Part shown: one piece after another, positions 1 through 14,430 of the stretch | Layout: every line of letters begins with the position of its first letter | Position numbering within the stretch: the first letter of the stretch is position 1 | Assembly: GCA_031553615.1 (NCBI GenBank) | Contig: JAVBLJ010000067.1 | Location: 1 to 14,430, forward strand | Direction: 5' to 3' | Length of the DNA stretch: 14,430 bases | Source: Eubacteriales bacterium | Lineage (GTDB): Bacteria; Bacillota; Clostridia; Christensenellales; Aristaeellaceae | Notes under the pieces: model-generated | Database searches by the model: none | The model's input: only the letters and a program-made list of their open reading frames with translations | What the model was told of the DNA's origin: nothing | Program-made: the position numbers and the translations under genes

Positions 1-937
<937 letters not shown>

Positions 938-941
938 TCGC

Positions 942-2702
942 TCATTCCTTTCGGCCCGCCTTCAACCGGTTCAGTTCTTGCATCAATGCACCGATCTGCG
1001 CCATCAAGTCGTGTTTCTCGTCCCCCGTAGCGGTGACGATCTCTTGCTTTAGCGCAGTGATGCGCTCCTCCAACCGGTGCCGCCGCACCCGCATCAGGCA
1101 ATCCGATGCAATGCGCAGCGCTTGTTCTTCCTCGCCCTTGAGTTCCGCGCCGAATATCTCGGCAATATCGCGCCGCTCAACGTCGTCGGCAGTGTCTTCC
1201 AATATTGCAGAGGGAGAATCCCCCTCGATTAACCGGCGCAACAGCGCGCGGTGCAATGGTTCTGTGAATTCCACGTCCTCCAGCAGCGACGGTTCAACGC
1301 GCTTAGCGGAGAGCAGGGAGAGCAGCGACCGTTCTGCCTTCAGGTGATCGGGCAACGCGGTGGCCTGCGTCGAGAGCGGATTGCGCCGGGGCACGTAGCT
1401 CTGCTGCGCCGTGACACCCGCCGAGCCGTGGCCAATCTGCTGAATCAGCACATCCCGCGAAAATCCGGTGACCAGGCTCAGGTGCCGCACGTGGTTTTCG
1501 AGCTCCACCGGCTCGCGCACCTTGCGCAGGATGATCGCGCACGCCTTTGCGTACTCCACCCGGCCCGTTTCCTCGCTCAAATCGAAGGATTGCGCCAGAT
1601 GCTCCATGCGATAGACCACGCCGTTTTGCGGCTTAAGCGCCTCAAATGCCGCCACGCCCTTGGTGCGCACAAACTCGTCCGGGTCCTTCGCGTCGGGGAA
1701 GGTGAGCACCTTGGCCGGAACCTCCTCGGCCTCCAGAATATCCAGCGCCCGCAAAATGGCCTGCTGCCCAGCGGAATCGCCATCGTAGGTCACCCAGATT
1801 TCCGGCGCGTAGCGTTTCATGAGCCGCGCCTGTTCCGGGGTAAGCGCCGTGCCCAGCGTAGCCAGCACGCCCTGCACGCCGCGCTGCACCAGCGAAACCA
1901 CGTCCATGTAGCCCTCAACCAGTATGATGCGATGCAGGTTGCGCACCTTGCGCAGCAGGTGGATGGCGTACACGCCCAACCGCTTGTTAAACACCGGCGT
2001 ATCGGGGGTGTTGAGGTACTTGGGCTGCGCGTCACCCATCGCGCGCCCGCCAAAGCCTAATACCTGGCTGTGCGCATTGATGATGGGAAACAGCGCGCGC
2101 TGGCGAAACATGTCGTAGAACCGTTCGTTCTTTTCCACCGTCAACCCGGCCTGTGCCAGCTCGCCGGGCGAGAAGCCCTGGGCGGTCAGCGCGCGGGTCA
2201 AAACCTCCCAGCCCCCGCTGGCCGCGCCCAGACCAAACTGCCGTATGGCGGCGTCGTCCATCCCGCGCCCGTGCAGGTAATCGAGCATCTCCTCACCGTC
2301 CGGGGTCCAAAGCCGCTCGTGGTACCATTGCGCCGCCGCTCTGTTGGCCGCGTAGATTCGCTCCTTGATCGAGCGCGTGCGCTCGTATTGCGGATCGTCC
2401 ACCAGCTCGGGCAGCGGCATGTGTATCCTTTCGGCGATGTGCCGCACCGCCTCCGGAAACTCCAGCCGCTCGATGTCCATCACGAACTGGATGACGCTTC
2501 CCCCAGCCTTGCAGCCAAAGCAATGGTACATCTGGCGATCCGGGTCTACGGTAAAGGAAGCGGTTTTCTCGTTGTGAAACGGGCAAAGGCCCCAATAGCG
2601 GCGACCGTTTTGCTTTAGCACGACGTATTCGGAAACCACGGTGACAATGTCCGCGCGCCCGCGAAGCTCGTCCAGCCATGCGGGAGAGAAGCGCCCAGCC
2701 AA
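942..2702 (-). CDS. dnaG: DNA primase DnaG
   Basis: 586-aa ORF with a TTG start. It has the CHC2 zinc finger [29 protein letters not shown] and the Toprim motif [13 protein letters not shown]. Its stop lies 4 nt upstream of the sigA start, the classic dnaG-sigA arrangement. Confidence 0.95.
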
Positions 2703-2790
2703 TCGATCACCGTCCTATTCATTCGCCGCAATGTGTACATTTCCTGCACGCAACGCCAAGATTTTCGCCGATGCAGGGTCGGCGAAGGGG

Positions 2791-3795
2791 TCAACGGTTG
2801 TCGAAAGCGTGCGGCAATATCATGCTTTCATAGCATCGCATGGCGTACCGATCGGTCATGCAGGCAACAAAATCGCAGACGCCGCGCGCGGTTCCCTCGT
2901 CCCTACAAATCTCCACATATTCCGCAGGCATGCGTTCCGGTTCGGCTAGGCAGAGCTTCACCAAATCGTCGAGTATATGGGCTACCTTGCGCTCTTCCTC
3001 CATGGCCGCTTGACACATGTACACGCGTTCAAACAGAAAATCCCGCAGCAGGTCGGTGGCCTCCCACACCGGCTCGGACATGGAAACCAAAGGTTTGCCA
3101 TCGCTCACCCGTACCACGTCGGCGATCATGGTGTCGATGCGTTCGCCGTGGGTCTCGCCCAGAACCGCCAAGCAGCGCGGCGGTAGGTCGCTCTGGCGGA
3201 TCAACCCCGCACGAATCGCGTCGTCAATATCGTGGTTGATGTAGGCGATGCGGTCTGCCAGGTGCACGCAACGGCCTTCGAACGTTTGGGGCTGCACCTC
3301 ACCGGAGTGGTGGGCGATACCGTCGCGAACCTCGAAGGTGAGGTTCAGGCCGCGCCCTTCCCCCTCCAGCCGGTCCACCACGCGCAGGCTCTGCGCAAGG
3401 TGGCTGAATCCGCCTTCGATCAGCCTATCGAGCGCGCGCTCGCCTGCGTGCCCAAAGGGGGTATGGCCCAAATCGTGGCCCAATGCAATGGCCTCGGTTA
3501 AATCCTCGTTCAGGTTCATGGCGCGGGAAATGGTGCGTGCGACCTGCGAAACCTCCAGCGTGTGCGTCAGCCGGGTGCGATAGTGATCGCCATCGGGGGC
3601 GAACATCATTTGCGTCTTGTGCTTGAGCCGCCGGAACGCTTTGGAATGCAGAATGCGGTCGCGGTCGCGCTGAAAATCGGTGCGCAGTGAGCAGGGCTCG
3701 ATCGGCCGCTCGCGTCCGCGCGTATCGGCGCTCGGCTTGGCCAATGGCGAAAGCATTTGACGCTCGCGCGCCTCCAGTTGTTCCCGAACCGTCAC
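2791..3795 (-). CDS. dgt: deoxyguanosinetriphosphate triphosphohydrolase-like HD-domain protein
   Basis: 334-aa ORF with a GTG start and a GAGAGGGAGGG Shine-Dalgarno. The HD motif ALGHDLGHTPFGHAGE and the N-terminus FQRDRDRILHSKAFRRLKHKTQ are typical of dGTPase-like proteins. The position immediately upstream of dnaG is typical for Firmicutes. Confidence 0.9.
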   Translation of the reverse strand: MTVREQLEARERQMLSPLAKPSADTRGRERPIEPCSLRTDFQRDRDRILHSKAFRRLKHKTQMMFAPDGDHYRTRLTHTLEVSQVARTISRAMNLNEDLTEAIALGHDLGHTPFGHAGERALDRLIEGGFSHLAQSLRVVDRLEGEGRGLNLTFEVRDGIAHHSGEVQPQTFEGRCVHLADRIAYINHDIDDAIRAGLIRQSDLPPRCLAVLGETHGERIDTMIADVVRVSDGKPLVSMSEPVWEATDLLRDFLFERVYMCQAAMEEERKVAHILDDLVKLCLAEPERMPAEYVEICRDEGTARGVCDFVACMTDRYAMRCYESMILPHAFDNR

Positions 3796-4151
3796 GCGCA
3801 GCCCTCCCTCTCGCCCGTGAAAGCCGTTTGCGAGTTTCCGGCTAACCGTACATGATAATTCGCCCCCCGGCTCATTAATCCCTAGCCATCCGGGAAAATT
3901 TTTATTGAATGTGGTATATCATGTAGATTCGACACAGATGCGCTTGGTTTGTATCCTATTGTATGCCAAATGAAGGAAAAGCTATACGCACACGCATTAT
4001 TGGCGCATATCGCCGCTGAATGCTCCCAAAAAAGAATCCAGAAAGGCGTGGCTGCTTTCAAAGGAAAAGGCGCACGCACCGCGAATCTCTAGGTACGAAG
4101 CACCCTTATGGCGTTCAATCCTGCACACCGAAAACACAGCGGGAGGTCCGT
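3796..4151. promoter_or_regulatory. AT-rich divergent intergenic region; promoters/5'UTRs for the minus-strand dgt-dnaG-sigA operon and for the plus-strand gene at 4152
   Basis: 356 nt of markedly lower GC between divergently oriented genes. It contains several -10/extended -10-like hexamers, for example TGgTATATC near 3925-3935 on plus. No coding frame has protein-like composition. Exact transcription start sites cannot be set from sequence alone. Confidence 0.4.
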
Positions 4152-5204
4152 ATGAGCACGAAGCAGCGCAATCACATGATCCCAAACATTCATCGCCTTG
4201 TAACCAGCGAACTCGGAGAAAACTACTGGTTCAATGGCGGCGCGAAATACGCAATGGAAGCGCTCGGCGAACCCGATTACGACTATTGGTTTTTCGCGGG
4301 ACTGACCGGCGACTTGTTTACGCAGCACTATGCCTATACGAGATCCCTGTGGGATGCCATTGACGGTTATCCGTTAGCGGAAACCCCTCATCGGTTTGTG
4401 AAGGAGCTATTCGGCAAGTGCGGATACGCCGCCGCCTATGTTTCCAAGCGGGAACTCAGGGAGAACACCGAGATGCATCTGAACACGCTGACCGCCTATA
4501 TCGACAAGGGCATCCCCATTATTACCACCATGCACCCGTGCGGCGTATATGTCGGCTATGAGGAATACGGCAAAGTCCTGCTCTACATAACCGGTGATAA
4601 CAGCCAACCGGAACGCATTACGCTGGCGGATGCGATCAGCGGGCAAAGCGCGTTTGAAATGGAGGCCAATACACAGGGCGGATGGATATTTGTCGGCGAG
4701 AAAAAAGAGGCTATCCCGCTTGCCAAGCTGTACCGCGAGACGATTTACTCGATTCCACAATACCATAATGTCAAAACCGACGCGTACTGCTTCGGCCCGG
4801 CGGCTTTCCGCGCATGGGCGGCGGATATAGAGAGCGGCAAGTTTAACGAGATAAAACCAGAGGTATTTGATACCTGGTATCACTACACCAATTATGTATG
4901 CATGCTCGCTACCAACGGGAGCTGTTGCCATGGATTTCTGAAGCGCGCGGAGGAGCTGAATCCAGACATGGGCTTCTTGCGGGAAGTCAGCAGATTGTAT
5001 AAGCGAACCGCTGAGATGTGGGGCGGCGATAACCATCACAACGACGCGGACAGCCTGGAAGCCCTGGGCGGCGGTTTCAACGTCACGCTGGCCACTTTGC
5101 AGGACGTGGGAAAGCGCGGCAAGATTGCGCGGAAAACTCGCGAAATCGCGGTCTGCATGGATCAGGTGCTGGATATCCTGCACGCGAATCCGGCCAAACA
5201 ATAA
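4152..5204 (+). CDS. hypothetical protein (351 aa), function not recognisable from sequence
   Basis: ATG at 4152 is preceded by GGGAGG at 6-nt spacing. The track ORF starting at 4020 has no Shine-Dalgarno and runs through AT-rich promoter DNA. Amino-acid composition is protein-like (W/Y/F-rich, no low complexity), whereas the overlapping minus ORF 4407..5201 is R/A/L-rich antisense junk. GC looks lower than the flanking core genes (judged by eye, not computed). Confidence 0.75.
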   Translation: MSTKQRNHMIPNIHRLVTSELGENYWFNGGAKYAMEALGEPDYDYWFFAGLTGDLFTQHYAYTRSLWDAIDGYPLAETPHRFVKELFGKCGYAAAYVSKRELRENTEMHLNTLTAYIDKGIPIITTMHPCGVYVGYEEYGKVLLYITGDNSQPERITLADAISGQSAFEMEANTQGGWIFVGEKKEAIPLAKLYRETIYSIPQYHNVKTDAYCFGPAAFRAWAADIESGKFNEIKPEVFDTWYHYTNYVCMLATNGSCCHGFLKRAEELNPDMGFLREVSRLYKRTAEMWGGDNHHNDADSLEALGGGFNVTLATLQDVGKRGKIARKTREIAVCMDQVLDILHANPAKQ

Positions 5205-5207
5205 GCT

Positions 5208-5235
5208 GTTTCCCGTTATAGGTTTCCTGTTATAG
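5208..5235. repeat. perfect-register tandem direct repeat, 2 x 14 nt (GTTTCCCGTTATAG / GTTTCCTGTTATAG)
   Basis: Seen directly in sequence, 4 nt after the stop of the 4152..5204 gene and about 135 nt upstream of the WYL operon. The two units differ at one position. Candidate site for a dimeric DNA-binding protein. Confidence 0.6.
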
Positions 5236-5340
5236 AACTGGCCTTTTTATTCCGCCGGCACCGTCGCTCCGGCAGGTCATGACGCGATTGCTCTGCCCGA
5301 GAGCGCATCGGCGTAGGATGGGTGCGCGGAAGCGTTGAAA

Positions 5341-5350
5341 ATGGTGTAAT
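5341..5350 (+). promoter_or_regulatory. candidate extended -10 element (aTGgTGTAAT) for the WYL-regulator operon; no recognisable -35
   Basis: TGn + TGTAAT (5/6 match to TATAAT) lies 22 nt upstream of the 5372 start. Almost the same 10-mer, ATGGTGTAAAT, recurs upstream of rtcB at 9330..9340. Confidence 0.3.
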
Positions 5351-5371
5351 CAGCAAAATACCCAGAAACGC

Positions 5372-6628
5372 GTGAGGTGTGCCGTGGCTTACAGTGAGCT
5401 GATCAAGAGCTTCGAGAGGATTCGCGACTACATGCGCGAGTTTTATGTGTATGGTTTCAAAAGCCGGGAAGAGATGGGCATCAAGTCGGCACGCGGATAT
5501 GACAACGAGCGGAGACGCATCGAGAGCTGGCTAGGAGACTGCATGGGGTTCCGGCACACACCGGAGGGAAAGAATGTGTTTCTTTCGGTAGACAGCCGAG
5601 GAATCACGCGCAATCCGCTGCATGTAGCATTTCGGGCCAAGAGCTTTACAAGGAACGACATCACGCTGCACTTTCTGCTGCTGGATATGCTTCACGGGAA
5701 TGTCGCACTAACGGCGCAGCAGGCGGCGGATCGGCTGGCTGCGGACTATCTGTGCCGCGCCCAGGACTGCGAGCTACCGGACGAATCCACGGTGCGGAAG
5801 AAACTGCTTGAATATGAGGAGCTTGGGCTGCTGGCAACGCGGACTGAAAATAGGAAACGGCTCTATGCCCGAAGCACAGACGACGTGAAGCTAAACCGGT
5901 GGGCGGACGCCATTGCCTTCTTCGCGGAAGCGGACAGCCTGGGCGTGATCGGCAGCTTCTTGCTGCCGCGACTAGAAAGCATGCCGCATGGTTTCCGCTT
6001 CAAGCATCATTACCTGTTGCGCGTGCTGGAAAGCGAGCTGCTGTTCACCGCGCTGATGGCCATCCGGGAGCGGCGCTACGTGATGCTGTATATGGGCGCA
6101 GGGCAGTTTGAACACAACATCACTTGGCGTGTCACGCCGGTGAAGGTGCTTAGCAGCACGCAGACCGGGCGTTACTATCTGTGCGCCTACAGCCAGCGGC
6201 GCGGCCGGTTGTGCTGCTATAGGATGGATCACATTCGGCACATTGAACCGCTGGATGCCGATCCTGAGTTCGAAGAGCGAAGTGCCCGGTTCGAGCAGGT
6301 CAAGCGCCACCTTTGGGGCGCGGGCATCGGCGGCAACCGCAGCGTGAGTCACCTCGAGATGACCGTGCAGGTGAGCGAGGGTGAAGACTACATTGTACAG
6401 CGGCTGATGCGCGAACGGCGCTGCGGCATCGTGGAGCAGGTGGATGAGACACACTGGCGCTACGTGGTAGACGTGTACGATCCCTATGAGGTCGGGCCGT
6501 GGATACGCACGTTTATCGGTCGCATTACGGCCTTTCAGTGCGACGACGCGGCGGTGGCGGAGCGGTTCCGCTCCGATGTGTGGGCGATGCTTCAGCAGTA
6601 TGGGGGTGACGCGGATGCTGTTCAGTGA
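5372..6628 (+). CDS. WYL-domain transcriptional regulator (wHTH-WYL-WCX architecture with an extra N-terminal domain); first of a PafB/PafC-like pair
   Basis: 418 aa. It has a WYL-type motif GRYYLCAYSQRRGRLCCYRMDHIRHIEPLD, a putative wHTH LTAQQAADRLAADYL...ESTVRKKLLEYEELGLLATR, and a C-terminal extension (WCX-like). The start is ambiguous: GTG 5372 is the longest, GTG 5384 follows GAGGTG, and ATG 5432 is also possible. The minus ORF 5972..6454 is an antisense shadow. Confidence 0.8.
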   Translation: MRCAVAYSELIKSFERIRDYMREFYVYGFKSREEMGIKSARGYDNERRRIESWLGDCMGFRHTPEGKNVFLSVDSRGITRNPLHVAFRAKSFTRNDITLHFLLLDMLHGNVALTAQQAADRLAADYLCRAQDCELPDESTVRKKLLEYEELGLLATRTENRKRLYARSTDDVKLNRWADAIAFFAEADSLGVIGSFLLPRLESMPHGFRFKHHYLLRVLESELLFTALMAIRERRYVMLYMGAGQFEHNITWRVTPVKVLSSTQTGRYYLCAYSQRRGRLCCYRMDHIRHIEPLDADPEFEERSARFEQVKRHLWGAGIGGNRSVSHLEMTVQVSEGEDYIVQRLMRERRCGIVEQVDETHWRYVVDVYDPYEVGPWIRTFIGRITAFQCDDAAVAERFRSDVWAMLQQYGGDADAVQ

Positions 6629-7520
6629 AGTCCACAGCGCTTATTTTCAGGCGGTGGCGCGCATTCTGACGGAGGCCATCGATGCGCCAGTCAGCCCTGG
6701 GCGCATGGACGAGATCGTGCGTGAGACGGCATTTGCGGAAAGCGTGCTGCATGTTGCCCCCGCACTTCGCTCGGGTGAATGGCCGCTCCTGACGCCAGAG
6801 GGGCGAGCGTTGGTTCGGAATATGCCGACGATGCCGCTGACGATGCTCGAAAAGCGCTGGTTGAAAGCGTTGCTGCTGGATCCGCGCGTCGCGCTGTTCG
6901 ATCCGCCATCTGACGGACTAGAGGATATAGAGCCGCTGTTCGATCCGGGCGATGTGTACTGGTTTGACCGTTATCTGGACGGCGATCCGTATGACAACCC
7001 CCAATATATCGCCAACTTCCGTATGGTGCTTCTGGCCCTCCGCGAGCGCCGCAAGCTGCGCATCGTATACACGGGCGCGAAGGGGCGCACGATCCGGGGC
7101 GTGTTTATGCCGGGCAATCTGGAATACTCGCAGAAGGATGACAAGTTCCGGCTGCACACGCTGGGCGGGAAAAGAATCTCGATCCGGCTGTCGACGGTGC
7201 TGGTGTGCGAGCCGGAGGAGCCGTTTAGTCCCGTTGCGTTCCAGCGCACGGAGCCAGGCGAGCAGCACATGCTGGAGATTGAAATCCGTGACGATCGGAA
7301 CGCCATGGAACGCGCGATGCTGCACTTCTCACATCTGAAGAAGGAGGCCGAGCGCGTGGGCGATGATCGCTACCGGATGAAACTCTGGTATGAGCAGGAA
7401 GACGAGACCGAGATGGTGATTCGTGTGCTATCCTTCGGGCCGATGGCGCGGGTGCTTGCTCCTGAGCAGCTTAAGCGGCAGGTCGTCGAACGGCTGGAAA
7501 ATCAAGTAAAGCTGATGTGA
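6615..7520 (+). CDS. WYL-domain protein, second member of the pair (PafC-like), overlapping the upstream gene by 14 nt
   Basis: ATG 6615 is preceded by GGGGGTGA. GTG 6606 is an alternative start. The track ORF from 6486 begins with R/S-rich junk in an alternate frame of the upstream gene. Sequence: MLFSEVHSAYFQAVARILTE..., a WYL-like core TGAKGRTIRGVFMPGNLEYSQKDDKFRLHTLG, and a C-terminal WCX-like domain ...YRMKLWYEQEDETEMVIRVLSFGPMARVLAPEQLKRQVVERL. Confidence 0.8.
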   Translation: MLFSEVHSAYFQAVARILTEAIDAPVSPGRMDEIVRETAFAESVLHVAPALRSGEWPLLTPEGRALVRNMPTMPLTMLEKRWLKALLLDPRVALFDPPSDGLEDIEPLFDPGDVYWFDRYLDGDPYDNPQYIANFRMVLLALRERRKLRIVYTGAKGRTIRGVFMPGNLEYSQKDDKFRLHTLGGKRISIRLSTVLVCEPEEPFSPVAFQRTEPGEQHMLEIEIRDDRNAMERAMLHFSHLKKEAERVGDDRYRMKLWYEQEDETEMVIRVLSFGPMARVLAPEQLKRQVVERLENQVKLM

Positions 7521-7528
7521 TCCATGAG

Positions 7529-7555
7529 CGTTTCCCTTCGGGGAGGCGTTTTTTT
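7529..7555 (+). terminator. Rho-independent terminator of the WYL operon
   Basis: Stem CGTTTCCC / GGGAGGCG (8 bp including 2 G-U pairs) with a UUCG tetraloop (7537-7540), followed by a run of 7 T. It starts 9 nt after the stop codon. Confidence 0.85.
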
Positions 7556-7576
7556 CATCCTCGCAACTTTTTTACC

Positions 7577-7605
7577 ATGACCTTCCATGGCACATTTGAT
7601 ATGAT
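7577..7605 (+). promoter_or_regulatory. candidate sigma-A promoter for the leader-SPFH-rtcB transcript (ATGACC -N17- TG-a-TATGAT)
   Basis: Extended -10 TGaTATGAT at 7597-7605. A -35-like ATGACC lies 17 nt upstream and is flanked by a CCATG...CATGG inverted repeat (7574-7590). It sits just downstream of the terminator. Confidence 0.4.
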
Positions 7606-8037
7606 GCCTTTGTCGCAGAAACCAAGCGTGGCGCTCAGGGACTTCCTCCCGGCGACCTGCGGTGCCCGGCGCGTTGCGCAGAGGGTATTTCGGTGAAGCG
7701 GCGTCGGTATGCATTGCGTGGGTTCGAGTCCCACCCTATCGTATGGATAGGCCAAGCGGTTATGGAATCGCTCGAAAGAGCACGCACCTGTTAAGTGTGA
7801 AGTCAAGGCAAGAAGGGAACCGGCAGAGGGCGCTCCGGCATGGCGAAAAGGGCAGCATACCGCCCACCGCCGTGCAGCGAGGCAAATGCCTTGCCGGGCG
7901 CGATCTTCTTCGGACACCGGCTTGCGGCCAGGGCACGAGCCTCCGCCGCCAGTCAGAGACCGAAGCGCGCGCCCGCCGCGAATGCCGCGTGGAACGCCCC
8001 GCCGCCCCGGTCAATTATCATGAGGAGGGAAAACCAT
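7606..8037 (+). promoter_or_regulatory. long, unusually GC-rich structured 5' leader of the SPFH gene (contains the tRNA-like element listed separately)
   Basis: About 430 nt with no protein-like ORF. The two track ORFs (7662..8081 + and 7555..7917 -) are R/A/P-rich junk. GC is far above that of normal intergenic DNA in this window. There is no T-run, so it reads through to the GAGGAGGG Shine-Dalgarno of the 8038 gene. Confidence 0.45.
7716..7800 (+). ncRNA. tRNA-like RNA element, apparently circularly permuted (T-arm, acceptor-like hairpin, D-arm-like, anticodon-arm-like); candidate cognate RNA of the SPFH/RtcB repair module
   Basis: 7718-7734: GTGGG TTCGAGT CCCAC is a perfect T-arm with the same T-loop as the real tRNA-Trp in this window. 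7735-7751: CCTATC gtatg GATAGG is a 6-bp hairpin. 7755-7772: AGCG gttatggaat CGCT is a 4-bp stem with a GG-containing loop. 7783-7799: a 5-bp stem enclosing the 7-nt loop CTGTTAA (U at position 2, A after the triplet). There is no canonical acceptor 5' strand and no CCA. The boundaries are approximate. Confidence 0.5.
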
Positions 8038-9138
8038 ATGAATATCATTGTAAACGAAAACCAGCGCGCGCTGCTGTTTAAGAACGGACGCTTTGTAAAG
8101 CTGCTGATGCCCGGCAAGCACCGCGCATTGTTTGGCAACTATAGCGTGCAAAAGGTCGAGGTTAAGGACGAGTTCCGCCCGGAGATCGGGCAGCTCAAGA
8201 ACTATGCGAACATGCCTGAGCTAGCAAGCCAACTGGCTACCGTTGAGGTAGGCGATGCGCAGGTGGCATTGCGCTTCGAGGACGGGCGTCTGATGCCCAG
8301 CGCGCTAAAAAGCGGGCTGCACGCGTTCTGGAAGGCGGGTTCTGAGCACACCTTTCAGCTGCTGGACGTAACGGAGCCGGAGATCAATGACGTCCCGCCC
8401 GTGCACCTCATGAGCATCCCTTACATGGTACAGCGCGTGGAGGTGTTGCCCGGGCAAAAGGCATTGCTGATGCGCGACGGCGAGTTTGTGAAGCTGCTTT
8501 GTGAAGGCACGCACTTTTACTGGAGGCAAGAAGTATCCGGCATCAAGATAAGCGCGCAGGTGGTGGACACGAAGCTTATGCAGATGAGCGTGCAAGGCCA
8601 GGAAGTGCTCTCGCTGGATAAGGTGGCGGTGCGCGCGAACTTCATCTGCCGCTACCGGATCACCGACTGTGTTCGCGCCATCACCGAAATCGCGGATTAT
8701 GAGGAGCAGTTGCATGTCGCGGCGCAACTTATCTTACGGGAGTACATCGGCCAGCACAGGCTGGATGAACTGCTGGAGAATCGCGAGCAGCTAGGCCAGT
8801 TTGTATTGCAGGGCATAAAGAAGCGTGAGTCCGAATTCTTCATCGAGGTGGTGGACGCGGGCGTTCGCGACATCATTCTGCCCGGCGAGATCCGCGAGAT
8901 CATGAACACCGTGCTGGTTGCCGAAAAAAAGGCGCAGGCCAACGTGATCACTCGTCGCGAAGAGGTTGCCTCTACCCGCAGCTTGCTGAACACTGCAAAG
9001 CTGATGGATGAGAACGCAACGCTGATGAAGCTCAAAGAAATGGAATACCTGGAAAAAATCTGCGAAAACGTGGGCTCCATCACCGTCCATGGCGGCAGCG
9101 ATCTACTGGGTCAGCTGGCTACAATGCTGAAAGCGTAA
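8038..9138 (+). CDS. SPFH/Band-7 (slipin/stomatin-like) domain protein, apparently soluble (no N-terminal TM segment)
   Basis: ATG 8038 follows GAGGAGGG with a 7-nt spacer. The track start at 7840 adds R/A-rich junk. The C-terminal two thirds match SPFH cores (...VRDIILPGEIREIMNTVLVAEKKAQANVITRREEVASTRSLLNTAKLMDENATLMKLKEMEYLEKI; compare QmcA ...IKDIDPPKEIQEAMEKQMKAERDKRA...). The N-terminus carries the SPFH strand motif twice (NQRALLFKNGRFVKLLMPG and GQKALLMRDGEFVKLLCEG). No hydrophobic stretch is long enough for a membrane anchor. Confidence 0.88.
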   Translation: MNIIVNENQRALLFKNGRFVKLLMPGKHRALFGNYSVQKVEVKDEFRPEIGQLKNYANMPELASQLATVEVGDAQVALRFEDGRLMPSALKSGLHAFWKAGSEHTFQLLDVTEPEINDVPPVHLMSIPYMVQRVEVLPGQKALLMRDGEFVKLLCEGTHFYWRQEVSGIKISAQVVDTKLMQMSVQGQEVLSLDKVAVRANFICRYRITDCVRAITEIADYEEQLHVAAQLILREYIGQHRLDELLENREQLGQFVLQGIKKRESEFFIEVVDAGVRDIILPGEIREIMNTVLVAEKKAQANVITRREEVASTRSLLNTAKLMDENATLMKLKEMEYLEKICENVGSITVHGGSDLLGQLATMLKA

Positions 9139-9329
9139 TGATGCCGACTGGAAGCGAAGCCATTATGAAACAATGAATCACAAAATCCTTCACGGATCGA
9201 GCGGAAAGAGGGCGTCAAAACCCTGCGCACTGCGGAGTCTGGAAGCAGGGCGCGGGTTTCGCCTCCCCGGACAGCGAGTACGTCGTCCGATTCGTCTAGG
9301 CCCGCTCCGCGCTGGATTACATGAAGCTG

Positions 9330-9340
9330 ATGGTGTAAAT
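9330..9340 (+). promoter_or_regulatory. candidate internal extended -10 promoter element upstream of rtcB (aTGgTGTAAAT), no recognisable -35
   Basis: Same 10-mer as at 5341-5350. It lies about 50 nt upstream of the rtcB ATG. There is no terminator between the SPFH gene and rtcB, so read-through is also expected. Confidence 0.3.
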
Positions 9341-9391
9341 GGGATGAGCTAAACGCGCTTTTTGCCACATCACGACGGGGGGATACACAAC

Positions 9392-10594
9392 ATGATCGAG
9401 ATCAAGGGAACGCACAACATCGCGTATGCTTTTACAAACGAAGTCGAGCCCAATGCCGCCGCGCAGATCCGAGACGTGTGCGATCAGCCGCATTTTGAAG
9501 GCTGCAAAATCCGGATCATGCCGGATGTTCACGCGGGCAAGGGCTGTACCATCGGCACCACAATGACGCTCACGGATAAGGTGGTGCCCAACATGGTGGG
9601 CGTTGACATCGGCTGCGGCATGGAGACGGTGCGCCTGCGCGAGCAGGAGATCGACTTCGTCAAACTGGACGGGGCGATCCGCGCGCATGTACCCTGTGGC
9701 CGCGAAGTGCGCGAACGGGAGCATCCGTACAACACGCAGATCGACCTGAGCAAGCTGCGCTGCGGCGGAGAATTGCAGCTCGGTCGCGCGCGCACGAGCA
9801 TCGGCACGCTAGGCGGCGGCAATCACTTCATCGAGGTGGATCGGGACGACGAGGGCAATCTGTACCTGGTGGTACACTCAGGCAGCCGCCACCTGGGCAC
9901 CGAGATCGCCGACTGGTATCAGCAGGAAGGGTTCCGCACGCTGTGCGGCAATGCCAAGGTGCAGATTGACGAACTGATCGCCGAGCTGAAACGCACCGGT
10001 CGGCGCAAGGAAATTCAGCAGCGCGTGCGGGAGACCAAGGCATTTAACACGCCGCCGGTGCCCGAAAGCCTGGCCTATGTAGAGGGCCGGCTGTTTGATG
10101 ATTATATCCACGACATGCGCATCACCCAGGCATTCGCGGCGCTCAACCGCAAGGCTATGGTGGATGTGATCCTCACCGAAATGGGTCTGCATAGCGAAGA
10201 TGCCTTCACTACCATTCACAACTATATCGACACCGAATCGATGATTCTTCGGAAGGGCGCGGTGTCGGCGCGCGCGGGCGAGAGGCTGTTGATCCCAATC
10301 AACATGCGCGATGGTTCCTTGCTGTGCACCGGCCTGGGGAACAACGACTGGAACCAGTCCGCGCCTCACGGAGCCGGGCGGCTAATGAGCCGCATGGAGG
10401 CCAACCGCAGGCTATCGCTTGAGCAGTTTAAGGACGAGATGCGGGGCATTTATTCCACTTCCGTCGGGAAAGACACCCTGGACGAATCGCCCATGGCCTA
10501 CAAAGGCATGGACGCAATCATATGCAACATCGGCCCGACGGCGCGCATTGAGAAGATCATCCGACCCGTGTACAATTTTAAGGCGTCGGTATAA
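9392..10594 (+). CDS. rtcB: RNA ligase RtcB (3'-phosphate/2',3'-cyclic-phosphate to 5'-OH RNA ligase)
   Basis: 400 aa from ATG 9392 (MIEIKGTHNIAYAF...). The track start at 9362 is a TTG 10 codons upstream. The protein carries the full set of RtcB metal/GTP-site signatures: RIMPDVHAGKG, VGVDIGCGM, GGGNHFIEV, VVHSGSRHLG, HNYID, ILRKGA, PINMRDG and APHGAGR. Confidence 0.95.
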   Translation: MIEIKGTHNIAYAFTNEVEPNAAAQIRDVCDQPHFEGCKIRIMPDVHAGKGCTIGTTMTLTDKVVPNMVGVDIGCGMETVRLREQEIDFVKLDGAIRAHVPCGREVREREHPYNTQIDLSKLRCGGELQLGRARTSIGTLGGGNHFIEVDRDDEGNLYLVVHSGSRHLGTEIADWYQQEGFRTLCGNAKVQIDELIAELKRTGRRKEIQQRVRETKAFNTPPVPESLAYVEGRLFDDYIHDMRITQAFAALNRKAMVDVILTEMGLHSEDAFTTIHNYIDTESMILRKGAVSARAGERLLIPINMRDGSLLCTGLGNNDWNQSAPHGAGRLMSRMEANRRLSLEQFKDEMRGIYSTSVGKDTLDESPMAYKGMDAIICNIGPTARIEKIIRPVYNFKASV

Positions 10595-10640
10595 AGGATC
10601 GATATAAGGGTTCGATATAAAGGATTGATAAAAAAAGGAA
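10594..10640. repeat. three imperfect tandem direct repeats (AAGGATCGATATAA / GGGTTCGATATAAA / GGATTGATAAAAAAA) filling the rtcB-downstream intergenic spacer
   Basis: Seen directly. The pattern is RGGDTYGATAWAAA x3 between the rtcB stop (10592-10594) and the AAGGAAGG Shine-Dalgarno of the next gene. Confidence 0.5.
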
Positions 10641-10650
10641 GGTGTTGGAC

Positions 10651-11628
10651 ATGAAATTCTTTACGCCCGAATGGGATTACGCTTCCCGGCGAACATCATT
10701 GAGCCTCGGACTGCACCCGGATAAGCGCGCCAAGACCTTCGATGAATCGTTTTACAACAGGGTATACCAGCAGGCGTATCAGCGCGAATATCGAATGATG
10801 AAGAGCGTTCACGAAGTCTCCCATGCGGAGTTGATCATGAGGATGTACAAGCCTTTATATGACGCGGACGAAATGAGCCGGGAGGACTATGAAACCGCGG
10901 TGGAAGATGCGCGCCGTCTGGACGCGGAAAAGCCTCCGTTTTGCGAGGAGGCCGTAATCAGCCGATGCCAAACGCAGCTAAGAAATTCGCAGAGGAGCTA
11001 TCAGCAGCTTCTGCCTTCGGAGATTCTCTCTCGGGTGGCGGACATCCGCGTACTCGCGGCGGGCGTGGCATCGCCGGAAGTGTACAAGACGATCAAAGCA
11101 TTCACGGCGGAAAATGACCGCCTGTCCGATCAAGTGCACGAGGCGCACTCAAAACAGCTTCAATTGATTTGGGACAATATCCCGAAGGAGATTCAGGAAA
11201 ATCTGTTTTCACTGCATGATGCAACACTGGAACGTATGGAACTGGGCGATCGCACACTGACCCTGTTCCTGATGCAGGATGGTGAAAATCACTACCGGGT
11301 TCACAGCATCACCTTTGAAGATTGTGATATCCTGCACATCGACGAACCGGTGGCCGGCGGATGGTGGAAATACGTCGAGTTCGACATCCTCGAGGACGGG
11401 CGATATGAGATAGGCATTCTGTTCACCGGCGCGGTGCAGAATGAAGACGACGATTGGTTTCACCAAACCATCGAAGTGCGCTCACCCAGGATTTCCTTTG
11501 TTCGTTATGAACTTACAGAGGATGAGATCAAAGCGCAACAAGCGATGTCAGAACGGGTAGAACGGCTCGAGCAAAAAGGGCTGGTGACGCGCCTTGCTCC
11601 CCTCGTTCGCGATGAAACGAAGGAATAG
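10651..11628 (+). CDS. hypothetical acidic protein (325 aa), probably co-transcribed with rtcB; possibly DUF4085-like (low certainty)
   Basis: ATG 10651 follows AAGGAAGGTG. The track ORF begins at a GTG 3 codons earlier. Sequence: MKFFTPEWDYASRR... No enzymatic motif was recognised, and the composition is protein-like. The N-terminal MK(F/Y)FT.EW pattern is, as I recall it, typical of the DUF4085 family. That is memory, not a search result. Confidence 0.8.
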   Translation: MKFFTPEWDYASRRTSLSLGLHPDKRAKTFDESFYNRVYQQAYQREYRMMKSVHEVSHAELIMRMYKPLYDADEMSREDYETAVEDARRLDAEKPPFCEEAVISRCQTQLRNSQRSYQQLLPSEILSRVADIRVLAAGVASPEVYKTIKAFTAENDRLSDQVHEAHSKQLQLIWDNIPKEIQENLFSLHDATLERMELGDRTLTLFLMQDGENHYRVHSITFEDCDILHIDEPVAGGWWKYVEFDILEDGRYEIGILFTGAVQNEDDDWFHQTIEVRSPRISFVRYELTEDEIKAQQAMSERVERLEQKGLVTRLAPLVRDETKE

Positions 11629-11642
11629 CATGATCGGGCAAC

Positions 11643-11669
11643 TCCCGGCAGGTTCTTTCCGAATGATCA
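11643..11669 (+). terminator. possible weak terminator after the rtcB-downstream gene
   Basis: Short hairpin CGGG caact CCCG followed by gcaggTTCTTT. The stem is short and the U-tract is poor. Confidence 0.25.
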
Positions 11670-11705
11670 CAACAGACCAACATTTCCGAAAAAACCAAAT
11701 ATCCA

Positions 11706-11748
11706 TTGACATCCTCAATACCATATGTTATAAATAACATATGGTATT
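11706..11748 (+). promoter_or_regulatory. sigma-A promoter (TTGACA -N17- TATAAAT) with an overlapping PadR-type operator, a perfect 15-bp inverted repeat containing ATGT-N8-ACAT
   Basis: TTGACA is at 11706-11711 and TATAAAT at 11729-11735 with exact 17-nt spacing. The palindrome AATACCATATGTTAT aa ATAACATATGGTATT spans 11717-11748 and covers the -10 and the expected transcription start. Confidence 0.7.
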
Positions 11749-11764
11749 GTTGGAGGTGATTGGA

Positions 11765-12700
11765 TTGACGATCGAATGCGCGATTTTAGGGCTGTTATGT
11801 CGCGAACCCTTGGCTGGATATGATCTGAAAAAGCGCATGCAAAATGCCCCGGAAATGCCTTGGTCGGGTAACAACAACCAAATCTATAAAGTCCTGAGCG
11901 CGTTGCTTGATGAAGGATTGTTGGAGAGCGAGCTGCAGCCTCAGGATGGCCTGCCCGCCAGAAAGGTGTACACAATCACCGCATTGGGCCGCACCACACT
12001 GAAGGAATGGCTAACCGCAGCACCTGAAATGATGGAACTCAAGAGCCCATTCCTCGCGCAGTTATCCGTTGCGAGCATCATTGGCGCACAGCAAGTGGAT
12101 GTGCTGCTGCATCAGTACGAGCGTCAACTTATGGCGCAGTTGCATACCCTTCCCGCCCTGTGCGATTCGGACGATTTCGATTCGGTATTGCGCTTGCTGG
12201 TTCAGGACAGCATAAAAACCAGCTATGAATCACAGCTTGGATGGGTACAACGCGCACGCGATACGCTTAGACCATTTGCGCAACAGGAACACACCGAAGC
12301 GCAAAATGTGCAGGAACACGAGGAAAATCCAGCGATGCCTTTTGACGTACTTGAGAAAAACGGTGAGAAGTACCTACATTACCGCGCTACGGCTTCCTGT
12401 CCGGAAACACTGATTCCCACACAGTTTGTCGCGGATTGTGTCGAGCAGTGTGTAAACCGCGTGATGCTGGAAGAATGTGCGCTGCCCGAGTCATTTTTCC
12501 GGCTGCGCACCGTGCTGGCGGGCGAGGTTTTACAAAAGCTTGAGCAGTACCGCGTGAGGGTCGCGCTTGTGTTAAGCCAATCGGGTGCCAAGGGAAAATT
12601 CAAGGATTTGCTGATTGAAGCAAATCGCGGAGGTCGGTTTCGCTCGTTTGCCAGCACGGAACAAGCGGAGAAATGGCTGACTGGGGAGGATGTCCAATGA
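11765..12700 (+). CDS. PadR-family transcriptional regulator with a long C-terminal extension
   Basis: The N-terminal domain ...ECAILGLLCREPLAGYDLKKRMQNAPEMPWSGNNNQIYKVLSALLDEGLLESELQPQDGLPARKVYTITALGRTTLKEWL is a canonical PadR wHTH. I chose the TTG at 11765 because GGAGGTGA lies 5 nt upstream. The in-frame ATG at 11741 (the track start) has no Shine-Dalgarno and lies inside the operator palindrome. It would fit only as a leaderless start. Confidence 0.85.
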   Translation: MTIECAILGLLCREPLAGYDLKKRMQNAPEMPWSGNNNQIYKVLSALLDEGLLESELQPQDGLPARKVYTITALGRTTLKEWLTAAPEMMELKSPFLAQLSVASIIGAQQVDVLLHQYERQLMAQLHTLPALCDSDDFDSVLRLLVQDSIKTSYESQLGWVQRARDTLRPFAQQEHTEAQNVQEHEENPAMPFDVLEKNGEKYLHYRATASCPETLIPTQFVADCVEQCVNRVMLEECALPESFFRLRTVLAGEVLQKLEQYRVRVALVLSQSGAKGKFKDLLIEANRGGRFRSFASTEQAEKWLTGEDVQ

Positions 12701-13533
12701 ATACAGCGTTTCAGTCGAAGGAAAATCGGGAGGCTGTACTTGGTTATTACGACAACATGATGGGAATGCTGCGGATACCTTATGAACGTTTGGAAATCGG
12801 TACGCGATATGGCCATACGTCGCTAATCGCGGCTGGCGATGCCCATAAACCGCCGCTGATTCTTTTGCACGGCAGCAGCATGAACGCGGCGATGTGGATC
12901 GGCGATATTCCGAAATACACGCAGGATTTTCGCGTGTACGCACCCGATCTCCCGGGCGAACCGGGAAGGAGCGACGAGCGTCAGCTGCCATTCGACACCG
13001 ACGATTACGCAAACTGGTTGCATGAGATAATGAACATGTTGCACATCGACGTAGTGTCCCTATGCGGCGCTTCCTTGGGCGGATGGCTGGCGACGAAGTT
13101 CGCTTCCCTGCATCCTGATCGCGTAGCGAAGCTGGCGCTGCTGTGCCCGGCAGGGATTGGTGGCCAAAACCATGCATTCAAGGAGATCGCAATGCGTCTA
13201 CTTCCTCAAGGCGAGGCGGGTGTGAACGAACTGTTCCGCCAAATTAACGGAGGCGACGAGATTCCGGAAGTGATGTTGAGCTATCAGAAACTGATCGCAT
13301 TCTGCTTCAATGCGCGGCAGGAACCCATCCCGTTATTTACCGATGAGGAGCTTATGAGGCTCGCGATGTCCGGTAGCGTCTTTCTCGGCGGACAGGACAT
13401 CATGCTGAACTCAAACGAAACTGCCGCGCGAGTGCGCCGATTGCTGCCTCACTTTGAGGTGGTAGAACTGCCAACTTTGGGGCATTCGCTTGCGGGGCAG
13501 GGGGCTTCTGTGTTGGAGTTTCTTGCTAAGTAA
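12697..13533 (+). CDS. alpha/beta-fold hydrolase
   Basis: ATG 12697 overlaps the PadR stop (ATGA) and follows GGGGAGGA. HG motif LILLHGSS, nucleophile elbow GASLGG, and a C-terminal His region (LGHSL). The track start at 12673 is less likely because it has no Shine-Dalgarno. Confidence 0.88.
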   Translation: MNTAFQSKENREAVLGYYDNMMGMLRIPYERLEIGTRYGHTSLIAAGDAHKPPLILLHGSSMNAAMWIGDIPKYTQDFRVYAPDLPGEPGRSDERQLPFDTDDYANWLHEIMNMLHIDVVSLCGASLGGWLATKFASLHPDRVAKLALLCPAGIGGQNHAFKEIAMRLLPQGEAGVNELFRQINGGDEIPEVMLSYQKLIAFCFNARQEPIPLFTDEELMRLAMSGSVFLGGQDIMLNSNETAARVRRLLPHFEVVELPTLGHSLAGQGASVLEFLAK

Positions 13534-13599
13534 TACTATTCCTCGTTCGATTTCACGCAATAGATCGCGGAAGGTTTTTGCGAATGGCTAGGAGCCTGA

Positions 13600-13628
13600 G
13601 GTCAGCGTAGCTGGCAGCTACGCTGACC
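13600..13628. repeat. near-perfect 14-bp inverted repeat (GGTCAGCGTAGCTG g CAGCTACGCTGACC) in the hydrolase 3' region
   Basis: Seen directly. There is no following U-tract, so it is not an intrinsic terminator. It could be an RNA stability hairpin or a protein-binding palindrome. Confidence 0.5.
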
Positions 13629-13755
13629 GAAGCGCGACAACGTCATTCGGATAAATATCCGCGAGATATTTCAGCGGAGCGCACTTCAATCGAAATCACC
13701 CTGTTTTTGCACAGTTCATAAAAAACAATTTCTCCCCCCATTTTCCGAGGACAAG

Positions 13756-13783
13756 CAAAAAAGCCCGCTGCTGCGGGCTTTTT
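13756..13783. terminator. bidirectional Rho-independent terminator (AAAAAA GCCCGC tgct GCGGGC TTTTTT)
   Basis: Perfect 6-7 bp GC stem flanked by an A6 run and a T6 run. It terminates the minus-strand tRNA-Trp transcript and any plus-strand read-through from the hydrolase operon. Confidence 0.85.
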
Positions 13784-13822
13784 TGCATTGTGTGGTAACC
13801 TACAAGAAGTTACCCACGAATT

Positions 13823-13896
13823 TGGCAGGGGCAGAAGGACTCGAACCCTCAACAAAGGTTTTGGAGACCCACGTGTTACCATTACACCATGCCCCT
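13823..13896 (-). tRNA. trnW: tRNA-Trp (anticodon CCA), CCA 3' end encoded
   Basis: Reverse complement: AGGGGCA TG GTGT AATGGTA ACAC G TGGGT CTCCAAA ACCTT TGTTG GAGGG TTCGAGT CCTTC TGCCCCT G CCA. The 7-bp acceptor is identical to Bacillus tRNA-Trp. The D-arm and the T-arm (GG-TTCGAGT-CC) are canonical. The anticodon loop is CU-CCA-AA. Confidence 0.93.
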
Positions 13897-13909
13897 ACGA
13901 ACAGGAGCA

Positions 13910-13938
13910 ATTGTACCGCACCCGGGCAGCGTTGTCAA
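13910..13938 (-). promoter_or_regulatory. consensus sigma-A promoter for tRNA-Trp (TTGACA -N17- TACAAT on the minus strand)
   Basis: Reverse complement of 13933-13938 is TTGACA and of 13910-13915 is TACAAT, with a 17-nt spacer. The -10 ends about 13 nt before the mature tRNA 5' end. Confidence 0.55.
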
Positions 13939-14034
13939 GCATTTTTGAATGACAAACTTGGTACAATCGGGCTGCGATCTGGGCGGCAATCCTGTACAGC
14001 AATCCTCATGAAAGAATAACGGAAAGATTAGCGG

Positions 14035-14063
14035 ATGACATTTGCTCAACCGGGTGGTATGAT
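14035..14063 (+). promoter_or_regulatory. candidate promoter of the MATE gene (ATGACA -N17- TG-g-TATGAT)
   Basis: Extended -10 at 14055-14063 and a -35-like ATGACA at 14035-14040. GGAGGA Shine-Dalgarno at 14083-14088. A second extended -10-like TGgTACAAT lies at 13959-13967. Confidence 0.5.
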
Positions 14064-14094
14064 GATTGCAATCGCGCGCACAGGAGGATTGCAT

Positions 14095-14430
14095 ATGGTA
14101 AAGGATCGGTCGTTTTACCGCACGCTGCTCATGCTAGCGCTGCCGGTGGCGCTCAAGGCGCTGATTTCGCGCGGCGTCTCCTTCCTGGATAACATGATGG
14201 TCAGTTCTCTGGGCGAAACCGCATTTGCCTCGGTGGCCTTAGCGAATCAAACAACCAATCTGTTCACCTTTTTCGTGATGGGCGTGGGCGGCGGCGCATC
14301 GGTGCTCATCTCGCAATATTGGGGCAAGCGCGAGCTGGAACCGGTGAAATCCGTGTTCTCCATCGTGTTCAGCATCTCCACCGCGGTCGCCCTGGCCGTG
14401 ACGCTGCTCATAGCCTTTCTGCCCGGGCAA
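14095..14430 (+). CDS. MATE-family multidrug/toxin efflux transporter, N-terminal 112 codons (continues past the window end)
   Basis: ATG 14095 follows GGAGGA. MVKDRSFYRTLLMLALPVALKALISRGVSFLDNMMVSSLGETAFASVALANQTTNLFTFFVMGVGGGASVLISQYWGKRE... is the typical MATE N-terminus (TM1-TM3 pattern). The frame is open to the last base. Confidence 0.88.
   Translation, partial: MVKDRSFYRTLLMLALPVALKALISRGVSFLDNMMVSSLGETAFASVALANQTTNLFTFFVMGVGGGASVLISQYWGKRELEPVKSVFSIVFSISTAVALAVTLLIAFLPGQ

What the first reader, a model, noticed from the sequence alone, without database searches (positions are those of the whole stretch)
5372..7520. Overlapping pair of WYL-domain regulators (PafB/PafC-like) placed immediately upstream of the RNA-repair module
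Two adjacent WYL proteins with C-terminal WCX-like extensions overlap by 14 nt, so they are translationally coupled. This is the organisation of the actinobacterial PafBC heterodimer, whose WYL domains sense single-stranded nucleic acid and which activates promoters that have a -10 but no -35. Here both their own upstream region and the rtcB upstream region carry the same extended -10-like 10-mer ATGGTGTAA(A)T with no recognisable -35. That is the promoter style WYL activators work on. In proteobacteria rtcB is controlled by RtcR, a CARF-domain sensor of damaged tRNA fragments. This organism shows no RtcR, and a WYL pair would be a plausible analogous sensor. WYL regulators also guard defence islands (BrxR and CapW types), so the pair could instead control the upstream unknown gene.
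Basis: partly seen in the sequence, partly recalled or inferred. Interest (0 to 1): 0.65.

Follow-up and report, generated by a model that had tools for sequence, protein, structure and literature searches.

The report
Paired WYL regulators of RtcB operon
Two overlapping genes encode a conserved pair of WYL-domain DNA-binding sensor proteins. In hundreds of gut and anaerobe genomes this pair sits beside an almost invariant promoter that drives a tRNA-like RNA and the RtcB RNA-repair ligase, so it is very probably the missing regulator of RNA repair in these bacteria.

Summary
WYL1 (5384-6628, 414 aa) and WYL2 (6615-7520, 301 aa) overlap by 14 nt. Both score as WYL+WCX proteins, and their models match DriD, PafB/PafC, BrxR and CapW.

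- In 80 related genome loci the two genes are always adjacent, and the start and stop overlap in 77 of 78.
- RtcB lies within 10 kb in 30 of the 36 loci that have full flanks.
- Natural WYL1-WYL2 fusion proteins exist.

ATGGTGTAA is not conserved. The copy at 5341 is an ordinary extended -10. The copy at 9330 lies at the end of a decayed RlaP pseudogene.

The real signal is an almost invariant element, GTTCGCAACTTTTTTTCCRTGATTTTCC, followed by N11 and TATnaT (window 7559-7605). It lies next to the pair in 65 loci and always points at the repair operon. That operon starts with a covariation-supported ~430-nt tRNA-like RNA, then SPFH, an RlaP remnant and RtcB.

Still inferred: whether the pair activates or represses, and what the ligand is (damaged RNA?).

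The general idea that WYL factors control RNA repair was already predicted by Aravind's group. This is therefore a well-defined new member of a known kind, not a new kind.

The parts
5342..5350 (+). Probable extended -10 (TGgTGTAAT) of the WYL operon's own promoter.
   Evidence: It aligns with TATGGTATAAT in L001. No -35 is found. It is not a family-wide motif.
5384..6628 (+). WYL1, 414 aa. It has a very conserved N-terminal domain (aa 1-90), a winged HTH (about aa 90-165), a WYL domain (aa 223-292) and a WCX-like C-terminal domain (about aa 320-405).
   Evidence: Pfam WYL. PADLOC WYL model, 2.3e-10. Alignment A1 fixes the start. The AF2 model matches PafC 9fnd_Y (E 4e-11), DriD and PafB in Foldseek. 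The N-terminal domain always sits at the N-terminus, in 653 clusters.
6615..7520 (+). WYL2, 301 aa. It has a helical N-terminal domain (possibly a winged HTH, aa 3-66), a divergent WYL domain (aa 129-203) and a WCX domain (aa 217-300). Its start overlaps the WYL1 stop by 14 nt.
   Evidence: Pfam WCX. PADLOC WYL model, 7.3e-10. AF2 model with pLDDT 79.6. Foldseek matches DriD (E 5e-9), PafBC, BrxR and CapW. The overlap is conserved in 77 of 78 loci.
7526..7556 (+). Intrinsic terminator of the WYL operon: an 11-bp stem followed by a T-run.
   Evidence: Terminator scan.
7559..7586 (+). Conserved upstream promoter element CCTCGCAACTTTTTTACCATGACCTTCC. The family consensus is GTTCGCAACTTTTTTTCCRTGATTTTCC. 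It includes the -35-like hexamer ATGACC at 7577-7582. This is the predicted binding site of the WYL pair.
   Evidence: An exact or nearly exact copy lies next to the pair in 65 of 80 loci, always pointing to the repair operon. It is also present in Synergistales loci.
7597..7605 (+). TG-extended -10 (TGaTATGAT) of the repair-operon promoter.
   Evidence: Promoter scan. The -10 starts 39 nt after the first T of the motif's TCGCAAC core (T1, the reference point used below) in 57 of 65 instances.
7612..8020 (+). Structured non-coding leader RNA. Domain 1 is tRNA-like: helix 7614-7618/7657-7661, hairpin 7662-7688, T-arm 7718-7734 and an acceptor-like hairpin 7735-7751. Domain 2 is a long hairpin, 7884-7984. 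The ends of the RNA are inferred.
   Evidence: RNAalifold and pair counts. Domain 1: 95% of cells paired, 11 of 25 pairs compensatory, 0 of 500 shuffles as good. Domain 2: 82% paired, 28 of 34 pairs compensatory, 0 of 500. There is a partial YrlA match. A T-loop motif sits at the same place in most loci.
8038..9138 (+). SPFH/Band-7 protein, a predicted scaffold of the repair module.
   Evidence: Pfam Band_7, E 4.4e-31. An orthologue lies in the same position in 10 loci.
9196..9329 (+). Decayed remnant of an RlaP nucleotidyltransferase gene, with a frameshift and an in-frame stop.
   Evidence: tblastn with the RlaP of L041. An intact RlaP lies between SPFH and RtcB in L003. blastn shows conservation of this stretch.
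9392..10594 (+). RtcB RNA ligase.
   Evidence: Pfam RtcB, E 2.4e-59. NCBIfam RtcB family models also match.

Best explanation
WYL1 and WYL2 are two very diverged paralogues of the HTH-WYL-WCX type. They are made in a fixed ratio from overlapping genes and work as one heteromeric transcription factor dedicated to the neighbouring RNA-repair operon.

Proposed binding site. The complex binds the non-palindromic, nearly invariant element GTTCGCAAC-T7-CC-RTGATTTTCC (window 7559-7586). This element spans about -60 to -30 of a sigma-A-type promoter whose -10 is at 7600-7605.

Target transcript. That promoter drives one transcript: a ~430-nt tRNA-like structured RNA, SPFH, a dead RlaP remnant and RtcB.

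Proposed signal. By analogy with DriD, PafBC and CapW, whose WYL domains bind single-stranded nucleic acid, and with RtcR, the sensor of the proteobacterial rtcBA operon, the WYL domains would sense nucleic-acid debris. The most likely ligand is broken RNA such as cleaved tRNA or the operon's own tRNA-like RNA. Binding would switch the promoter on.

My best guess is an activator acting from a site that overlaps the -35 (about 55%). The alternative is a repressor released by the ligand (about 40%).

Shown: domain families, gene coupling, natural fusions, synteny with RtcB modules, the conserved promoter element with fixed geometry, and the structured RNA.

Inferred: that the pair binds that element, the direction of control, and the ligand.
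For: Family and fold:
- Pfam and PADLOC hits and family-wide scans.
- Foldseek top hits for both models are DriD, PafB/PafC, CapW and BrxR.
- A profile search of PDB sequences gives PafB and PafC as best, though weak, hits.

Pairing:
- WYL2 follows WYL1 in 79 of 80 loci; the remaining locus is cut off.
- Start and stop overlap in 77 of 78 loci (14 nt in 44, 11 nt in 19).
- Single-chain WYL1-linker-WYL2 proteins exist: P0289, P0298, P0337, P0367 and P0379.

Linkage to RNA repair:
- RtcB is within 10 kb in 55 of 80 loci, and in 30 of the 36 loci with at least 5 kb on both sides.
- The gene between the pair and RtcB is either SPFH or a DUF2828+DUF7788/vWA protein.
- The RtcB-less loci L006, L036, L041 and L018 still have the DUF2828 protein, and L041 also has RlaP.
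- Synergistales loci have the same layout.

Cis element:
- There are 66 instances next to the pair: 44 just after the WYL2 stop, and 22 upstream of WYL1 on the opposite strand, usually about 50-140 nt away and up to about 2.2 kb. All are oriented toward the repair genes.
- The -10 lies at a fixed offset.
- Extra copies occur only inside such loci.
- The element is asymmetric, which fits a heterodimer.

Separate transcription units: a terminator lies between WYL2 and the element.

Literature:
- RtcR senses tRNA fragments (PMC7790460).
- CARF and WYL transcription factors are proposed to sense cyclic-phosphate RNA, and some to regulate RNA repair (PMC9503650).
Against: - No experiment or binding prediction links the pair to the element. 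The element is equally well described as simply the promoter of RtcB operons, and another factor could read it.
- No Pfam HTH profile matches WYL2. The WYL1 model is poor (pLDDT 63.8, N-terminus below 50).
- The T-tract plus a good -10 could make the promoter strong on its own, which would favour a repressor.
- About 9 loci with enough sequence have the pair but neither the element nor RtcB nearby.
- All solved WYL transcription-factor ligands are ssDNA, not RNA.
Confidence: 0.6

Rival explanations
1. The pair is a ligand-released repressor of the BrxR/CapW type. It sits on the -60 to -30 element and blocks an intrinsically strong promoter (T-tract UP element plus a near-consensus -10) until damaged nucleic acid binds the WYL domains.
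For: - BrxR and CapW are among the structural matches.
- The conserved block covers the -35 hexamer and an A/T tract that could act as an UP element.
- In 22 divergent loci the element lies upstream of WYL1 on the opposite strand, within about 140 nt in most of them. This is typical of auto-repressed regulators.
Against: - BrxR and CapW operators are inverted repeats bound by homodimers. This element is asymmetric.
- The -35 hexamer itself is weak (RTGATT, 3 of 6), which is more typical of activator-dependent promoters.
- The best structural matches are the activators DriD and PafBC.
Confidence: 0.3
2. The two proteins are not transcription factors. They are RNA-binding subunits or chaperones of the repair particle, comparable to the WYL1 accessory protein of Cas13d. 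They would hold the tRNA-like RNA or substrates for SPFH/Ro-like scaffolds and RtcB.
For: - The pair co-occurs with tRNA-like or Y-like RNAs in nearly every locus.
- WYL domains can bind ssRNA (WYL1 of Ruminococcus; from my own knowledge).
- The crystal structure 6oaw, a CRISPR Cas-related protein, is among the matches.
- The WYL1 N-terminal domain (invariant RRR-ESW) has no assigned function.
Against: - WYL1 has a clear winged-HTH module, which is even duplicated or triplicated in some relatives.
- The pair forms its own transcription unit with its own terminator, often divergent from the repair genes.
- An invariant DNA element lies beside it.
Confidence: 0.07
3. The pair is a PafBC orthologue controlling a DNA-damage regulon, or a guard of the upstream unknown gene or a defence island. 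On this view its position next to rtcB is incidental.
For: - PafB and PafC are the best PDB sequence hits.
- A few loci have defence genes nearby: BrxC/D and TerB in L018, McrBC in L030.
Against: - The PDB hits are weak (E 6e-4) and cover only the WYL domain.
- There is no pup-proteasome context and no RecA-NDp-type motif.
- The upstream gene, DnaG, the dGTPase, DUF4085 and PadR are absent from all 80 loci, whereas RtcB modules recur.
Confidence: 0.03

Closest known systems
PafBC (actinobacterial heterodimeric WYL activator of the DNA-damage response; PDB 6sj9, 7p5x, 9fnd)
   Same: - Two adjacent paralogous HTH-WYL-WCX genes.
- Naturally fused versions exist in some lineages.
- It is among the top structural matches and the best sequence matches in the PDB.
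- It controls a nucleic-acid repair response.
   Different: - Not orthologous: only the WYL domain aligns, at E about 1e-3.
- No pafA/proteasome context.
- The target is an RNA-repair operon, not a DNA-repair regulon.
- The promoter element is different. It lies at -60 to -30 with a -35-like hexamer, not 8 nt upstream of a -10 without a -35.
- WYL1 carries an extra 90-aa N-terminal domain.
DriD (Caulobacter WYL activator bound to ssDNA; PDB 8tp8, 8tpk, 9pfq)
   Same: - Best Foldseek match of WYL2 (E 5e-9) and second best of WYL1.
- HTH-WYL-WCX architecture.
- A damage-signal-dependent activator.
   Different: DriD is a homodimer on a pseudo-palindromic site and senses ssDNA in an SOS-independent DNA-damage response.
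RtcR (CARF-AAA+ sigma-54 activator of rtcBA in proteobacteria)
   Same: It holds the same place in the pathway: a nucleic-acid-sensing regulator encoded beside rtcB, often next to Ro/Y-RNA genes. It is activated by tRNA fragments (PMC7790460).
   Different: The protein is unrelated (CARF plus a sigma-54 enhancer-binding ATPase). Here there is a sigma-A-type promoter and there are no CARF or AAA+ domains.
RtcB repair modules with Band-7/SPFH plus 'b7a-tRNA', or with Ro-like proteins plus Y RNAs (Burroughs and Aravind 2016, as summarised in bioRxiv 10.1101/312249)
   Same: The downstream operon matches this description: a tRNA-like RNA, SPFH, an RlaP remnant and RtcB. Sister loci have Y-like RNAs, a DUF2828-vWA protein, RtcB and RlaP.
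   Different: - I could not read that paper. I therefore cannot say whether it lists this WYL pair, the promoter element or the second RNA domain.
- Later papers from the same group say only that some WYL transcription factors regulate RNA-repair pathways (PMC9503650).
BrxR / CapW (WYL repressors of BREX and CBASS)
   Same: Same fold. A regulator encoded next to the conflict or repair system it controls.
   Different: These are homodimeric repressors with inverted-repeat operators. This pair is linked to defence genes in only a few loci.

Membership tests
WYL-domain transcription factors (HTH-WYL-WCX) | WYL (Sm-like SH3 barrel) domain detectable by profile | tested here: met
   WYL1: Pfam WYL at E 3.5e-5, above the cut-off. 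Both proteins hit PADLOC WYL model PDLC01652 at about 1e-10. Family-wide counts are 20/20 and 14/20.
WYL-domain transcription factors (HTH-WYL-WCX) | C-terminal WCX extension | tested here: met
   WYL2: Pfam WCX at E 7.4e-6, and 18/20 in the family. WYL1: 5/20 by profile, and the model has the matching beta-alpha C-terminal domain at aa 322-405.
WYL-domain transcription factors (HTH-WYL-WCX) | N-terminal winged helix-turn-helix | tested here: inconclusive
   WYL1: the model shows a wHTH at aa 90-165. There are weak, scattered Pfam wHTH hits (PaaX, MarR_2, HTH_20), Foldseek partial hits to HlyU, NolR and MecI, and the module is repeated in P0015 and P0035. WYL2: three helices plus a short hairpin in the model, but no HTH profile hit.
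PafBC | Two adjacent or fused paralogous WYL proteins that form a heterodimer | tested here: inconclusive
   Adjacency, overlap and natural fusions are shown. Physical dimerisation could not be tested with these tools.
PafBC | Orthology to PafB/PafC and location in the pup-proteasome (pafABC) locus of Actinobacteria | tested here: not met
   Only the WYL domain aligns (E 6e-4 to 0.02). The hosts are Clostridia and Synergistota, and the neighbours are RNA-repair genes.
PafBC | Target promoters carry the RecA-NDp motif close to the -10 and lack a -35 | tested here: not met
   The conserved target promoter has a different element spanning about -60 to -30, with RTGATT at a 17-nt spacing from TATnaT.
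RtcR-type regulators | CARF sensor plus AAA+ sigma-54 activator domain plus HTH | tested here: not met
   No such domains are found in either protein. The analogy is functional only.
RtcB / SPFH (Band-7) / tRNA-like RNA repair module | RtcB ligase, SPFH protein and a tRNA-like RNA encoded together | tested here: met
   Pfam RtcB and Band_7. The tRNA-like T-arm and hairpins show covariation. The same order is seen in 10 other loci.
BrxR / CapW defence-island repressors | A single gene forming a homodimer, an inverted-repeat operator, and adjacency to BREX, CBASS or another defence system | tested here: not met
   The genes are always paired, the element is asymmetric, and defence genes appear in only a few loci.

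The most novel reading that the evidence does not exclude
The tRNA-like RNAs at the head of the operon could be sentinels. Anticodon nucleases or other ribotoxins would cut them like real tRNAs. The resulting fragments would be the ligand read by the WYL heterodimer, which would then induce the RtcB machinery. In some genomes it would also induce spare genuine tRNA genes that carry the same promoter element: tRNA-Arg(UCU) in L075 and tRNA-Asp in L071. That would be a self-baited RNA-damage alarm, and the first WYL transcription factor shown to read RNA rather than ssDNA.
Probability: 0.15. Interest if true: 0.8.

Novelty: new member of a known kind. Interest (0 to 1): 0.6.

Why it matters
How RtcB repair operons are switched on is known only for proteobacteria, where RtcR does it. 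This locus gives a concrete candidate for Clostridia and Synergistota, which are abundant gut anaerobes. The candidate comes with a defined about 45-bp promoter element, a likely heterodimer and cultured hosts such as Oscillibacter valericigenes, Dysosmobacter segnis, Flavonifractor and Anaerovorax, so the hypothesis can be tested directly.

It would also extend WYL sensors from DNA damage and phage defence to RNA damage. In addition, it ties the poorly understood SPFH or Ro-like scaffolds and their tRNA-like RNAs to a single regulon.

Tried and rejected
- Rfam and ARAGORN on the window: only tRNA-Trp was found. Nothing in the 7520-8037 region reached a gathering threshold, and there was only a weak partial YrlA hit.
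- ATGGTGTAA as a shared operator: rejected.
- Half-site GTTCGCAAC upstream of WYL1 (autoregulation in this window): matches are at chance level and none lies there.
- Inverted repeats around the element in the window: none.
- Upstream unknown gene, DUF4085, PadR-DUF4180 and the hydrolase as conserved partners: no hit in any of the 80 loci.
- NCBIfam: no family for either WYL protein.
- WYL1 against WYL2 profile comparison: only the WYL domain aligns, at E 0.0024, so they are not recent duplicates.
- Reading Burroughs and Aravind 2016: the paper is not held.
- Literature searches on WYL with RtcB, RNA repair, Y RNA, DUF2828 and RlaP: no paper describes this pair.
- Scan of viral contigs for the element: 2 hits. 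One (L085) carries the whole module and is probably host DNA. The other has no associated module.
- ECF-sigma reading of the element: considered and dropped. The spacing to any CGT-type -10 does not fit, and a sigma-A -10 sits at a fixed offset.
Full report
**1. What is in the window.**
ORF listing and profile searches give this order:
- DnaG (942-2702, minus strand)
- a dGTPase-like HD protein (2791-3795, minus strand)
- an unknown protein (4020/4152-5204)
- WYL1 (5384-6628)
- WYL2 (6615-7520)
- SPFH/Band-7 (8038-9138)
- RtcB (9392-10594)
- DUF4085 (10642-11628)
- PadR-DUF4180 (11741-12700)
- an alpha/beta hydrolase (12673-13533)
- tRNA-Trp (13823-13896, minus strand)

**2.
The stop of WYL1 (TGA 6626-6628) and the ATG of WYL2 (6615, preceded by GGGGGTGA) overlap by 14 nt. 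Homologues all begin MAYSELIK, so the true start of WYL1 is GTG 5384, not 5372.

Pfam gives WYL for WYL1 and WCX for WYL2, both above the curated cut-offs. A PADLOC model covering WYL plus the C-terminal extension hits both at about 1e-10. Across 20 diverse relatives of each protein, WYL is found in 20/20 WYL1 relatives, and WCX in 18/20 and WYL in 14/20 WYL2 relatives.

AlphaFold models were searched against the PDB.
- WYL2 (pLDDT 79.6) matches DriD, PafB/PafC, fused PafBC, BrxR and CapW over the full length, with E down to 5e-9.
- WYL1 (pLDDT 63.8) matches PafC (E 4e-11), DriD, PafB, CapW and BrxR, and its winged-HTH part matches HlyU, NolR and MecI.
- Profile searches of PDB sequences find only PafB and PafC, weakly and only over the WYL domain (E 6e-4 to 0.02).

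The two proteins are therefore members of the HTH-WYL-WCX superfamily but not PafBC orthologues. They align with each other only in the WYL domain (E 0.0024).

WYL1 has an extra, extremely conserved 90-residue N-terminal domain with invariant RRR-ESW. This domain is found only at the N-terminus of such proteins, in 653 50%-identity clusters.

**3. The pair is a conserved unit.**
Each protein has more than 5000 relatives at about 50% identity over its full length. In 80 genome loci retrieved with the WYL1 profile, WYL2 follows WYL1 in every locus where sequence allows. The source genomes include:
- Oscillospiraceae, Ruminococcus, Lachnospiraceae and Butyricicoccus;
- Peptococcaceae, Anaerovorax, Solobacterium and Family XIII;
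- a 'Xenobia' MAG.

Start and stop overlap by 14 nt in 44 loci, 11 nt in 19, 1 nt in 10 and 4 nt in 4. Only one locus has a gap. Synergistales contigs show the same 14-nt overlap.

Several lineages encode single polypeptides of 756-855 aa made of WYL1, a low-complexity linker and WYL2 (P0289, P0298, P0337, P0367, P0379). This parallels the naturally fused PafBC of Arthrobacter (6sj9). It is good indirect evidence that the two proteins act as one complex.

**4. The pair is linked to RNA repair, not to its left-hand neighbours.**
tblastn with all window proteins finds RtcB within 10 kb in 55 of 80 loci, and in 30 of the 36 loci that have at least 5 kb on both sides. RtcB lies either downstream on the same strand or upstream and divergent.

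The gene between the pair and RtcB is one of two kinds:
- SPFH, in the window and 10 loci;
- a protein of about 490 aa with DUF2828 and DUF7788/vWA domains, in most other loci.

RlaP often follows RtcB. Four RtcB-less loci still carry the DUF2828 protein, and one of them (L041) has RlaP.

The unknown upstream gene, DnaG, the dGTPase, DUF4085, PadR and the hydrolase (apart from one weak hit far from the pair) are not found near the pair in the 80 loci.

**5. The real cis-element.**
The intergenic regions were compared across loci. They share an almost invariant sequence:
tgaGTTCGCAACTTTTTTTCCatGATTttcc - N11 - ggTAtnaT.

- The 16-mer TCGCAACTTTTTTTCC is matched with no mismatch in most loci.
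- There are 66 instances next to the pair. Of these, 44 lie 9-128 nt after the WYL2 stop. The other 22 lie upstream of WYL1 on the opposite strand, usually about 50-140 nt away and up to about 2.2 kb.
- All of them point at the repair genes.
- The -10 hexamer starts exactly 39 nt after T1 (the first T of TCGCAAC) in 57 of 65 instances. RTGATT therefore sits at the -35 position with a 17-nt spacer, and the invariant block covers about -60 to -30.

In the window the element is CCTCGCAACTTTTTTACCATGACCTTCC (7559-7586), with TG-TATGAT at 7597-7605. It lies after a separate terminator (7526-7556).

The element also occurs in Synergistales loci. It is asymmetric, as expected for a heterodimer of unlike subunits.

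In many co-oriented loci an upstream inverted copy turns GAGTTCGCAAC plus the T-run into the terminator hairpin of the WYL operon. Divergent loci keep the element without that partner, so the conserved unit is the promoter element itself.

Extra copies occur only inside such loci:
- before a second gene and RtcB in L070;
- before and after RtcB in L069;
- before a genuine tRNA-Arg(UCU) in L075;
- before a Y-like RNA plus tRNA-Asp in L071.

**6.
ATGGTGTAA occurs three times in the window. The third copy is in the D-arm of tRNA-Trp.
- The copy at 5341 aligns with TATGGTATAAT in the closest relative, L001, so it is an ordinary TG-extended -10 for the WYL operon.
- The copy at 9330 directly follows a frameshifted remnant of RlaP with an in-frame stop (9196-9329). 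RlaP is intact between SPFH and RtcB in L003.
- The 9-mer is absent from equivalent sites in all 80 loci.

It is therefore not a shared WYL operator, and rtcB in this window has no conserved promoter of its own. It is most simply read as co-transcribed from 7605 onward.

**7. The RNA.**
All loci have a tRNA T-loop (GGTTCGAnTCC) 100-750 nt after the element. ARAGORN and Rfam call tRNA-like genes there in several loci.

In the window the ~430 nt between the -10 and the SPFH start form two conserved domains.
- Domain 1 consists of a hairpin (7662-7688), a T-arm (7718-7734) and an adjoining acceptor-like hairpin (7735-7751), followed by a D-loop-like CCAGUGGUU motif. In six leaders 95% of cells are paired, against 30-51% when the partners are slid. 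Eleven of 25 pairs are compensatory, and 0 of 500 shuffles do as well. The order T-arm then closed hairpin is that of the YrlA model, which gives a weak partial hit.
- Domain 2 (7884-7984) is a long hairpin. In ten leaders 28 of 34 pairs are compensatory and 82% of cells are paired, against 33-44% when slid, with 0 of 500 shuffles as good.

This matches the 'Band-7-associated tRNA' predicted by Burroughs and Aravind, as summarised in bioRxiv 10.1101/312249. I could not check whether domain 2 is described there.

**8. Mechanism.**
Shown:
- the domain families and the conserved gene coupling;
- the natural fusions;
- synteny with RtcB modules;
- an invariant promoter element of fixed geometry beside the pair;
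- separate transcription units;
- a structured RNA at the head of the operon.

Inferred:
- the heteromer binds that element;
- its WYL domain or domains read a nucleic-acid damage signal;
- it thereby controls the repair operon.

Known WYL factors include activators (PafBC, DriD) and repressors (BrxR, CapW). The weak -35 and the best structural matches favour activation. The T-tract, the coverage of the -35 and the divergent arrangement leave repression open. The ligand is unknown. RNA fragments are attractive by analogy with RtcR (PMC7790460) and with statements from Aravind's group (PMC9503650), but every solved WYL transcription-factor ligand is ssDNA.

**9. Novelty.**
The idea that WYL transcription factors regulate some RNA-repair pathways is already in the literature as a computational prediction (PMC9503650 and PMC7824862, both citing Burroughs and Aravind 2016). 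I found no paper that describes or tests this pair.

As far as I could check, these points are new:
- the obligate two-gene or fused nature of the regulator;
- its extra N-terminal domain;
- the invariant promoter element;
- the inclusion of genuine tRNA genes under that element;
- the second RNA domain.

I file it as a new member of a known kind, with above-average interest because it is so directly testable.

Noticed in passing
window 7884-7984: A second, long hairpin domain lies in the SPFH leader RNA. It has conserved unpaired motifs (GGAUACCG, CCAGAG, CUCAAG). In ten SPFH-type loci 28 of 34 pairs are compensatory. It matches no Rfam family and may be an undescribed RNA element specific to SPFH-type repair operons.
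   Followed up: partly
window 9196-9329: A decayed remnant of an RlaP (PF10127) nucleotidyltransferase gene lies between SPFH and RtcB, with a frameshift and an in-frame stop. The gene is intact at this position in L003, and it follows RtcB in many other loci.
   Followed up: yes
L075:15353-15502; L071:13426-13636: The WYL-associated promoter element also precedes a genuine tRNA-Arg(UCU) with encoded CCA in L075. In L071 it precedes a Y-like RNA followed by tRNA-Asp. This suggests that spare tRNAs belong to the same regulon.
   Followed up: partly
P0289, P0298, P0337, P0367, P0379 (proteins): These are natural single-chain fusions of WYL1, a low-complexity linker and WYL2 (756-855 aa).
   Followed up: yes
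P0015 and P0035: The winged-HTH module of WYL1 (about aa 90-165) is triplicated in P0015 and duplicated in P0035.
   Followed up: no
L015, L017, L031, L040, L042, L058, L059, L064, L072, L079 and other loci, just after WYL2: In co-oriented loci an inverted copy upstream makes GAGTTCGCAAC plus the T7 tract the 3' half of the WYL operon's terminator hairpin. One sequence thus serves as both terminator and promoter element. The window instead has a separate terminator at 7526-7556.
   Followed up: partly
loci L004-L066 of DUF2828 type, for example L020:9228-9540 (minus strand): One to three tandem Y-RNA-like units lie ahead of the DUF2828-vWA gene. Each consists of AAAGGCACC-ACAGCAA, a tRNA-like core and GGTGCCTTGT. 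None reaches the Rfam YrlA gathering score, although several hit the tRNA model.
   Followed up: partly
window 5208-5235: A perfect-register tandem duplication of a 14-mer (GTTTCCCGTTATAG / GTTTCCTGTTATAG) lies 4 nt after the stop of the unknown gene. It is not conserved in the closest relative, L001, and its function is unknown.
   Followed up: partly
window 13882-13890 (minus strand), 5341-5349, 9330-9338: The exact 9-mer ATGGTGTAA occurs three times in 14 kb. The contexts are unrelated: the tRNA-Trp D-arm, a -10 box and the edge of a pseudogene. This is more than chance predicts, and I have no common explanation.
   Followed up: partly
window 4020-5204 and 10642-11628: The unknown protein upstream of the pair has no Pfam, NCBIfam or PADLOC hit. 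The DUF4085 protein lies downstream of RtcB. Neither is found near the pair in any related locus, so the flanks of the module are variable.
   Followed up: partly
L085 (IMG/VR contig): A contig classed as viral carries the whole module: the WYL pair, the promoter element, RtcB and RlaP. It may be host DNA or a prophage border.
   Followed up: no

Follow-up and report, generated by a model that had tools for sequence, protein, structure and literature searches.

A Band-7/SPFH and RtcB gene cassette with a structured tRNA-like leader RNA as a candidate bacterial RNA-repair system

Analysing a 14,430-nt stretch of DNA (hereafter the window), we identified a cassette that couples a Band-7/SPFH protein, the RNA ligase RtcB and a tRNA-like RNA, and whose reading as an RNA-repair cassette is supported by conserved synteny and by RNA covariation. 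This cassette belongs to the system predicted in 2016 by Burroughs and Aravind and is not a new system. Widespread in Clostridia, with variants in Bacteroidota and Comamonadaceae, it is ordered as two WYL genes, a terminator, a promoter with a 20-nt element, a leader of ~425 nt, the SPFH gene and a ligase module, the latter consisting in the window of a decayed RlaP gene, rtcB and a lineage-specific DUF4085 gene. The leader, SPFH, rtcB and DUF4085 all lie on the same (+) strand. Our analysis directly established the conserved gene order, the covarying three-domain leader, an SPFH protein devoid of membrane anchor and the intact active site of RtcB.

An earlier note on this DNA had proposed a candidate RNA-repair operon here, and all the features that it listed were recovered, at most a few bases away from where it had placed them. 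The core of its proposal, an SPFH-RtcB-tRNA-like RNA association, holds on the grounds of synteny and covariation, but the DUF4085 protein as a conserved component and a plain 253-nt spacer between SPFH and rtcB do not, and the tandem repeats that it noted are found in the window alone.

Results

Gene order across related loci

Synteny was counted in 42 distinct related loci with enough flanking sequence. In 29 of them RtcB is the neighbour of this SPFH family, bearing out the SPFH-rtcB linkage on which the earlier proposal was built, and WYL genes are so in 30/42. Both are found beside SPFH in 27/42 loci, the WYLa+WYLb pair adjoins the SPFH gene in 26/42, and RlaP in 13/42, neighbouring genes having been checked with Pfam. 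The leader and SPFH are also encountered without an adjoining ligase or WYL gene (10/42 loci), indicating that the tie to repair is not obligatory. In one relative (L099/L100), the unit formed by the two WYL genes, the leader and SPFH leads into a gene for Hen1, from the Pnkp/Hen1 repair system (Hen1_L 2.6e-98), which takes the place of RtcB, and a WapI-like tRNase-immunity protein is also encoded downstream. The SPFH scaffold and its RNA are therefore associated with exchangeable RNA-repair ligase systems. Upstream of the unit, L099 has a serine recombinase.

A three-domain leader RNA

The region from ~7612 to 8037 (~425 nt) is non-coding and, as its strong covariation indicates, encodes a structured RNA of ~330 nt composed of three domains, all of them supported. 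The tRNA-like leader described by the earlier note is thus present, with its T-arm (7718-7734) and elbow, but it is not merely a tRNA-like stub, and the three-domain extent of the RNA had been overlooked.

Domain 1 (7659..7690, +) is a conserved bulged helix, GGUGC/GUAU(G/U)(C/U)C, with a small hairpin inside it. In the alignment of 46 loci that defines it (A2), 94.6% of the cells are paired, against at most 50% in slid controls, and 89 double-change cells are observed, compared with 28.6 in shuffles (0/500). Domain 2 (7715..7788, +) corresponds to a permuted tRNA-like elbow, whose model (R1) reaches 51.7 bits for the window sequence and matches 33 loci at E<1e-12. It comprises a T-arm (GTGGG-TTCGAGT-CCCAC; 7718-7734, +), a closed 6-bp acceptor-like hairpin (7735-7751, +), a mini D-arm (CCAAGCGGUUAUGG; 7752-7765, +) and a GAAA hairpin (7770-7781, +). 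The T-arm helix is 100% paired with compensatory changes, is directly followed by the hairpin in nearly all loci, and lies ~300-340 nt upstream of the SPFH start in 74/97 loci. Domain 3 (7884..7983, +), obtained by RNAalifold on 17 full leaders, spans ~100 nt and is closed by a long-range helix joining 7884-7913 with 7960-7983. Its positions are 88.9% paired (slid controls at most 45%), compensatory changes affect 15 of 18 pairs, and every measure was reached in 0/500 cases. When mapped onto the window, 16 of the 18 pairs form, and the domain ends at a fixed distance of ~55 nt before the ribosome binding site (RBS). Two otherwise conserved motifs are altered in the window leader, GUAUUUC replacing GUAUGCC and CGAUCUUC replacing GGAUACCG, the latter block being located about 137-145 nt from the SPFH ATG.

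No catalogued family accounts for this RNA. ARAGORN detected no tRNA in the window leader, the Rfam tRNA model found no match in the window, and no Rfam 15 family reached its gathering score. A partial match to Rfam YrlA covers exactly the T-arm and hairpin (18 bits for a gathering score of 69; model positions 31-62), and the leader of L045 gave no YrlA match whatsoever. The Rfam tRNA model scores 29-35 bits in the Bacteroidota variants only, which carry separate tRNA-like genes as well as true tRNA arrays at the position equivalent to the leader. Neither the window nor the consensus fold contains a terminator/antiterminator or an RBS-sequestering helix, and three loci (L038, L042 and L065) have an insert of ~600 nt between the RNA and SPFH.

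A soluble SPFH protein

The leader is followed by a gene for a soluble SPFH/Band-7 protein of 366 aa (8038..9138, +; Pfam Band_7 4e-31), starting at ATG 8038 after AGGAGGG. A longer ORF of 432 aa from 7840 was rejected as the SPFH gene, homologues being 365 aa long and covering 100% of the 366-aa product. In this protein, three beta repeats at the N-terminus precede the SPFH core, and a long helix makes up the C-terminal part; the repetition of the N-terminal strand motif had been noticed before, but as two copies instead of three. The lack of a membrane anchor, also pointed out by the earlier note, was upheld both by hydropathy, which revealed no transmembrane segment (highest 19-residue Kyte-Doolittle mean of 1.10), and by a confident AF2 model (pLDDT 85.6) without N-terminal helix. 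The best fold matches were stomatin, HflK/C, prohibitin, erlin, flotillin and the major vault protein, all of which build rings or cages. To our knowledge, all full-length SPFH proteins with a solved structure assemble into closed rings or cages.

The ligase module

RtcB, the 3'-phosphate/5'-OH RNA ligase (400 aa; 9392..10594, +), was identified as previously proposed (Pfam 2.4e-59), and alignment with P. horikoshii RtcB (1UC2) at D95/C98, N202/H203, H234 and H404 shows its active site to be intact. The D/C, NH, H and PHGAGR motifs, including metal ligands and the His-GMP position, align to 1UC2, and the HN motif was recognised by inspection only. RtcB falls below the NCBIfam equivalog cut-offs, pointing to a divergent 400-aa subfamily. 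The cyclase RtcA and the CARF/sigma-54 activator RtcR are absent from the window.

The interval separating SPFH from rtcB does measure 253 nt, but it is not a plain spacer: comparison by blastn with the intact RlaP of L001 (L001:1107-1877; Pfam RlaP 2.6e-85) revealed the remnant of a pseudogene for this RNA-repair nucleotidyltransferase (9139..9391, +). Its first ~57 codons are 79% identical to the L001 gene with frameshifts and stops, and an internal deletion of ~540 bp precedes the last ~10 codons, which are retained (81%). With RlaP dead and two conserved RNA motifs changed, the window copy of the cassette looks partly eroded.

Downstream of rtcB lies a gene for an acidic DUF4085 protein of 325 aa (10651..11628, +; Pfam 7.8e-21). 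The 56-nt gap before it and the repeats filling it are as formerly reported, but the 13-nt tandem repeat (3.8 copies, TRF; 10586..10634, +), which spans the rtcB stop codon, is peculiar to the window, and the spacer is reduced to 17 nt in L001 and L098. The earlier note saw in this protein a dedicated adaptor or inhibitor of SPFH-RtcB, acting like archease or immunity proteins. Its position on the same strand as rtcB, with its own RBS and as little as 17 nt behind in those two relatives, and its composition (61 D+E against 41 K+R, net charge about -20) would suit such a role, which we nevertheless consider unlikely. Apart from the window, a DUF4085 gene comes after rtcB in just two relatives, 69-74% identical, and it is missing from all the other cassettes examined. 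In addition, a word search among 5.8 billion proteins returned only 4 homologues, of which the most distant (38%) adjoins a cardiolipin synthase and an AraC regulator, and the poor structure model yielded neither a fold match nor a family clue. DUF4085 is a lineage-specific addition and not a conserved component of the cassette. A PadR promoter and operator occur beyond it at 11707-11749, as anticipated for the region after 11700.

Tandem WYL genes, promoter and candidate operator

Two adjacent paralogues with WYL and WCX domains, overlooked by the earlier note together with the operator-like element at the promoter, are encoded upstream of the leader. WYLa, the first of the pair, is a WYL-domain regulator of 418 aa (5372..6628, +; Pfam WYL 3.5e-5, PADLOC WYL 2.3e-10), and WYLb is a WYL/WCX paralogue of 301 aa (6615..7520, +; Pfam WCX 7e-6, PADLOC WYL 7e-10) whose first 14 nt coincide with the last of WYLa, an overlap of the same length being present in L013. 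Pfam searches, even at E<=1, found no HTH in either protein, and no sequence similarity to solved WYL regulators was detectable. The WYL operon is closed by an intrinsic terminator (7526..7558, +), already located at 7529-7555, with an 11-bp stem (7526-7551) followed by a T-run.

Immediately downstream, a 20-nt element (TCGCAACTTTTTTACCATGA; 7561..7580, +) overlaps the -35 and represents a candidate operator. Found in 34/77 loci, with columns invariant in the 25 aligned loci, it occurs once in the window for 0 expected by chance. The promoter assigned to the leader was retrieved by consensus scan (7577..7605, +; -35 ATGACC, 17-nt spacer, TGn-extended -10 TGaTATGAT) at a conserved position, the distance from the 20-nt element to its TAnnnT -10 being always 19 nt in the 25 aligned loci.

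Discussion

Proposed mechanism and competing interpretations

We infer from these sequences how the cassette may work, including predicted RNA-SPFH, RNA-RtcB and WYL-operator contacts. The WYL pair would sense RNA damage that leaves 2',3'-cyclic-phosphate and 5'-OH ends, caused for instance by tRNase or rRNase toxins, and would turn the promoter on via the invariant 20-nt element. The leader would then be transcribed with the mRNA and perhaps excised, and would bind the SPFH oligomer by way of the invariant bulged helix, the 3' domain or both. Its tRNA-like elbow could recruit tRNA-recognising factors or broken tRNAs, which the co-encoded ligase would reseal inside a protected compartment. Taken as a whole, this explanation, from the WYL-WYL-terminator-promoter/element-leader-SPFH-ligase organisation to the proposed repair mechanism, is in our view probable. 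A more specific version, which we regard as possible but tentative, is that the uncatalogued ~330-nt three-domain RNA and a soluble SPFH cage form a bacterial vault-like ribonucleoprotein, in which the elbow would dock broken tRNAs or tRNA enzymes, RtcB+RlaP or Pnkp/Hen1 would plug in, and a PafBC-like WYL heterodimer would sense damaged RNA at the operator.

The leader might instead be a cis-acting 5' UTR (a riboswitch, an autoregulatory protein-binding leader or a T-box-like sensor) that sets SPFH-rtcB expression and is not a trans-acting partner; it could for example bind excess SPFH, RtcB or damaged tRNA. Its constant location immediately 5' to SPFH and in the same orientation, without an intervening terminator, would allow a purely cis-regulatory function, and both the fixed distance of its 3' domain from the RBS and the ten loci reduced to leader and SPFH fit with it. 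We find this interpretation doubtful, however, considering that no conserved terminator/antiterminator or RBS-sequestering helix was observed, that the tRNA-like module is laid out as in YrlA, a trans-acting RNP RNA, that the Bacteroidota variants have separate tRNA-like genes along with true tRNA arrays instead, and that the ~600-nt insert of three loci parts the RNA from SPFH. More radically, the T-arm and hairpins could be decayed tRNA genes or the scar of an integration at a tRNA locus, the SPFH-RtcB adjacency then being functionally meaningless; true tRNA arrays close to several cassettes, the serine recombinase of L099 and the failure of ARAGORN to call a tRNA in the window leader would agree with such an origin. 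It is very improbable given that every helix is preserved by compensatory changes among loci with only ~50% protein identity, that the distance between the module and the SPFH start is constant (~300-340 nt), that two non-tRNA domains are equally conserved, and that adjacency to RNA-repair genes recurs across phyla.

Implications for bacterial RNA repair

We found no experimental test of the Band-7 branch of RtcB systems in the literature searched. The prediction can now be put to the test element by element, since the gene starts are placed exactly, the promoter is conserved and accompanied by a candidate operator, the large RNA has a model backed by covariation in which one domain mimics a tRNA, and the soluble SPFH protein is modelled with confidence. 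That one and the same scaffold-RNA pair occurs with RtcB or with Pnkp/Hen1 adds a further testable point. If it exists, the RNA-SPFH particle would give bacteria their first example of a soluble SPFH cage with bound RNA, comparable in function to Ro/Y-RNA particles as well as to vaults. Likewise, a WYL pair governing RNA repair would add a new field of action to WYL regulators, known so far from DNA damage and phage defence.

Comparison with known systems

Compared with the cages of stomatin, HflK/C, prohibitin and flotillin, the window SPFH protein, known here from its gene and AF2 model, lacks a membrane anchor. It resembles the SPFH/stomatin (slipin) scaffolds in having an SPFH fold followed by a coiled-coil helix, but its N-terminus consists of three beta repeats in place of an anchor or hairpin, and it is far smaller than the major vault protein (MVP), with 3 repeats versus 9. 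The regulators recall the PafBC-type tandem HTH-WYL-WCX proteins, also encoded by adjacent overlapping WYL paralogues upstream of a stress-repair operon, and whose target promoter likewise combines a TAnnnT -10 and a poor -35 with a conserved motif lying upstream. They differ in having no HTH detected by Pfam (E<=1) and in their predicted target, RNA repair and not DNA repair.

Association of Band-7 with RtcB and a 'b7a-tRNA' was predicted by Burroughs and Aravind (NAR 2016), and Wang et al. (bioRxiv 10.1101/312249) present it as unvalidated as of 2018, in agreement with the account given by the earlier note. As far as Wang et al. describe that system, the window shares with it a Band-7 gene beside RtcB and a tRNA-like non-coding element, RlaP (the 'novel nucleotidyltransferase') as an accessory in relatives, and exchangeable ligase modules. 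The b7a-tRNA is described there as strongly resembling an authentic tRNA, whereas the window element is permuted without an anticodon arm in register, fails both ARAGORN and the Rfam tRNA model, and sits within a larger three-domain RNA. In P. aeruginosa, too, the rtc locus contains an SPFH gene, PaFlo8 (PMC13086221).

Unlike the classical Rtc operon (RtcR-RtcA-RtcB), the window has neither RtcR nor RtcA. The same holds relative to the rsr-yrlBA-rtcBA operon of the bacterial Y RNA YrlA and Ro60 (Rsr) (Rfam RF02553; PMC4201824; Hughes et al. 2020, PMC7790460), the WYL pair standing here in place of the CARF-sigma54 activator. No TROVE domain, and hence no Ro60/TROVE gene, was found in any scanned window ORF, SPFH being the predicted partner instead; by inspection, the GNCGAAG Ro-binding motif is absent from the leader, and the Rfam score of the window element remains well under the YrlA gathering score. 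The leader is nevertheless encoded beside RtcB, as YrlA is, and its elbow follows the order of the YrlA tRNA-like domain: T-arm, closed acceptor-like stem-loop and D-arm (Chen et al. 2014, PMC4201824). YrlA is regarded as a link between a ring-shaped protein and effectors, and the window leader may play a similar role.

Gene content of the cassette and its SPFH protein

Downstream of a strong terminator that closes the genes 5' of it (7526-7551 plus a T-run), the forward strand carries a sigma-70-like promoter with an extended -10 (ATGACC-17-TATGAT, 7577-7605), an SPFH gene whose ATG at 8038 is preceded by AGGAGGG (366-aa product; Pfam Band_7, 4e-31), rtcB (9392-10594; 400 aa; Pfam RtcB, 2e-59) and a DUF4085 gene (10651-11628; 325 aa; Pfam DUF4085, 8e-21). 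All the features listed in an earlier note, made from the sequence alone, were found in the window (terminator, promoter and, by Pfam, the three genes), with SPFH-rtcB and rtcB-DUF4085 spacers of exactly the 253 and 56 nt it had given; its interpretation of them as a candidate RNA-repair operon is right in its core and wrong or incomplete in details. The stretch covered by that note is immediately preceded, on the same strand, by two overlapping genes, WYLa (5372-6628) and WYLb (6615-7520).

The SPFH product matched hundreds of 365-aa homologues from end to end. A 432-aa reading frame from 7840 was ruled out by these full-coverage homologues and by the ribosome-binding site before 8038. Because the SPFH gene starts at 8038, the ~425 nt between promoter and start codon are non-coding. 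The AlphaFold model of the protein (pLDDT 85.6) comprises three small beta domains (1-63, 66-125 and 131-177), an SPFH core and a helix (283-345), and the beta repeats are detectable in the sequence itself (E = 7e-8 and 2e-4); the N-terminal strand motif previously described as duplicated is indeed repeated, but the model holds three such domains rather than two. Hydrophobicity nowhere reaches the level needed to span a membrane, in agreement with the anchorless protein proposed earlier. Its best fold matches (stomatin, HflK/C, prohibitin, erlin, flotillin and major vault protein) all assemble into closed rings or cages, and a soluble assembly of this kind would naturally be expected here too. 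The active-site motifs recognised earlier in RtcB also held, its catalytic residues aligning with those of the P. horikoshii enzyme.

A recurrent genomic neighbourhood

Using the SPFH protein as a probe, we gathered 12 genomic and at least 80 metagenomic loci, to which look-ups of individual homologous proteins added eight; neighbouring genes were scored with a tblastn panel and Pfam checks. Divergent RtcBs of Bacteroidota loci, missed by tblastn with the window RtcB alone, were recovered by clustering and extra queries. In Clostridia, a recurrent cassette was found, consisting of WYLa (~410 aa), WYLb (~300 aa, overlapping WYLa), a gap of ~500 nt, SPFH (365 aa), RtcB (~400 aa) and often the nucleotidyltransferase RlaP; the window shares this architecture. 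Among the matches listed, neighbours were counted in those 42 distinct loci whose flanks reached at least 3.2 kb on the upstream and 1.5 kb on the downstream side. RtcB was adjacent in 29 of them, WYL genes in 30 (as a tandem pair in 26), both together in 27 and RlaP in 13, with 10 loci lacking both RtcB and WYL. The association of SPFH with rtcB put forward earlier is therefore upheld among these matches, but that of the 325-aa DUF4085 family is not, being limited to three loci.

In the Bacteroidota and Comamonadaceae variants there is a single WYL-WCX gene, transcribed divergently, and RtcB may stand before or after SPFH, sometimes accompanied by PrfH; these loci also hold real tRNA arrays, and two tandem tRNA-like elements 5' of SPFH. 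In a relative with a 60% identical SPFH protein (L099 5260-6443 and L100 3833-4920), the order WYL-WYL-leader-SPFH is followed by a WapI-like protein (tRNase-toxin immunity) and, in place of RtcB, the Hen1 of the Pnkp/Hen1 RNA-repair system. Of the evidence from genomic context, such swapping of analogous ligase systems around a constant scaffold and RNA speaks most strongly for a role of SPFH and the RNA in RNA repair.

Several other neighbours were observed. The L099/L100 relative encodes a serine recombinase and a KilA-N protein 5' of its cassette. No SPFH relative was found in the viral contigs searched. Genuine tRNA arrays (4-7 genes) flank cassettes immediately up- or downstream in five loci (L003 3440-5245, L005 4056-5291, L012 3185-5196, L016 11194-11502 and L033 8947-9525), and are continuous with the tRNA-like elements in Bacteroidota loci. 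Short (136-aa) peptide deformylase genes adjoin the cassette in two unrelated loci (L013 10145-10555, from Aminipila terrae, and L016 1713-2123), a possible sign of a connection with translation rescue. In a Flavobacteriales locus (L011 1266-5396), an RtcB-PrfH (release-factor H) pair, a small protein (family 3 of the clustering) and a second RtcB all stand upstream of the tRNA-like elements and SPFH, while in Acetonema longum (L014 5834-11183) a Wadjet/JetABC-type defence system (DUF3375, MksE/JetB, SMC-like) directly follows the cassette.

A three-domain leader RNA under structural selection

The leader consists of three domains, and their covariation shows an RNA under structural selection. 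Domain 1 (7659-7690) consists of the helix GGUGC/GUAUGCC, which hardly varies and bulges out two bases, and a small variable hairpin inside it; across 46 loci 94.6% of cells were paired, against at most 50% in slid controls, with 89 double-change cells versus 28.6 in shuffles (0/500). Domain 2 (7715-7788) is a tRNA-like elbow, comprising on the forward strand a T-arm (7718-7734; 100% paired across loci, with GC/AU/UA exchanges), directly 3' of it a closed 6-7-bp hairpin at the place of the acceptor stem (7735-7751), a mini D-arm, CC-AGUGGUUU-GG, carrying the GG of the D-loop (7752-7765), and then a GNRA-capped hairpin. The acceptor hairpin was 64% paired by column, owing to imperfect register, and clear in individual sequences. 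As MAFFT alignments of this region with long flanks were too gappy, the analysis relied instead on trimmed alignments and on a covariance model derived from 25 loci; the model recovered 33 distinct loci at E<1e-12, with one match in the window (51.7 bits). Domain 3 (7884-7983) spans ~100 nt within a long-range closing helix, its loops holding the conserved blocks GGAUACCG, GGCCAGRAG and UYCCGCC, whose distance to the SPFH start is constant. Among 17 full-length leaders, 88.9% of its cells were paired (slid controls at most 45%) with compensatory changes in 15 of 18 pairs, every measure giving 0/500; the window sequence forms 16 of these pairs.

The nearest relative leader in the comparison stood at 60% protein identity. 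Single-sequence folding was weak or uninformative, z being -0.67 over 7645-7800 and -2.41 over the full leader. No Rfam gathering score was reached over the leader in the window and 28 related loci; low-threshold scans returned a sub-threshold partial YrlA match (18 bits) on exactly the T-arm and hairpin, the rest being chance matches. A switch in which the downstream GGAUACCG block would pair alternatively with the GGUGC helix showed no consistent covariation by eye. In three loci (L038, L042 and L065), an insertion of ~600 nt with an open reading frame separates the tRNA-like module from SPFH, indicating that leader RNA and SPFH need not be contiguous.

A conserved promoter element

Alignment of the WYLb-leader intervals revealed an invariant element, TCGCA(A/G)CTTTTTT(T/A)CC(A/G)TGA, 19 nt 5' of a TAnnnT -10 that is likewise conserved, after which a (T)GCAAGG-like start region follows; transcription is predicted to start ~7 nt beyond the -10. 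Among the matches listed, it was found in 34 of the 77 loci with enough upstream sequence; in the window it occurs once, on the forward strand (TCGCARCTTTTTTTCCRTGA, 7561-7580), with 0 expected by chance. In most loci the element is also the 3' arm of the WYL-operon terminator, but not in the window, and its retention there points to some other cause of its conservation; we infer a candidate site of promoter control by the WYL proteins. PafBC-dependent promoters combine TAnnnT, a weak -35 and a conserved upstream motif, a layout that the cassette promoter recalls. The WYL proteins gave no PDB sequence match and no HTH by Pfam, and pairwise BLASTP between WYLa and WYLb was not significant.

The decayed RlaP gene and further genes of the window

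Comparison with the intact gene of L001, a close relative (SPFH 88% identical; order SPFH-RlaP-RtcB-DUF4085), identifies the 253-nt SPFH-rtcB spacer, by its sequence, as a dead RlaP gene: the first ~57 codons are kept at 79% identity with frameshifts and stops, ~540 bp are missing and the last ~10 codons remain. In this same locus, where RlaP has decayed, the leader departs from two consensus motifs, at 7684-7690 (GUAUUUC for GUAUGCC) and 7901-7908 (CGAUCUUC for GGAUACCG), and the cassette may be partly degenerating.

DUF4085, earlier proposed as a further component of the system, is not a conserved one: among the cassettes examined, it stands 3' of RtcB in L001, L098 and the window alone, and a 38% homologue adjoins cardiolipin synthase. 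It had no NCBIfam or PADLOC match and no papers in the literature searched, and its poor AF2 model (pLDDT 67.7) gave no fold match at E < 0.01. The tandem repeats reported in the 56-nt spacer exist (13-nt units, 10586-10634, spanning the rtcB stop codon) but are absent from L001 and L098, where this spacer is 17 nt.

The PadR promoter placed after 11700 was located at TTGACA 11707-11712, the PadR/DUF4180 gene having its own promoter (region 11707-11767). Overlapping it, a perfect 16-nt inverted repeat (11716-11731/11734-11749) containing ATGT-N8-ACAT looks like a PadR-type autoregulatory operator, and translation probably begins not at ATG 11741 but at TTG 11765, which GGAGG precedes. Just 5' of the WYL genes, a 350-aa protein (4152-5204) had no Pfam, NCBIfam or PADLOC match and was not seen beside the cassette in other loci. 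On the reverse strand, 2 kb downstream of the cassette, lies a tRNA-Trp(CCA) gene (13823-13896) with a near-consensus promoter (TTGACA-17-TACAAT, 13938-13910).

Proposed mechanism and alternatives

The order of the parts is conserved, the SPFH protein is soluble, the ligase is intact and the promoter element is conserved. We propose that the WYL pair would sense damaged nucleic acid and activate the promoter, and that the leader, possibly after processing, would use its invariant helix, its 3' domain or both to bind the SPFH oligomer, while its tRNA-like elbow would bring in broken tRNAs, or factors that handle tRNA, for ligation. The chief alternative, a purely cis-regulatory leader, appears rather unlikely, given that a conserved expression platform is lacking and that the RNA class matched by the tRNA-like module acts in trans. 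Covariation across loci makes it very unlikely that the module is a pseudo-tRNA or an integration scar.

Relation to known systems

Wang et al. (bioRxiv 10.1101/312249) credit Burroughs and Aravind (2016) with the prediction that RtcB occurs beside a Band-7 protein and a 'band-7-associated tRNA', which matches the account in the earlier note; they also state that YrlA occasionally adjoins the Band-7 protein, and present all of this as lacking validation. No later test was found in the literature searched, which, with this source, places the window among members of a predicted, uncharacterised kind. An SPFH gene is also contained in the P. aeruginosa rtc locus (2026 survey, PMC13086221). Domain 2 of the leader follows the order of YrlA (T-arm, closed acceptor stem-loop, D-arm; Chen et al., PMC4201824), but the cassette is not a member of Rfam YrlA, since its score is below threshold and Ro is absent, nor is it a classical Rtc operon, since it lacks RtcR and RtcA. 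As far as Wang et al. describe that prediction, the cassette is a further member of the system of Burroughs and Aravind (2016), which is real, widespread and now sharply defined, and not categorically new.

Follow-up and report, generated by a model that had tools for sequence, protein, structure and literature searches.

A permuted tRNA-like module within a large structured RNA encoded upstream of SPFH and RtcB genes in Clostridia

Background

RNA-repair operons encoding the ligase RtcB are widespread, and their bacterial substrates and cofactors are poorly known. YrlA, an RNA encoded next to RtcB, contains a module published as 'circularly permuted tRNAs', in which the T stem-loop (nt 33-49) is followed by the acceptor (nt 50-64) and D (nt 67-81) parts (Wang 2018; Chen 2014); it is processed out of an rsr-yrlBA-rtcBA transcript. 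Its tRNA-like domain might competitively inhibit an anticodon nuclease (Hughes et al. 2020). A further tRNA-like RNA, associated with Band-7 proteins and RtcB (b7a-tRNA), was predicted by Burroughs and Aravind in 2016, as summarised in bioRxiv 10.1101/312249. Neither a validation nor a model of this prediction was found in the searchable literature, and Rfam 15 contains no b7a-tRNA model.

Rearranged arms also occur in tRNA genes proper, as some algae carry circularly permuted ones. The products of permuted tmRNA and tRNA genes are processed to free, aminoacylatable acceptor ends. Among ribonucleoprotein components, the shoulder domain of the major vault protein (MVP) is SPFH-like, and TEP1 and Ro60 share the TROVE domain.

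The present locus lies in a stretch of 14,430 nt from a Eubacteriales bacterium, hereafter the window. An earlier note on this DNA, made from its letters, reported a tRNA-like fold in the leader of an SPFH-rtcB operon. The literature that it invoked, a predicted Band-7, noncoding RNA and RtcB association and the tRNA mimicry of YrlA, was right in substance; the permuted topology that it took to be undescribed is that of YrlA, for which the identical T, acceptor, D order has been published (Wang 2018; Chen 2014). The window was compared with 85 related loci, L091 being the closest relative found. A metagenome scan for closer relatives returned only 37-66% relatives; one protein record (P0002) has an SPFH sequence 74% identical, with no DNA on record.

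Results and discussion

Operon layout and promoter

In the window, a pair of WYL-domain genes is followed by a structured RNA, an SPFH/Band-7 gene and a gene for RtcB (Table 1), and this synteny is fixed in the comparison of 85 loci. Of the 85 loci, 61 have a homolog of the first WYL protein ahead of the RNA, and 67 have one of the second. The two are likely the operon's regulator, in a PafB/PafC-like pair arrangement; the true start of the second may be later than listed because its ORF overlaps that of the first. The T-arm with its abutting closed hairpin precedes SPFH in 66/85 loci, with strong covariation, and RtcB lies downstream of SPFH in 54/85, which bears out the proposed tie of a tRNA-like RNA to SPFH and RtcB.

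Residues 173-347 of the SPFH protein, which follow its N-terminal extension, match stomatin structures in the PDB. Solved stomatin structures are 16-mer assemblies (PDB), and by analogy the stomatin-like part would fit a scaffold role. No RNA-binding domain was identified in the SPFH protein, no TROVE domain was found by Pfam scan in the ten window ORFs, and PADLOC assigns neither SPFH nor RtcB at this locus to a known defence system. The SPFH ribosome-binding site, GAGGAGGG, lies at 8022-8029.

The RNA is the first element of the operon and has its own promoter. A promoter scan gave 9 of 12 matches, with TG ahead of the -10 element TGATATGAT, and the family consensus TGGTAAAAT occupies the same place across loci; transcription is predicted to start at about 7611-7613. 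Almost every locus carries the GTTCGCAGCTTTTTTTCCGTGA box, at a constant spacing from the -10 element, and the window version of the box, TCGCAACTTTTTTACCATGA, is a candidate operator for the WYL pair. No terminator was found between the RNA and SPFH (7610-8037), no conserved terminator or antiterminator in the family leaders, and no conserved anti-Shine-Dalgarno element in the family's 3' tails. The leader thus differs from terminator-type riboswitches and attenuators, since neither a terminator nor a conserved SD-sequestering element was found ahead of SPFH. Its GC content, described as rich in the earlier note, is ordinary for the region (54-64% in the WYL2-SPFH interval versus 54-65% in the flanking genes).

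Table 1. Positions of the genes, promoter elements and RNA structures in the window
Feature	Position	Strand	Details
WYL-domain protein 1 of pair	5372..6628	+	Pfam WYL E 3.5e-5; PADLOC WYL E 2.3e-10
WYL/WCX-domain protein 2 of pair	6486..7520	+	Pfam WCX E 9.5e-6; PADLOC WYL E 1.1e-9
Intrinsic terminator of WYL gene pair	7526..7558	+	11-bp stem, then T run
Conserved box TCGCAACTTTTTTACCATGA	7561..7580	+	family consensus GTTCGCAGCTTTTTTTCCGTGA
Promoter	7577..7605	+	-35-like ATGACC, 17-nt spacer, extended -10 TGATATGAT
Whole conserved structured RNA	7611..8011	+	~400 nt; both ends approximate, predicted
5' helix P1	7626..7660	+	GCG[U]GGCGC with GCG[A]CCUGC; encloses variable hairpin 7638-7650
5' hairpin B1	7662..7688	+	GUGCCC with GGGUAU; encloses GCGC-GUU-GCGC; conserved GGUGC...GUAUGCC block
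T-arm	7718..7734	+	GTGGG-TTCGAGT-CCCAC; 5-bp stem, T-loop UUCGAGU
Acceptor-like hairpin	7735..7751	+	CCTATC-gtatg-GATAGG; 5-nt loop closes stem; abuts T-arm
D-like arm	7752..7765	+	CCA-AGCGGTTA-TGG; CCA/UGG stem; loop AGCGGUUA with conserved GG
Hairpin hp1	7770..7781	+	GCUC-GAAA-GAGC, GNRA tetraloop; covariation
Hairpin hp2 ('anticodon arm' of the earlier note)	7783..7799	+	CGCAC-CTGTTAA-GTGTG; loop CUGUUAA
P-outer, candidate 5' strand	7819..7832	+	ACCGG...GGGCG; homology with family helix; window pairing predicted by helix enumeration
P-outer, candidate 3' strand	7995..8011	+	CGCCC...CCGGU; predicted for window
3' rod domain	7877..7990	+	window coordinates mapped by hand
Rod H1	7877-7887 with 7980-7990	+	rod domain
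Rod junction	7888-7893 with 7976-7979	+	rod domain; GCCUUG with CCGC
Rod H2	7895-7902 with 7968-7975	+	rod domain
CGGACACC in the conserved internal loop of the rod	7911-7918	+	rod domain; H3 follows the loop
Rod H4 hairpin	7924-7949	+	GCCA-GGGC...GCCU-CCGC
SPFH/Band-7 (stomatin-like) protein	8038..9138	+	Pfam Band_7 E 2.2e-31; N-terminal extension ~170 aa
RtcB RNA ligase	9362..10594	+	Pfam RtcB E 2.4e-59

The tRNA-like module

Positions 7718-7765 form a tRNA-like module: a T-arm, then a loop-closed acceptor-like stem, then a miniature D-arm whose loop carries GG. Both the D-loop GG and a T-arm of canonical form (5 bp, loop UUCRANY) are there; the T-loop, TTCGAGT, recurs unchanged in the real tRNA-Trp at 13826-13896, as had been noticed before. 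All four stems drawn in the earlier note stand in the sequence at the positions it gave; the leader alignments uphold its T-arm and closed hairpin, but not the other two. In the T-arm, 100% of cells pair and three of five pairs covary. The acceptor-like hairpin differs in sequence in almost every lineage, yet each of its 7 model pairs has compensatory changes, and 96.7% of its cells pair. In some members the acceptor-like stem is 7 bp long.

A tRNA-like fold beyond chance is sustained by these two elements and by the D-like arm, not by the D stem and anticodon arm originally proposed. The D-like arm has the family consensus CCA(A)-GYGGUU-(U)UGG, with 96.1% of cells pairing and two of four pairs covarying (for example, CCAG/UUGG versus CCGG/UCGG). 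Six loci (L090, L092, L093, L082, L068 and L043) keep the T-arm with no recognisable D-like arm, so the full tRNA-like elbow is not universal. The adjoining hp1 hairpin covaries in 5/5 model pairs, with variants including GCCG/CGGC, GUCC/GGAC and GCUC/GAGC. Over the element alignment, 97% of cells pair; shuffles give 78% and slid controls about 37%.

The AGCG/CGCT pairing (7755-7758 with 7769-7772) formerly taken as the D stem pairs in 76.8% of family cells, no better than shuffles, whose mean is 76.7% and of which 263 of 500 pair at least as well; it overlaps, and is excluded by, the covarying GNRA hairpin at 7770-7781. The supposed anticodon arm at 7783-7799 recurs as a hairpin position, but its loop is not conserved, being for example GAAA, UUAU or 15 nt elsewhere and GAGAGG in the closest relative found, L091. 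The idea of a tRNA broken in its variable loop, with D and anticodon arms placed where the note had them, thus fails the comparative test. Hairpin loops of the 7-nt form CUNNNRN do occur in the family, at variable positions, 52 times versus 20.4±4.2 in shuffles and 9 in a coding control, an enrichment overstated by the phylogenetic relatedness of the sequences. By comparison with E. coli tRNAs, the commonest of them copy real anticodon loops, namely CUGUAAA (Tyr), CUGUUAA (Asn; hp2 of the window) and CUUUUAA (Lys), and CUGUCAA carries the Asp anticodon GUC.

The earlier note was right to rule out a tRNA gene, a tmRNA and an att remnant: the element draws no match from ARAGORN or from the tRNA and tmRNA models of Rfam, and tRNA-Trp is the only match of ARAGORN and the Rfam tRNA model (RF00005) in the window. 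With its acceptor-like stem closed by a loop, the element does not form a cloverleaf in native order. When the window sequence is re-permuted, ARAGORN calls a tRNA-Asn(GTT) only if the 10-nt linker is deleted, and nothing if the native linker is kept; 6 of 300 controls with shuffled D and anticodon parts are called too, and only 4 of 80 re-permuted constructs from other loci.

Domains of the larger RNA

The module had been described as a small fold on its own in an unremarkable leader; it is in fact one domain of a conserved multi-domain structured RNA of about 400 nt. Conserved blocks span the whole WYL2-SPFH interval in 67 aligned loci, and covariation supports three regions of the RNA. No Rfam family reaches threshold on it, and it is absent from Rfam.

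On the 5' side, helix P1 is moderately supported by compensatory differences among the window, L005 and the consensus, judged by inspection. Hairpin B1 covaries in an alignment fold of 50 sequences (pair 24-44: AU 21, GC 19, CG 9; inner pair 31-35: AU 20, CG 20). On the 3' side, 27 of 30 pairs of the rod domain show compensatory changes in an alignment fold of 57 sequences. A long-range helix of 10 bp, P-outer, covaries in the family and pairs GCAAUUGCUC with the 3' segment GAGUGAUUGC. A YrlA-like closing stem between the 3' tail of B1 (UAUGCC...) and the GCAAUUGCUCGGC block was considered and dropped: duplex searches run without restriction gave messy output on it, and covariation pairs GCAAUUGCUC with GAGUGAUUGC. 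A striking helix of 7+5 bp (7700-7713 with 7857-7874) is specific to the window; it is absent in L091 and crosses the P-outer candidate.

Single-sequence and whole-interval approaches recovered little of this structure. The minimum-free-energy fold of the window leader, a GC-rich sequence, has a z-score of only -2 and conflicts with the comparative helices. MAFFT alignment of the whole interval from 67 loci followed by RNAalifold recovered few helices because insertion lengths vary, and was replaced by domain-wise and subgroup alignments.

Occurrence

A covariance model built from 16 homologous loci, with the window excluded, matches positions 7714-7784 over its full length (39.3 bits, E ~6e-6), and matches 65 loci at the equivalent place upstream of SPFH. 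In the 66 loci with the tRNA-like element, it lies about 250-480 nt upstream of SPFH. This place is kept in several families of Bacillota as well as on one contig from Lentisphaerae; carriers include many gut and rumen Clostridia and also cultured strains, among them Oscillibacter valericigenes Sjm18-20 (L077; AP012044.1, 468655-479737), Robinsoniella peoriensis CCUG 48729 (L013) and Dielma fastidiosa JC13 (L039). The SPFH loci found number at least 585. A scan of viral contigs with the 3'-domain pattern gave 7 matches, none with an adjoining tRNA-like core, so nothing in it indicates that phages carry the RNA.

Possible function

The reading that we prefer, to which we give an even chance, is that the RNA is the partner or adaptor of an SPFH-RtcB repair complex. 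RNA damage would lead the WYL pair to activate the extended -10 promoter, and the RNA would be produced in cis along with SPFH and RtcB, either staying attached as the transcript's 5' portion or being processed out, for which YrlA is a precedent. It would then assemble with the oligomeric SPFH scaffold, probably via the conserved 3' rod domain, and present its tRNA-shaped elbow (T-loop plus D-loop), and in many lineages an anticodon-arm mimic as well, to RtcB or other tRNA-recognising factors. In this capacity, the RNA may serve as adaptor in an SPFH-RtcB repair particle and so correspond to the Y RNA that partners Ro60.

The serious rival, which we rate as rather less probable, is a cis-acting regulatory leader, that is, a tRNA-mimic operator bound by RtcB, SPFH, or ligands related to damaged or uncharged tRNA, which would set transcript stability or operon translation by substrate mimicry. 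The thrS operator, which mimics tRNA-Thr, is a case of this kind. A leader would account for the arrangement equally well, because the RNA is invariably found immediately 5' of the genes, in their orientation, behind a promoter of its own and with no terminator in between; the conserved blocks reach within about 30-40 nt of the ribosome-binding site, and some sequences allow an alternative pairing of the B1 3' strand with the H1 5' strand (8 bp in L005, by inspection). However, the leaders contain no conserved terminator/antiterminator or anti-Shine-Dalgarno element, and 400 nt in three covarying domains is far beyond the needs of known protein-binding operators. At least four loci (L029, L047, L049 and L062) have other ORFs between the RNA and SPFH, so the RNA need not touch the SPFH ribosome-binding site, and the YrlA precedent is a trans-acting RNA from a similar operon. 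The anticodon-like loops bear instead on a sentinel or decoy role, which we consider unlikely: the tRNA-shaped domain with its lineage-specific loops would bait ribotoxins (anticodon nucleases), and bait cleavage followed by RtcB re-ligation would spare the genuine tRNAs or report damage to the WYL sensors. The CUNNNRN enrichment, the resemblance of the commonest loops to those of Tyr, Asn and Lys and of another to Asp, and the shift of loop identity between lineages, as expected of an arms race, all speak for it, as does the proposal made for the YrlA domain by Hughes et al. 2020. Set against these are the inflation of the enrichment by relatedness, and the lack of a fixed position for the mimic, which is missing in many members including L091. 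We know of no nuclease for these organisms. An extended version of the decoy role, speculative and likewise improbable, makes the RNA a subunit of an uncharacterised SPFH-cage/RtcB RNP in gut Clostridia, in which the permuted tRNA body bears exchangeable baits in the form of anticodon arms (Asp, Tyr, Asn, Lys and similar) that are cleaved by anticodon nucleases and resealed by RtcB, linking repair to the damage sensed by the WYL pair; if this is true, the RNA is both decoy and sensor, and its bait co-evolves with ribotoxins.

That the RNA is a true YrlA Y RNA, binding a Ro60/Rsr protein encoded elsewhere, is very improbable, even though the T, acceptor, D order matches and RtcB adjoins. The YrlA model (RF02553) gives 18 bits in the window, a partial match to model positions 31-62 only, and 14.8 bits in L016, full length with T, acceptor and D aligned in order; both are far under the gathering score of 69, which none of 14 loci reaches. 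No TROVE-domain product or Ro60/Rsr gene is encoded among the window ORFs, no GNCGAAN0-1G Ro-binding motif is visible in the 5' region (7611-7717, by inspection), the flanking strands do not form a closing stem, and the RNA is too long. Chance resemblance, a decayed tRNA gene or an integrase attachment-site remnant might be suggested by the frequency of isolated T-arm-like hairpins and by the real tRNA-Trp 6 kb away, but is refuted by the constant position in 66 loci and by compensatory changes in every helix, leaving it next to no probability.

Comparison with known systems

The RNA resembles YrlA in the order of T-arm, loop-closed acceptor-like stem and D-arm, in the canonical T-loop and the GG of the D-loop, and in its place in an RNA-repair operon with RtcB, where RNA and proteins have a transcription unit in common. 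It differs in its smaller D-arm (3-4 bp stem and 4-8 nt loop versus 4 bp and 9 nt), and in having further hairpins around the module in place of the YrlA closing stem, whose pairs are non-canonical in L016. With its additional 5' and 3' domains it is three to four times the length of YrlA; its partner is SPFH and its regulator the WYL pair, whereas the YrlA-type regulator is RtcR.

Permuted tmRNA (RF04321) and the permuted tRNA genes of algae likewise have tRNA-like domains with arms in rearranged order. Unlike these, the acceptor stem here is closed by a loop and lacks CCA, and the tmRNA_permuted model gives only 12.8 bits on L016. Vault and Ro RNPs offer a looser parallel, an SPFH-type oligomeric scaffold genetically coupled to a structured noncoding RNA of small or medium size; this is an analogy only, and homology of the RNAs is not expected.

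Like the predicted b7a-tRNA, the RNA is tRNA-like and adjoins a Band-7/SPFH gene and RtcB. The b7a-tRNA is summarised as strongly resembling authentic tRNA, whereas the core here is permuted and lies within a much larger RNA. ARAGORN calls a poor native-order 'tRNA' on the RNA in four loci, the kind of signal on which such a prediction would rest. Compared by its summary description, the b7a-tRNA of Burroughs and Aravind 2016 is most likely this RNA. The arm topology is therefore not new, its order having been published for YrlA and a Band-7 tRNA-like RNA having been predicted in 2016; novelty seems to lie in the large multi-domain RNA, the WYL-pair context and the anticodon-loop mimics at varying positions. 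The predicted RNA thereby gains a concrete form, that of a large, covariation-supported, multi-domain tRNA mimic with the YrlA type of permutation, which bears on tRNA-like modules in RNA repair, on RNA binding by an SPFH scaffold and on RNA-damage sensing by WYL regulators.

Gene context of the element and its relatives

The element that an earlier note described as a tRNA-like fold in permuted order lies in a 517-nt gap between the second of two WYL/WCX-domain protein genes and an SPFH/Band-7 gene. The ORFs of the WYL pair, as mechanically listed, share 143 nt; the second probably has a later true start, and the coordinates of the pair are provisional. The GC content of the interval is 54-64% and that of the flanking genes is no lower, so being GC-rich does not set the leader apart.

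Features of the window and their coordinates
Feature	Coordinates	Strand	Basis or remark
dnaG	942-2702	minus	Pfam
HD-domain phosphohydrolase gene	2791-3795	minus	Pfam
394-aa ORF	4020-5204		no Pfam assignment
WYL/WCX-domain protein 1	5372-6628		Pfam
WYL/WCX-domain protein 2	6486-7520		Pfam
Intrinsic terminator	7526-7551		start of WYL2-SPFH interval
Conserved box GTTCGCAGCTTTTTTTCCGTGA (window version TCGCAACTTTTTTACCATGA)	7561-7580		upstream of promoter; common to nearly all loci
Promoter-like site, extended -10 TGATATGAT	7597-7605		3' of intrinsic terminator
T-arm	7718-7734		conserved in family
Acceptor-like hairpin	7735-7751		conserved in family
D-like arm, CCA/UGG, loop AGCGGUUA	7752-7765		conserved in family
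GNRA hairpin	7770-7781		conserved in family
SPFH/Band-7 protein	8038-9138		Pfam
RtcB	9362-10594		Pfam
DUF4085, PadR-DUF4180 protein, hydrolase			Pfam
tRNA-Trp	13823-13896	minus	

The highly conserved GTTCGCAGCTTTTTTTCCGTGA box lies approximately 20 nt upstream of the extended -10, occupies the same position in most loci and may be the operator bound by the WYL pair. Part of the box also belongs to the preceding terminator, as its 3' half and T run. A scan of the window interval found no terminator between the promoter-like site and the SPFH ribosome-binding site. No PDB sequence matched residues 1-170 of the SPFH protein (window 8038-8550), which precede the stomatin-like core; in the consensus of 32 homologs an NGK-F...G-KY-like motif apparently occurs three times in this region, and no obvious membrane anchor was seen in these approximately 170 residues.

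An alignment of the 32 SPFH homologs was used to retrieve 80 reference-genome loci (designated L plus a number), almost all from Clostridia and Erysipelotrichales, with a single contig from Lentisphaerae, and further loci were added via single-contig look-ups. Among the first 85 loci, homologs of the two WYL proteins lie upstream of SPFH in 61 and 67, and RtcB lies downstream in 54. The closest relative found, L091, has an SPFH protein 62% identical to that of the window. Nearly all loci contain a conserved series approximately 250-480 nt upstream of SPFH: GCGGG-UUCGAAU-CCCGC or a near variant, an abutting hairpin that varies in sequence between almost all lineages, the motif CCA(A)-GYGGUU-(U)UGG and, in most cases, a short hairpin capped by GAAA or UUCG.

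At L029:4412-4969 (100 and 80 aa), L049:2802-3449 (215 aa), L047 and L062, additional ORFs, one or two per locus, intervene between the RNA and SPFH. An RlaP-family gene lies downstream of RtcB in L090:5843-6601. The SPFH homolog at L081:4606-5573 lacks the RNA and adjoins the BREX genes BrxB and BrxC. A marine metagenome contig (ORXT01013367; L087:470-1812) encodes an SPFH homolog of 39% identity and, approximately 700 nt upstream of it, an array of eight tRNA genes, a phage-like cluster.

The tRNA-like core

All four stems proposed in the earlier note are present in the sequence where it placed them, and the T-loop is the same as in the real tRNA-Trp of the window. A covariance model built from 16 loci, with the window left out, matches the window end to end over 7714-7784 (39.3 bits, E approximately 6e-6), as well as 65 loci at E ≤0.003 and L091 at 42.8 bits. 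Standard pairs fill 97.0% of alignment cells, versus 77.8% after shuffling and 33-48% with slid partners, percentages biased towards the model because the alignment was fitted to it. Changes on both sides occur in 17 of 21 pairs, including 7/7 in the acceptor-like hairpin and 5/5 in the next hairpin; the diversity of the acceptor-like stem is evident already in the raw sequences.

The D stem of the earlier note (7755-7758/7769-7772) finds no such backing: it pairs in 76.8% of family cells versus 76.7% when shuffled, and it is incompatible with the covarying hairpin at 7770-7781. At the proposed anticodon arm (7783-7799) most members have a hairpin, but the loop is not kept: other groups have GAAA, UUAU or a long insertion there, and L091 has GAGAGG. 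Neither ARAGORN nor the tRNA and tmRNA models of Rfam give a match at the element, in agreement with the claim that it is neither a tRNA gene nor a tmRNA. When the window sequence was re-permuted, ARAGORN called tRNA-Asn(GTT) only with the 10-nt linker removed and made no call with the native linker; it also called 6 of 300 controls with shuffled D and anticodon parts.

A larger multi-domain RNA

Conserved blocks run along the entire WYL2-SPFH interval and all can be located in the window, where the RNA is placed at about 7611-8011. A 5' hairpin, GGUGCNC...GNGUAUGCC, covaries, one pair being AU in 21, GC in 19 and CG in 9 sequences. The 3' rod domain, with compensatory changes in 27 of 30 predicted pairs in a 57-sequence alignment, is built, from the outside inwards, of a long stem that varies, the conserved GCCUUG/CCGC junction, another stem, an internal loop of high conservation (nGGAUACC with ACUNAA) and a terminal hairpin (GCCAAAAG...CUUUCCGC). 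It is enclosed by a 10-bp long-range helix, P-outer (GCAAUUGCUC with GAGUGAUUGC), that covaries in L061, L041, L043, L093 and L005. Window segments 7700-7713 and 7857-7874 (CGGCG-UC-GGUAUGC and GCAUACC-GCCCAC-CGCCG) are also complementary; their helix would cross the inferred P-outer, which makes it a pseudoknot or else part of an alternative fold. L091 lacks both the GGUAUGCAU insert and its GCAUACC counterpart.

Anticodon-like hairpins are a real but optional feature of the family. Twenty lie directly 5' of the T-arm, typically with a 5-nt 'variable loop' as spacer, and their 7-nt loops include CUGUCAA, CUGUAAA, CUGACAA and CUUUUAA; elsewhere such loops cap the acceptor-like hairpin or occur where the GNRA hairpin and the hairpin after it lie. 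CUNNNRN loops closed by at least 4 bp number 52, versus 20.4±4.2 in shuffled sequences and 9 in SPFH coding sequence, a count inflated by kinship of the sequences; generic 7-nt-loop hairpins showed no enrichment in the same family test. Several of the loops have the same sequence as the anticodon loop of tRNA-Tyr, tRNA-Asn or tRNA-Lys. Both tRNA-guanine transglycosylase and colicin E5 have UGU at positions 33-35 as their identity element.

Without re-permutation, ARAGORN calls tRNA-Asp(gtc) and tRNA-Lys(ttt) at L015:4665-4744, L061:2309-2387, L065:4623-4702 and L078:4626-4705. These calls are of low quality, with mismatched acceptor and D stems, and are based on the T-arm of this RNA together with its variable loop and anticodon-like arm. 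Spurious tRNAs may therefore appear in annotation pipelines at this RNA. In many members (L012, L016, L023, L031, L061 and others) the main T-arm is preceded, 35-60 nt upstream, by another T-arm-like hairpin (UGGGG-UUCAACU-CCCCR) and a further 7-nt-loop hairpin; some versions thus hold two partial tRNA-like units.

Possible function

Comparison across loci shows a conserved, multi-domain structured RNA, driven by a predicted promoter, with a YrlA-type tRNA-like domain and genetically locked to the WYL pair, the SPFH protein and RtcB. RNA damage may lead the WYL pair to activate the promoter, and the transcript would then join an SPFH-RtcB particle as its RNA component, the rod domain possibly serving as a protein-binding handle and the tRNA-shaped domain as an interface to tRNA-recognizing factors.

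A strong rival is that the RNA is a cis-regulatory leader. A simple translational operator is at odds with the large size of the RNA, the other ORFs between RNA and SPFH in some loci, and the absence of terminator and anti-Shine-Dalgarno elements. Judging from its variable anticodon-loop mimics, the RNA might be a decoy or sentinel against anticodon nucleases.

Comparison with known RNAs

Neither the window nor any of 14 other loci gave an Rfam 15 match at or above the gathering score of the family. The best signal in the window was a local YrlA match of 18 bits (gathering score 69) spanning exactly the T-arm and next hairpin (model positions 31-62); in permissive searches the T-arms gave no more than weak matches, of the YrlA, tmRNA and mascRNA types. 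[quoted passage not shown] In the YrlA descriptions the effector domain is a tRNA mimic with a T stem-loop, a closed acceptor stem-loop and then a D stem-loop, and Band-7 is an occasional neighbor of YrlA (Chen et al. 2014, Wang et al. 2018). The present RNA may be the predicted b7a-tRNA. No later paper describing or validating a b7a-tRNA-like RNA was found in the searchable literature.

By the tests applied, the RNA is not a YrlA. It falls below the Rfam model threshold, lacks the GNCGAA motif and a YrlA-type closing stem, has a much smaller D-arm and is 3-4 times longer, and a Pfam scan found no TROVE gene in the window. It is best placed among the tRNA-mimicking ncRNAs of RNA-repair operons, as a larger, so far uncatalogued member with other partners.
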